In this document: piece after piece, positions 1-54,045 of the stretch
How the letters are laid out: every line of letters starts with the position of its first letter
How positions within the stretch are numbered: position 1 is the stretch's first letter
Origin: an uncultured Verrucomicrobiales bacterium
GTDB lineage: Bacteria > Verrucomicrobiota > Verrucomicrobiia > Limisphaerales > UBA1100
Direction: 5' to 3'
Assembly: GCA_913042895.1 (NCBI GenBank)
Contig: CAJWMQ010000001.1
Span: forward strand, 1 to 54,045
DNA: 54,045 nt
Program-made: the position numbers and the translations under genes
The notes under the pieces: model-generated
Told to the model about the DNA's origin: nothing
The model's database searches: none
What the model saw: the letters and a program-made list of their open reading frames with translations, nothing else

Positions 1-101
1 ACGGCAACCCGATCGAGCATTACGGTGACCTGGACCTCACCATGCAACGCAATCGTCTGAAACAAACAGGAGCCATTGACCAATTCATGAGAGCTAGTTG
101 A
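1..101 (+). CDS. 3' end of an unidentified CDS that runs off the left edge
   Basis: Frame 3 is open from the window edge to TGA at 99-101 (..GNPIEHYGDLDLTMQRNRLKQTGAIDQFMRAS*). The other two forward frames hit stops by nt 28 and nt 60. No family recognised. Confidence 0.25.
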   Translation, partial: GNPIEHYGDLDLTMQRNRLKQTGAIDQFMRAS

Positions 102-292
102 ATCGCCTCGGTACTGGCTATAATCGATAAGCCATAACTGAACGGCCCCCAAATCCCTAAAGAGGCCGTAGTTGAATTAAAGAAGCCGCTACTGAATTGT
201 CTGATCAGCAGTCCTTAATCCAACTCGTAAACTCCTTGAGAGCCTTGGCGAAACTTCAAAAGGGTTGGGCGGCTGAGGGCGTTAAGAATGAA

Positions 293-1222
293 CTACCCAT
301 TCGGCCATTGAGGGGAAACTATCAAGCCTCTTAGTGTTTCCAGATAACCTGAGGTAGAGGGACAAACCTGAGCTACCAAAAGCGGGCTTTCTTTTGTGTT
401 AAAATGTAATCTGAGTAATTCTGTGAATTTTTTGCGAGGAAGAAGTCCATCACTTGAGAGTCTTAGCGATGGAGCTAACCAGTAGGGTTTCGTTAACACA
501 GTCCATAATGCGTCTTTAGTTTGTTCAGGAAGTCCCTCTTCACCATGGCGTATCCAGAATCCTTTAAGGTGTTTTGAATTGAGGCTCGAAAGGCAATTGC
601 TATTCGTCTCATAAGGTTTGCTGTAAAAGAGCCATCCCTTAAAAAACGCCTGTCGGCGGATTGAATCAATTCCATTCAGGGCACCCAGTTCGTGGTTTAG
701 ATTTTCCCGTGTGCTGCGGGGTAACTGAGTATTAAATAATCGTGCCTTTTTAAAGGAAAGGTTGTCGGCAGCATTAGGGCCTATATATTCTTGTTCGTCG
801 CAATCAGGCGTCAGTTGAATGAAATATTTAACAGCAGTTTCCCAGTGGATAAGTTGATTGTGATGACTAAAAAGAAAATCGATCTCTCCCAGAGTTCGTT
901 TTCCTTTATGTATCTGCAGGTTGCTCGCAATGACCTCAAATTCAGTCAGGTGCTCAAGCCAATACTGTACTAGTATTTCAAAATATCGACCGACACGCTG
1001 GCTTGGAAATCGCTCTAGATAAGAGAGGAGAGGCGTAGGGTTCTTTTCTAGTTCGCAAAGTTTGTCTAAGGCCCTATCAAATAATAATTCACAATCCTCT
1101 TCGGTGAAAACAGAGTGCTGAGGTGCGTCGTCTTTTAGCATTGATGGGCTACACATGACCCAGGCCAAATCGCGGACTCGCGGATGTTTAAATGCCTCTA
1201 ACATAGGAATTAATACTGCCAA
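293..1222 (-). CDS. DUF1853-family protein (PD-(D/E)xK nuclease-like fold)
   Basis: 309 aa ORF. N-terminal block VRDLAWVMCSPSML, then RVGRYFEILVQYWL, GEIDFLF and WETAVKYF (D...ExK-like). These match my recollection of the DUF1853 family. AT-rich codon usage compared with most of the window. Confidence 0.6.
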   Translation of the reverse strand: MAVLIPMLEAFKHPRVRDLAWVMCSPSMLKDDAPQHSVFTEEDCELLFDRALDKLCELEKNPTPLLSYLERFPSQRVGRYFEILVQYWLEHLTEFEVIASNLQIHKGKRTLGEIDFLFSHHNQLIHWETAVKYFIQLTPDCDEQEYIGPNAADNLSFKKARLFNTQLPRSTRENLNHELGALNGIDSIRRQAFFKGWLFYSKPYETNSNCLSSLNSKHLKGFWIRHGEEGLPEQTKDALWTVLTKPYWLAPSLRLSSDGLLPRKKFTELLRLHFNTKESPLLVAQVCPSTSGYLETLRGLIVSPQWPNG

Positions 1223-1325
1223 ACTTTAAAAACCCAAATAAACTAGGAAGTAACTAACCTTCCCCGTGAAACTTCCCGAGTGTGTTGGTCTTTTCAGTTG
1301 GGAATGTTTTGTTTACCCTAAACAG

Positions 1326-1700
1326 ATGTCAGGACCTAGTAATGTTTTGGGTGAGAAGTTGGAATTGTGCTGTTCTGATCCGATGACCGGCTTTTACCGA
1401 AATGGAATGTGTGCCACAGGCCCCGATGATCATGGCTTACACACGGTTTGCGTCAGGGTGACAGCTGTGTTTCTAGAATTTTCCAGATCGAGAGGGAATG
1501 ACCTTTCAACACCCGCCCCGCACTTTGATTTCCCGGGGTTGGTAGAGGGCGACAAATGGTGCCTATGCGTCACCCGCTGGAAAGAGGCATTGGATCACGG
1601 AGTGGCACCACAGGTTTACCTAAAAGCTACTCATATCAGTGCCCTTGAGTATGTGGATTTGGAGGATTTACAATCTCATGCCGCAGAAGATGAGTCTTAG
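1326..1700 (+). CDS. DUF2237-family protein
   Basis: Blocks PMTGFYRNGMCATGPDDHGLHTVCVRVTAVFLEFSRSRGNDLSTP and FPGLVEGDKWCLCVTRWKEA are characteristic of DUF2237. The ORF opens at 1266, but the internal ATG at 1326 (MSGPSN..) gives the usual family length. Confidence 0.8.
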   Translation: MSGPSNVLGEKLELCCSDPMTGFYRNGMCATGPDDHGLHTVCVRVTAVFLEFSRSRGNDLSTPAPHFDFPGLVEGDKWCLCVTRWKEALDHGVAPQVYLKATHISALEYVDLEDLQSHAAEDES

Positions 1701-2027
1701 AGCCAACACTGCCTCAATTTAGTTTCTTGAAAACGTCCATAATGAGGGTGCATTAGCCGCTTAAGATATAGGATTAACCAATTCTAGATGTACTGGTAAG
1801 GATAATTAATTTTTAACAGTGTAACTACAATTGTGAAGTAAGAATATGTAAGACAATTTTGTTGGATCATCTAACACACGCGAAATTTCGCACAACCAAG
1901 ATTTAGAGCGTGTACGGACTTATACAAATCTGTGAAGTTGACAAGTAGTAAACAAAACGTGAATCAGGATTATTTAAGGTGGGGCATCTCAGACTGCTGG
2001 AGGAAAAATTGATTGTACATTTAATGG

Positions 2028-2207
2028 TTAGTTCTGATGTTTGGGGCAATTAGTCGAAGGTTGATTTTTTTCTCGATACTCAATCCACATACAGGTCCAA
2101 AGCTTAAGCCATGCCTCAGAAGCATAGAGTTTCTGGGACTCGGCCCGAACTCTGCGCTTAAGTTGTTGATGTGACTCATTTGCCACCCTTTTTAACTGAA
2201 AAGTCAT
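2028..2207 (-). CDS. Hypothetical 59 aa ORF, just under the 60 aa track cutoff
   Basis: Hand translation of the minus strand gives MTFQLKRVANESHQQLKRRVRAESQKLYASEAWLKLWTCMWIEYREKNQPSTNCPKHQN*. It is the longest ORF in the 1.2 kb ORF-poor stretch. No family recognised and no obvious SD. Confidence 0.2.
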   Translation of the reverse strand: MTFQLKRVANESHQQLKRRVRAESQKLYASEAWLKLWTCMWIEYREKNQPSTNCPKHQN

Positions 2208-2274
2208 TTTCTAGTTTATCACATTCTTTCCTCAGTTACTAACGGGCGGTTCATCATTAGTGAATCATTGGTGC

Positions 2275-2310
2275 AAAAAGTCCCCCCGAAATGCACTTCG
2301 AGGGGACTTT
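2275..2310 (-). terminator. Rho-independent terminator, minus strand
   Basis: Near-perfect hairpin: 2280-2285 pairs with 2302-2307 (GTCCCC/GGGGAC) and 2287-2290 with 2297-2300 (CGAA/TTCG), with a 6 nt loop. On the minus strand a run of five U follows (plus-strand AAAAA at 2275-2279). Confidence 0.55.
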
Positions 2311-2462
2311 CCCCGTTAGCCTCATGACTTGCTAACAGTTGACTGCGTTAGCCTATCTAGGATCGCACATCCAATTCTAAACGCCAAAAACGTTATCTAT
2401 CATCGCTGGTTTTCGGTAAGATGGAATCACGTCCACCTAAATGTGATCGGTACAATTAACAA

Positions 2463-2555
2463 ATGAGCTTGCTTATGATTGTCTTAAAATCGTTTCGTTT
2501 TCCCAATTTTAAATTCCATGGTTATTTAGATAAACGGAGGGTTTTGCATATGTAA
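2463..2555 (+). CDS. Hypothetical 30 aa mini-ORF upstream of a plus-strand terminator
   Basis: MSLLMIVLKSFRFPNFKFHGYLDKRRVLHM*. Hydrophobic N-terminus and basic C-terminus. It ends 40 nt before the terminator at 2596-2626. Coding status is unproven. Confidence 0.12.
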   Translation: MSLLMIVLKSFRFPNFKFHGYLDKRRVLHM

Positions 2556-2595
2556 AAAACTTATTATTGGTCTCATAAATCATAAGGCGATAGAG

Positions 2596-2626
2596 GAGCC
2601 TCCACGGTAAAGGGGAGGCTTTTTTG
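2596..2626 (+). terminator. Rho-independent terminator, plus strand
   Basis: Stem AGCCTCC (2597-2603) pairs with GGAGGCT (2614-2620), 10 nt loop, followed by TTTTT at 2621-2625. Confidence 0.55.
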
Positions 2627-2890
2627 ACGCTCCGTCATTAATGGGTGGCTAAAATCTATTGGACAGTGGTTGCCCCCGCCTAAATTCATGTTTCCCCAAA
2701 GGGGATACTACCGTTAAGGTTTAGCTCCGGGGCCCCCTCAGGGGTCATTTAGAATTATTGATTTCAATTCGTTTGGAATTATTGAAATGGGTCGTACCTG
2801 ATAATAACTACAATGACTCTCTTTGCTCTCCCCAATCGCCTTTTGAGTTAGTTGTTGATGTAATGAATTCGCCTTGATCTCTTAGTTAAT

Positions 2891-3388
2891 ATGGTTTTGG
2901 AGATTGAACATCGCGTTCAGCGTAAACTGGAGGCCTTGTGCAGGGTGGTGCAGGAAAGGTATGGAATGATCATGTGGCCGGAGATGGCTTGGGATTTGCG
3001 CGGGCAGGCGGCGGGGCAAGCAAATGCGCGGCGGAACTTGATTCGTTTCAATCGGGAATTGGCCGAGCGTTATCCAGATGAGTTTGTGGCGCAAACGGTT
3101 CCGCATGAGCTGGCACACTTGGTGGCGTTTAAAAAATTTGGCGGAAATATCCGGCCGCACGGCCGCGAGTGGCGGGCGGTGATGATAGCCCTGGGTGCGG
3201 AGCCGCGTCGGACCCATCGCTACGAAGTAACGCCAGTCCGGAAGTTGAGGCTTTATGCCTATCAATGTCATTGCCCGGATTCGGAGTATCAGCTCACCGC
3301 CATTCGGCACAACCGCATTCAGCGGGGGCACATGTATGTTTGCAAACGCTGCCTCCAACCGTTGGAGCCGAAGACGGCGGCTTATTGA
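2891..3388 (+). CDS. sprT: SprT-family zinc metalloprotease
   Basis: 165 aa. HELAH zinc motif, GREWRAVM block and a C-terminal Cys cluster (CHC...CKRC). Colinear with E. coli SprT, which is also 165 aa. Confidence 0.9.
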   Translation: MVLEIEHRVQRKLEALCRVVQERYGMIMWPEMAWDLRGQAAGQANARRNLIRFNRELAERYPDEFVAQTVPHELAHLVAFKKFGGNIRPHGREWRAVMIALGAEPRRTHRYEVTPVRKLRLYAYQCHCPDSEYQLTAIRHNRIQRGHMYVCKRCLQPLEPKTAAY

Positions 3389-6312
3389 TCCTTGGATCCG
3401 CGGCGGTCTTGGGCGCGTTTCCGGGCGGCGGAGAGGGCATCGAAGGTGTTGCCGGTGTCGGAGAGATTCGGCGGGATCACTGGCGGCTGAGTATTGTCTT
3501 CCTCCAGCATGGGGGGGGCGACCACGGGTGGGGTGTTGGATTCCCGGTCGGCTCGGCGGCGTTTGCGTTTGGGGGCTCGAAAAGTTTTAGGTTCGTCGGT
3601 AGTAGTCGCGGGAGTCTCGGATTGGGTGACGGCAGCACGTGGGCGCAGGGTAGATTGGCCGTCTACAGTTTCTTCTGAAGAAGTCGCGCCGCGGCGGCGA
3701 AATTCAAAAAAGCCCGTACGGCGTTGGAATACTTCGAGCAGGAACAGGATCAAGCCGGCCAGCACCAGCCACAGGGAAAGCGGCACGTAACGAGGCTGCC
3801 GAGGTATGGCGGTCCACATATCTGCCAGATTCAATCGTTCGCGGCCGCCGGTGGTTTTGCTGAGGGCCGCGAGTGCTTTGCGTCCGCGGTCGGGTTGGTC
3901 CGGTGCAAACTCCGGCGAATACGGCAGGCACACCGGCGGCAGGCTTTGGCTGAGCGGCACGCCGGTTTGTGAGGTGAGGCTGGCCACGGCCCGCACGGTT
4001 TCCTCGCCTTCCAGAGGAATGGCGGCTTCAAGCAGGTCTGCGGTTTTCCAATTAAGCGTGCGGATCTCTTTGCGGAGAGGTCGGCCGGAGGTTTCGCGCA
4101 GGAGTTTGAGGCGTGGGGCCTGGGTAAACACTTCGCCCTGTCGAGTAGGATCAAGATGAAGTTGTACATGGCAAATGCCTTCGCGGATATCCTGAGTGAG
4201 CAGCATACGATCGGGCAACTGGCTTTGCTGACCGGCAGCCCAGCCGGAGAGCGTGGCGTAGAAATCTCCGGCTTGCGGCCATTGTGCTAAGTCTCCGGCA
4301 TAAGTGCCATCGGCTTCACCCGTAAAACAGGCCACCCGCCCGTTGCCTGCCTGCCAAAAGGCCACGATCGGCGCGCGGTATTCATCGCGAGTGAGCAGGC
4401 CCAGACTGGCGGCATCGCGCAAGTAGGTGAGATTGTAGCCGCCGACTGGTGGCGGTTGCCACGAGGCGGGGGCGCCCAAGGTGCTAAGCGCACCGGCCAG
4501 TTCGAGGGCGGCGGGTTCCTTGATGAAGGTGTTGCGCGCCACAGCAAAGGTGTCCTGCGCGAAGATGCGGGGAATCTCCCTGGGACGATCAGTGAAATAG
4601 ATGTTGCCTTCGCCGCGTTTAGCGATGTCCTCCAACAGTTTAGCATCCACATCGCTTGACTTGCCGAGGCCGATAACGCTGATGGAGATGCCGGCTTTTC
4701 TCATGGTGGCGATGAGGCGTTTGTAATCGCCGGGTTCCTCGGAATCCTGGGCATCAGAAAACAGGATGATATGTCGGTTGGCCGCCGAGGCTTTCATCAA
4801 CATTTGCGAGGCAGCCTTGAGAGCTTTGTACACGTAGATGCCACCGCCCATGGATTCGATCTTGAGAATTTTATTTCGGAAGAGGGCGTTTTGCTGGCGC
4901 TCGGCCGAGGCGAGATCCAGTACTGTATGCGGGGCGCTATCCACGGCGATCACACCGAATTCATCGGTGGCGGATAATAAATCGAGCACCTGCACGGTGC
5001 CGATGTTGGCGAGGTCCATTTTCGTTTTACCACCGGCCACCGGCATGCTCATGGAACCGGAACGATCGAGCACCACCACAATGGCCGTCTGCAGCTTGCG
5101 GATTTCATTACGGCGCTCCATGGAAACGGGCAGGAGTTTTTCTAGGGGCGAGCCGTAGTAGCCGCCCGGGGCATAGGATTTTTCGCCGCCGGTCACCATG
5201 AGCCCCGCGCCGGTGTCTTCCACCCAGGCGGCCAGAGTTTCCATACCGTCCTGACCGATATCGCCGGCCATCACATTTTCTAACACCACCGCGGACCACC
5301 GAGATAAATCGGCCAATGTCCATGGGCACTGATGCGGCTTGCGCGCGACGAGCGTCATGCCGCCTTTCACCATCAATTGCGCCAGCCCGGATTCCGCTCC
5401 GAAGTGGGATACTAATAAAAGGGGTTTGCGCCCGCGGACTTCTACCAGTGCGCGGGCGGTATTGTTTTCCGGGAACGCATCGCCCAGAGCAGTGAGGGTG
5501 GCAGTGGCGTTGGTATCAGCGTCAGGCGGGCGCAGGGTGAGACGGTAGGCGGCGTTGCCGGACAGTTTGGCGCGATCACGAAAGAGCAGGCGCGAAAGGC
5601 CGCGCGGCACGGCGCGTTCACCGCTGGATAATTCCTCGCCGTGTTTAGTTAGAGTGTAGCCGATCACTTGTTCGCGTGGCGAATGAATCCAGCCGCTGAT
5701 CATAAAGGCCTGACCGGGCAATACCTGAGCGGGCACCTGCAGATCACGCACGGCAAGATCCTCAGCCCGTGGTCGACTGAGCCAGCGATAATCAATACCA
5801 ATACCGCGGCCGGCGGCGCGCGCGGTCACGGCGTTGGGATCGCGGCCGGTCCAATGGCCATCGGATACCACCAGAATGCGGCCGGGATGCTCTGGCGGGA
5901 TGAGGGACAAGGCGGCCTCCAAGCCATCGGTCAGTCGGGAATGTTGCTGGTCGGCGGGGGATTGGAGGGTTTCTGTGGCTTGATCGCTCGGTTCCTGTTC
6001 GATAATGGTGCGGTCGCCAAAGCTGACCACGGCCAATCGGTCTTCGGAGCCCATTTCGCCATGGAGCGATTTCAGGACTTCCAACTGATCATCGGCGGCC
6101 TTGGGGGGCATGGATTCGCTGCGGTCGATCAACACCACCACCGTACCCTGTTGATCCTTCAACCTCATGGCCGGCTGGGCCATGGCCAGGACCAAGAGGA
6201 GAATGATGATAAACCGCACGAGGTTAAGGTCCCGCGTGGGCAGTCGCCACAGGTACATTGCTGCGGCCAGAGGCAGTAGGAGTAACAGCCAGATTGGTGA
6301 AAAGAAAATCAT
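3382..6312 (-). CDS. Large membrane-anchored BatA_N / double vWA-domain protein
   Basis: N-terminal IWLLLLLPLAAAMYLWR segment typical of the aerotolerance-regulator N-terminal (BatA_N) domain. Two MIDAS-type DxSxS motifs (VVVLIDRSESM and VVVLDRSGSMS). C-terminal TM segment followed by a basic, Pro-rich tail. Start taken at MIFFSP (6312), which forms an ATGA overlap with the upstream stop. Confidence 0.85.
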   Translation of the reverse strand: MIFFSPIWLLLLLPLAAAMYLWRLPTRDLNLVRFIIILLLVLAMAQPAMRLKDQQGTVVVLIDRSESMPPKAADDQLEVLKSLHGEMGSEDRLAVVSFGDRTIIEQEPSDQATETLQSPADQQHSRLTDGLEAALSLIPPEHPGRILVVSDGHWTGRDPNAVTARAAGRGIGIDYRWLSRPRAEDLAVRDLQVPAQVLPGQAFMISGWIHSPREQVIGYTLTKHGEELSSGERAVPRGLSRLLFRDRAKLSGNAAYRLTLRPPDADTNATATLTALGDAFPENNTARALVEVRGRKPLLLVSHFGAESGLAQLMVKGGMTLVARKPHQCPWTLADLSRWSAVVLENVMAGDIGQDGMETLAAWVEDTGAGLMVTGGEKSYAPGGYYGSPLEKLLPVSMERRNEIRKLQTAIVVVLDRSGSMSMPVAGGKTKMDLANIGTVQVLDLLSATDEFGVIAVDSAPHTVLDLASAERQQNALFRNKILKIESMGGGIYVYKALKAASQMLMKASAANRHIILFSDAQDSEEPGDYKRLIATMRKAGISISVIGLGKSSDVDAKLLEDIAKRGEGNIYFTDRPREIPRIFAQDTFAVARNTFIKEPAALELAGALSTLGAPASWQPPPVGGYNLTYLRDAASLGLLTRDEYRAPIVAFWQAGNGRVACFTGEADGTYAGDLAQWPQAGDFYATLSGWAAGQQSQLPDRMLLTQDIREGICHVQLHLDPTRQGEVFTQAPRLKLLRETSGRPLRKEIRTLNWKTADLLEAAIPLEGEETVRAVASLTSQTGVPLSQSLPPVCLPYSPEFAPDQPDRGRKALAALSKTTGGRERLNLADMWTAIPRQPRYVPLSLWLVLAGLILFLLEVFQRRTGFFEFRRRGATSSEETVDGQSTLRPRAAVTQSETPATTTDEPKTFRAPKRKRRRADRESNTPPVVAPPMLEEDNTQPPVIPPNLSDTGNTFDALSAARKRAQDRRGSKDQ

Positions 6313-8075
6313 ACGCGCCCTCCCTGGCGGGCAATGCAAGCTAAGTGCCAAACCATGATCGCCAGCGCGAGCAGCACGAGGTAGGGCAGGATACTGGCGT
6401 ACTCGAGGCGGATTTCATTTTCCGTGCCCCATTTTCCCCAGTCGCCGGAAACGGCCTGGGCGAGATTGGATTCCTCGCCGGCAAGGAAATTAACGGCAAA
6501 TGTTTCGCTCATCCGATTGGTGCTCGAGCCGGAGTGCACCTCGTACACGCCGGGCAGGTTTACGGGCAGGCGGATTTCGGTACCAGGAGCCTGGAGTGTT
6601 TGTTGTGTACCATCCGGTTTCTGAAGGACCACCTCGTCATGGGCGGGGCGGTAGGCGATGTCGAGGCCCAACCGATGATTGGCCTCGCGCAAACCGGGTT
6701 TGGCTTGGGCCCGCCAATCGAGCAGATTCCAGAACAAAGCCGGCCAATGTTGCGTGGTGTGGAGCGTGGAATGGTTGGGCACATAACGCAGCGTGAGTTG
6801 CTGCCGGCCATTGAGTTCCGGCCGATGCGTGACCAGGGGCACATTCCCCGCGGTAATAACGGGGCGATAACCGGGCGCGTTGGTGGCGCCGGAATGTCCG
6901 CCCCACACAATGCCCGGCAGGGAAAGCCCGCGCGTGAGTGGGTGATTGGCATCCATCACAAACGGGCCGGTGAAACGTTCAGGCTCTTCCGGCGCGGGGA
7001 GCCAGCGCAGCCCCCAGGCTTCCTTGCCGGTGGGCACGGAGTCGGACTGATGCACTACCAGCTCCGGTGGATTTTCATCGAGAGCGCGCAAGCCGGTGGC
7101 GGCCAGACTGTCGGCCACCAATCCGCGCAGTTCCTCATCTTCAATTGCAATCCGCACCCGCACGAGCGGCCGAGCGGCGGGCACAAGGTGCACTTCATTA
7201 TCGCCGGCAAGGGCATCGGGCCCGAGCGTGGCCTGTAATTTGGGTGTATGCGCGGCAATTGGAAACGTCAGACGATGTGTCTTGTTCGTGGCCAACGTGA
7301 GCGTTTCCCGGTGCAACACATTGGTGCCGGCAACTACATGTAGGGTGTTGGTGCCGGTGAGGGCGGAAGGATTGGCGATCTCCAGCAAAACGCGGTCTTC
7401 GGCTCCGTGCACAGACCGGGCGGCATTGATGAAGGCAAAATTAATGCGGGGCTGGCCGAGGGCGATCCAGCGTAAATGCCCTTGGCCGGGCGAGCGAGCG
7501 GGGGCTTCATCGGTGAGTACCAGCAGATCAGCCTCCTGATGCCCCATGGCGCGGGCCAGTCCGAGGGCGGCATTAAGGCGGGCTTGGGGGGCCTGGCAGG
7601 TCCATTGCTCAAACTGATCCTCTAGCTCGCGCAAGTGCCGTGCTTTATCGCCTAGCAGACGCGGCGTAGTGCCGGCGGCAATCAATTGAAACGAACGAAA
7701 GCGGCGTTCCTTGGTGAGTTCCTTGAGCTTCTCAATCGCTCGATCACGTGGACGTTCGCCTTCCGGGCCAGCGAGCATGGATTGGGAATCATCCAGCACC
7801 ACGATTAACGGCCGCGTCGTGTGGGGCACCTGCCAGCGCGGTCCGGTGGCGGCCAGCACGAGCAGGGCGAGAATCAGTAACTCGAGAAAGAACACCATGG
7901 GCCACTGGGGTTTCTCCACGCGCCGGCCGCCTTCGCGCGATTCCCGGTGCAATTGCCAGAGCAGCAGGCTGGAAACCTGGTGGCGCCGGAAGCGGTGGCG
8001 TAGAAAATAGATGGCCGCCAACGCCGGCAATGTGACGGCCGCGATCCATGCCAGGGGATAGGTGAAGGCGGGCAT
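6309..8075 (-). CDS. BatA_N-domain / vWA-like membrane protein
   Basis: MPAFTYPLAWIAAVTLPALAAIYFLRHR BatA_N-like N-terminus, a second TM segment, then LIVVLDDSQSM (a DxSxS MIDAS motif). Start at 8075 overlaps the DUF58 stop by 1 nt (TGATG). Confidence 0.8.
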   Translation of the reverse strand: MPAFTYPLAWIAAVTLPALAAIYFLRHRFRRHQVSSLLLWQLHRESREGGRRVEKPQWPMVFFLELLILALLVLAATGPRWQVPHTTRPLIVVLDDSQSMLAGPEGERPRDRAIEKLKELTKERRFRSFQLIAAGTTPRLLGDKARHLRELEDQFEQWTCQAPQARLNAALGLARAMGHQEADLLVLTDEAPARSPGQGHLRWIALGQPRINFAFINAARSVHGAEDRVLLEIANPSALTGTNTLHVVAGTNVLHRETLTLATNKTHRLTFPIAAHTPKLQATLGPDALAGDNEVHLVPAARPLVRVRIAIEDEELRGLVADSLAATGLRALDENPPELVVHQSDSVPTGKEAWGLRWLPAPEEPERFTGPFVMDANHPLTRGLSLPGIVWGGHSGATNAPGYRPVITAGNVPLVTHRPELNGRQQLTLRYVPNHSTLHTTQHWPALFWNLLDWRAQAKPGLREANHRLGLDIAYRPAHDEVVLQKPDGTQQTLQAPGTEIRLPVNLPGVYEVHSGSSTNRMSETFAVNFLAGEESNLAQAVSGDWGKWGTENEIRLEYASILPYLVLLALAIMVWHLACIARQGGRV

Positions 8076-8935
8076 CAGGCGGGTTCCAGAGTGCGGCATT
8101 CCTCAAGGCTGCGCAGAGAGCCTTGGAGGTTGTCGGCAATGAGGGTGACGAGTTCGGCACCGGTTTGTTGGGCGGCGTGGTCCCAGCTTTGTTGCAGACG
8201 TTGAAGTGTCTTGCGGTATTGCTCCTGAATGGTGGTGTCGATGTACAGGGACAAGGTCTCGCCTGTTTCGCTGTCTTCCAACTGCACATTGCCGGGTTTG
8301 GGCGGTTCGAGGTCGGATGGCGCGAGCAATTGCACGAGGGTCACGGCGGCGGCGCCTTCGGTGAGCTTGCGCAGGGTGGGCAAGGGGTCGCCGGGCCAAA
8401 AGAGATCGCTAATGACAATTCGGATTCCCTGCCGCCGCAGACGCGGGGGAAGCAAGCCATGCGCCTCCTCAAAGGAACGCGCGCCGCCTAGGGACAGTTC
8501 GCCCCAGGCACTGGGCGGTTGGGTATCATTGGCCACTCGCTGGAATCCTTCGCCGGTGACCCACACGGCGTGCGAGCAGCGGGCGTTGGCCGCGGCGGTG
8601 GCAAACAGGGCGGCCAACTGATGCAGCGCCTGAGCCTTGGGGGAATCGGCCAGCGCCATGGAAGCGGAGGTGTCGAGAACGAGATCGAGATGCGGCTGTA
8701 CTTCCTCGCGGAAGAGTTTGACGGTGAGTTGATCGGTGCGCGCGTAGGCGTTCCAGTCGATATGGCGCAGGTCGTCGCCCGGCTGGTAGTCGCGATAATC
8801 CTGAAAATCCACGGAGCTGCCAGCGCGTCGGCCGAGGTGCTCGCCGCGTTGGCCGGCGAGGGTGGCTTGAGGCAGGGCCAGCGCATACCGCAGGCCCATT
8901 TGCTCACCCGCGATTAAGGACTGGCGGTAATTCAT
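8075..8935 (-). CDS. DUF58 domain protein (MoxR-associated)
   Basis: Signature block GSSVDFQDYRDYQPGDDLRHIDWNAYARTDQLTVKLF. An alternative start at 8899 (MGLRY) would remove the 32 nt overlap with the upstream permease gene. Confidence 0.9.
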   Translation of the reverse strand: MNYRQSLIAGEQMGLRYALALPQATLAGQRGEHLGRRAGSSVDFQDYRDYQPGDDLRHIDWNAYARTDQLTVKLFREEVQPHLDLVLDTSASMALADSPKAQALHQLAALFATAAANARCSHAVWVTGEGFQRVANDTQPPSAWGELSLGGARSFEEAHGLLPPRLRRQGIRIVISDLFWPGDPLPTLRKLTEGAAAVTLVQLLAPSDLEPPKPGNVQLEDSETGETLSLYIDTTIQEQYRKTLQRLQQSWDHAAQQTGAELVTLIADNLQGSLRSLEECRTLEPA

Positions 8936-10520
8936 TGTTAGGTCCAGTGGATGGCGGGAGCGGGGGTAAGGGTGGATTGATCTCAGGTTTACGCTTGTAA
9001 GGGCGAAATTGGGTAATCTGGGTTTTTAGCCATTTAAAATTCAGAGCCAGAGCTACCAAAATCATGAAGAGTACCGATCCAAGATGAACCATTAAATGTA
9101 GATTGCGTTCATCATCATTGGAGTTGGCCATAACCATGCCGACATTAATGACCATGCCCGGGAGCACCCAATCTTCAGCAATCATCTTTTGCGTGAAAAT
9201 AAAATAGAAAATCATCAAAAACAAAAATGGTAAGATAATTAATAGTACCAAGAATAAGGTCGCCAATTTTGGTGTGCGTTTAGGGAAAAAGGTTCGGTGA
9301 AGCCAGACTCCAAGCAAGGCATAGGCAAAAGCATAAAATATATAAAGTGAAGACCCGATATAAAAGTATAAGACTTGGGTTTCGGGTAAGAAATTTTGCC
9401 TCTGATGGTTATCCCAGAGAATATTAAATCCGAATAGGCAAGTCATCGTGGCCAGCCATAGAATTAATAGCCACAAAAGACAGGATAGTGTGCCGTTATA
9501 AAAGAAGAATGCAATGAAACGTTTGAATGGGCTTGTCGGTATGGTTCGTTTAACACGGATACTCAAGTCATCCCTCCCGCCAATACAGAAAAACATTCCC
9601 AAAACTGAAATAGCCCCGATTCCCAGAACTATAGGAAGAACGAATGCTTGTTCCTGATCAAACCAGGCCCACAATAAGAACTGGATAATGATTGCTCCGG
9701 TCATAAACGTGACATAGCGGCGCAAGGGGAGGGAACGGTTGGCTGATGAGGGCGTGATAAAGGCAACGGCGACTTGGTATAACAAGCCGGCCAATATGAG
9801 AAAATCCACTAGATAGGTAGCCACGAACGGGATAAATTCCTGCCAAAAATCTGCTGATGATAATCCTCTGGTTATAACCGAATCGGCTACGGCTGTTCCA
9901 ACTATCACTATGCCAGCAAAAATCGCATTACCTCCCACAAATAGTGCAGCGAGAATCTTCATCACTGTATGAAGCGGTGCCAGGGCAATTACAATTGCCC
10001 CCATTGTGAGCAGCACGTTTAAGGTGAATGTAAGGGCAACGACCAAAAGAATTGTGGGCAGATCGATGCCGCGGAGTAGATAGCTAAATACCAGAAAGGG
10101 AACGGCAGCCGAATAGAACAACACGATTAGATATACGCTGCTAAGCACCTTGCCCCATATGATTTTTTGGGGGGACATGATGGAAATATATTGTAGGTCA
10201 GCATTAATAGATATGCGTTCCATCATGGTTCGTACACCGATGTAAATGGGGATAAAAATGTAGGCGGCAACAAGGGAGGTGAATCCGATCGTTCCAAAGA
10301 TGGTGGGGCCCAAATAATTGGCAGCATTGTTTTGTGTTTCTCCAAAAATCACTGCCCCCAGTGAAATGAGATAAAACACCAGCAGCATGAGCAATAATGT
10401 GCCCGTAACAATCCAGCTGCGAGAGGCCTGACGAAGGTCTTTCACCCAGACCGGATTCACATCGAACTGGAGAAGTCGGGTCAAAAGTGCGGAGGAAGGA
10501 CTTGAAGTGGATTCACTCAT
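8904..10520 (-). CDS. Polytopic integral membrane protein, putative ABC permease partner
   Basis: 538 aa, with at least 12 hydrophobic segments by eye. ATGA overlap with the upstream ABC ATPase gene. AT-rich (about 40% G+C in hand-counted sample lines). No named family recognised. Confidence 0.7.
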   Translation of the reverse strand: MSESTSSPSSALLTRLLQFDVNPVWVKDLRQASRSWIVTGTLLLMLLVFYLISLGAVIFGETQNNAANYLGPTIFGTIGFTSLVAAYIFIPIYIGVRTMMERISINADLQYISIMSPQKIIWGKVLSSVYLIVLFYSAAVPFLVFSYLLRGIDLPTILLVVALTFTLNVLLTMGAIVIALAPLHTVMKILAALFVGGNAIFAGIVIVGTAVADSVITRGLSSADFWQEFIPFVATYLVDFLILAGLLYQVAVAFITPSSANRSLPLRRYVTFMTGAIIIQFLLWAWFDQEQAFVLPIVLGIGAISVLGMFFCIGGRDDLSIRVKRTIPTSPFKRFIAFFFYNGTLSCLLWLLILWLATMTCLFGFNILWDNHQRQNFLPETQVLYFYIGSSLYIFYAFAYALLGVWLHRTFFPKRTPKLATLFLVLLIILPFLFLMIFYFIFTQKMIAEDWVLPGMVINVGMVMANSNDDERNLHLMVHLGSVLFMILVALALNFKWLKTQITQFRPYKRKPEINPPLPPLPPSTGPNNELPPVLNRG

Positions 10521-11446
10521 TGAACCTTGCCCTCGGTAATATTCATGAAAATGTCTTCCAGATTGGCCTTCGTCTGGCGGAATTCGATAATACGATGCCC
10601 GCGCTGAATGATTAGGTTTAACACTTCAAAGGCGTTTTCTTCGGCGCCTTCCACATCAAATTGAATCTCATGCCCAGCTTGGCGTGGTTGATCGACGTGC
10701 GGCATTTCCAGAAGATCACGCAGTAACGAAGTTGGATCACTTAAGGCACGCAGGGCGTAAGTGAGTTTTTCCCTCCTTCGTCCAATCAGGCTGCCGGTTT
10801 CGCCGGCATCAAGAATACGACCTTGCTCAATGATCACAGCGCCATGGCAAATTTCTGTGAGTTCAGCGAGAATATGGGAACTGATAAAAATGGCTTTGCC
10901 CTGATTAGCTAAAAGTACGAGCAGTTCACGTAACTCAATGCGCGCGCGCGGATCAAGGCCGGCTGCCGGTTCATCAAGGATTAGAAATTGTGGATCACTT
11001 ACTAGTGCGCGTGCAAGACTGACGCGTTGTTTCATTCCCTTGGAAAGGGATCGCAGTTGCTTGTCTCGAATGCCAGCGGTGTTGGTGAATTCCTCAACGC
11101 TGAGTACGGCTTGTTCCCGGGCATCCCCGCGGAGACCGTAGGCGCGCGCAAAAAAATCGATATAATCATTCACTGTTGTGTCCCAGTACGCGCGGAGTTC
11201 GTCGGGCACAAAGCCGATGAGATGACGAGCACGTTCTGGGTCTTCCACCACGGAAAGATTATCTAGGCGCACATCGCCGCCGGTGGGTTCATCGAGCGTG
11301 GCCATGATACGCATGGAGGTGGTTTTGCCCGCACCGTTGGGGCCGACAAAGCCGAAGATCTGCCCGCTCTCAAATTGAAAAGATACATCATTGACAGCTA
11401 CGGTTTGGCCGAACTCCCGGCGGAGGTTTTCCACGATGATTCTCAA
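10517..11446 (-). CDS. ABC transporter ATP-binding protein
   Basis: Walker A GPNGAGKTT, signature LSKGMKQR, Walker B FLILDEP, H-loop SSHIL. TTG start overlaps the upstream stop (TTGA). Confidence 0.93.
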   Translation of the reverse strand: MRIIVENLRREFGQTVAVNDVSFQFESGQIFGFVGPNGAGKTTSMRIMATLDEPTGGDVRLDNLSVVEDPERARHLIGFVPDELRAYWDTTVNDYIDFFARAYGLRGDAREQAVLSVEEFTNTAGIRDKQLRSLSKGMKQRVSLARALVSDPQFLILDEPAAGLDPRARIELRELLVLLANQGKAIFISSHILAELTEICHGAVIIEQGRILDAGETGSLIGRRREKLTYALRALSDPTSLLRDLLEMPHVDQPRQAGHEIQFDVEGAEENAFEVLNLIIQRGHRIIEFRQTKANLEDIFMNITEGKVQ

Positions 11447-13275
11447 GGCGTCATTTCCTCCGGCGTTAGTACGCCGATCACGTGGCTCAAGGTGGTGTCC
11501 TTTGTTTTCCGGTGAGCCAGAGGGTTTTCCAGAAACGGAGAGCCGCGGTCAATGACCGCCCAGTAAGTGGACTCCGGCATCAAGCCAATGCTGAGGTACT
11601 CCCATTCCTTCTGGGCGGAGGATTCCAGCAATGTATTGGCGAATTCGTTGATTGTTGAGCGTTGAGGAATACCTGCGGTGTTAGGTCTGAGTGTGACTTT
11701 TTCGCCGGGCAAAATATCGGTGGCTGTAAAGAAATCGCCCCGAGCACTTCGTAGGGTAAGTTGTGAGAGAGGGGCCCCTAGGCTGTTAATGATTTTCGGT
11801 GTGCCGTTTTCCCAATCTATTTCAATACGTTTCTCAGTATGTTCACTCTTTCGTATCGCAAAATGTGTCGGTACTCTTGAGCTGGCCCATTTGCCAGTAA
11901 ATATCTGTTCGCCCCCATCAGTCCATGACACTGAGCGCCCTGACCCCGTGTCACGCTTCCCGCTATCTATCAAAGGCGTAACTTCAGAGTTTCCGGAGAA
12001 ATCCAATCGCCCAGGCGCGATGGGAGCATAAACGCCAATCCCTCCCAAAGTGGCGGCTTCCTGTTCCTTTTGATTTAGAATGGTCACAGACTCAGTGCGA
12101 ACGCGCGGGGTTACACCTTCACTAAAAATAGATACTACAAAAACCAAAGCGCTGGTCAGGAGAGAGATGACTGGCAAGGTCCATAAAAACCAAGCGCGAA
12201 CATCTTTCCGGTTAAGCAAATATAAGTTTATGGGGCCCGCGATTAAAACAAAGAGTGTCAGAAGACCGATCACCAAGCGTACTGGAGTTCTAACCCCATC
12301 GACCACCGGAAAGAAACTATTGAAATCTCGGTTGTTTCCCCCATGCCAATGATGTTCATCGTGAATAATTTCAACAGCTTCATTCAAATCACCTATCATT
12401 GGGATGGCCTTTTGATTGTTTTGAGGAGTGTCTGCTTTGAGTAACTTTAAGATGGAATTTCGGCTCTCATTGGATAAGGATTGGAAATGATCAACCAAGC
12501 CGAATCCAATAAAAAATTCGCGATTAAACCCATTGGATAATGTGGGCGGGTTGGTTTCCTTATCCCCAATGACAACTAAATGTCCACCTGTTCGCACCCA
12601 TCTTTGAATTGCTGAACGGGTATCTTTGTTTGCCTGATTCCATTCCTCCTCGTAGAGGATCAACATATCGTACGCACTATAGTCTAGCCAGTTTGTACCC
12701 CATTTTGACGTGACTCTATCTGAGGTGTGGAAGACAACATGAGGGTTGGCATGTGAGCCATGTCTGCCGTGTGAGCTATGTCTGCCAGGGGATACTCTTG
12801 ATAGAGCTGATTCTAGCGCGGGTTTATCAATTTTTCGACTGAGTAAAACAATGCGGGCCCGCTGCCATCCCGTGTTTTTGTGTTCCCCTAATTTATTACT
12901 TAGACCCATTTCTAAATAGCGTTCTTGTCCATTGCACTCAATAAGAACTTCATCATTGAGATAGCCGAAGGTCAGGGGAGGTTGGAGAATTGTAACCTCC
13001 CGGGTTCCCGGTAAAACGGTAAAGGATCGGGTGACCGAATTCAGACTGTGATCTTCAGCGTAGCTTGAGCTGGGTAGCTTGAAAGAAACACTCCGTTTAC
13101 CGGTGCCTGAGTGATGAATCGTAAATCTATGGGCCGTATATCCATGATAGATAGTTTGGTTATCTGTTTGAGCCTCAATATGCAGATTCAGCTTGGTGAA
13201 TGTGGCTGAGCCAGGGGCGGCCAAGACCGATACGGCAAGGTAATAAAATACACCAATAATGAGGAAGTAACTCAT
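11443..13275 (-). CDS. Uncharacterised 610 aa membrane protein
   Basis: N-terminal signal/anchor (IIGVFYYLAVSVLAAPG), two central TM segments (LVIGLLTLFVLIAGPINLYLL and WFLWTLPVISLLTSALVFVVSIF) and a His-rich GRHSSHGRHGSH repeat. ATGA overlap with the MoxR stop. No family recognised. Confidence 0.7.
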   Translation of the reverse strand: MSYFLIIGVFYYLAVSVLAAPGSATFTKLNLHIEAQTDNQTIYHGYTAHRFTIHHSGTGKRSVSFKLPSSSYAEDHSLNSVTRSFTVLPGTREVTILQPPLTFGYLNDEVLIECNGQERYLEMGLSNKLGEHKNTGWQRARIVLLSRKIDKPALESALSRVSPGRHSSHGRHGSHANPHVVFHTSDRVTSKWGTNWLDYSAYDMLILYEEEWNQANKDTRSAIQRWVRTGGHLVVIGDKETNPPTLSNGFNREFFIGFGLVDHFQSLSNESRNSILKLLKADTPQNNQKAIPMIGDLNEAVEIIHDEHHWHGGNNRDFNSFFPVVDGVRTPVRLVIGLLTLFVLIAGPINLYLLNRKDVRAWFLWTLPVISLLTSALVFVVSIFSEGVTPRVRTESVTILNQKEQEAATLGGIGVYAPIAPGRLDFSGNSEVTPLIDSGKRDTGSGRSVSWTDGGEQIFTGKWASSRVPTHFAIRKSEHTEKRIEIDWENGTPKIINSLGAPLSQLTLRSARGDFFTATDILPGEKVTLRPNTAGIPQRSTINEFANTLLESSAQKEWEYLSIGLMPESTYWAVIDRGSPFLENPLAHRKTKDTTLSHVIGVLTPEEMTP

Positions 13276-14312
13276 GCTTTTTGCAGGGACACATCGCTTG
13301 GTAAATCGAGGCCAGTTTCATCCAGTTCCTCCAGAAGATCAGTAAGCACGCGGTTAGCGTCTACTCGGTCGAAACGCGCCTGGTAATTAAGGATGAGTCG
13401 GTGGTTCATTACCGGCTTGGCCACGGCGGCCACGTCCTCGAAGCCGACGGTAGGGCGGCCATCGAGTAGGGCATTGGCACGGGCGGCTTCGCCCATGGCA
13501 ATGGCCGCCCGAGGCGAGGTACCGTATTGGACGTACTGTTTCACACTCTCTGGCGCCTCGGCATGATCCGGATGCGTGGCGGCCACCAGTCGTGCAATGT
13601 AGCCGGCCACTGGCTTGGGCAGGTAGATGCGTTCCATCACGGTAAAGAGATAATTCAAATCGTCCGCACTGGCCTGCCAGTTTGGCGAAGGAAGATCGCC
13701 TTGGCGACGTTCGGTGATAATACGCTGGAGCACATCGGCATTCACGGCATCAAACATGACTCGGAAGAGAAAACGATCGAGCTGGGCTTCGGGAAGGGGA
13801 TAGGTGCCTTCCATCTCGATGGGGTTTTGACTGGCGATCACAAAAAAGGGTTGGGGCAATTCGCGGGTTTGGCCGCGTAACGTGACTGAGCGTTCCTGCA
13901 TGGTTTCCAGCATTGCGCTCTGGGTTTTGGGCGAGGCGCGGTTGATTTCATCAGCCAACAGGATGTTGGTGAACACCGGGCCGGGTTCAAAAATCATTTC
14001 GCGTTGGCCGCTTTCGGTTTGCTGAAGAATGTGCGAACCGAGTACATCGCCGGGCATTAGATCGGGCGTGAACTGCACGCGGTTGAAATCGAGCTGCAGA
14101 ATATTGCCGATGGTGCGGACGAGGGCGGTCTTGCCCAAGCCTGGCAGGCCTTCGAGCAGAATATGGCCGCGGCTGAGCAGGCCGGTGAGCACGAGGCGAT
14201 GGAGTGATTCACGGCCCAGCAGACAACGGTCCATTTGTTCGCAGATTTGCCGGGTGATCGCGGTGGCGGGATCCAGTTCCGCCGGCTTAAGGAGAGCAGG
14301 AGAGTCACTCAT
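13272..14312 (-). CDS. MoxR-family AAA+ ATPase
   Basis: Walker A GLPGLGKT, Walker B LLADEINR, and SQNPIEMEGTYPLPEAQLDRF, which is typical of MoxR/MRP-type ATPases. Confidence 0.95.
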   Translation of the reverse strand: MSDSPALLKPAELDPATAITRQICEQMDRCLLGRESLHRLVLTGLLSRGHILLEGLPGLGKTALVRTIGNILQLDFNRVQFTPDLMPGDVLGSHILQQTESGQREMIFEPGPVFTNILLADEINRASPKTQSAMLETMQERSVTLRGQTRELPQPFFVIASQNPIEMEGTYPLPEAQLDRFLFRVMFDAVNADVLQRIITERRQGDLPSPNWQASADDLNYLFTVMERIYLPKPVAGYIARLVAATHPDHAEAPESVKQYVQYGTSPRAAIAMGEAARANALLDGRPTVGFEDVAAVAKPVMNHRLILNYQARFDRVDANRVLTDLLEELDETGLDLPSDVSLQKA

Positions 14313-14366
14313 GGGGCTAATTCAATATGCTACCCATCAGCCGGATGAAGAGCACGCAAAAACGGT

Positions 14367-15818
14367 TTATTCAGGCACGGACGGCGGATTCACGCCGGGC
14401 CGGGTGAAGAAGCGTTTCACTGCGGTGCGATGGCGGGGCAGTACGGGGGCCGCCAGCGCGTTGCCGCCGCCGGCTTGGGCGGTATTGAGGGCGCCTTGGC
14501 CGAGGATGGCTTCGCCGCCGGTCACTTCCGGCGCGGTGATGGTTACTCCCGCGAGCTTGGCCTGTTCTAGGGGCACGCTGAGTCCGAGTTTTTGTTCCTG
14601 AAATTCCGCGCCTTCCTCGGAGGATTCATTGCCGTACAACAATGGCGCATGGCCGGGGCCGCGGTTGGCGTCTCCGCGCCCGCCCAACTCCGGTCCGAGT
14701 TGCTCGAGCAATTCCTGAAAATCGCCGCCGTGCTGTTTCAGTAAATCCGCTAAAGGGCCGGGGTCAAGTCCACCCAGTTCGCCGGGTTGGAACTGGTCGG
14801 CTAGGTTTGGCGGGATGAGCCCTTTCTGGGCCAATTGCCTGGCCAGATCGAGGAGTTGGTCCTGATTATTTTCCAGCGCTTCTAAGAGCTGCTTCAGTTG
14901 TTCCGCATCCGGGCCCTCGCCTTGACCAAGTTGTTTGAGTGCCTGTTGCATGGCCTTTTGAAGTTCGGGCGGCAGATTGTTGGGGTCTAGTGCGCCGTCC
15001 TGGTTCAATTGATTCATCAACTGGCCGAGTTGCTTGAGGCCTTCTTCAAACGCTTTTTGGTCTTCCAAACCTTTGGGCAGCATCTCCAGCGCTTTGCCGA
15101 GTAGTGAGGCTTCGTTGAGGGCGTTGAGTTTGGACAAGGCATCCTCGGCTTGTTGCTGGGCGATTTGTTCGTTGGTGTGTAGCAGTTGATCAAGCGCTTC
15201 CCAAGTCTTGGATGGGTTTAAGCCAGAGGCCTGCTCGGCGATGCGGTCGAGTTCCTCGCGTTTGTTTTCCGCTTGTTGCGGGGAGAGGATGTATTCGGAT
15301 TCGAGCACATCAATCTGCTCATGCAGATCCTCCACTTGCTGGCTGATCTCCAAGGGCGGATCGGCGATTAGGCGCGCATACTTTACCGGCAAGAGCAGTG
15401 CCGTAATGAAAAACACCAAGGCCAATATGGTGCCAAGCCACGCGCTGCCGCTGTGCCATTGCACGGAGGGCAAGGCGAGCGAACCGGACCGGGCTTCCCA
15501 CGAACGGGTGTCCACCTCGGCGGCGGCCATCACCAAGCCGCCCGCGTGGTTTTGCCGGTCGAATGCTGCTCGTAACTGTTTGGGATCTGGTCGGCGTTGG
15601 CTTTCGCGATACCATGCTATCGCCACGAGCAAGGCCCACGAGGCCAACAGGTATTTCCACCAGTCTCCCGGCAGATCGCTGGTGAACCGAATGCCAAGTA
15701 CGACTACGCCGGCAATCATCAGCCAGAGCGCGCTCCAGCGGAGCACGGACCGATATATCATCATCGCGTGCACGCGACGCACAAACGATTGTAATGCCGG
15801 ATCAATCGTGCTCATCAA
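14367..15818 (-). CDS. Membrane-anchored coiled-coil protein (Q/L/E-rich)
   Basis: 483 aa. Three N-terminal hydrophobic segments, then a long Q/E/L-rich low-complexity helical region. No family recognised. Sits 54 nt upstream of moxR on the same strand. Confidence 0.65.
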   Translation of the reverse strand: MMSTIDPALQSFVRRVHAMMIYRSVLRWSALWLMIAGVVVLGIRFTSDLPGDWWKYLLASWALLVAIAWYRESQRRPDPKQLRAAFDRQNHAGGLVMAAAEVDTRSWEARSGSLALPSVQWHSGSAWLGTILALVFFITALLLPVKYARLIADPPLEISQQVEDLHEQIDVLESEYILSPQQAENKREELDRIAEQASGLNPSKTWEALDQLLHTNEQIAQQQAEDALSKLNALNEASLLGKALEMLPKGLEDQKAFEEGLKQLGQLMNQLNQDGALDPNNLPPELQKAMQQALKQLGQGEGPDAEQLKQLLEALENNQDQLLDLARQLAQKGLIPPNLADQFQPGELGGLDPGPLADLLKQHGGDFQELLEQLGPELGGRGDANRGPGHAPLLYGNESSEEGAEFQEQKLGLSVPLEQAKLAGVTITAPEVTGGEAILGQGALNTAQAGGGNALAAPVLPRHRTAVKRFFTRPGVNPPSVPE

Positions 15819-15863
15819 CTTTGCCAGCGTAACGGTTGTTGGCGGGGCGTCAAGTCAGCTCCA

Positions 15864-17135
15864 TTAGGCCAATTTCCACTCGCCGCGGCCTGGGCGGTCG
15901 ATGAGGGCGTTGGCATCGGGATCGCCTGAGAACTGGTATTTCTTGGCGTCCCACTGGAGGTTGCGGCGGAGTTGGTAGCCATGGTTGGCGAGGCTGCAGA
16001 GGATGCTGGTGTGAGCGCCGTAGGAGACGTCGGCCACGGGGCGTTTGCGGCTGCGGATGCAGTCGATCCAGTTGCGGCGATGGCTGCGGCCAATGTCCGG
16101 CAGGCGCCAGTCCTTACCGCCGAAGGGGGAATCCGCCGCGCTCTTGGGATCGGCGGTGATGCCGCGGCGATCGACGTACAGCGTTCCTTCGTCGCCGTAG
16201 AAGACCACGTCGTTGAAGGCGTCCTTGGTGCTTTCGTGAATGATCTCCAGGCCATCGGCGTAGATCATCTTCAGGCCGCTGGAGCCTTCCTTGGGTGGGA
16301 TGATTTTGACGGGGCCGGTCTCATCAATGTCCATAGCCCATTTGGCGATGTCGTAATGATGCGCGCCCATGTCGCTGAGGCCGCCGCCGGCGTATTCGCG
16401 GTAGCGCCGCCATTGGGGGAAATGGCGATGAACGTCGGTAGGGCACAGCACGGAGTTAAAGGCGCGCTCGGGTGCGGGGCCAAGCCACATGTCCCAGTCG
16501 ATGCCGTCGGGTTTTTTCTCGGCGGGCAAATCACAGGGTACGCCCGCGCCGCCAACGCCGATCTTGATTTTGCTGACTTTACCCACGCGGTTATTGCGGA
16601 TGCATTCCACGGCTTTGCGGAAGTGGCCGCCAAACTCCGTGCGCTGCTGGCTGCCGACCTGATAGACGATGTCGTGTTTGCGGGCGGCTTTCACGGTCTC
16701 CAACGCGGCGCGGATGGTGACGGTGAGGGGTTTCTCGCAGTACACATCCTTCTTGGCCTCGGCGGCCATGATGGAAGGGATCGCGTGCCAATGATCCGGA
16801 GTGCCGATCACCACGGCATCGACGCGTTTGTCAGCGAGGGTTTCGCGGAAATCCTTGGTGGCTTTGCAGGCGTGGTTGGCGCCGTATTTATCTGCGACAC
16901 GCTTGAGGCCGTTATCGAGGCGCACTTGGGCGACTTCGGCGAGGCTCACCACGCGGCAATCTTGTTGGCCGAGAAAAAAGCCCAGATGCCCGGCGCTTTG
17001 TTTGCCGACACCGATAAAGCCGATCCCGATGGTGTTGCTCGGCTTGTTGGCCCAGGCGTGGCTGGAGATGATGTTTGGCAACGCAATTGCGGCGCCCGTG
17101 GTGGTCTTGAGAAAAGTGCGACGATCCGTTTTCAT
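15864..17135 (-). CDS. Gfo/Idh/MocA-family oxidoreductase with Tat signal
   Basis: MKTDRRTFLKTTTGAAIA twin-arginine signal, Rossmann motif IGFIGVGKQS and the EKP motif (VYCEKPL). Start moved from the ORF-track GTG (17186) to ATG at 17135. Confidence 0.88.
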   Translation of the reverse strand: MKTDRRTFLKTTTGAAIALPNIISSHAWANKPSNTIGIGFIGVGKQSAGHLGFFLGQQDCRVVSLAEVAQVRLDNGLKRVADKYGANHACKATKDFRETLADKRVDAVVIGTPDHWHAIPSIMAAEAKKDVYCEKPLTVTIRAALETVKAARKHDIVYQVGSQQRTEFGGHFRKAVECIRNNRVGKVSKIKIGVGGAGVPCDLPAEKKPDGIDWDMWLGPAPERAFNSVLCPTDVHRHFPQWRRYREYAGGGLSDMGAHHYDIAKWAMDIDETGPVKIIPPKEGSSGLKMIYADGLEIIHESTKDAFNDVVFYGDEGTLYVDRRGITADPKSAADSPFGGKDWRLPDIGRSHRRNWIDCIRSRKRPVADVSYGAHTSILCSLANHGYQLRRNLQWDAKKYQFSGDPDANALIDRPGRGEWKLA

Positions 17136-17211
17136 GGAAATCAACCTGCAACAGGTGTGCTGAAAATCCTGATCGAACCAGAGCACTCTGTAAACCCTGC
17201 ACTAGGCCGTT

Positions 17212-18510
17212 TTACTCGCCGATGCAATAGAGATGGGTATCGGAACGGAGATACAAGCGATTATTGGCCACAGCTGGACTAGCGTTGAAAACACTGCGGT
17301 CACCGGCAAATTCGTTTTGTGCCAACTGTTTAAATTTCGGTTTAGCTTCAATGATAAATGCACCGGCATTTCGGCTAATGGAAATAACTTTTCCATTAAC
17401 AAAAACCGGCGAGGCATAAAATTTCGGTGTACGATTACGGCTTGTGAGTCGTTCACGAAACACTTCCTGGCCGGTCTTGGCATTGAGGCATACCGCGTAT
17501 CCGCTACGATCCATCCAATATAGATGGTTTTCATAATACAACGGGGAGGGTACGTAGGGGGAACGTGTGGCAGTCCAGAGCTTGTGAGACTCGGAGATGT
17601 CTCCTTTACCGCCGATCTTGAGGGCCACGCCGCTTTGGCGCGGATAGCCGCCGAAAGCATAAAGTGCACCATTGCCGGCGATCACGCTTGGAGAAACATT
17701 GCTACCCCCTACATCTGTATAAGCATACCAATTGATCCCGCCTTTCTCTGGATCAAATGCCCAAATCTCACGGGACACTGCTAGAACCAGATCGTTACGG
17801 TCGCCTGACCTAACCAAGGTTGGTGTGGCGTAGGAGTCCTGATAACCCCCGATGTCGCTGGGAGACCATTTCCACGCCACATTGCCGTTTGTTTTATTTA
17901 GTGCGAGCATTTGATGCCCTCGGAGTAGATCATTTAGAAACACTTTGCCTTCGTATAAAACGGGGCTGGCTGAGGCTCCCCAACGTTTTCGACTGGAGTT
18001 AATTCCGGTGGCCGCGCGCCAGAGTTCGCGGCCATTAAGATCAAAGGCAATTAGGCCGGTTTTGCCGAGATAGACATAAACTGCTTTGCCATCGGTTGCG
18101 GGCGTGGCAGTGGCGTAACCGTGTTCAGGTACTCCCATTCCGCCATATTGATCCTCATCGCCCTGCGCTTTGATGTCCTTTTGCCACTGAATCTTACCGG
18201 TTTTTGTATCCACACAAACGACGTGGCGCATAAGGCTGCGCAGGTCGCCATTGGCTTTACCCACACCGTAACCGGAGTAGCACGTGAGAAACAGTTGATT
18301 ACCCCAAATGATTGGACTGGATGCACCGGGGCCGGGTAGTTTTAGCTTCCACTTGAGGTTTTTGGATTCACCCCAGTTTGTGGGAACTGTTTCGTTTTGG
18401 GTGATTCCATCGCCGCTTGGGCCGCGCCACTGCGGCCAGTTTTTTTGGGCCGCATTACCGGTGACAACCAGTCCCCATGCAAGGAGTGCTGGAAGGAGCA
18501 AAAGTCTCAT
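17212..18510 (-). CDS. PQQ-like beta-propeller repeat protein, secreted
   Basis: Signal peptide, WPQWRGP motif and repeated W/G beta-propeller blades typical of the BamB/PQQ-like repeat family. Confidence 0.8.
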   Translation of the reverse strand: MRLLLLPALLAWGLVVTGNAAQKNWPQWRGPSGDGITQNETVPTNWGESKNLKWKLKLPGPGASSPIIWGNQLFLTCYSGYGVGKANGDLRSLMRHVVCVDTKTGKIQWQKDIKAQGDEDQYGGMGVPEHGYATATPATDGKAVYVYLGKTGLIAFDLNGRELWRAATGINSSRKRWGASASPVLYEGKVFLNDLLRGHQMLALNKTNGNVAWKWSPSDIGGYQDSYATPTLVRSGDRNDLVLAVSREIWAFDPEKGGINWYAYTDVGGSNVSPSVIAGNGALYAFGGYPRQSGVALKIGGKGDISESHKLWTATRSPYVPSPLYYENHLYWMDRSGYAVCLNAKTGQEVFRERLTSRNRTPKFYASPVFVNGKVISISRNAGAFIIEAKPKFKQLAQNEFAGDRSVFNASPAVANNRLYLRSDTHLYCIGE

Positions 18511-18521
18511 CGGTTTGTAGA

Positions 18522-19319
18522 TTACGCTTCGCTGCGTCCCGGGCCTTCAGGCCTTGGACTGCGCGGGTTGGAAGGGCCACCCGGCCTACCCTGGCCTGGT
18601 CCTCCTGGGCGGCGGAAGTCATCGCGTCCCCCTTGGCCTGGTCCTCCAGGGCGGCGGAAGTCATCGCGACCCCCTTGGCCTGGTCTTCCAGGGCGGCGGA
18701 AGTCATCGCGACCCTCTTGGCCTGGTCCTCCCGGGCGGCGGAAGTCATCGCGACCCCCTTGGTTGCCGGACTGGCGTGGGTACATCTCATCGCGCGTAAT
18801 TTTCCCGTCCCGATTGCGATCCAGTTGAGAGAGGGCCTTGGAGGCATTTTTTAGTTCATCGGCTGAAATCACACCATCGCCGTCTGCATCGAGTACTGTT
18901 GCCAATGGGTTACGAGGAGGTTGCCCCCCAGGGCGTCCAGGGAATCCGCCTTGACCGGGGCCGCCAAATCCGGGGCGATCCCCTTGGCCCGGACCACCGG
19001 GACGAACGCCTCCGCCGCCCTGACCGGGACCACCGGGACGACCTTGGCCAGGACCGCCTGGGCGACTCTGGTTAGGGTCACCCGCACCGGGTCGGCCGGG
19101 TGCGGTTTGATTGCCTTGTTGTTTACGGAAAAACTCCTGCATCTGTTCGCGGCTGGGCCGTTCCTCGTCGTCAATTTTTCCGTCGCCGTTTTTATCGAAA
19201 TTTTTGAGGAATAATTCCCTGATACTGGATTGGCCGCCGGGGCGTCCCTGTGCGTGAGAATCCGTGGGTGTGAGTAACAGGCCTCCGAGAATGGCAGGCA
19301 AAAGGTAGTGAGCTTTCAT
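18522..19319 (-). CDS. Secreted EF-hand calcium-binding protein with G/P/R-rich tandem repeats
   Basis: Signal peptide. Three EF-hand loops (DKNGDGKIDDEE, DADGDGVISADE, DRNRDGKITRDE). Four copies of GGRDDFRRPGGPGQ plus many RPGGPGQG-type repeats. Confidence 0.85.
   Translation of the reverse strand: MKAHYLLPAILGGLLLTPTDSHAQGRPGGQSSIRELFLKNFDKNGDGKIDDEERPSREQMQEFFRKQQGNQTAPGRPGAGDPNQSRPGGPGQGRPGGPGQGGGGVRPGGPGQGDRPGFGGPGQGGFPGRPGGQPPRNPLATVLDADGDGVISADELKNASKALSQLDRNRDGKITRDEMYPRQSGNQGGRDDFRRPGGPGQEGRDDFRRPGRPGQGGRDDFRRPGGPGQGGRDDFRRPGGPGQGRPGGPSNPRSPRPEGPGRSEA
18593..18760. repeat. 4 x 42 bp near-identical tandem repeat inside the EF-hand gene
   Basis: Unit ggcctggtcctcctgggcggcggaagtcatcgcgtccccctt at 18593, 18635, 18677 and 18719, with 1-3 mismatches per copy. 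In frame (14 aa per unit). Confidence 0.9.
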
Positions 19320-19450
19320 TGTGTGGTAAGAGTGACGCCGCTTGGGCTTGGTGTCTATCGTTTTGACGGTTCATTTGGGGTTTGGTTACATTTTTTAAGG
19401 GTTCCTTTCGAGAAACTGTAACTTGGTAGAGCATAAGAACGTCAGTTGAA

Positions 19451-20464
19451 ATGGATTTTATGATGAACCGATTAGGAATTTTGCTAGGTTGCCTAACGGT
19501 CTTGTGCCAATGGAGCCCAGCGGCGGATCAAATTGCTTGGTTCGGCACTTGGAAAGGCGGCTTGGCCGAGGCAAAGCGCACAGGGAAGCCTATTCTGCTG
19601 ATCTCTGCTGCGCCACAGTGCCACAATGTGCCGGGTGTATGGTGACCAGGCAAGACGAGCATGGACAGGAGTTTCCTGGCCGATCAAGACGTTATCGCCG
19701 CTTCTCGGAAGTTCGTTTGCATTCGTTTGGCTACCTACGAGAACGCCGATGAAAACGAAGTGCTCAAGGGTGTGTTTGCCCCTGGAGGAGTTCTGCAAAA
19801 CACAGTATTTTCCCTAATGAGCCCGGATGGGCGCACATCATTGGTGCGAGCCGGTCGCAGTCCGGCATGGGCTTTTGGTGGGCAAGTGGGTCGCGGGATT
19901 CATCAACAGCCGGCTGAGGTAATCGGTAAAATGGCGCAAACTATGGAAGCCATTGCTTTGGCGTATCCGGGCAAAGATAAACCCGTTGGCCGGGTGCCAC
20001 TGCCGTACCTCGCGGACCTTAGACTGGCCCTGAATGTTGCGGCAGCTGACCGACTGCCCTTGGTGGCAATATTTGGCAACGCCGAGCAGCGCAAATTGAT
20101 GGAACAGCGACTGGAACCCTTAGCTTGGGCTGATGAATTTCTAGGACGCGCCCTGTATGTGCCGGTAACCCAACAGGACGAATTCAAGTCGATCACCGGG
20201 TTGAAAACTCAAGCCGGTTATGTAGTGATCCAGCCCGATATCTTTGGCCTAAAGGGTAAGGTGATTCAGGAAATTTCACTCCTGTCCACAGCCGCTCAGC
20301 TTAAGCAATCTCTGTCCACAGCCGTAGGACGGCATCAACCCAGCACCTTGACCTATGAACAACACCGGAGTCAGGGCGCAGCCGCGGGACAACGCTGGGA
20401 AAGCAAAACCCCCAATACCGACGGGATTGGCCGAAGCCGGTTCGGTCCGCGCCCGCGCCCTTAA
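19451..20464 (+). CDS. Secreted thioredoxin-fold protein interrupted by one in-frame TGA (19643-19645): candidate selenoprotein or pseudogene
   Basis: ORFs 19451-19645 and 19661-20464 share one frame (offset 210 nt). The joined reading is signal peptide, ...AEAKRTGKPILLISAAPQCHNVPGVW-[TGA]-PGKTSMDRSFLADQDVIAASRKFVCIRL.... This follows the Thioredoxin_7-like pattern (KP-hydrophobic strand, W-C-x-x-C, M-D-R-x-F), with the TGA at the first Cys position. Confidence 0.5.
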
Positions 20465-20467
20465 GGC

Positions 20468-21769
20468 ATGTGGCGCGCGATTGGAATTTTGGCATATGGG
20501 CTAGCGGGATCGTCAGGATTTCTAATTGCTGACACGGATCGGTCGTCCCGCCCGAACATCGTCCTGCTGGTTTCCGATGACATGGGTTGGAATGATGTGG
20601 GGTATCACCAGAGTCGGATTTCTACGCCGCATATCGATCAACTGGCACGGGACGGCATTCGCTTAAACCGATTCTATGTGCACCCTGTTTGTAGTCCCAC
20701 CCGAACGGCGTTGATGACCGGCCGGTTGCCGGCGCGCATGGGTATCACGGGCGTGATCGGGCGGGCGGGTAGCGTGCCCAAGGATGAAGACTTTTTGCCG
20801 GAATGGATGCATCAGGCGGGTTATCAGACTTTCATGGCCGGAAAATGGCACCTTGGCATGATCGATCGCGCTAGTCTTCCCAGTGCGCGCGGTTTTGATC
20901 AGTTTTTCGGTTTCTATGGTGGCGGCATTAACTACTACGCCACGGTTGGATCCCGCCACTCCGGTTGGTATCGTAACGGCCAGTCGGCAGCCGTAGAGGG
21001 GTACTCCACGGATCTGATTGCGTCCGAGGCGATTGAACGCCTGCAAAGGCGGGACAAGAACCGGCCGGTGTTTCTGTACGTCGCCTTCAATGCTCCTCAT
21101 CCGCCGGCCCAGGCACCGGAGAGGTTGATCCAGAAATATCAGCGGCTTGGCTTCACTGGCCGGCGCTTGAGTCATGCCGGTGCGATAGAGGCCATGGACG
21201 CCGCCATTGGCCGAATCCTGGCTACTCTGAAATCCGAAGGCATGGAGCGTGACACGCTTGTCATGTTTTTTTGCGATAACGGTTCCGGCTTAAGTCGTCG
21301 AATGCCACAGTTCGAGCCGGGTCAACTTAAATTGCGCGGCGGCAAAGGCACGTTGCAGGAGGGCGGGATCCGCGTGCCGGCTGTGATGCGTTGGCCAGCG
21401 ACCATCAGGTCTGGTGCCACGACAGATCAACTCATGGCCGTTCAGGACTTGTTACCCACATTGGCGGCCTTGGCGGCAGTTCCTCTGAAACCCGCCAAAC
21501 CGTTGGATGGCGTGAATTGTTGGCCGGCTATTCGGGATGGGAAATCCATCGAGCGATCACCCGTGATTGTGGGCGGAGAAGGTGCCGGTTTTGCCGTACT
21601 GGATGGAAAGTGGAAATTGATCTGGGACTCTGTAGGCTTGAACCTATTCGATATTGTACGAGACCCGATCGAGGCGCATGATCTGTCGGCTGAGCAACCG
21701 TTAAAAGCGGCGGAATTGGCCGATCGGTTAAGGCCGATTCATCAGGCAATGAAGGAACTAAATCCATGA
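20468..21769 (+). CDS. Sulfatase (arylsulfatase family, formylglycine-dependent)
   Basis: [17 protein letters not shown] and the C-x-P-x-R motif [13 protein letters not shown]-terminal signal peptide. Confidence 0.93.
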
Positions 21770-22926
21770 CCAAAAATACTGTAATCATAGGGGTCGCGAT
21801 TGTGGCGGGCATTATCTCCCCTGAAACCGAGGCTCAACCGAAGGGCCGTGGAGATGCTTCTCGCGAGGAGGCCCTCAAGGAGCCGTTTAAGGGTGTCTAT
21901 TATCTGGATGTGCCGCCGGCCAACTTGTTTCCAATCCGCAAAACCGGCGTCAGCACAGAATCAGTGCGGCAGGCGGCCAAGGCGTTTTTGGTAAGTCTGA
22001 CTCCGGCAGATCGAAAAAAAACCCTATTTGGCGTTGATGACTTGGAATGGCGTAAGTGGGACAACCGCCATCGTTACGTGCGGCAGGGCAAGGGGTTTAA
22101 TACGATGACCGAAGGACAACGCGAGTTGGCGTTTAACTTGTTGAAAGCCAGCCTCAGTGCCGACGGACTAAAGCAGACGCGCGACATCATGAAGCTCAAC
22201 GGCACACTGGCGGAGTTGACGCAGCGCTTTGAGGAGTATGGTCAATGGTTGTATTGGATCACGATCATGGGCGAACCCAGCGCCACCAAACCGTGGGGCT
22301 GGCAACTCGATGGACATCACGTGGTGATCAATTACTTTGTGCTCGGCGATCAGGTAGTCATGAGCCCGGTCTTCATGGGGTCTGAACCGGTGAAAGCCGA
22401 AGGCGGTCAATTCAAGGGGGCGGAGGTGTGTCAGGCTGAGCAGGACAAGGGGCTGAGGTTCCTCCAGATGCTCGATGCCGAACAGCGGGCAAAGGCAATC
22501 GTGGATGATGCCAAGGGCCCAACTAATAATATCGGCGAGGCGTTTCGCGACAATCAGGTGCTCGATTATATGGGTATTCGCGGCGATGCCTTAACGGCTC
22601 CGCAACAGGAGAATTTACTCGAATTGATCGGCGTGTATGTGGGGCACATGGCTGAAGGCCACGCCAAAGTCAAGCTGGCGGATGTGAAGAAACACATGGA
22701 CAGCACTTATTTCGGATGGCTGGGTGGGACGGGGAAGGAGAGCGTGTTTTACTATCGCATCCAGAGTCCCGTGATTCTGATTGAGTTTGATCACCAGCGC
22801 CCGATTGCCCTAGCTCGGTCACGTGTCCCCACGCGCCAGCACATCCACACTGTAATTCGAACACCAAACGGGAACGATTACGGCAAAGACCTACTCCGGC
22901 AGCATTACCGGCAGAATCACCGTTAA
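21766..22926 (+). CDS. DUF3500 domain protein
   Basis: Blocks [15 protein letters not shown] and [17 protein letters not shown] match my recollection of DUF3500. ATGA overlap with the sulfatase stop. Confidence 0.8.
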
Positions 22927-22939
22927 CGGCCGCGCTCGA

Positions 22940-25465
22940 TTAATTCCCCTTCGCCTTTAACAACGCACGAATCTTGGCGGGGTCCTGTCGGCCCAACGGC
23001 AGTGGCCAGTCGAGAGTGTCTTTGTTGGGCTGGAATCCGTTCCCGTCGGTGTCCACCCAAATGGGGTTGATGTAGGCGCAGGGTTTGAGACTGGCGTTGG
23101 TGCTGGTGCCGTAGCCGGTTTTGAGATCGGCGTTTTCGCCCATGGCCACGACGATGAGGTGGGTGTCTTCCTTGAGATCCAAGCTGAACGTGGTTTCAAA
23201 CACCGTGGGTGTCTTTTTGAACATTTTAGGGTTTTTCTCAGCGGTGATATTCAGGTTCGGATCCTGTCGGCCATTGACGAGGACCTGCACGCGGTTGATG
23301 TGCACCCAGTCGGTGCATTGGATTTTCACCTTTAGATTCACCTTGCCGTCCTTGGCGGTGATATCACTGCCGGGTAGGGCGCCGTTGGCTGTTACTTCCA
23401 GAAACGGACCGGTGGTGAGCATCAGCCGGCCGGCCTTGGCGTTGCGGATGATTTCGTCCGGATCAATCTCGGCCGGCGCATCGGTGCTGCTGGGGATGTA
23501 AGTGCGCCAGCCGCCTACGCCGTTGCCGTACACAGAATGGGCGTCGGCCACGGCAATGGCCCGCGTGCGGTAGCCTTGGTTGAGCATTTGCAGCCAGATA
23601 AACTCGCGCACTTCGCGCACGCTTTCTCGCGTGCCGCGCCGGTAAAGGGTCCACGGGGCGGTGGCTAGAATGTTGTTGCCCCGGAAGTTCTGAGACTCAA
23701 AGGCGTCGATGTATTGTTCGTAGCCGGCAAAACCGCCGTCGGCCTTGCCATCGAGATTGCGGTCCCAGAATTTCTCGGTGAGGTTGGGATGGTTGATGTG
23801 CACCCAGCGGTTGGGATTCCAGCCGCCGTGGTTTTGCAGGACGATGGCATTGAGCCGCGGGTCGTTCTGGAACACGGGCGCGCCGCCGTCCTGCGCATAA
23901 GGCTGGGGCGCGGGCAAGGGAAAGGCATTGTGATGCGATCCGGCACCACCACCGGTGAGCTCGAGCCCGACGATGGTGCGGAGATGCTCGGTGAGCCCGA
24001 GTTTTTTGATGTGGGGCGTCCAGTCGTAGAGGCGATTGTGCTCGGTGGTGGGTGCGAATTCGATGTGCTCGGCGGCGAGATTGATGATGCGATCGTCCGT
24101 GCCGCATTGGTTATCGCCGCTAGGCGTGGAGTGATTATGGAAATCCGTGCTCACCCAGCCGGTGGTGTTGACCAATCGCTTAAGGCTGCCAGTCACAGCC
24201 GCAAATTCACCGGCCTTGACGGTGACTTCGCGCACGAGATGATTGTGCTCAATGCCGCGGGTGATGACCAATCGATACGTGCCCGGATCCAGCGCCACGT
24301 TAAATTTGCCCGTCTCCGAGTGCCATTGATCCACGCAACCGTGTGCGCGATTTTGCGGGCCGAGATTGGGGGTTTCCGTGCCGTTGAGGCCGCTGAATTG
24401 TACCTTGCACGGGATGGAGTGGCCGCTGGCGTCGGTGATGTTCAAGGCGACACCCGAAAGGGCGGTGAGCGTTTCGGACAGCACTGTGGCCTGGTTGCCC
24501 TGTAGGGATACCTTGCGGTCGACAGTGGTGCGGCCGCGATCGGTGATGCGCACGCCATATTCTCCGCCCGGCAGGTGCACGGCAAATTTCCCCTGACCCA
24601 ACGGATACCCCGGCAGCGTTTCATTGCCGCTGCGAATTTCGAAGGTGGCATCATTCACCGGTTGCCCGGCGGGATCTTTCAGGTGACCGACCAGTAGTTT
24701 GTTGCTGGCCGAAGCGTACACCAAGGCTTCACTCACAGCGGCGGCGGGGGAGTTGGCTACGGTAAGCAAGCGTGTGTAGGTCGCCGTCTCGCCCGGCTTG
24801 AGGGAAAGCGAACCGGGATTGGGCGCGATGCCGCCGCGGCGTGGGCCCTTGACCCAGGCGGCGGCGTAGCTGCCGCGATTCGCCGGATCCACGGCGTCAA
24901 TCCAGCGCACGCTCTGGAACGTGCCGCGTTTGCCGGAAGGTTTCCAGTAATCATCCACGCTGCCGCGGCGGGTTTCCTTAGAATCATTGCGATAGGTAGT
25001 GGTGATCAACAGGCCGCGTGACATGGCGTCGAGCCGGTACACGTGTTTTTTGAAAAGGCCCTGGTTGCGTTCGGCGTCCACCACCACCTCAATCTCCGCC
25101 ACGGCATCGGCCCCGGAACCGCCGGCTTGGGCAATACGAATGTGCGAGATGTCGCCACGCTGACTGCCGGGGGCAAAGATGGTGAGCTGGTCGTTTTGGC
25201 GCTTGTTAAGAGTGAGGTCATAAAGACACCCGGGTGTGATGCCGCCGGTGCCGTAAAAAGTACTCATGTTGGCCCGGCGCAGGGGTTGATTGCCGGAAAT
25301 GACGGCGGTGACGTGGTCATTGCGCAATATGAAATCGCCAATGATGCCGTCGGCTTCCTTGCCTTTGGGCAATTGATCGGTATTGCCCGGGCCGACTTCG
25401 AAAGCTTTCACGGCGGCTTGGGTGGCAAAAGACATGGAAAACAGGAATAACAGCAGGGTTCTCAT
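22940..25465 (-). CDS. Secreted PHP-type (CehA/McbA-like) metallohydrolase with N-terminal beta-rich domains
   Basis: Signal peptide. STDFHNHSTPSGDNQCG...EHIEFAPTTEHN resembles the PHP/CehA-McbA metal-binding pattern. The family call is moderate. Confidence 0.55.
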   Translation of the reverse strand: MRTLLLFLFSMSFATQAAVKAFEVGPGNTDQLPKGKEADGIIGDFILRNDHVTAVISGNQPLRRANMSTFYGTGGITPGCLYDLTLNKRQNDQLTIFAPGSQRGDISHIRIAQAGGSGADAVAEIEVVVDAERNQGLFKKHVYRLDAMSRGLLITTTYRNDSKETRRGSVDDYWKPSGKRGTFQSVRWIDAVDPANRGSYAAAWVKGPRRGGIAPNPGSLSLKPGETATYTRLLTVANSPAAAVSEALVYASASNKLLVGHLKDPAGQPVNDATFEIRSGNETLPGYPLGQGKFAVHLPGGEYGVRITDRGRTTVDRKVSLQGNQATVLSETLTALSGVALNITDASGHSIPCKVQFSGLNGTETPNLGPQNRAHGCVDQWHSETGKFNVALDPGTYRLVITRGIEHNHLVREVTVKAGEFAAVTGSLKRLVNTTGWVSTDFHNHSTPSGDNQCGTDDRIINLAAEHIEFAPTTEHNRLYDWTPHIKKLGLTEHLRTIVGLELTGGGAGSHHNAFPLPAPQPYAQDGGAPVFQNDPRLNAIVLQNHGGWNPNRWVHINHPNLTEKFWDRNLDGKADGGFAGYEQYIDAFESQNFRGNNILATAPWTLYRRGTRESVREVREFIWLQMLNQGYRTRAIAVADAHSVYGNGVGGWRTYIPSSTDAPAEIDPDEIIRNAKAGRLMLTTGPFLEVTANGALPGSDITAKDGKVNLKVKIQCTDWVHINRVQVLVNGRQDPNLNITAEKNPKMFKKTPTVFETTFSLDLKEDTHLIVVAMGENADLKTGYGTSTNASLKPCAYINPIWVDTDGNGFQPNKDTLDWPLPLGRQDPAKIRALLKAKGN

Positions 25466-25576
25466 GAGGTGAAAAATAGTGGCATTTTGCAGGTATGAAG
25501 CAAGGCAGAATCATTACTTAATTCGGCCCTTTGCGGCTTTGCTTTTAGGGGCACTTTTGCTAAAAGGCCCGCCCCC

Positions 25577-28500
25577 ATGGCTAGGAAATCAAAGAAGACT
25601 GAACCATCGGCAGATGGGCCGATGAAATTGATGGCGGCCAACCGCAGCGAGATCGCCATCCGCATTTTCCGCGCCGCCACGGAGATGAACATGCGCACCG
25701 TGGCAATCTACGCGCAGGAGGATCGTCTGGCTGTGCACCGTTTTAAGGCGGATGAAGCCTATCTGGTGGGTGTGGGCAAGGGCCCGGTGGGCGCGTATCT
25801 GGATATTGAGGGCATCGTGGAGATGGCCAAGGAGCGCGGGGTGAATTACATCCATCCCGGCTACGGATTTCTGGCGGAGAACGCTGACTTTGCTGAGGCT
25901 TGCGCCAAGGCTGGGCTTACCTTTGTGGGGCCACGCCCGGAGTTGTTGCGCAAGATGGGTGACAAGACCGAGGCCCGCGCGTTAGCCAAGGCGGCTGGTG
26001 TGCCGATTTTGCCCGGCACCGATGACCCCATCACCACCCGCGCCAAGGCGGTTAAGGTGGCCAAAGACATTGGGTTCCCGCTGATCATCAAAGCGGCCTT
26101 TGGCGGCGGCGGACGCGGCATGCGTGTGGTGCACAAGGCCAAGGATCTGGAACGGTTGCTCGATGAAGCTCGCGGCGAGGCCGATCGGGCGTTTGGTAAT
26201 CCCGCAGTGTTCCTTGAGAAATACGTACCGCGTGCCAAGCACATTGAGGTCCAGATTCTGGGTGACCAACACGGCAACGTGTTGCACCTGTACGAGCGCG
26301 ATTGTTCCGTGCAGCGCCGGCACCAGAAGGTTGTGGAAATCGCCCCCAGCGTGGCGCTGGATGAAACGGTGCGCAGCGAGCTTTGCACAGCGGCCGTGGA
26401 ACTGGCTCAGCACATCAAGTACGACAACGCCGGCACCATGGAGTTCCTATACGACATGGATTCCAAAAAGTGGTACTTCATCGAGATGAACCCACGCATT
26501 CAGGTGGAGCACACGGTTACCGAAGTGGTGACCGGAATCGACTTGGTGCGGGCGCAGATCCAGGTTGCGCAGGGACAGAAACTGCACGGGGACGTAATGC
26601 AGTTGCCCAAGCAAAAGAACGTTCCGTGTGTCGGTCACGCTGTGCAGGCGCGGGTGACCACGGAGGATCCAGCCAATAATTTCACGCCCGATTATGGCCG
26701 CATCATTGCTTATCGTTCGGCGGCCGGGTTCGGGCTGCGACTGGACGGCGGTCAGGGCGATGCGGGCAGTGTAATCACGCCGTTTTATGATTCGCTGCTG
26801 GTCAAGATCACCGCCAGCGGCATGAGCTTCCCAATTGCGCTCGACCGCATGGACCGCGCGCTGAAGGAATTCCGGATTCGCGGCGTGCAGACGAACATTC
26901 CGTTCATCGAAAACGTAATCAAGAATGAGACCTTCCGCACGGGGCAGGCGAGTACGACGTTGATCGATACCACGCCGGAACTCTTCACCTTCCGTCCGCG
27001 CCGTGATCGCGCGAACCGGTTGCTCAAGTACATTGGCGACGTGGTGGTGAACGGCAATCCGCAGGCCAAGGGCTTCGAGGTGAAGGAGCCGTTTGCGCCG
27101 ATCGCGGAGCCGGACTATAACGGCGATCAGGATCCGCCCGCGGGCACACGCCAAATTTTGCTGGAGCAGGGTGCGGAGAAATTCGCCACCTGGGCTCGCA
27201 AGGAAAAGCGCCTGCTGATTACCGACACCACCCTGCGCGACGCGCATCAAAGCCTGTTTGCTACGCGCATGCGCACAGAGGATATGCTCAATGCTGCGGA
27301 CGCCATCGCGCGCCGCACGCCGGGCTTGTTCAGCCTCGAGATGTGGGGCGGAGCGACGTTTGACACGGCCATGCGTTTCCTGCGCGAGGATCCGTGGCAA
27401 CGCCTGCGTCAACTGCGCGAGGCCGTGCCGAATATCTGTTTCCAGATGCTCTTCCGCGGCTCCAACGCGGTGGGGTACTCCGATTATTCGGACAACGTCG
27501 TGAAGGCGTTCGTGAAACATTCGGCCGAGAACGGCATGGATATTTTCCGGATCTTTGATTCGCTCAATTACCTGCCTAACCTCAAGGCTGCGATGGAGGC
27601 CGTGCGCGAAACACACGCTGTCTGTGAAGGCACGATCTGTTACACGGGTAATATCCTTGACGATCAACGCGATAAATATCCGCTCGAGTACTACGTGAAG
27701 CTCGCGAAGGAACTCGAGAAGATGGGCGCCCATACCTTGTGCATCAAGGACATGGCCGGACTGTGCCGTCCGTACGCCGCACAGAAGCTGGTGAAAACCC
27801 TGCGGCAGGAGGTGGGTTTGCCGATTCATTTCCACACGCACGACACCAGCGGCGTGAATGCCGCTTCCGTGCTCAAGGCCACCGAGGCCGGCGTGGACAT
27901 TGCCGACTTGGCCATTGCGTCCCTATCCGGTTCCACCAGCCAGCCGAATCTCAACAGCGTGGTGGCCGCGCTGGATCATACGCCGCGCGAGACCGGTTTG
28001 GATCTCGGTACACTAAATGAATTTTCCGATTACTGGGAGGCCGTGCGCCGTGTCTACGCGCCGTTTGATACGGGCCCACGCAGTGGTATTGGAGATATTT
28101 ACGAGCACGAAATGCCCGGCGGCCAGTACACCAACCTGCGTGAGCAAGCCGAGAGCATGGGTCTTGGCGCGCGCTGGAAGGAAGTGGCCCGCACTTACGC
28201 CGAGGTCAACGATCTCTTTGGCGACATTGTGAAGGTAACCCCCTCTAGCAAGGTGGTGGGCGACATGACGATGTTCCTCGTCACTCGCGGCATTAAACCG
28301 GCGGATGTGGTGAACCTCGAGCCTGGCGCTACGCCGTTCCCGCAATCGGTTATCGACATGATGAAAGGTCGCCTAGGCAAGCCCGTGGGCGGCTGGCCGC
28401 GCAAGGTGCAGAAGGTGGTGCTCGGAAAACAGAAGCCGCTCAAGGGCCGACCCGGTGCCGATCTCAAGCCGCTAAACCTCGAGCGCACGCGCAAGAAGGT

Positions 28501-29062
28501 GGAAGAAGAGATCAGTCGCAAGGTCAACGACGATGATTTGCTCAGCTACCTTATGTATCCGGAGGTGTTCAAGGACTATAACAAGTTCCGCCGCCAATAC
28601 GGTGATGTGTCCGTGCTGCCCAGTTCAACTTACTTTTACGGACTACAGCTTGGCGAGGAAATCACTGTGGACATCGAGGAAGGTAAGACGCTCTACATCA
28701 AACTCATCAATGTCAGCGATGCCGATGAAGAAGGCGTGCGCACGTTAACCTTCGAGTTGAACGGATACCCCCGCGAAGTGGAGATTGCCGATGCCTCCAT
28801 GAACGTGCTGGAAAGGGCTATTGCCAAGGCTGATTTGGGTAACGACCTCCATGTCGGCGCGCCCATCCCGGGCATCATCACCGAGGTGGCCGTGGGCATT
28901 GGCGCCAAGGTGGCCAAGGGCGACAAGCTGTTGACCATGGAGGCTATGAAAATGCAGACGACCGTTTATGCCGCGGCCGATGGCGTGGTGGATAAGATCA
29001 ACGTCGGTATCGGCGAATCGGTCGAAAGCAAAGACCTCATCATGGAATTGCGCGAAGCGTAA
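25577..29062 (+). CDS. pyc: Pyruvate carboxylase
   Basis: Biotin carboxylase (EMNPRIQVEHTVTE), carboxyltransferase (DTTLRDAHQSL, HFHTHDTSG) and biotinyl domain (EAMKMQT), about 1150 aa in total. The true start may be the ATG at 25622 (MKLMAANRSEIAIR). Confidence 0.97.
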   Translation: MARKSKKTEPSADGPMKLMAANRSEIAIRIFRAATEMNMRTVAIYAQEDRLAVHRFKADEAYLVGVGKGPVGAYLDIEGIVEMAKERGVNYIHPGYGFLAENADFAEACAKAGLTFVGPRPELLRKMGDKTEARALAKAAGVPILPGTDDPITTRAKAVKVAKDIGFPLIIKAAFGGGGRGMRVVHKAKDLERLLDEARGEADRAFGNPAVFLEKYVPRAKHIEVQILGDQHGNVLHLYERDCSVQRRHQKVVEIAPSVALDETVRSELCTAAVELAQHIKYDNAGTMEFLYDMDSKKWYFIEMNPRIQVEHTVTEVVTGIDLVRAQIQVAQGQKLHGDVMQLPKQKNVPCVGHAVQARVTTEDPANNFTPDYGRIIAYRSAAGFGLRLDGGQGDAGSVITPFYDSLLVKITASGMSFPIALDRMDRALKEFRIRGVQTNIPFIENVIKNETFRTGQASTTLIDTTPELFTFRPRRDRANRLLKYIGDVVVNGNPQAKGFEVKEPFAPIAEPDYNGDQDPPAGTRQILLEQGAEKFATWARKEKRLLITDTTLRDAHQSLFATRMRTEDMLNAADAIARRTPGLFSLEMWGGATFDTAMRFLREDPWQRLRQLREAVPNICFQMLFRGSNAVGYSDYSDNVVKAFVKHSAENGMDIFRIFDSLNYLPNLKAAMEAVRETHAVCEGTICYTGNILDDQRDKYPLEYYVKLAKELEKMGAHTLCIKDMAGLCRPYAAQKLVKTLRQEVGLPIHFHTHDTSGVNAASVLKATEAGVDIADLAIASLSGSTSQPNLNSVVAALDHTPRETGLDLGTLNEFSDYWEAVRRVYAPFDTGPRSGIGDIYEHEMPGGQYTNLREQAESMGLGARWKEVARTYAEVNDLFGDIVKVTPSSKVVGDMTMFLVTRGIKPADVVNLEPGATPFPQSVIDMMKGRLGKPVGGWPRKVQKVVLGKQKPLKGRPGADLKPLNLERTRKKVEEEISRKVNDDDLLSYLMYPEVFKDYNKFRRQYGDVSVLPSSTYFYGLQLGEEITVDIEEGKTLYIKLINVSDADEEGVRTLTFELNGYPREVEIADASMNVLERAIAKADLGNDLHVGAPIPGIITEVAVGIGAKVAKGDKLLTMEAMKMQTTVYAAADGVVDKINVGIGESVESKDLIMELREA

Positions 29063-29462
29063 GTCAGCGCGTTCGAAATTTTGATAGCGCGGGCCGGCGT
29101 GTTCCTCAATATGCCCAATAAGGGTTCGCCTTGAATGTGACGTATGACCAACATGCCGTTGGGCGCAGCAATATGAAAGTTTTTCGCCGCAAATTGCTGT
29201 CCAATTCATGGGGCACGGCATCCATACAGGAGAATCAGAGCGCCAAACAGGAAGGCGCTGCTGCGTTTCATCCGGCCAGTGACCGTAGTGGTTAAATTAT
29301 TCCAAGGTTATTCACGTAACCTACTTTTGCCGAATGCGTCTAACTGGCGAGTGAGTTAAGCGCTGGATTGGCCTGAGTTTTGTCGGTATTGGCGCGGTAT
29401 TTGAGAATAACTGAATACGTTTTGAGCTTGCTGGGTCAGACAGAAATGTTAGTTTTTCACCG

Positions 29463-29487
29463 CGCCTCAATAACTTGAGGCGGTTTT
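29463..29487 (+). promoter_or_regulatory. Terminator-like hairpin in the leader of the secretion ATPase gene
   Basis: CGCCTCA (29463-29469), 6 nt loop, TGAGGCG (29476-29482), then GTTTT. A second small hairpin, TTCCA-CGGG-TGGAA, follows at 29486-29499. It lies 48 nt upstream of the ATG at 29535. Confidence 0.35.
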
Positions 29488-29534
29488 CCACGGGTGGAAA
29501 CGCAAGGGGCCCCGGCAACGGGTAAGGCGTTTGG

Positions 29535-31283
29535 ATGGCTTACGCTTCGTTTAAACAATTTTGCATTGCTGCACACTTGGCGTGTGAAGACGAATGGGAT
29601 GCCTTGATGGCAGACTGGCGTCGAGAACGGGCCGAGGAAGGTCTGGCTGATGCATTCCCTGTTTATCTATGCCGCCGCAATGACATTAGCGAGGCGGATT
29701 ACCTCAAACGCGTGGGCGAAGCCTTTGACTGGCACAGTATCGACCTAGCGGAGGTAAAGCCTTCGGTGGAGGCGCGCCGGAAAATTTCCTCCAAAGTGGC
29801 CAGTCAATTTTCCGTGCTGCCGGTGACGGTGGAGGAGGGCGTGTTGGTGGTGGCCGTGAGTGATCCATTTCACACCGATTTACTCAATGCCGTGCGCTTT
29901 GCAGCGCAGGGGCCCGTACGTTTCGTGTTGGCGCCTGCTGAGGATGTTTCCAGGGCGTATGAGAAATATTACGGTGTCGGCGCGGAGACGATTGATGAGC
30001 TGGCTCAGGACGAGGTGGATGATGATGATGATCTGGAGTTGATGTTTTCCGATGACAAGGAGATCGCCGAGGGCGATCAGGAGGCCAGCATTATCAAGTT
30101 CGTCAACCAAGTCATCTGGCAGGCTTACCGCAGCCGCGCAACGGACATCCATTTTGAGCCGCACGAAGATGAGCTGCAGATTCGCCATCGCATTGACGGC
30201 ATCCTGCACCAAATGTCGCTGCCGCCGGCGCTCAAGAAGCTGCAGGCGGCGCTCATTTCCCGCATCAAGGTAATGAGCGGCATGAATATTGCCGAGAAAC
30301 GGCTCCCGCAGGACGGCCGCATCAATGTTCGCATCAAGGGAGAGGAGATTGATATTCGTGTGTCCACCGTGCCGACTGTGTATGGCGAGAGCGTTTCGTT
30401 GCGTTTGCTCACGCGAGGCAGCGTGCTTAAAGGCATGGATTCGTTGGGCATGAGTCGCGAGATTGAGACTCCTATCCGGGAAATTATTCACCAACCGCAC
30501 GGCATTGTGCTGGTTACCGGCCCGACGGGTTCCGGTAAATCCACCTCGCTCTATTCATTTTTAAACACCATCAACTCTACTGATAAACGGATCATGACGG
30601 TGGAGGATCCGGTGGAGTACGAGATGAAGGGCGTGAATCAGGTGTCGGTGAAAAACGACATCGGCCGTACGTTTGCTCATGTGCTGCGCCATTTCCTGCG
30701 GCAGGATCCGGATGTGATCATGGTGGGTGAGATTCGGGATGGCGAGACGGCCGAGATCGCTATTCAGGCGGCGAACACCGGCCACCTTGTGTTCAGTACC
30801 CTACATACCAATGATGCCCCCAGCGCGTTTACGCGTCTGATTGACATGGGTATGGAACCGTTCCTTGTGGCCGATGCGATTGAGGCGGTGATGGCACAAC
30901 GGCTGGTGCGCACTATTTGTTCAGAATGTAAAACTGAGCAAACGGTTAGTAAGGAATATTTATTGAGCGTAGAATTCCCACCGACCCACGCAGCAGGCGC
31001 GAAATTCTGGCAGGGCGCCGGTTGTGATGCCTGCGGCGGGCGCGGCTACCAGGGGCGCTCGGGGATTTACGAATTATTGCCCAATAGCGAAGCCATTCAG
31101 CAACAGGTGATCAATCGCGCGCCGGCCTCGGTGATCGGGCAATTGGCCCGGAGTGAAGGCATGAAAACCCTGCGCGAGTACGGCTGGGGACGCGCCATGG
31201 CGGGCGTGACTACCATCGAGGAAGTATTGCGCGTGACGCAAATATCCGAGGCGTTGGCCGAGCAGCCCGTGGAGAATTTCTGA
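29535..31283 (+). CDS. GspE/PilB-family secretion ATPase (T2SS / type IV pilus assembly)
   Basis: T2SSE N-terminal domain, Walker A GPTGSGKST, Walker B IMVGEIRD, His box GHLVFSTLHTND and a tetracysteine motif (CSECK...CDACGGRGYQGR). Confidence 0.95.
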   Translation: MAYASFKQFCIAAHLACEDEWDALMADWRRERAEEGLADAFPVYLCRRNDISEADYLKRVGEAFDWHSIDLAEVKPSVEARRKISSKVASQFSVLPVTVEEGVLVVAVSDPFHTDLLNAVRFAAQGPVRFVLAPAEDVSRAYEKYYGVGAETIDELAQDEVDDDDDLELMFSDDKEIAEGDQEASIIKFVNQVIWQAYRSRATDIHFEPHEDELQIRHRIDGILHQMSLPPALKKLQAALISRIKVMSGMNIAEKRLPQDGRINVRIKGEEIDIRVSTVPTVYGESVSLRLLTRGSVLKGMDSLGMSREIETPIREIIHQPHGIVLVTGPTGSGKSTSLYSFLNTINSTDKRIMTVEDPVEYEMKGVNQVSVKNDIGRTFAHVLRHFLRQDPDVIMVGEIRDGETAEIAIQAANTGHLVFSTLHTNDAPSAFTRLIDMGMEPFLVADAIEAVMAQRLVRTICSECKTEQTVSKEYLLSVEFPPTHAAGAKFWQGAGCDACGGRGYQGRSGIYELLPNSEAIQQQVINRAPASVIGQLARSEGMKTLREYGWGRAMAGVTTIEEVLRVTQISEALAEQPVENF

Positions 31284-32731
31284 TGGCGACGGAACCGACA
31301 GCGAAGCCTCCCAAAGCGCCGGCTTTGCCGGATGCCTGCAACGTGATTGATTGTTCCACGGGACGTCAGCAGTTCTGGCGGTTTGCCAAGGGCAAGCGCT
31401 GCATGAAGCTGGTGGATGTGCGCGATACGTTGGTGGATGAGCCCGTGCCGGCCAAGCATCTGGACCGAGACACCAGCCAGATGTGGCGGCCGCATTGCCA
31501 AAACGACGCTTGGTTACCGGCTGAGCAGGTTTTCTTCCGCGTGCTGCAGTTGCCTTTGTGTAGCGAGGCTGAGCTGCCGGGCATGGTGGAGCTGCAGCTC
31601 GATAAAATTTCTCCGCTGCCACTGGCGCAGGCGGTGTGGACTTTTGAACGCGTACCGGTGCATCGTCCGGATCGGGCGCAGCAAACGGTGGTAGTGATGG
31701 TGGCCGAACGTTCCGTGGTGGAGCGGTACGCCGGTGAATTGGAACAGGTGGGATACCGGCCCGATCGCATGGAACCGGCCGTGCTGCATCAGGTGATGGC
31801 CACGCCGCAGGGCGGCGCGTTGCCGGACGGCGCTTGGATTTACCCGCACTTTGTGGATCCGCAGGTGCATTGCACCGTGGCGTGGTGGGATGAAGGGGTG
31901 CTGCAAAATATCACTCAGCTGAGTCTGTCATCGCGCGAGCATTTAAACGAACTTACCAGCAATCTCACCGCTACCACTTGGGCGGGCGAACTGGAAGGCT
32001 GGCTGACGGGCGAGACCGATTGGCATTTGGTGGCTTCCAATGAGGAAGCCGAGGAATGGCTTAGTATTTTGAATGACTGGGCGGGCAAGGGAGTGCAGGT
32101 GGAGGAGCCGCCGGATTCCAATGCGCTGGCGGCGGCGGCGGCGGCCCGGGCCGAGCGGCCGCTCACTCAGGGTAACCTACTGCCAATCGATCGTCAGGCG
32201 CGGTATCACAGGGATGATGTGGATCGTGTGTGGGGCAATGTGCTGATCTGGACCGTTATGCTCTACGTCGTTTTTCTCTCCGTTTATTTCGTGATGAAAA
32301 CACGCGTGGCCGGCGAGGAGCAGGCGGCATTCGCGGAGAATCAGAAGGCGATCAAGCTCAAGAAAGAATTGAAGGAACTGGGCGTTCAACGACGGTTATT
32401 GGAGGAGCAGCGCGAACTACGCTGGACCGCACTTAATGTTTTCAAGGCAGTGGCCGAACATATTCCCGGAGAGGTCACGTTGGATTCACTCGTCTTCTCG
32501 GAGAGCCGCAACAATCAGGGAAACAACATCACGCTGCGGGGTCGTGTATCGCAGGAAGACAGCCAGAAACTGCAGGATTACTCCGAAGCCTTGGCGAAGG
32601 TGGCCGTGGATGAGCAGGGCGCTCAGCCACTTTTCTCGCAGGTGCAGCCGCCCAACATGGATGCCCGCGCCGGTGGTTATTTGGATTGGTACATCATTTG
32701 CCTGTTACGACGGGAGGAGGCCGGGAAATGA
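31283..32731 (+). CDS. Bitopic assembly protein with GspL / PilM-N-terminal-like cytoplasmic domain and PilN-like periplasmic part
   Basis: Pattern FFRVLQLPLCSEAELPGMVELQLDKISPLPL...VVVMVAERSVVERYAGELEQVGYRPDRMEPAV, a single TM segment (VLIWTVMLYVVFLSVYFVM), then a coiled-coil region. TGATG overlap with the ATPase stop. Confidence 0.55.
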   Translation: MATEPTAKPPKAPALPDACNVIDCSTGRQQFWRFAKGKRCMKLVDVRDTLVDEPVPAKHLDRDTSQMWRPHCQNDAWLPAEQVFFRVLQLPLCSEAELPGMVELQLDKISPLPLAQAVWTFERVPVHRPDRAQQTVVVMVAERSVVERYAGELEQVGYRPDRMEPAVLHQVMATPQGGALPDGAWIYPHFVDPQVHCTVAWWDEGVLQNITQLSLSSREHLNELTSNLTATTWAGELEGWLTGETDWHLVASNEEAEEWLSILNDWAGKGVQVEEPPDSNALAAAAAARAERPLTQGNLLPIDRQARYHRDDVDRVWGNVLIWTVMLYVVFLSVYFVMKTRVAGEEQAAFAENQKAIKLKKELKELGVQRRLLEEQRELRWTALNVFKAVAEHIPGEVTLDSLVFSESRNNQGNNITLRGRVSQEDSQKLQDYSEALAKVAVDEQGAQPLFSQVQPPNMDARAGGYLDWYIICLLRREEAGK

Positions 32732-33300
32732 TCGAGACACTGGATCGCATGGGGATTCGCCCGCAGGAACGCCGCTCGGTGATCTTGTTGCTGTTGGCTT
32801 TCCTTATCATTGGCAATATCGCCTGGCTGATGATGGGGCCGGAATTGCTGCAACTGCAAACTTCGCGCGACCAGTACCGCGAGGAAAATAAAGCGGCAGC
32901 GAACTTGGTGGAGTTGCGGGATACCCTGAAGATGGAGGTGGAAACACTTTCGGCTGAATCCGGAATGGTGAGTGACGGGAGACAGGCCCAGAAATTGATG
33001 GAGGATATCGAAAGCAAAGCGCGCCGCAGTGGCCTGAACTTTACCCGCAGCCGGGGCGGTCAGGGCACTTCCCGGGGCAATCAGGATTTTGAAGAAACCA
33101 AACGAACCGTCTCCTTCCAATCCAGCTTAGTGGATCTCGTTGAATTTTTGAAGAACGTGTCCGAAGGGCAAAACATGATTCGCGTCAGCAATATGACGGT
33201 GCAACCTACGGTCGACCGGCAACAGCTTAAGGTCGATCTCGCTTTTGTCGCGAGCTATCCGAAGCCCGCCGACGACAAATCTAAGAAAGGAAAGAAATGA
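32728..33300 (+). CDS. PilO/GspM-like bitopic assembly protein
   Basis: Short cytoplasmic N-terminus, one TM segment (VILLLLAFLIIGNIAWLMM), coiled coil, and about 190 aa overall. ATGA overlaps on both sides. Called from position and topology. Confidence 0.5.
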   Translation: MIETLDRMGIRPQERRSVILLLLAFLIIGNIAWLMMGPELLQLQTSRDQYREENKAAANLVELRDTLKMEVETLSAESGMVSDGRQAQKLMEDIESKARRSGLNFTRSRGGQGTSRGNQDFEETKRTVSFQSSLVDLVEFLKNVSEGQNMIRVSNMTVQPTVDRQQLKVDLAFVASYPKPADDKSKKGKK

Positions 33301-35228
33301 TGAAAAAGATTGCTGCCCTAATGGCACTCATGGGAGGTGAGCTGTTGGCTCAAGACCAGCCCGCGCCACCGGTGGATCCGCCGGCCCCAGCCCCTACCGT
33401 GATCCCCGCCGGCCACACCATGCAAGGGATTCCCTTACCCACGTTGCTAGAGGAATACGGTGCGCTGGTGGGCAAAACCCTGATTCCCGCGCAAAACCTC
33501 CCTTCGGTCACCTTCGAGTTTAAGACGAACAACGATCTTACCTACGAGGAAGCCAAGGCCTTTTATGAAACCCTCCTGATGCAGCGCCAAATTGCAGTGG
33601 TCCCACAGGGTGATAAATTTGTGCAGGTCATTCCTGCAGCCGAGATTGCTAAGACACCGCCCCAATATTATCCGGTGCTGTCCGTGGCAGCCCTGCCGGA
33701 CAGTGAATTACCTGTCATGGGGCCGTTTCCCTTGAAGTATATTTCCACCGCCGCCGCGATTGATCTGCTGGCAACCTTAGCCAAGACGCCCAACGCTGTG
33801 ACCACGGTGGAAGGTTCCAACGTGTTGATTCTGCGCGATTCGGCAAACAATGTGAAGCGGATGTTAACTGTGTTGACTGAGTTAGACGTGGAACCGGGGA
33901 TTAAGGAGGAGTATGAACTCATTAAAATTCGCTATGCTCTTTCGGCAGATATTGCGGCGGTTTTGAGCACTCTAACCAATACCCCGATTAGCGGTACAGC
34001 TGGGTCTGCCAGTAGTCGCATTAATACTACCGGCGCCAATCGCACAACGACAGGTGCGACCTCTCGAACGGGTGCAACTACAACCGGAAATGCTGGTTCC
34101 TCTCGTGGGCAACTGGCTCAGCGTTTATCCCAGATTCAAGGTGGAGCCGGTGTGACCGGTACGGGGCTTCCAATTCTGGGGGATACCAAGGCGGTGGCTT
34201 ATGAACGCGGCAACGAAGTGCTGCTCATCGGCACACGCCGACATCTCGATAAAGCCAAGGAGCTGATCGATAAGCTGGACACTATTCAGCCGCAGGTTCT
34301 AATTGAGGCCATCATCATTGATGTCGCTTTGGGTGATGACAAAACGTTTGGTGTGTCGTTGCGCGAAAACCGGACGGCAGAAAATGCCCGATCGGGGGGA
34401 TTGCGTGGGGCATTGGCTTCGGCCCTTGGGCCGGCAGGGTTTACAGATACCTCCATCTCCGGTGCCACATCCGGGTTTAATTATTGGGGATTCCTTGGGT
34501 CTAACTGGGAGGTTGCCGTGAATGCGATTGAAAACGATTCCCGCGTGACCATGCATTCACGGCCGCGCATCCAAACCTCGCATGCTGAGCTGGCTGAGCT
34601 GTTCATTGGCGACACGCGGCCGGTTGTCACCGGCACCATCACGGACATCAGTGGCGGTACCAGTTCGCAGTATCAAATGCAGAAATTTGGCATTACTTTG
34701 GAAGTGCGGCCTTTCATTAACGAAGAAGGTCTCGTGGTAATGGATTTGGTTCAGCAGATTCAAGATATCGTTGGCTCACAAACCATCAACGGCAATAGTG
34801 TTCCCATCACCACGGACCGATCGGCTAACGCCAAGGTGGCCGTGCGCGATGGGGAGATGATTGTGCTGGGAGGGTTTATCAAAACGAAGACCACCACCTA
34901 CGAGGATGGTGTTCCCGTACTGCGTGATGTGCCGTTGCTTGGGAAACTCTTTGAGAGCACGCGTGATGTGGATGAGCGCAATGAATTAATTGTGCTAATG
35001 CGGCCTACGGTTTTAAAGACGCCTGAAGCCGCCGCCTTTAAGGCCATGTCCGAGCAATCCAACCTGCCGGGCATTGATCTGGCCAAGGATGAAGAGGAGC
35101 GGCTCACTGAAAAATACCGCAATTTGGTGGAGGAACTCCGCCGCAAACAGGGCACTCCGACAACTCCAGAAAATCCGGATTTGCCTTTACTGCCAAAAGA
35201 CGGCCCTCTGGTGCCACAATTGCCCTGA
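33297..35228 (+). CDS. Secretin (GspD/PilQ family)
   Basis: Signal peptide, secretin N-domains and the C-terminal secretin signature VPVLRDVPLLGKLF...ELIVLMRPTVL. Internal T/G/S-rich linker. Confidence 0.92.
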   Translation: MMKKIAALMALMGGELLAQDQPAPPVDPPAPAPTVIPAGHTMQGIPLPTLLEEYGALVGKTLIPAQNLPSVTFEFKTNNDLTYEEAKAFYETLLMQRQIAVVPQGDKFVQVIPAAEIAKTPPQYYPVLSVAALPDSELPVMGPFPLKYISTAAAIDLLATLAKTPNAVTTVEGSNVLILRDSANNVKRMLTVLTELDVEPGIKEEYELIKIRYALSADIAAVLSTLTNTPISGTAGSASSRINTTGANRTTTGATSRTGATTTGNAGSSRGQLAQRLSQIQGGAGVTGTGLPILGDTKAVAYERGNEVLLIGTRRHLDKAKELIDKLDTIQPQVLIEAIIIDVALGDDKTFGVSLRENRTAENARSGGLRGALASALGPAGFTDTSISGATSGFNYWGFLGSNWEVAVNAIENDSRVTMHSRPRIQTSHAELAELFIGDTRPVVTGTITDISGGTSSQYQMQKFGITLEVRPFINEEGLVVMDLVQQIQDIVGSQTINGNSVPITTDRSANAKVAVRDGEMIVLGGFIKTKTTTYEDGVPVLRDVPLLGKLFESTRDVDERNELIVLMRPTVLKTPEAAAFKAMSEQSNLPGIDLAKDEEERLTEKYRNLVEELRRKQGTPTTPENPDLPLLPKDGPLVPQLP

Positions 35229-35954
35229 TCACCTTCGGCCATCGTACCACCAGCTGCAGGCCTTGGGATCACTCAAGGCCCGGCCACCGGTGAAAGCCGT
35301 GGCGCTTAAAAAGCGTACCAACTCCCACGGTGAATAAAGCGAGAGTTTGCGGGCTGATGTGATCAGTGGCTGGCCGGTGATGATGTGCAATCGTTGCTGT
35401 CGCCTTCGGCCATGGCGCTTGAGGCGTTCGGCAAACTCGAGTTCTTCAGAAGCATAAAGGGTCTTGGAAAACCCTTCCAGTTCGCGAAAAGCTTTTGTGC
35501 GGCAAAAAAAATAGGAACCGGCCGGCCAGCGCATTACCCGACTAATACAATTCCACAAATGAATCCAGAAAGCCGCCCACCAGGGGACTACTCCCATGGT
35601 GAGCGTGGAACCGCCACCGAGAATATCCGTTTGCTGCATTGCTTTGCCGGTGGCCGCGAATAATTCCGGGCTCGGTTTAGAATCCGCATCCACAAAAAGG
35701 ATCCAATCTCCTCGGGCCGCCTGACCGGCTGCATTCCGGGCTCGGGCGATTTGGTTTTGGGATTCAAAAACCACCCGCGCCCCGGCGTTTCGCGCCAGTT
35801 CGGCGGTGCGGTCGCTAGAATTATTGTCGCACACTACCAGTTCCCAGTCCCAATTAATGGCCTCAAAGACTTTGGCTGAATCCTGAATCGCTGCCAGTGT
35901 CTCGGGAAGGAGCTTTTCCTCGTTGAAGGCAGGAATGGCGATGGTCAAGTGCAC
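35229..35954 (-). CDS. Family 2 glycosyltransferase
   Basis: IAIPAFNEE, VVCDNNSSDRT and ILFVDADS (DxD-type) motifs. Confidence 0.85.
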   Translation of the reverse strand: MHLTIAIPAFNEEKLLPETLAAIQDSAKVFEAINWDWELVVCDNNSSDRTAELARNAGARVVFESQNQIARARNAAGQAARGDWILFVDADSKPSPELFAATGKAMQQTDILGGGSTLTMGVVPWWAAFWIHLWNCISRVMRWPAGSYFFCRTKAFRELEGFSKTLYASEELEFAERLKRHGRRRQQRLHIITGQPLITSARKLSLYSPWELVRFLSATAFTGGRALSDPKACSWWYDGRR

Positions 35955-36022
35955 GGGCGAATGTCACCCGATTCGCGGTGACAGGCAAGCGGGCAACATG
36001 CTATCCTTCCGTCAGTTGAGGG

Positions 36023-39000
36023 ATGGTGCAGCCTTACTCCATCGAGCCTCTTATGGAGGAGGAGACAAGCTCCAAACGCCGGTGGAAACGCTGGTTGATT
36101 GGGGGCTTGGCGGCCTTGGTAATTCTGCCGCTGCTCGCTTGGCAGGTTGTTGAGAGTGAATGGTTCTTGCGCCGTGTGATTCTACCGAGAGTGAACGAGT
36201 CGATTCACGGCGTCATCCACTTTAAATCTGCCGATTGGTCACTGGGAAGTTCGCTGGAATTGCAGGGAGTGACCCTGCAAGCCGAAGGTCAGGCGACGTG
36301 TCTTAAAGTGAAGCATGTGCGGGTGCGGTATGACTTGGGCGAATTGCTCGATGGTCGCTTGTGTTTCCACGAAATTTTTCTAGATGAACCGACTTTAACC
36401 GTTACGCAGGATCTGGAGGGGCGAACCAATTTGGATCCGTTTTTCCAGAAATCCTCTGAGAGCGGCGAGACGAGCACCGTGAAGTTGGATTTGGTGATGC
36501 TTGCCGACGGCGGTATTCATTTTTCTAAGGAACTACCCGATGATGGGAAGCAGATTGTCCGGGCAAACAATCTGAAAATAAATCTCGAACACCTTAGCAA
36601 TGGCCGTGATCAAGGTGGTGTTCGTGTAGGATTCGGATGGGCCACTGAATGGATGAATGGCAGCGAAATGACCGATCATCTCAAGGGTACGCTTGAAGTG
36701 GATACCAAGTTGAATTTTAACGAACACTGGCAGCTCAGTCGGTTGGATCCGAAAGGGAAACTTCGTGTTCTGGATACCAGTGAACGGTTGGAGGAATCCA
36801 AAGGGCTGGTGGCTGATTTCGCCGCCGCTTTTACTGGGAATCAATTGGAGCGGTTAGGGCTGAGCTTCAGTCGAAAGCCAGATGAAATTACGGGCTCAGT
36901 TGAGCTGGGTAAATTGAATGTATCGGGCCCTCTGAACCTCGCGGTTGGCGAGGCAGAGTTGGCGATTGCTGTTCAGGATGTGGACCAAAGCGTTTTGAAT
37001 TTGCTTGGGCAATCGCAGAAGCTGACCTTTCATCAAACGCGGTTGAGCGCGACCAATCATCTGACGGTGAAGGATTTCGGCCGTACGTTGCAGCTGCAGG
37101 GCAAGATGATTTCCGCGCCGCTGCAACTGACCCATCGGTTGGCGAAGCTGCCGCAATTGGATTCGTTGGAGGCGCACTATGATTTGACCTATCAGCCTGA
37201 AGCCCGAACCGTGTATGTTCATGCCTTTGGCCTTGAATCCAGTCACCAGAAAAAGACCTTCCTGAAAGGTGCACTGAAACAGCCGCTGGCCGTCAGTTGG
37301 CAGCAAGGCAATGAATTGAATGCGCCGGATTCGGAGTTCGAGTTGACCATTCATCCGACTCAACTTGCCGATTGGCAACCGTGGCTGGGGCGTTATGTAA
37401 GCGAAGGTGAATTAAGCGGGGCGTTCACCATGGCCGTGCAACAGGCCGGGCGGCACATTGAGTTTAGTGGCTCCACCAAGGTGGAGGGCATGGCTGTGCC
37501 ACACGCGCAAACCACACGGCCATTGGGTAATGGCCAATTCGACTGGGCCGGCACATTGAACGACTTGAAGGATCTGCAGTTTACCCAATGCAAACTGGAG
37601 ATTGGCACGCCGTTGCAATCCTACTTTACCTTTGATGGCAAGCCGCGGCTGGATCTGCACTCGCAACAGTTCAGCGAATCCAGCGGGAAATTGACGGCAC
37701 ATCTTCCCACATTGCTGGAGTGGTTTCCTCAGGCTGGGCTGTGCAGTGATGCCGGTGAGCTGACGTATAACGGAACTTTTTCCGGCGGTTTGACCCAAGG
37801 CGCGCTCTTCTCCTGGGTGGGGACGCTTGATTGGGCCAATATTGATGGACAGTTTCAGGAGCAATCTGTGAAAAGCCTGAATGGTTCGCTTCAGTTGGAT
37901 TGCGTGTTGGATAAAGAGCAACGGCTCAAGATTCAACGTCTCGAGGGGGATGCGCAGATTGCGGAAAAACCCTTGATGGCCAAGCTGGATTTGAAGGGGG
38001 ATTGGAACCTGCGCACCGGTCAGTTTGCCTTTGAAAAAGCTGAACTGGTTCAGGCGGACTTGGCGTTGGCGCGGATGCTTTATCCGTTTCCCGAAGTAAT
38101 CTCGGGCGTGCTGAATGCCAACCTTACCGTGAACCATAAACCGGGCGATAGCACACTGTTGCGGGGCGGCTTGGCTATTGCCAAGGGGCACATTGCCCAA
38201 TGGCCTCAATGGATTTACGGACGTCTCGGTGAACTGGATGCGACCTTGCATTGGGAGGAGGCTGGGCACTTTCACGGTGAAGTGCGCCATGTGCAACTGC
38301 AGGCCTTTGATCCGGCCCGCCCAGAGCAAGGCATCGGCCAAGTGAGCGGCGCCGGGAAGTTTGATCCGTTCAAGGGTGAATGGGAATGTACCCTTAAACC
38401 TTCCAGACTTGAACACGCAATTCTGGCTCCCTTGGTGAATCGCACAAATTGGCCGGGATCCGCGGTACTCCAGTCTGGCACAATATCCAACCCCAAGCCG
38501 CTGCAACTGCATTGGAACGCTAATGGCGACATTGCGGTGATCGGCCCGATGCATATTGCTAATGCTCGCGTTGAAGATCCGAAGGGCCAATTGCCAAAGG
38601 ATATTTTGGGCGCACAGTTGGAGTTGGATCTCGCATCCACCCAGCATCCCGTCGGCCGATCGTGGAAGGCTCGCTCGCAAGCCAACAAGGCCGTCTTCAC
38701 ATTGGAAAATCAACCCGCTGGTACAGTGGAATGGAGTGGCGAATACACGGCCACCAATGGGGTCGGGCAACTGGCGTTTGATGTGGTCGGTGTGGATCAT
38801 CGTGTGTTTCAACTCGTGCCTGAGTCTTGGCGCGGTGGGGTGGATCTCAAGAGCGGGCAAATCAATAAATTGAGAGGCCAATGCCGGATCCGCGATGGAG
38901 TGGTGCAGTTTGAAAGCAGTGCGGACCTGAAACGGGTTTGGTTGACGGAACCATTCAGGCTTTGGCCGGAAGGCCCTTTGGATTTGGTGCAGTCTCTGCA

Positions 39001-40528
39001 GGGCAGCTGGAAGCCTGGACCCAAGCTCAATCTGACGGTCGAGCGCAATCAGGGTACGGTGAAGCAGGGCGATACTGTTTTGGGCGTGTACGATTTGAAC
39101 GGCCGGATGGTGGATGCGGGTTTGGAGTTGGATGTGAAATCACTGGATTTGGGGCCGGCTTTCACGCGGCGCGCTCTGGATCGATGGTTGCCCGGTCAGC
39201 CGGTTGCTGCCGGGCGATTGCAAATGAATGAATTGAAGGTCAGCCTGCCTCAGCAGGGAGTCGGCGCGGTGAATGGGCAGTTGTCCATCAAAGGATTCTC
39301 CGTGCCTGCGCGTGTGCCGGGAGATCCCGCTCAGTCGTTGGATACCACATTGAACATTCAAGCGGCCGGCACCAATCGTGTGCTGCAACTCAAACAATGT
39401 GCCGTGGCATTGCCCCCGACGAAGAAGGCGGCTAATCAGGTCAGCTTGGCCGGCGCGTTAGATTTGCGGCGCTGGAATGCCCCGGGCGCGCAGTTGAAAA
39501 TTGCCAGTGAAGCGGCGGATATTACGCCGTTGATGGCGTTTCTGAATAATCCCGAACCCTCAGCGACGCCCGATGAGACTTCCGGCACCGCTCCGGCTGG
39601 ATCGGAATTTGGTTTTCAGAATTTCAACCTAAACCTGAATCTTAAGCGCTTGGTGTGGCATGATTTATGGGCAACCAATCTCACCGGCAATGTGCGGATT
39701 GACGGGCGGAAGTTTACTTTTGACCCAATTCAAATGCATCTGCTCGGGGCGCCGGGAATGATTGAAGGCCAGGTGCAAACCGTGGATAGGCAAACCCAAA
39801 TGGCGGTAAACATAAATGTGCAAGCTGTGCCGTTGGATCCGGTGATTCGGCACTTCGCTCCCGATCATAAAATCCAATGGGGCAAGTTGACGGCCAATGG
39901 ATTTCTGAAGGCGCTCGGATGGTCGGGAGAATCCTTTCGCAACAGCTTTACGGTGCGCGGGATCGATCCCGCAGCCCCTGCGCAACTCGTCATTGAAGAT
40001 TCCCATTGGGGGTTCAAGGAGGATGATATTTTAGTTGGAATCATCGCTAGGAGCTTGAATTTACCGCAACTTTTGGATTCTCATTTCAACTCAGCGGAGC
40101 TCGCCTTGATCGCGCAGGATGGTAAAGCACATTTCGAGCTGGCTGCGGGTGGTCCGCTCTTGCGTGTGGGAACCGGGGGGGAAGGCCAGTTGGGAAGCCG
40201 TTTTCTCGATACCACCATCAAGCAGGATATCTCCATCGAGCTGCCGCCTAAGTTGGCGGAAGAATTTCGGGCACTGGGGATTTTGTTTCCCCAGGACGGC
40301 TTCATGGAGATGCCGGCCTTTCTTTCCATGGAAGGTGCTATTCGGAGGCCGCAAGTGAAGGTCGATAATCTGGCGTTGGGGCAAATTCTGGTGTTGGGTA
40401 TTACTGGCCGCCCCGGAAGCTTGTTGCGGCGTTTGAGTCCCATCAAGGACAATCCCGATGGAGAAGGGAAAGAGCTAGATTTGAATCCATTGAACTTATT
40501 GCGATTAATCGTTCCCGGCGGCGATTAA
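36023..40528 (+). CDS. AsmA/TamB-like giant membrane-anchored protein
   Basis: 1501 aa. N-terminal anchor WKRWLIGGLAALVILPLLAW followed by a long beta-rich sequence, the usual architecture of the AsmA-like family. Called from architecture only. Confidence 0.6.
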   Translation: MVQPYSIEPLMEEETSSKRRWKRWLIGGLAALVILPLLAWQVVESEWFLRRVILPRVNESIHGVIHFKSADWSLGSSLELQGVTLQAEGQATCLKVKHVRVRYDLGELLDGRLCFHEIFLDEPTLTVTQDLEGRTNLDPFFQKSSESGETSTVKLDLVMLADGGIHFSKELPDDGKQIVRANNLKINLEHLSNGRDQGGVRVGFGWATEWMNGSEMTDHLKGTLEVDTKLNFNEHWQLSRLDPKGKLRVLDTSERLEESKGLVADFAAAFTGNQLERLGLSFSRKPDEITGSVELGKLNVSGPLNLAVGEAELAIAVQDVDQSVLNLLGQSQKLTFHQTRLSATNHLTVKDFGRTLQLQGKMISAPLQLTHRLAKLPQLDSLEAHYDLTYQPEARTVYVHAFGLESSHQKKTFLKGALKQPLAVSWQQGNELNAPDSEFELTIHPTQLADWQPWLGRYVSEGELSGAFTMAVQQAGRHIEFSGSTKVEGMAVPHAQTTRPLGNGQFDWAGTLNDLKDLQFTQCKLEIGTPLQSYFTFDGKPRLDLHSQQFSESSGKLTAHLPTLLEWFPQAGLCSDAGELTYNGTFSGGLTQGALFSWVGTLDWANIDGQFQEQSVKSLNGSLQLDCVLDKEQRLKIQRLEGDAQIAEKPLMAKLDLKGDWNLRTGQFAFEKAELVQADLALARMLYPFPEVISGVLNANLTVNHKPGDSTLLRGGLAIAKGHIAQWPQWIYGRLGELDATLHWEEAGHFHGEVRHVQLQAFDPARPEQGIGQVSGAGKFDPFKGEWECTLKPSRLEHAILAPLVNRTNWPGSAVLQSGTISNPKPLQLHWNANGDIAVIGPMHIANARVEDPKGQLPKDILGAQLELDLASTQHPVGRSWKARSQANKAVFTLENQPAGTVEWSGEYTATNGVGQLAFDVVGVDHRVFQLVPESWRGGVDLKSGQINKLRGQCRIRDGVVQFESSADLKRVWLTEPFRLWPEGPLDLVQSLQGSWKPGPKLNLTVERNQGTVKQGDTVLGVYDLNGRMVDAGLELDVKSLDLGPAFTRRALDRWLPGQPVAAGRLQMNELKVSLPQQGVGAVNGQLSIKGFSVPARVPGDPAQSLDTTLNIQAAGTNRVLQLKQCAVALPPTKKAANQVSLAGALDLRRWNAPGAQLKIASEAADITPLMAFLNNPEPSATPDETSGTAPAGSEFGFQNFNLNLNLKRLVWHDLWATNLTGNVRIDGRKFTFDPIQMHLLGAPGMIEGQVQTVDRQTQMAVNINVQAVPLDPVIRHFAPDHKIQWGKLTANGFLKALGWSGESFRNSFTVRGIDPAAPAQLVIEDSHWGFKEDDILVGIIARSLNLPQLLDSHFNSAELALIAQDGKAHFELAAGGPLLRVGTGGEGQLGSRFLDTTIKQDISIELPPKLAEEFRALGILFPQDGFMEMPAFLSMEGAIRRPQVKVDNLALGQILVLGITGRPGSLLRRLSPIKDNPDGEGKELDLNPLNLLRLIVPGGD

Positions 40529-40593
40529 GGGTGGGTGTCATCAAAGGCATTCGCCGTTTGCATTCGCTCTCTGCTTTCGTACACTGCGCCCGC

Positions 40594-41961
40594 ATGCAAT
40601 CCGTGCTGGATTATTTAACCGCCCATCGGGCTCGTTTTGAAGAGGAGCTATGCGAATACCTGCGGCTGCCAAGTGTGTCGGCCCAGACCGATCATGATTG
40701 CGATACCCGTGCCACGGCCGATTGGCTGATGAAACACTGCCGGGCGATTGGCCTCAAGGCCCGCAAGCATACCACGGATTTTCATCCCATCGTTACCGCC
40801 AGCACGCCAAAGCGCGCTGGGCGGCGTCCACATTTTCTGGTGTATGGCCATTACGATGTACAACCGCCGGATCCGTTGGAGGAATGGGATACACCGCCGT
40901 TTGAGCCCACTATTCGCAAGGGAGCGGTGTATGCGCGGGGTGCAACTGATAACAAGGGACAACATTTTGCGCACCTCAAGGCCGTGGAAGCGTTTCTGCA
41001 AACGGGCTCGGAATTACCTTGTGATCTCACGTTTGTGATCGAGGGCGAAGAGGAGGTGGGTAGCGAAAGTCTCGTTAAGTTTTTGCGTCAGAAGAAAAAA
41101 GACCTGCAGTGCGATGCGGTGGTGGTGTCGGATACCGGCATGCCTTCAAAGAAACACCCCGCACTCACCTATTCCCTGCGTGGCGTGACGGCGCTAGAGG
41201 TGACAGTACGCGGTCCGAAGGCTGATCTGCATTCCGGCATTTATGGCGGCTCGGTGGATAACCCCGCGTTGGTGCTGTGCCAGATGCTGGCGGCATTGCG
41301 CGACAAGCGCGGCCGCATCGCGGTGCCCGGTTTTTATGATCGAGCACAAAAGCTCACGCGGTATGAGCGCGAGCAAATGAAACGCCTGCCGATTTCCGCC
41401 GCGCAATATCGCCGTCTTTTGGGGGTGAAGGCATTATTCGGGGAAATGGGATACACGCATCATGAACAACGCAGTGCCCGGCCGACATTGGAGATCAACG
41501 GCCTTACCAGTGGTTATCAGGGCGAAGGCAGTAAGACGATCGTGCCTGCCTGGGCGAGTGCCAAGATCACCTGCAGGTTAGTGCCGAATCAGGATCCGTG
41601 CGAGATCAACCGGTTGCTCAAGCGGCAGCTCAAGAAGTTGTGCCCGCCTTCGGTGAAACTGGAAATTGAGGATGGGCATGGCGCCGAGGCGTATCATGTG
41701 CCGCCCACGGGGCCGCAGGCGCAGGTGGCGTTGGAGGCCTTGCGCGAGGCGTTTGGCCATGAACCGGTGATTCTGCGGGAAGGCGGTTCGATTCCAATTA
41801 TCAATGAATTCAAAAAAGTGCTCGGGGCGGACTCACTGCTCCTAGGCTTGGCGTTGCCAGATGACAATTTGCATTCGCCGAATGAGAAGTTCGACCTCGA
41901 TTGCTTCCATAACGGTGCTGAAATGAGCGCCCGTCTCTGGCCGAAACTGGCTGCGATTTAG
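40594..41961 (+). CDS. M20-family dipeptidase
   Basis: LPSVSAQ, GHYDVQPPDPLEEWDTPPF, ARGATDNKGQ and EGEEEVGS blocks. Start set at ATG 40594 (MQSVLDY). Confidence 0.9.
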   Translation: MQSVLDYLTAHRARFEEELCEYLRLPSVSAQTDHDCDTRATADWLMKHCRAIGLKARKHTTDFHPIVTASTPKRAGRRPHFLVYGHYDVQPPDPLEEWDTPPFEPTIRKGAVYARGATDNKGQHFAHLKAVEAFLQTGSELPCDLTFVIEGEEEVGSESLVKFLRQKKKDLQCDAVVVSDTGMPSKKHPALTYSLRGVTALEVTVRGPKADLHSGIYGGSVDNPALVLCQMLAALRDKRGRIAVPGFYDRAQKLTRYEREQMKRLPISAAQYRRLLGVKALFGEMGYTHHEQRSARPTLEINGLTSGYQGEGSKTIVPAWASAKITCRLVPNQDPCEINRLLKRQLKKLCPPSVKLEIEDGHGAEAYHVPPTGPQAQVALEALREAFGHEPVILREGGSIPIINEFKKVLGADSLLLGLALPDDNLHSPNEKFDLDCFHNGAEMSARLWPKLAAI

Positions 41962-41963
41962 CT

Positions 41964-43670
41964 GTGAAAAAAAATAAATCCAACCGAGAGGAGGAGCCGG
42001 CCGAGGAGATGTCCATTGGGCTACGTAGGTATCTTTATTTTACGGCGGCCTGCACGGGTGCGTGCATTTTGGTGGTCGAGATCTTGGGGGCCAAAATGCT
42101 GTCGCCTTTTCTTGGTACGTCCCATTTTGTTTGGACGGCGCAAATCGCGGTGACGCTCGTGGCGCTATCAGGCGGCTATTATGCCGGCGGGTGGCTGGTG
42201 GATCAGTCGCCGAAATTGAACCGCTTGTATTACGGAATTTTGGCAGCGGCCGTTTATCTCGCCGCCACGGTGCCAATGGTGAAGCCGCTGTGTCTCAAGC
42301 TCATGAGCCTGCCATTGGCTTGGGCCACGCTGTTGGCAGCCATGTTTTTGTTTTTGGTGCCGCTGGCTTTGCTCGCGATGACGGGGCCCTTTCTGGTTCG
42401 ACTTCTCACCCAATCAATCCAGAATGTGGGGCTCAATGTCGGCCGATTGTCGGCAATTAGCACTCTGGGAAGTGTAGCAGGTACGGTGTTGATCGGGTAC
42501 GTGTTGATTCCGCGTTTTCCGAATTCCGTGACTATGCTTATCACGACGGGCATCTTGATTGCCTTGGCGGCGGTTTACCTTATCGTATGGGGGCGCGGGG
42601 CTGGTGGAAATGCCCTTTTGTTGGCACTGGGGCTTTCTCTCGTTTTTGGCTATAGTGGTTTACGCGGGCAGTTTGGAGACACGATGAAGTACGGCGGAGT
42701 GAATTGGGATGTGCTTTACCGCGCGAATTCCAACTATGGTGAGCTGCAGGTGATCGAGTATCGTAGTGGCGCGGTGGTGGAGCGGCGGTACTTGAATGAT
42801 CAACTGGTGCAGAACACTTACGATCCTACGACGCGCCAGAGTCGTTCGCTGTTTACCGGTGCGTTGCGGTGGCTGGCGCACGCTTACACGGCGAAAACCG
42901 AGCGCGTACTTTGCATTGGTATGGGGGCAGGCGTGGTTCCCATGCAGTTTGCTGCGGATGGAATTGAAACGGACGTGGTGGAGATCAACGGTGCCTCGAT
43001 TCCGATGGCGGAGGAGTTCTTTGATTTTGATGCATCAAAGGTCAACCTCACCGTGGGCGATGGCCGACAGTTTCTGAATCAAACGGATCGCACCTACGAT
43101 GCCATTTTGCTCGATGCGTTTTTGGGGGATTCCTCACCGAGCCACCTCATGACTCATGAGGCGTTTGTGGAAATGCGCGCGCATCTCAGCGATCACGGTA
43201 CGTTGGTGATCAACAGCTTTGGGGAATCGAATCCGGAACGGCAGTTTTTTTCTTCGTCACTGGATAAAACACTGCGTTCGGTGTTTGGCCCGGAACGCGT
43301 GATTGTCCATGCGTCGGGTTATGGGAACGTGTTTTTCGTGGCCACCAAAGCGCCGCAACTAAAGGTGCACCGGTCGCCGGAGCCGGACCCCGATGCAGGC
43401 AAGCGCCTGCGGGAGGCAAAATCGGAACGCGATGCCTATGCGGTTTGGAACGAATGGTATGGCGCCGCCAAGGGCGAGGGCCCGTTTTTCTCCGAGCATC
43501 GACAAGTGCAGATGGAGATGGCGTTAATGTGGAAGGGGCGGCGGGAGTTTGACGCAGTGCACGGGCAGTTGTTGCTGGATGACTTTAATCCGGTGGAGTT
43601 TTATGATGCCCGTAATCGCGAAGAGAATCGCCGCGGGTTGATCCATCAAATCAATCCCGGTAATGGCTGA
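41964..43670 (+). CDS. Membrane-fused spermidine-synthase-like protein (fused MFS/spermidine synthase type), paralog 1
   Basis: About 7 N-terminal TM segments, then a PABS/methyltransferase-like domain (VLCIGMGAGV, VVEINGASI, ILLDAFLGDSSPSHL). Starts at GTG 41964 or ATG 42009. Confidence 0.8.
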   Translation: MKKNKSNREEEPAEEMSIGLRRYLYFTAACTGACILVVEILGAKMLSPFLGTSHFVWTAQIAVTLVALSGGYYAGGWLVDQSPKLNRLYYGILAAAVYLAATVPMVKPLCLKLMSLPLAWATLLAAMFLFLVPLALLAMTGPFLVRLLTQSIQNVGLNVGRLSAISTLGSVAGTVLIGYVLIPRFPNSVTMLITTGILIALAAVYLIVWGRGAGGNALLLALGLSLVFGYSGLRGQFGDTMKYGGVNWDVLYRANSNYGELQVIEYRSGAVVERRYLNDQLVQNTYDPTTRQSRSLFTGALRWLAHAYTAKTERVLCIGMGAGVVPMQFAADGIETDVVEINGASIPMAEEFFDFDASKVNLTVGDGRQFLNQTDRTYDAILLDAFLGDSSPSHLMTHEAFVEMRAHLSDHGTLVINSFGESNPERQFFSSSLDKTLRSVFGPERVIVHASGYGNVFFVATKAPQLKVHRSPEPDPDAGKRLREAKSERDAYAVWNEWYGAAKGEGPFFSEHRQVQMEMALMWKGRREFDAVHGQLLLDDFNPVEFYDARNREENRRGLIHQINPGNG

Positions 43671-46212
43671 TTCGGATTCAGCCTTGTCTGCCAAGCCGCC
43701 GATGGCCTTGTATGCTCTGACGGTTTTTTGGGGTGCGTTTCTGTTGTTTCTGGTGCAGCCGTTGATCGGCAAATACATTCTGCCTTGGTTTGGCGGCACG
43801 CCAGGGGTTTGGACCACTTGCCTGTTGTTTTTTCAATGTCTTTTGTTGACGGGGTATGCCTATGCCCATTGCCTGAACCATTTTCTGCCGCCGCGCAAAC
43901 AGGCCTGGGTACATGGCGGCTTGTTGATGATGGCGATCTGTACGCTACCCATTACTCCGAGCGAAGCACTCCAGCCCGATGGCGAGGGCACGCCGGTATG
44001 GGCGATTCTTAAATTGCTTGGGCTCAGCTTGGGCGTTCCGTACATGATCCTCTCCTCCACCGGCCCGCTGGTGCAGGCGTGGTTTGCCCGTGCCTATGCG
44101 GGGGCCTCACCATATAGGCTGTATGCTTTATCCAATGTCGGCTCACTATTGGCGTTGGTGGTGTATCCGTTTGTGGTGGAGCCCAGGAGCACTCGTATCG
44201 AGCAGGTGAACGGCTGGTCTTGGGGGATGGCTTTGTATGCGGTGTTTTGTGGCCTCCTCGTGTGGCGCATGCGGGATGTACCGGTGGTGACCTCCAGTAA
44301 AAGCAAAGTCGAATCCGGAGCAACCGAGACACGTTTGCGTCGGGCAGGGGTGTGGTTGTGTTGGTTGGCATTGCCGGCGTGCGGGACGGCCTTCTTAATG
44401 GCCACGACCAACAAACTTTGTCAGGACGTGGCCGTGGTGCCATTTCTTTGGGTGCTACCACTGGCATTGTATTTGATTTCTTTCATCATCAGTTTCGATA
44501 GCCCACGGTGGTATGTACGTGAGATTTATGTGCCGCTGCTGGTGGTAAGCTGGATCGGCGTGTTGTGGGGGATGGGGGAGGGTGTGGATTTGGAAATCGT
44601 TTTGCAGGTTGGGCTTTACAGTGTGGCATTGTTCATCAGTTGCATGGTGTGTCACGGGGAACTGTATCGGTTGCGGCCAGAGCCGACGCGGTTAACCCAG
44701 TATTTTCTTGGGATCGCCGCCGGCGGCGCCTTGGGAGGTTTGGCTGTGGCCGTGCTGGCGCCGCGTTGGTTTGATGGCTATTGGGAATACCACATTGCAT
44801 TGTGGGGTACGGGGCTACTGTATCTGCTGGTGCAATGTGTGAACCGGGAGCCTTGGGCGCTGGGAAAATGGCACGTGCGTGGCCTGTTGGGGCTTTGCTG
44901 GACGGTGGTCTGCATGGCGTTGTTGCGCGCGGTTGAATTTTCTTTGCCGGCCAAACTCGCGCTCACTTGGCTTCCATTGCTCTTTGGTTGGTACATGGCC
45001 CGGTACATTGCGCGGGAATGGTGGTTTGGCCGGCCGGCATCCGAGGGGCGTGATTTCAAGGCCGGCTTGGCCGGGGTGGTGCTAGCCTGTCTGGGCCTGT
45101 ATTGGGCACTGGAAATGTCGGTAAATTGGAGTGATGCCGGCAGCATCAGTGGTTGGGAGGCTCTGCAACCGGGGGTCTGGGTGGCGGTCGGATTATTGAC
45201 ACTCAATTTGTTCGTTTGGCTCAGCGTGCGCCAATGGAATGGGGTGCAAATCGCTTGGGGCTGGCAATGGTTGGGCTTGGGGCCGGCGTTGGTGGTGGTG
45301 TTCGTGGGGTTGTTGAAAGACATCAAGAAATTGGAAGCGGATGCGTTTTATGTGCAGCGCAATTTTTATGGCACGTTGAAGATATCGCGCTACAGCGACT
45401 CTGGGGGTGAAGTCTATCGCCTGCTCTTGAACGGCCATATCACGCATGGTTTTCAGTACGAAAGCGTGGAATGGTGTAACCGAATTACGACCTACTACAC
45501 CTATGGCAGTGGCGTTGAGTTAGCCATGCGATACACGCGGGAAAACAATAAACGCGTGGGCGTAGTGGGTTTGGGCGTGGGCACGATGGCCGGGTTTGCC
45601 GAGGCGGGTGATCAGTATTGGTTGTATGATATCAACCCGGAGGTGGTGAATTTATCGGCCGATGAGGTGGCTCAGTTTACCTACTGCATCAACGCGCGCG
45701 ATCGCGGAGCGAGTGTGGAGATAGTACCGGGCGATGCGCGCCTGGCGATGGAGCGGGAATTGCGCACAGAGAAAAACCGTCAGCTGGATGTCCTCGTGCT
45801 GGATGCATTCAGCAGCGACTCCATTCCGGTGCACCTGCTCACGCTGGAATCGTTGAAACTCTATGATCAACACCTCAAACCCGACGGTGTTTTGGCTATT
45901 CATATTTCCAATCGCTATCTGAACCTGGAGCCGGTAGTGCGACGGCTGGCGGCGGAATTGGATTTTGGAATGATCGAGGTCGACAGTCTGGGCGGGGAGG
46001 ATTACGGGCAGGATTGGGTTTACGCCGCCACGTGGGTGTTACTCTCGCGCAATCAGGATTTTCTGGATGATGTTGAGGCTAATGCGTGGTTACGTACAGA
46101 CCTATCGGAAGCTCGAGAATTGCCGTTGTGGACCGATGATTATGCTAGTATTTTCCGGATCATGAACAAGCCGCACTGGTGGCCCACGTGGCTTGGAGGA
46201 ACTGATGACTGA
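43663..46212 (+). CDS. Membrane-fused spermidine-synthase-like protein, paralog 2 (larger TM domain)
   Basis: About 500 aa polytopic region, then VGVVGLGVGTMAG, LYDINPEVV and VLVLDAFSSDSIPVHL. 8 nt overlap with paralog 1. Confidence 0.8.
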   Translation: MADSDSALSAKPPMALYALTVFWGAFLLFLVQPLIGKYILPWFGGTPGVWTTCLLFFQCLLLTGYAYAHCLNHFLPPRKQAWVHGGLLMMAICTLPITPSEALQPDGEGTPVWAILKLLGLSLGVPYMILSSTGPLVQAWFARAYAGASPYRLYALSNVGSLLALVVYPFVVEPRSTRIEQVNGWSWGMALYAVFCGLLVWRMRDVPVVTSSKSKVESGATETRLRRAGVWLCWLALPACGTAFLMATTNKLCQDVAVVPFLWVLPLALYLISFIISFDSPRWYVREIYVPLLVVSWIGVLWGMGEGVDLEIVLQVGLYSVALFISCMVCHGELYRLRPEPTRLTQYFLGIAAGGALGGLAVAVLAPRWFDGYWEYHIALWGTGLLYLLVQCVNREPWALGKWHVRGLLGLCWTVVCMALLRAVEFSLPAKLALTWLPLLFGWYMARYIAREWWFGRPASEGRDFKAGLAGVVLACLGLYWALEMSVNWSDAGSISGWEALQPGVWVAVGLLTLNLFVWLSVRQWNGVQIAWGWQWLGLGPALVVVFVGLLKDIKKLEADAFYVQRNFYGTLKISRYSDSGGEVYRLLLNGHITHGFQYESVEWCNRITTYYTYGSGVELAMRYTRENNKRVGVVGLGVGTMAGFAEAGDQYWLYDINPEVVNLSADEVAQFTYCINARDRGASVEIVPGDARLAMERELRTEKNRQLDVLVLDAFSSDSIPVHLLTLESLKLYDQHLKPDGVLAIHISNRYLNLEPVVRRLAAELDFGMIEVDSLGGEDYGQDWVYAATWVLLSRNQDFLDDVEANAWLRTDLSEARELPLWTDDYASIFRIMNKPHWWPTWLGGTDD

Positions 46213-46987
46213 ACCCGCATGGAGCAACTTATTTTCCGGTGCGCCTTTTGAATTCCGCTTCGGCGCCCGACCCGGTGATCCGAAAGGGTTTTTCGAGTCA
46301 TCGCCTGAACATGACAGTCGTGTCCAGTTAAGGCGCGAAATCGTTGCTGAACATCCGGACCGGCATGTGTTTCAGATGTCCAACTCCCATGATGCCGTAA
46401 CAGAGTTAATCCGCTGGGCCGGACTGGAATCCGGTGGGTGCAGGGAATTGGCGCAGCATTGGGAGCAGGATTTTATGGTGTTGCTGCCGGAGGAGGATGG
46501 TCAGGATGTGTTTGTGGCCGGGGCGATTTGTTTCCCTTCCTCCTGGGCGCCTGAAGAGAAACTGGGATTGCCGGTGCATACGATCCACGACCCCGTTCCC
46601 ACCTTGAATGAGCAACTGGGAGTGCGCATTGGAAAATTCCTTGCGGGCATTCGCCCGGGTAAGGCGTGGGAGCGCGTGAACTGGGGGTTGAGTGGCTCGC
46701 CGAGATTGAATCAGCATCCAGCGGTTCGAATCCCAGCCATGGCGCTGCCATTAGAGTTGGATTTGATGTGGGTGCGGCGCGAGGATCAGGTGTTATTTCG
46801 CCTGCCCGAGAACGGCGCGCTCATCTTTGGTATCAATGTCATCAACATCTCCGTGGCCGAGATTGCGGCCGATCCGGAGGGTAGGGCAGGATTGCGGCAG
46901 GCGTTGGCGACGATGCCGGAGGAGATTGCCGAATACAAAAACCTGACGGTCGCGCGGGAATCGTTGGTGGAGTTGCTTACTCAGTGA
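46205..46987 (+). CDS. DUF3445-family protein (heme-dependent oxidative N-demethylase-like)
   Basis: The block CFPSSWAPEEKLGLPVHTIHDPVP matches my recollection of the DUF3445 signature. The start at 46205 overlaps the upstream stop by 8 nt. Confidence 0.65.
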   Translation: MTEPAWSNLFSGAPFEFRFGARPGDPKGFFESSPEHDSRVQLRREIVAEHPDRHVFQMSNSHDAVTELIRWAGLESGGCRELAQHWEQDFMVLLPEEDGQDVFVAGAICFPSSWAPEEKLGLPVHTIHDPVPTLNEQLGVRIGKFLAGIRPGKAWERVNWGLSGSPRLNQHPAVRIPAMALPLELDLMWVRREDQVLFRLPENGALIFGINVINISVAEIAADPEGRAGLRQALATMPEEIAEYKNLTVARESLVELLTQ

Positions 46988-48224
46988 CTTCTTCGGTCAG
47001 GGGCTCACCATGGCGTTCTTCCGGGCGGGAATTGCGCTGCGTCAAGAGGATCAAGCTGGCCACAGCCATTAGGGCAAACGAGGCCCAAGCTAGGTGGTGG
47101 ATGCGAAAGATCTCGATCAGGTAAAAGCCGAGGAACGGTGCCACACAACCGCGGACACCGGTGAAGAATGTGTGCACGCTCATGTAATCGGCCACGCGAT
47201 CCGGTGGCGCAAATTTTGTGACCCACAAACTCCACGCCACCTCGCCGCCGGAGGTGGCAATGCCAAAGAAGATTGCTCCGACGATAATGCCGGTAAGACT
47301 ATCCGAAGCGAAGAAGGCGACTGTGGCCACGCCAAAACAGAGATTCAGGATCACGCGTAGATCAAAGAAATTCATGCCGTCAAACAGGCGACCCCAGAAG
47401 GGGCTCAACACCAGTCGTACGAGGCTTGGGATTGTGACAGTCAGAAGTGCCACGCGTTCGGGAGTGTAGTTCAGGCCGTAACCGGGAAAGCCGCCATTTC
47501 GTGCGAGGTAATCCACCCGCAACGGAAACATCATCAGGTTGGCAATGCCAAAGCCCATCCAACAAGCGAGTGTGAATCGGAAGAGTTTATCCTTACGCAC
47601 AAAGCGCAGGGACCGAAACGGGTGCGTCCCGCCAGACGCCTTGAGCGGGTGGGAAGGGCATTGGGAGAAACAAAATGAAGCAAAGGCGAATGCCCCGGCA
47701 AAGATGAAGATCAGCCATTGGGGAAACATTTCGAGCATGCCTTTGGCATTCGCGTTAAGCGCGATGCCGGCGAGGTAGCTGAACACTGCCACGCTGGCGA
47801 TGCGGATCATGGCCGTGCGCGAGAAGAGTTGGCCGCGTTGGGCTTTCGGATAGTTTTCCTGATAGATCTGCGTGACCAAAGGAATTGCGCCGGCGGACAA
47901 CGCGGCCACCAGCATGGCGCCGATGACGAACACGGTGGCATTTTGCGCCAGTGCCATGACGAGGTAACAGGCACTGCCCAGACCGGCCAGTACGGCGGCG
48001 GCATGCGAGGTGTGCCAGCGGCGGTTTTCGACAAGGGAGACGATCAAAGGGCCGGCCAACAGGCCGAGACTACCGCCCATGGCAATGAGTGCCTTGGCGG
48101 TGGCGTCGAATTCAAACCACTTGACCGCGATCAACAGAAGGAAACTGGTGCCGGCCATTTCCAGAACGCCGGCGGCAACTGCGCGCAGGCGTTCGTAACG
48201 GTAAGTCAGGGTCGTCCGGTCCAA
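46977..48224 (-). CDS. MFS-type transporter
   Basis: 415 aa with about 12 hydrophobic segments in two halves. Called from topology and general MFS appearance. Confidence 0.7.
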   Translation of the reverse strand: MDRTTLTYRYERLRAVAAGVLEMAGTSFLLLIAVKWFEFDATAKALIAMGGSLGLLAGPLIVSLVENRRWHTSHAAAVLAGLGSACYLVMALAQNATVFVIGAMLVAALSAGAIPLVTQIYQENYPKAQRGQLFSRTAMIRIASVAVFSYLAGIALNANAKGMLEMFPQWLIFIFAGAFAFASFCFSQCPSHPLKASGGTHPFRSLRFVRKDKLFRFTLACWMGFGIANLMMFPLRVDYLARNGGFPGYGLNYTPERVALLTVTIPSLVRLVLSPFWGRLFDGMNFFDLRVILNLCFGVATVAFFASDSLTGIIVGAIFFGIATSGGEVAWSLWVTKFAPPDRVADYMSVHTFFTGVRGCVAPFLGFYLIEIFRIHHLAWASFALMAVASLILLTQRNSRPEERHGEPLTEEVTE

Positions 48225-48236
48225 GGGACGCAGAGG

Positions 48237-49748
<1,512 letters not shown>

Positions 49749-49830
49749 GAACCGCGGGAGACTTAACGGTAAACCGGCCGGCTTGTCATGGGTTTTTTGG
49801 AAAAACGCGCCGAATGTTGTTCGCAATCAG

Positions 49831-50847
49831 TTACAAGAGTGATTGCTGCGCCCCGCCGCCCATCTTCAATCCCAGTCGTTGATGGCCAAGCTCGGTGGCG
49901 GTGCGGCCTTGGGGGGTGCGTTGGAGGTAACCTTCCATGATAAGAAAGGGCTCGTACACCTCCTCCAGGGTATCGGCTTCCTCGCCAACAGCGGCGGCGA
50001 TGGAGTTGACCCCCACAGGGCCGCCGCCGAATTTCACGATGATGGTCTCGAGGATGCGCTTGTCCATCTCGTCGAGGCCATGACCATCGATCTCCAGCAT
50101 GGCCAGCGCGGCGTCGGCGATGGCGTTGGTAATGGTGCCGTCGCCTTTGACCTGCGCGTAATCGCGCACGCGGCGCAGGAGATTATTCGAAATGCGCGGG
50201 GTGCCCCGGCTCCGGCGGGCGATTTCGGACGCGCCAAGTTCATCGACCTCGACCTCCAGTAAACCCGCCGAGCGCGATACGATCCGCGTCATGTGGTCGG
50301 CTGAATAATAATCGAGCCTTTCGCGAATGGGGAACCGCGTGAGCAACGGCGCGGTGAGTAGGCCGCTGCGGGTGGTGGCGCCAATCAAAGTGAATCGTGG
50401 CAGGTTGAGCCGTACGCTGCGGGCGTTGGGACCTTGGTCGATGATGATATCCAGCTGGTAATCCTCCATCGCGGGGTAGAGATACTCCTCCACGGTCTTT
50501 TGCATGCGATGGATTTCATCAATGAACAGCACATCGCCTTCCTCGAGATTAGTGAGTAGACCGGCGAGGTCGGCGGCCTTCTCGATGGTCGGCCCGCTGG
50601 TGGCACGCAGGTTGCCGCCCATAGCCTTGGCAATAATGTTGGCCAGAGTGGTCTTGCCCAGTCCGGGCGGGCCGGAAAGTAGCAGGTGATCGATCGGCTC
50701 CTTGCGCTGTTGGGCGGCAGTGACAGCGATCTCCAGCCGTTCGCGTACTTTGTCTTGCCCGGCAAACTGATCAAATCCCTCCGGCCGCAGCGATGTTTCA
50801 AACGCTGCGTCGGGCGTGCCCAATTCATCCGTGATCCGCGAGGACAT
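49831..50847 (-). CDS. ruvB: Holliday junction branch migration helicase RuvB
   Basis: Walker [12 protein letters not shown], Walker [10 protein letters not shown] and sensor GATTR. 338 aa when started at MSSRITDE (50847). Confidence 0.97.
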
Positions 50848-50940
50848 CGTGGGGAGAGTGGGGCGGAGGGGAAAGGGCGACAAGGGGATTCCATTAACAG
50901 CCTGCCTCGACATTGTGTTGCGGCCAGTTATGCTTGCGGC

Positions 50941-51555
50941 GTGAGCGACAAGCTGGATAGCGGGGAGTTTGATGATACGAAGAACTTCGAGGAGTTTGAA
51001 TACTCGCCGAATTTCACCGCCGTGCCGGAAGTGTTTCATTCGTTCATGGAGGAGGGGCCGTTTTCCAAATGCACCATGTGCGACGGGACCTTGCTGAAGG
51101 ACGGCACGCCGTATTTGATTCATAAGGCCTTTCATCGCGGTGAGGTAATTTTCGAGTATGCCATGTGTCTGCCGTGCCGGGCTAAAATACAGGAGGAGCT
51201 TTCGGCTGAATCGCTTGAGCGCATCAATGCCTACATGGACCAGTATCACATCGAAGACCGCAGCGAATCGCTGCTGGCGGAGCACGGCACGGAGGTGGCC
51301 CCGTGGATTTCGCATTGCCTGATCAGCGGTAAACCGATTGAGGGTGAGGACGAGTATCATTATTACGCCTTCTGCGACGGGCCGGATTTGGTCTTTAATG
51401 GCCTGCCCATGGCGCTGGCCGGCGGGGTAGATGAGGAGCTGAACGAGCTACTCTCAAAGCAAACCCGCGATCGGCTCGATGGATTTGTGGATGAACAATT
51501 CGGCCTGCCTCCGGAATTGCGCAAACCGATCAAGGGCAGCCCAATCTTGATTTAA
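50941..51555 (+). CDS. Hypothetical zinc-ribbon (CxxC...CxxC) protein
   Basis: CTMCDG and CLPCRAK motifs. No family recognised. The ORF-track start (50686) overlaps ruvB, so GTG 50941 or ATG 51046 is more plausible. Confidence 0.5.
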
Positions 51556-51595
51556 TCGCTTTCGCTTGAACAAATCAACCCGTTGGGGCAGTCTA

Positions 51596-53005
51596 ATGCT
51601 CGGAATGTTGGAGTTTCTCGGACAACCCACCCGCCATTGTGACGGGCTATCGCGCCGCAGTTTTCTGCGCGCGGGCGCGTTGGGCGTCGGCGGCTTCACG
51701 CTGGCGGATTTGCTTCGCGCGGAAGGCGGCCAGAGCGGCTCGACCAAGGCGGTGATTAACATCCATCTTGATGGCGGCCCGCCGCAGATGGATATGATTG
51801 ATCCCAAGCCGGAAGCGCCTGCGGAGTTGCGGGGTGAATTCTCCGGTATCCGATCCAAGCTGCCCGGCGTGCATCTCACCGAGTTGATGCCCCGCATGGC
51901 GGCGGCGGCGGATCGCTTTGTATTTCTTCGCTCGCTCGTTGGCTCGGCTGGCCGCCATGACGGGTTTCAATGCCAGAGCGGGTATAACATTAAGGAACTT
52001 TCCGGAATCGGCGGACGTCCCGCGCTTGGTTGCGTGGTGGACCGATTGCTAGGTTCCAGCGGTAACGCTCCTGCGTTTGTGGATCTCATGCAGGGCCGGC
52101 CATTGGCCCGTAACAGTGCGCGCCCCGGTTTTCTCGGCCCGGCATACAAGCCTTTCAGGCCGGATATTTCACATCTATTCAAGCGCGAGCTGGAAACGGG
52201 TATGCAGGGCGAGCTTGCGCGCTTGGGTCAGGATCATCAGGTGAAACTCAAGCTGATTGCCGGCCTGAACGCCGACCGGCTGGATGACCGCGTGGGTTTG
52301 CTGCATCAGTTCGACGGTATCCGGCGCACGTTCGATAAGAGCGGAATTATGCACGCGATGGATCGCTTCAACCAGCAGGCGGTGGGCATTCTTACGTCCG
52401 GCAAGTTTGCTGATGCGCTCGATCTTACAAAGGAAGATCCTAAGCTGCTCGAGCAATACACGCCGCGGCTGAAGCTGGGCGGCGAACAATTTTACACGGC
52501 TGAAGGGCCCGCATCCGCGCGCAAGCTGCTGATGGCGCGGCGGCTGGTCGAGGCCGGCGTCCGCGTGGTGAGCGTGAGCATCAGCGATTTTGACACGCAC
52601 TCTAAGAATTTCCCGCGCATGCGAAATCTTGTGCCGATCGTGGACCATGCGCTGGCTACGCTGGAAGCGGACCTGCGATCGCGTGGCTTGATCGACGAAG
52701 TGCTGGTCGTGGCGTGGGGCGAATTTGGCCGCACGCCCAAGGTGAACAGCAAGGGCGGCCGAGACCACTGGCCGCGAGTGTCCCCGGCCATCATGTTTGG
52801 CGGCGGTATTCGCACAGGCCAGGTGATTGGAGCCACGGATAAGATTGCCGGCGAATGCACCGAACGCCCGATTCATTATCAGGACGTCATCGCCACAATG
52901 TATCAGCACCTTGGCCTGAACCCCAACGCCGTGACCGTGGAAGACACCACCGGCCGTCCGCAATACCTTTGCGATACCGGCCGTCCGATTCGGGAATTGG
53001 TGTAA
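51596..53005 (+). CDS. DUF1501 domain protein (sulfatase-like fold) with Tat signal
   Basis: CDGLSRRSFLRAGALGVGG twin-arginine leader, DTHS and GGRDHW blocks typical of DUF1501. Confidence 0.88.
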   Translation: MLGMLEFLGQPTRHCDGLSRRSFLRAGALGVGGFTLADLLRAEGGQSGSTKAVINIHLDGGPPQMDMIDPKPEAPAELRGEFSGIRSKLPGVHLTELMPRMAAAADRFVFLRSLVGSAGRHDGFQCQSGYNIKELSGIGGRPALGCVVDRLLGSSGNAPAFVDLMQGRPLARNSARPGFLGPAYKPFRPDISHLFKRELETGMQGELARLGQDHQVKLKLIAGLNADRLDDRVGLLHQFDGIRRTFDKSGIMHAMDRFNQQAVGILTSGKFADALDLTKEDPKLLEQYTPRLKLGGEQFYTAEGPASARKLLMARRLVEAGVRVVSVSISDFDTHSKNFPRMRNLVPIVDHALATLEADLRSRGLIDEVLVVAWGEFGRTPKVNSKGGRDHWPRVSPAIMFGGGIRTGQVIGATDKIAGECTERPIHYQDVIATMYQHLGLNPNAVTVEDTTGRPQYLCDTGRPIRELV

Positions 53006-53029
53006 GTAAGGCCTTTTTTTGGCTGGCGA

Positions 53030-53950
53030 CTAGATGTGATAGTCGCTGGCTTTTTTCTTTTCCTGCTTGTCCAGTACGCGCATGTCGAGGCCGTCGTAGA
53101 TGACGAGAGAGTGTGGCTTCACGCTGTCCATAATGAACACATTGCCGCCGATGGTGCTGTGGGCGCCGATGGTTGTTTCGCCGCCGAGGATGGTGGCGCC
53201 GGGGTAAATGGTTACGTGTTCCTCAATGGTCGGGTGCCGTTTGGTGCCGGCGAGTTGTTGGCCGCCCGAAGTGGATCGCGCCCCCAGCGTCACGCCGTGG
53301 TAGAGCTTCACGTGGTTGCCGATTTCGCAGGTCTCGCCGACCACCGTGCCGGTGCCGTGATCGATGAAAAAATGATGGCCAATCTGTGCGCCGGGATGCA
53401 GATCCATACCGGTACGTTCGTGGGCCCACTCAGTCATAATGCGCGGCAGCAGAGCTACCCCTTGTTGATGCAACACATGCGCCATGCGTTGCACTGAGAT
53501 GGCTTCCACGAAGGGATAGCTTAAAATAATTTCTTCTTTGCTCTTTGCCGCCGGATCACCGTCAAACGCGGCATCCACATCCGTGGCGAGAATCTCCCGC
53601 ACTTTGGGCAGTTGGCCGAGGAACTGCATGGATATCTCCTGAGCGGCGGCGCGCGGGTTGGCCTGAATAGTGTCGTTGGGCGGCGAATGTGTGAGGCATT
53701 TTACCAACTCATCCTCCAGCCGGCCGACCACCGAATCCAACAGCAGAGCGGTTTCCATTTTGATTTCCGACGAGTGCGTTACCTTATTGTCGAAAAAGCC
53801 TGGGAAAAGCAGCTGCAGCAGATCGGTGGTAAGACCCACGATGCCACTTTTGGAAGGCAGGTTGGTGCCGTCCAAATGATTGATGCCCCCCACGCTTGCG
53901 TAGGATGCAATCAGTTGATCCGTTAAATCGGTTATCTTCACTTGCTTCAA
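53030..53950 (-). CDS. cysE: Serine O-acetyltransferase (long form)
   Basis: Hexapeptide-repeat region GAQIGHHFFIDHGTGTVVGETCEIGNHVKLYHGVTLG...TIYPGATILGGETTIGAHSTIGGNVFI, preceded by a SATase N-terminal helical domain. TTG start. Confidence 0.88.
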   Translation of the reverse strand: MKQVKITDLTDQLIASYASVGGINHLDGTNLPSKSGIVGLTTDLLQLLFPGFFDNKVTHSSEIKMETALLLDSVVGRLEDELVKCLTHSPPNDTIQANPRAAAQEISMQFLGQLPKVREILATDVDAAFDGDPAAKSKEEIILSYPFVEAISVQRMAHVLHQQGVALLPRIMTEWAHERTGMDLHPGAQIGHHFFIDHGTGTVVGETCEIGNHVKLYHGVTLGARSTSGGQQLAGTKRHPTIEEHVTIYPGATILGGETTIGAHSTIGGNVFIMDSVKPHSLVIYDGLDMRVLDKQEKKKASDYHI

Positions 53951-54045
53951 GTTAAGCTTAGTTGATTGATCTTATCAAGATATGAGAATACAATGGGAAT
54001 TGGATTTAAGAAGTTAGCAAAGCAAATCTTTTATTTTTGTAATGG

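Follow-up and report, generated by a model that had tools for sequence, protein, structure and literature searches.

The window, by which we mean the whole 54,045-nucleotide stretch of Verrucomicrobiales DNA analysed here, carries two adjacent open reading frames of 64 aa (19451-19645) and 267 aa (19661-20464) that lie in the same frame on the forward strand. As originally described, the first ends in TGA at 19643-19645, and the gap between the two consists of that TGA and five sense codons (CCA GGC AAG ACG AGC). Reading through the TGA gives the product that had been put forward on inspection of the sequence, a signal-peptide-like N-terminus followed by …KPILLISAAPQCHNVPGVW[TGA]PGKTSMDRSFLADQDVIAASRKFVCIRLATYE…. 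The features of this locus and of the two genes downstream are given below, with residues numbered along the read-through product and the UGA taken as selenocysteine (Sec).

19451..20464, + strand: selenoprotein gene as read here, complete, of 337 codons and a stop, a single UGA (Sec65) lying in frame
19451..19525, + strand: signal-peptide-like N-terminus, MDFMMNRLGILLGCLTVLCQWSPAA, as read from the sequence
19538..19759, + strand: Thioredoxin_7/DsbDγ-like thioredoxin-fold domain with the UGA inside it (PF13899, Foldseek)
19619..19621, + strand: Cys57 (TGC), 8 residues upstream of Sec, kept in at least 90% of members (alignment A3)
19643..19645, + strand: UGA read as Sec65, TGA at 80/80 orthologous sites, with an invariant TGG (Trp64) just before it
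19646..19660, + strand: five codons, PGKTS, from the UGA to the next ATG; translated, not intergenic spacer
19663..19681, + strand: bacterial SECIS hairpin, GGACAGGA-GUU-UCCUGGCC, its stem beginning 17 nt past the UGA; 8-bp stem with 5' arm 19663-19670, loop 19671-19673 and 3' arm 19674-19681
19718..19720, + strand: Cys90 (TGC) in an FVC(I/V)R strand, invariant in 32/32 aligned sequences, Cys forms included
19997..20338, + strand: second thioredoxin-like domain without a Cys motif, β-α-β-α-β-β-β-α in order, resembling a PDI 'b' domain
20363..20422, + strand: C-terminal motif H-x3-G-x3-G-x2-W-x4-P-x-T-D, then an Arg/Pro-rich basic tail
20468-21769, + strand: Cys-type sulfatase with a CSPTR motif (Pfam match, motif search)
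21766-22926, + strand: DUF3500 protein (Pfam match), its gene forming an ATGA junction with the sulfatase gene

Translation may alternatively start at ATG 19460; close orthologs begin MMKRFG. The first gene, the sulfatase and the DUF3500 gene are tightly packed and likely form an operon, in a Verrucomicrobial subclade only; synteny with the sulfatase and DUF3500 genes is kept in loci L001-L019 and absent from the Planctomycetota loci. Since the latter do not share this neighbourhood, it provides no general clue to function. No relative was found on viral contigs.

A UGA conserved within a protein family

Matches by tblastn that span the TGA were found at 79 related loci, comprising 80 sites, and the codon was TGA in every case, with neither of the other stops (TAA, TAG) nor any sense codon seen. 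These loci derive mainly from Verrucomicrobiota and Planctomycetota, with a few metagenome-assembled genomes (MAGs) labelled otherwise, and their protein identity ranges from 39 to 97%. Recurrence of one codon over 80 sites is far beyond chance. A single in-frame stop in a single sequence looks like a pseudogene with one nonsense lesion, or like an error made at 19643-19645 in sequencing or assembly, which is the alternative that the original prediction had offered; one relative (L082/P0073) does have a one-base variant, TTA. That alternative is effectively refuted by the recurrence of an identical TGA in some 80 independent assemblies, at identities as low as 39% and with purifying selection on both sides, and by the identical 267-aa part encoded on 16 contigs from different samples, such that its probability is now negligible.

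Reassignment of the genetic code, with TGA sense throughout the organism, is refuted by stop usage and is equally remote. As had been expected from the gene junctions, TGA acts as a normal stop in the rest of the window, ending 14 of the 31 long ORFs (TAA ends 14 and TAG three), and the sulfatase and DUF3500 genes meet at their ATGA. No other credible gene with an in-frame TGA was found in the window, where the only instances are shadow ORFs and gene overlaps.

The peptide is kept on both sides of the TGA, reading …APxC-x7-W-U-PGK-xx-MDRSFL… in alignment A3 (32 sequences, two Cys forms among them). P-G-K is kept as amino acids while the third codon positions are free: proline is encoded by CCG 43 times, CCC 12, CCA 8 and CCT 3, glycine by GGC 43, GGT 17, GGG 6 and GGA 3, and lysine by AAG 45 and AAA 25. 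This bears on the reading that public annotation assumes, of two genes, with a 64-aa secreted peptide ending at the TGA and a second protein starting from ATG 19661. Gene callers do yield N-terminal fragments that end …PGVW and C-terminal fragments that start MDRSFL, and Met at +6 is almost invariant (67/70). However, the five codons in between show selection on their amino acids, the modelled thioredoxin fold crosses the TGA, which falls between β1 and helix α1, and the C-terminal fragment would be without a signal peptide. The Cys forms, moreover, are single ORFs, and one of them (P0111) has Ile where the Sec forms have Met after PGKxx. The invariance of the Met is explained by its ATG being part of the conserved hairpin described below. 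We consider two separate genes to be very improbable.

When homologs are aligned, the column of the UGA holds either Cys or TGA and a gap is never seen. Cys occupies this column in a few full-length database homologs, each a single ORF (P0074, P0111, P0364, P0369 and P0500); in the gene for one of them, L081, the codon is TGC in place of TGA and the SECIS hairpin is destroyed. Among the best 150 cluster representatives at 50% identity, about 146 start exactly with the Met that follows the TGA, which indicates that Sec forms dominate. They make up about 97% of the top representatives, and Cys forms are very few.

The SECIS hairpin and the selenocysteine machinery

The hairpin at 19663-19681 is revealed by comparative analysis. 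Across the aligned orthologs 94.8% of its cells are paired, compensatory changes occur in four of the eight pairs, and this was reached by 0/500 shuffles; controls in which the helix was slid along the alignment gave 30-58% pairing, and RNAalifold predicted the same helix. Synonymous codons are frozen within it to an extreme degree: AGG is used in 53/55 cases against a background of 6%, AGT in 67/67 against 16%, and TTC in 65/65 against 50%. The gene has, then, the stem-loop expected of a bacterial selenoprotein gene, with a GUU loop, and it is kept by selection. The copy in the window, whose third pair is a mismatched A·G, is weak on its own (-6.8 kcal/mol), and the region 19630-19730 folded alone (101 nt) has no extra stability over shuffles (z = +0.45); the single-sequence fold is uninformative, and the hairpin emerges from comparison only. 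An Rfam scan of 19600-19760 at E≤10 returned no bacterial SECIS family and nothing beyond noise (mir-4875, bxd_2). Two other hairpins had been suggested from the single sequence, and neither survives in the 70-sequence alignment: CCAGG/CCTGG has 82% paired cells, a value equalled by 24/500 shuffles, and GGCCGAU/AUCGCC has 65%.

A close likeness is seen in the SelW-like (Rdx) genes of marine Verrucomicrobia, the same kind of genomes, where they adjoin the sel operon. There too an 8-bp stem carries an A-GUU-U apical loop, although it begins 14 nt past the UGA rather than 17 nt. The SelW-like product is an unrelated small cytoplasmic CxxU protein, so the likeness is one of recoding signal alone.

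In two Verrucomicrobiales relatives (L015 and L016) the genes for selenocysteine decoding are arranged as tRNA-Sec-selD-selA-transglutaminase-selB and the ortholog lies directly downstream, while at L039 a SelB fragment is found 3.4 kb upstream of the ortholog. In the MAG ANT-88 the ortholog (L018, 66% identical) is on JAPKDK010000026 and selD-selA on another contig, JAPKDK010000119. Four SelA homologs were traced by contig; one belongs to an ortholog-carrying MAG (ANT-88) and none to MAGs with 91-97% identical copies. The 54-kb window itself has neither sel genes nor tRNA-Sec, as judged by tblastn with SelD, SelA and SelB of L016 and by ARAGORN.

Conserved UGA codons with a downstream hairpin also mark some signals for programmed read-through, in which a near-cognate tRNA would insert a standard amino acid such as Trp or Cys, with the hairpin serving as a stimulator of read-through and not as a SECIS. 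Against this, the column is Cys in the homologs that lack the UGA, at what is a redox-active site, in L015 and L016 the gene adjoins the sel operon, and the hairpin resembles that of the SelW-like selenoprotein gene in related bacteria. We know of no established mechanism in bacteria by which a hairpin efficiently drives insertion of a standard residue at UGA across a whole protein family, and we regard this explanation as highly unlikely.

The original prediction of a candidate selenoprotein is strongly supported by the TGA at 80/80 sites, the Cys homologs, the covarying hairpin and the sel operon in relatives, and the TGA within the frame is almost certainly a genuine selenocysteine codon, in a gene whose product is a two-domain thioredoxin-fold protein predicted to be exported. 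The UGA at 19643-19645 would be decoded as selenocysteine during translation, with the mRNA hairpin at 19663-19681 bringing SelB·GTP·Sec-tRNA(Sec) to the ribosome. Such recruitment of SelB by a hairpin is the standard bacterial SECIS mechanism.

Domain structure and the active site

Most of the 68 reconstructed full-length orthologs open with a hydrophobic, signal-like segment, and from this N-terminus the product is predicted to be exported or periplasmic. The Thioredoxin_7 profile (PF13899) matches residues 30-103 of the window protein with E=4.9e-4 and 20.6 bits, below its gathering score of 27, and 30/32 family members at E<0.01 (best E 1.4e-7); this indicates by sequence a divergent relative of Thioredoxin_7 and not a clean member. 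Structure was approached through an AF2 model of the Cys homolog P0074 (pLDDT 81), which stands in for the window protein. The proposal that the TGA falls at the nucleophilic position of a thioredoxin fold is borne out in this model, where C180 directly precedes helix α1 (182-190), so that the redox residue sits at the N-terminus of that helix, although the β1-α1 loop containing the Sec position and Cys57 is itself of low confidence (pLDDT below 50). The equivalent of Cys90 lies in the strand 204-206. Coordinates of the second domain were mapped onto the window through alignment A1 from P0074 residues 286-394, where pLDDT is above 90. In the C-terminal motif the columns of H305, G309, G313, W316, P321, T323 and D324 are nearly invariant.

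From the single sequence, Lys had been placed in the second Cys position of the active site. The Lys is confirmed, being invariant at +3 (K68) in the 32 sequences of A3, and a distant Cys form (P0500) reads C-P-G-Y there. The site is not, however, a degenerate CxxC: neither C-x-x-C nor U-x-x-C dithiol motifs are present, and the motif is C-x7-U-P-G-K throughout the family, while the strand that follows has one more invariant Cys. We know of no thioredoxin-fold selenoprotein that likewise combines a U-x-x-K site with one partner Cys placed eight residues before it and another, invariant Cys in the adjacent strand.

We propose, with high confidence, that 19451-20464 is one gene for an exported selenocysteine protein whose UGA is decoded through the SECIS hairpin and whose first thioredoxin-like domain would have a redox role that depends on a single selenol. 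In order, the product would consist of a signal peptide, the Thioredoxin_7/DsbDγ-like domain, a redox-inactive thioredoxin-like domain, and the C-terminal motif with its basic tail. On the model, Sec65 would cap the N-terminus of helix α1, the canonical position of the nucleophile. Lys in place of the second Cys (U-P-G-K) suggests that the enzyme is probably single-selenol, and as a thiol-disulfide oxidoreductase or isomerase it would probably have periplasmic or secreted clients. A mixed selenenylsulfide could be resolved by Cys57, the candidate resolving partner within C-x7-U, or by Cys90, which is a candidate for an alternative resolving or a structural Cys.

Relationship to known families and possible roles

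The family shares with Thioredoxin_7, DsbDγ and DsbH the pattern …KP-strand…W-[C/U]…MDR..F..D..V…FV.V… and a predicted exported location, and DsbDγ is the best single-domain structural match by Foldseek (TM about 0.6, rmsd 3.7 Å), with DsbH matched also. It differs from Thioredoxin_7/DsbDγ in having U-P-G-K rather than C-x-x-C, in an 8-residue insertion with a conserved Cys before the Trp-Sec pair, and in the extra C-terminal extension of about 230 residues that contains the second thioredoxin-like domain. Two-domain Foldseek matches were to PDI, ERp57, ERp44 and QSOX (260-300 columns, E about 1e-5), and AGR2 was matched over a single domain. Judged from the model, this family has in common with PDI a-b pairs that an active thioredoxin-fold domain stands in tandem with an inactive one; global superposition on PDI-type proteins gives an rmsd of about 17 Å, which means that domain order alone is comparable.

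In a profile search of the PDB the top sequence match was AGR3 (E=0.07) and TXNDC12 was marginal; PDI gave no match at E<1 beyond these two marginal ones, and its CGHC-type site is absent, the site here being UPGK. ERp44 (CRFS) and AGR2/AGR3 (CxxS) likewise have single-Cys sites, but these are eukaryotic ER proteins with Cys and not Sec, and their sequence similarity is marginal. A lone nucleophile without a CxxC partner, as in ERp44 and the AGR proteins, suggests mixed (seleno)disulfide chemistry.

The window protein was not recognised by any of the NCBIfam selenoprotein models tested. NF041383 (VPGUxxT type 2, the OS_HP5 of ocean-sampling studies) is a thioredoxin-like selenoprotein model comparable in length, at 287 positions, with VPG before its Sec, as the window protein has VPGVW before U; its motif is VPG-U-xx-T, however, against VPG-xW-U-PGK-T here (VPGVWUPGKT), and it scores 14.2 bits for P0074 against a cut-off of 275, does not match the window protein and finds 2/32 members at E<0.01. 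NF041199 (Trx7/PDZ selenoprotein), of Thioredoxin_7 type, is the top NCBIfam match and aligns locally with 12/32 members over the Trx7 part, with scores of 13.9-18 bits against a cut-off of 300. Pfam shows no PDZ domain in our family, and the CxxU motif given for NF041199 in a review table contrasts with Sec in the first position and Lys in the second. Neither the 119 families in the table of that 2026 review nor the tables of the GOS selenoproteome include one of this motif or architecture, although a GOS family listed as 'Unknown', with 15 sequences and 0 Cys homologs, may be the same.

A more specific proposal, which we regard as improbable, is that this is an uncatalogued and almost wholly Sec-dependent family, mainly of Verrucomicrobiota and Planctomycetota, in which the single-selenol site and PDI-like domain serve a particular extracytoplasmic task. 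One candidate, suggested by the co-operonic Cys-type sulfatase in Verrucomicrobia, is that the CxPxR cysteine of exported Cys-type sulfatases is kept reduced, or the sulfatases chaperoned, before formylglycine formation. Another is the handling of selenium or sulfur species, suggested by the position of the gene directly after the sel operon in some genomes.

Thioredoxin-fold proteins are the commonest class of selenoprotein and new families of them appear regularly; the present one, an addition to the prokaryotic selenoproteome, extends a known theme and does not start a new one. With Sec forms at about 97% and few Cys forms, it should be useful for marking dependence on selenium among Verrucomicrobia and Planctomycetes of marine and freshwater habitats, and its unusual site, together with a compact, well conserved SECIS inside the coding sequence, makes it a clean system for studying recognition by SelB outside E. 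coli. At a threshold of E≤1e-3 there are 1082 representatives of 50%-identity clusters, and at E≤1e-30 there are 332. Hundreds of these clusters are deposited as two unrelated hypothetical proteins, as in the consecutive NCBI tags H8E27_04100 and H8E27_04105, and the Sec codon would merge each such pair into one exported redox enzyme.

A coding sequence across the TGA

The gene at 19451-20464 (forward strand) is very probably a selenoprotein gene, in which we infer that the in-frame UGA is read as selenocysteine (Sec65). It is interrupted as follows:

19451-19645 (+): upstream ORF of 64 aa, its stop being the TGA at 19643-19645
19661-20464 (+): downstream ORF of 267 aa, in frame with the first and starting five sense codons past the TGA

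The original prediction had described one frame split in this way, and its coordinates and its reading of the two ORFs are correct. The read-through product has a signal-peptide-like start and then runs …KPILLISAAPQCHNVPGVW-[TGA]-PGKTSMDRSFLADQDVIAASRKFVCIRLATYE…; when the stop is replaced by Cys, Pfam Thioredoxin_7 matches residues 30-103 (E=4.9e-4), at 20.6 bits against a gathering score of 27. Of the five codons separating the TGA from the ATG, those for Pro-Gly-Lys keep their meaning but vary at the third position (CCG/CCC/CCA/CCT, GGC/GGT/GGG/GGA, AAG/AAA), a pattern that marks a translated segment and not an intergenic spacer. The proposition that translation ends at the TGA and that these are two separate genes is contradicted by this coding-like evolution of the spacer, by a thioredoxin fold that spans the stop, and by homologs with Cys at the TGA column (Cys forms), which are single ORFs.

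Protein searches returned hundreds of homologs, from 97% down to about 40% identity, and nearly all are 255-272 aa long, start at the Met past the TGA and cover just the last 75-79% of the query. Searching with the N-terminal part yielded the counterpart fragments of 62-130 aa, every one of which ends …PGVW, and when the two fragment sets are aligned together they abut with a six-residue hole between them. One MAG carries this split in its NCBI annotation as the consecutive H8E27_04100 (63 aa) and H8E27_04105 (265 aa). When 1.84 billion cluster representatives were searched exhaustively with a profile, the matching clusters numbered 1082 at E≤1e-3 and 332 at E≤1e-30; about 146 of the best 150 representatives start precisely at the Met after the TGA.

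A scan of genome collections located 80 loci, chiefly in Verrucomicrobiota and Planctomycetota MAGs, where tblastn matches cross the stop. Read in frame, all sites found have TGA directly after an invariant Trp, giving 80 sites in 79 loci (L011 contributes a tandem pair, and in L028 a contig end cuts off the N-terminal part), and both flanks are conserved (…RTGKPILLVSAAPHC-x-x-V-x-G-x-W-U-P-G-K-x-x-M-D-R-S-F-L…). A single-lesion pseudogene or sequencing error, the alternative raised in the original prediction, is excluded by the recurrence of the same TGA across some 80 assemblies and by the identity of the encoded C-terminal part on 16 contigs. Reassignment of TGA to a sense codon is likewise excluded by stop-codon usage, since TGA ends 14 of the 31 long ORFs of the window, an ordinary role that had been noted from the sequence. 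The tandem paralogs (L011:453-2615) have TGA at 669 and 1791 and one SECIS hairpin per copy, and are followed by the sulfatase. Some MAGs are labelled outside the two main phyla, as Vulcanimicrobiota, Armatimonas, Omnitrophota, Alcaligenaceae and Candidatus Kuenenia (loci L045, L073, L021, L075 and L048/L063); TGA and hairpin are present in every one of these loci, and their labels may reflect binning or labelling errors in some cases and real transfers in others.

An alignment of homologs at the TGA column, proposed originally as a check, sets Cys in a few full-length proteins beside these 80 TGA sites: P0074, P0111, P0364 and P0369 read WCPGK, and P0500 reads FCPGY. A further protein, P0073 (gene L082:4442-5701), has Leu there, and because its TTA codon differs from TGA at one base and the hairpin behind it is preserved, the Leu is due either to a recent mutation from Sec or to a sequencing or base-call error.

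The SECIS hairpin and the selenocysteine machinery

Downstream of the TGA, hardly any change is seen in ATGGACAGGAGTTTCCTG (19661-19678), while nearby codons are free to vary at synonymous sites. This stretch forms a hairpin defined by covariation and RNAalifold, and its codons after the UGA are strongly biased relative to the background elsewhere in these genes:

19663-19681 (+): SECIS hairpin, GGACAGGA-GUU-UCCUG(G/U)CC
Arg +8: AGG in 53/55 (background 6%)
Ser +9: AGT in 67/67 (background 16%)
Phe +10: TTC in 65/65 (background 50%)
Leu +11: CTG in 61/69 (background 32%)

In an alignment of 70 distinct sequences, 94.8% of the cells are paired, compared with only 30-58% when the partner is slid. 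Compensatory double changes occur in four of the eight pairs (eight sequences, for instance, have A-U in place of G-C), and none of 500 shuffles matched these values; the eight non-CTG codons at Leu +11 are all TTG, seven of them pairing with A of the opposite arm. RNAalifold recovered the same helix unaided. Neither of the two hairpins suggested originally (CCAGG/CCTGG, 19646-19650 with 19675-19679, and a second at 19678-19699) is supported. In the Cys-form gene L081 the corresponding codons are CGG GAC TTC CTC and the hairpin is lost. The window copy contains an A·G mismatch (-6.8 kcal/mol, versus -11.9 for the Planctomycetota consensus) that is common to all Verrucomicrobial copies, including those beside a sel operon. 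Rfam holds no family matching the hairpin region. Eight loci labelled Gemmataceae, Planctomycetaceae or 'Kuenenia' (L044, L048, L050, L056, L059, L061, L064, L072) have a tRNA-Arg(TCT) gene about 600-800 nt upstream of the TGA; their copies carry a ~130-aa Gly/Lys/Pro-rich N-terminal extension, and in their hairpin Lys (AAG) replaces the AGG Arg, compensated by CUG-to-UUG.

The 54-kb window contains no tRNA or sel genes. Related assemblies carry the machinery, some with a SelW-like gene beside it:

L016:4472-9782, L015:925-6232, also L093-L110: compact sel operon of tRNA-Sec, selD, selA, a transglutaminase-core gene and selB
L095:3790-4005 (also L096, L098, L101): SelW-like (Rdx) selenoprotein gene with a C-A-T-U motif, just upstream of tRNA-Sec

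L015 and L016 are Verrucomicrobiales loci whose orthologs are 64-65% identical and share the window's EF-hand/gene/sulfatase/DUF3500 order. In L016, tRNA-Sec (4472-4567), a SelD-type AIR-synthase-family protein, SelA, a transglutaminase-like protein and SelB lie directly upstream, with the ortholog immediately after SelB. In a Planctomycetota locus (L039), a fragment of SelB is encoded 3.4 kb upstream of the family copy, and MAG ANT-88 carries the ortholog on JAPKDK010000026 (L018) and selD-selA-transglutaminase on JAPKDK010000119. The same operon with tRNA-Sec is common in marine Verrucomicrobia; its selD is a Cys form (GAGCGCK) and the transglutaminase-like gene consistently lies between selA and selB. 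A similar arrangement, with a transglutaminase-core gene, was called unique in a Rhodopirellula-like planctomycete (PMC4807772).

The SECIS of the SelW-like gene, GGCCGUCA-GUU-UGGCGGGCC in L095, starts 14 nt after its UGA and has the same 8-bp stem and A-GUU-U apex, so the window hairpin is of a type that the local SelB evidently reads. This shared hairpin and the linkage of the family gene to the sel operon disfavour read-through of the UGA with a standard residue. Under selenocysteine decoding, the hairpin would direct SelB-dependent insertion at UGA65. The SelW-like gene is annotated merely as a 33-aa C-terminal fragment.

Fold, active site and known selenoprotein families

A structure model of the Cys homolog P0074 (mean pLDDT 81, pTM 0.69), built with the joined fragment alignment, comprises two domains. 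The first has a strand at 163-168 (PILLVA), a low-confidence loop with C172 and C180, and a helix at 182-190 (GKREMDRDF). C180, the counterpart of Sec65, lies at the N-cap position of helix α1, the canonical place of the nucleophile, albeit in a loop of unreliable geometry, and this bears out the proposal that the TGA occupies the nucleophilic position of a thioredoxin fold. Lys takes the place of the second cysteine of a CxxC motif; a conserved Cys is found eight residues before Sec (Cys57 in the window), and the next strand, FVC(I/V)R, contributes the invariant Cys90. The second domain, a β-α-β-α-β-β-β-α unit at residues 286-394, has no redox motif. Foldseek matched both domains to PDI, ERp57, ERp44 and QSOX (E about 1e-5, 260-300 columns) and a single domain to DsbDγ, DsbH and AGR2 (TM about 0.6), and sequence-level matches in the PDB were marginal (AGR3 at E=0.07, also TXNDC12). 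A signal-like hydrophobic segment starts most of 68 reconstructed full-length orthologs, and the protein is predicted to be exported. The strongly conserved C-terminal motif H-x3-G-x3-G-x2-W-x4-P-x-T-D, for which we identified no counterpart among known thioredoxin-fold proteins, is followed in nearly all members by an Arg/Pro-rich basic tail; in the window, motif and tail together occupy 20363-20464.

It is somewhat likely that the product acts as an oxidoreductase or isomerase. It would be an exported, PDI-like, single-selenol oxidoreductase, in which Sec65 might attack substrate disulfides or oxidised thiols and either Cys57 or Cys90 would resolve the resulting intermediate.

Among 32 members compared with NCBIfam (June 2026, E<0.01), only sub-threshold local matches were obtained: NF041199 (Trx7/PDZ) matched 12 at up to 18 bits against a cut-off of 300, and NF041383 (VPGUxxT type 2) matched two at about 14 bits against 275. 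None of the 119 prokaryotic selenoprotein families in a 2026 review has this motif or architecture, nor does any named in the GOS tables, where one 'Unknown' family listed without a name may be the same family. On these grounds we file it among the thioredoxin-fold bacterial selenoproteins with a coding-region SECIS; its C-x7-U-P-G-K site, PDI-like second domain and near-exclusive use of Sec are unusual.

Genomic neighbourhood

The surrounding genes in the window are:

20468-22926: Cys-type sulfatase (CSPTR) and DUF3500 protein, after a 3-nt gap from the selenoprotein gene and then a 4-nt ATGA overlap
18522-19319 (-): EF-hand repeat protein, divergent, a conserved upstream neighbour in Verrucomicrobia
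13272-14312 (-): MoxR-type AAA ATPase, adjoining ORFs without a Pfam match (11443-13275, 14367-15818)
25577-29062 (+): pyruvate-carboxylase-like biotin enzyme

The selenoprotein, sulfatase and DUF3500 genes are syntenic in every Verrucomicrobial locus (L001-L019), and we know of no function for DUF3500. The sulfatase/DUF3500 linkage is absent from Planctomycetota loci, and a role in sulfatase maturation is therefore just a low-probability idea. In L015 and L016 the entire sel operon is inserted between the EF-hand and selenoprotein genes. The MoxR-type ATPase region and the biotin enzyme appear unrelated to the selenoprotein.
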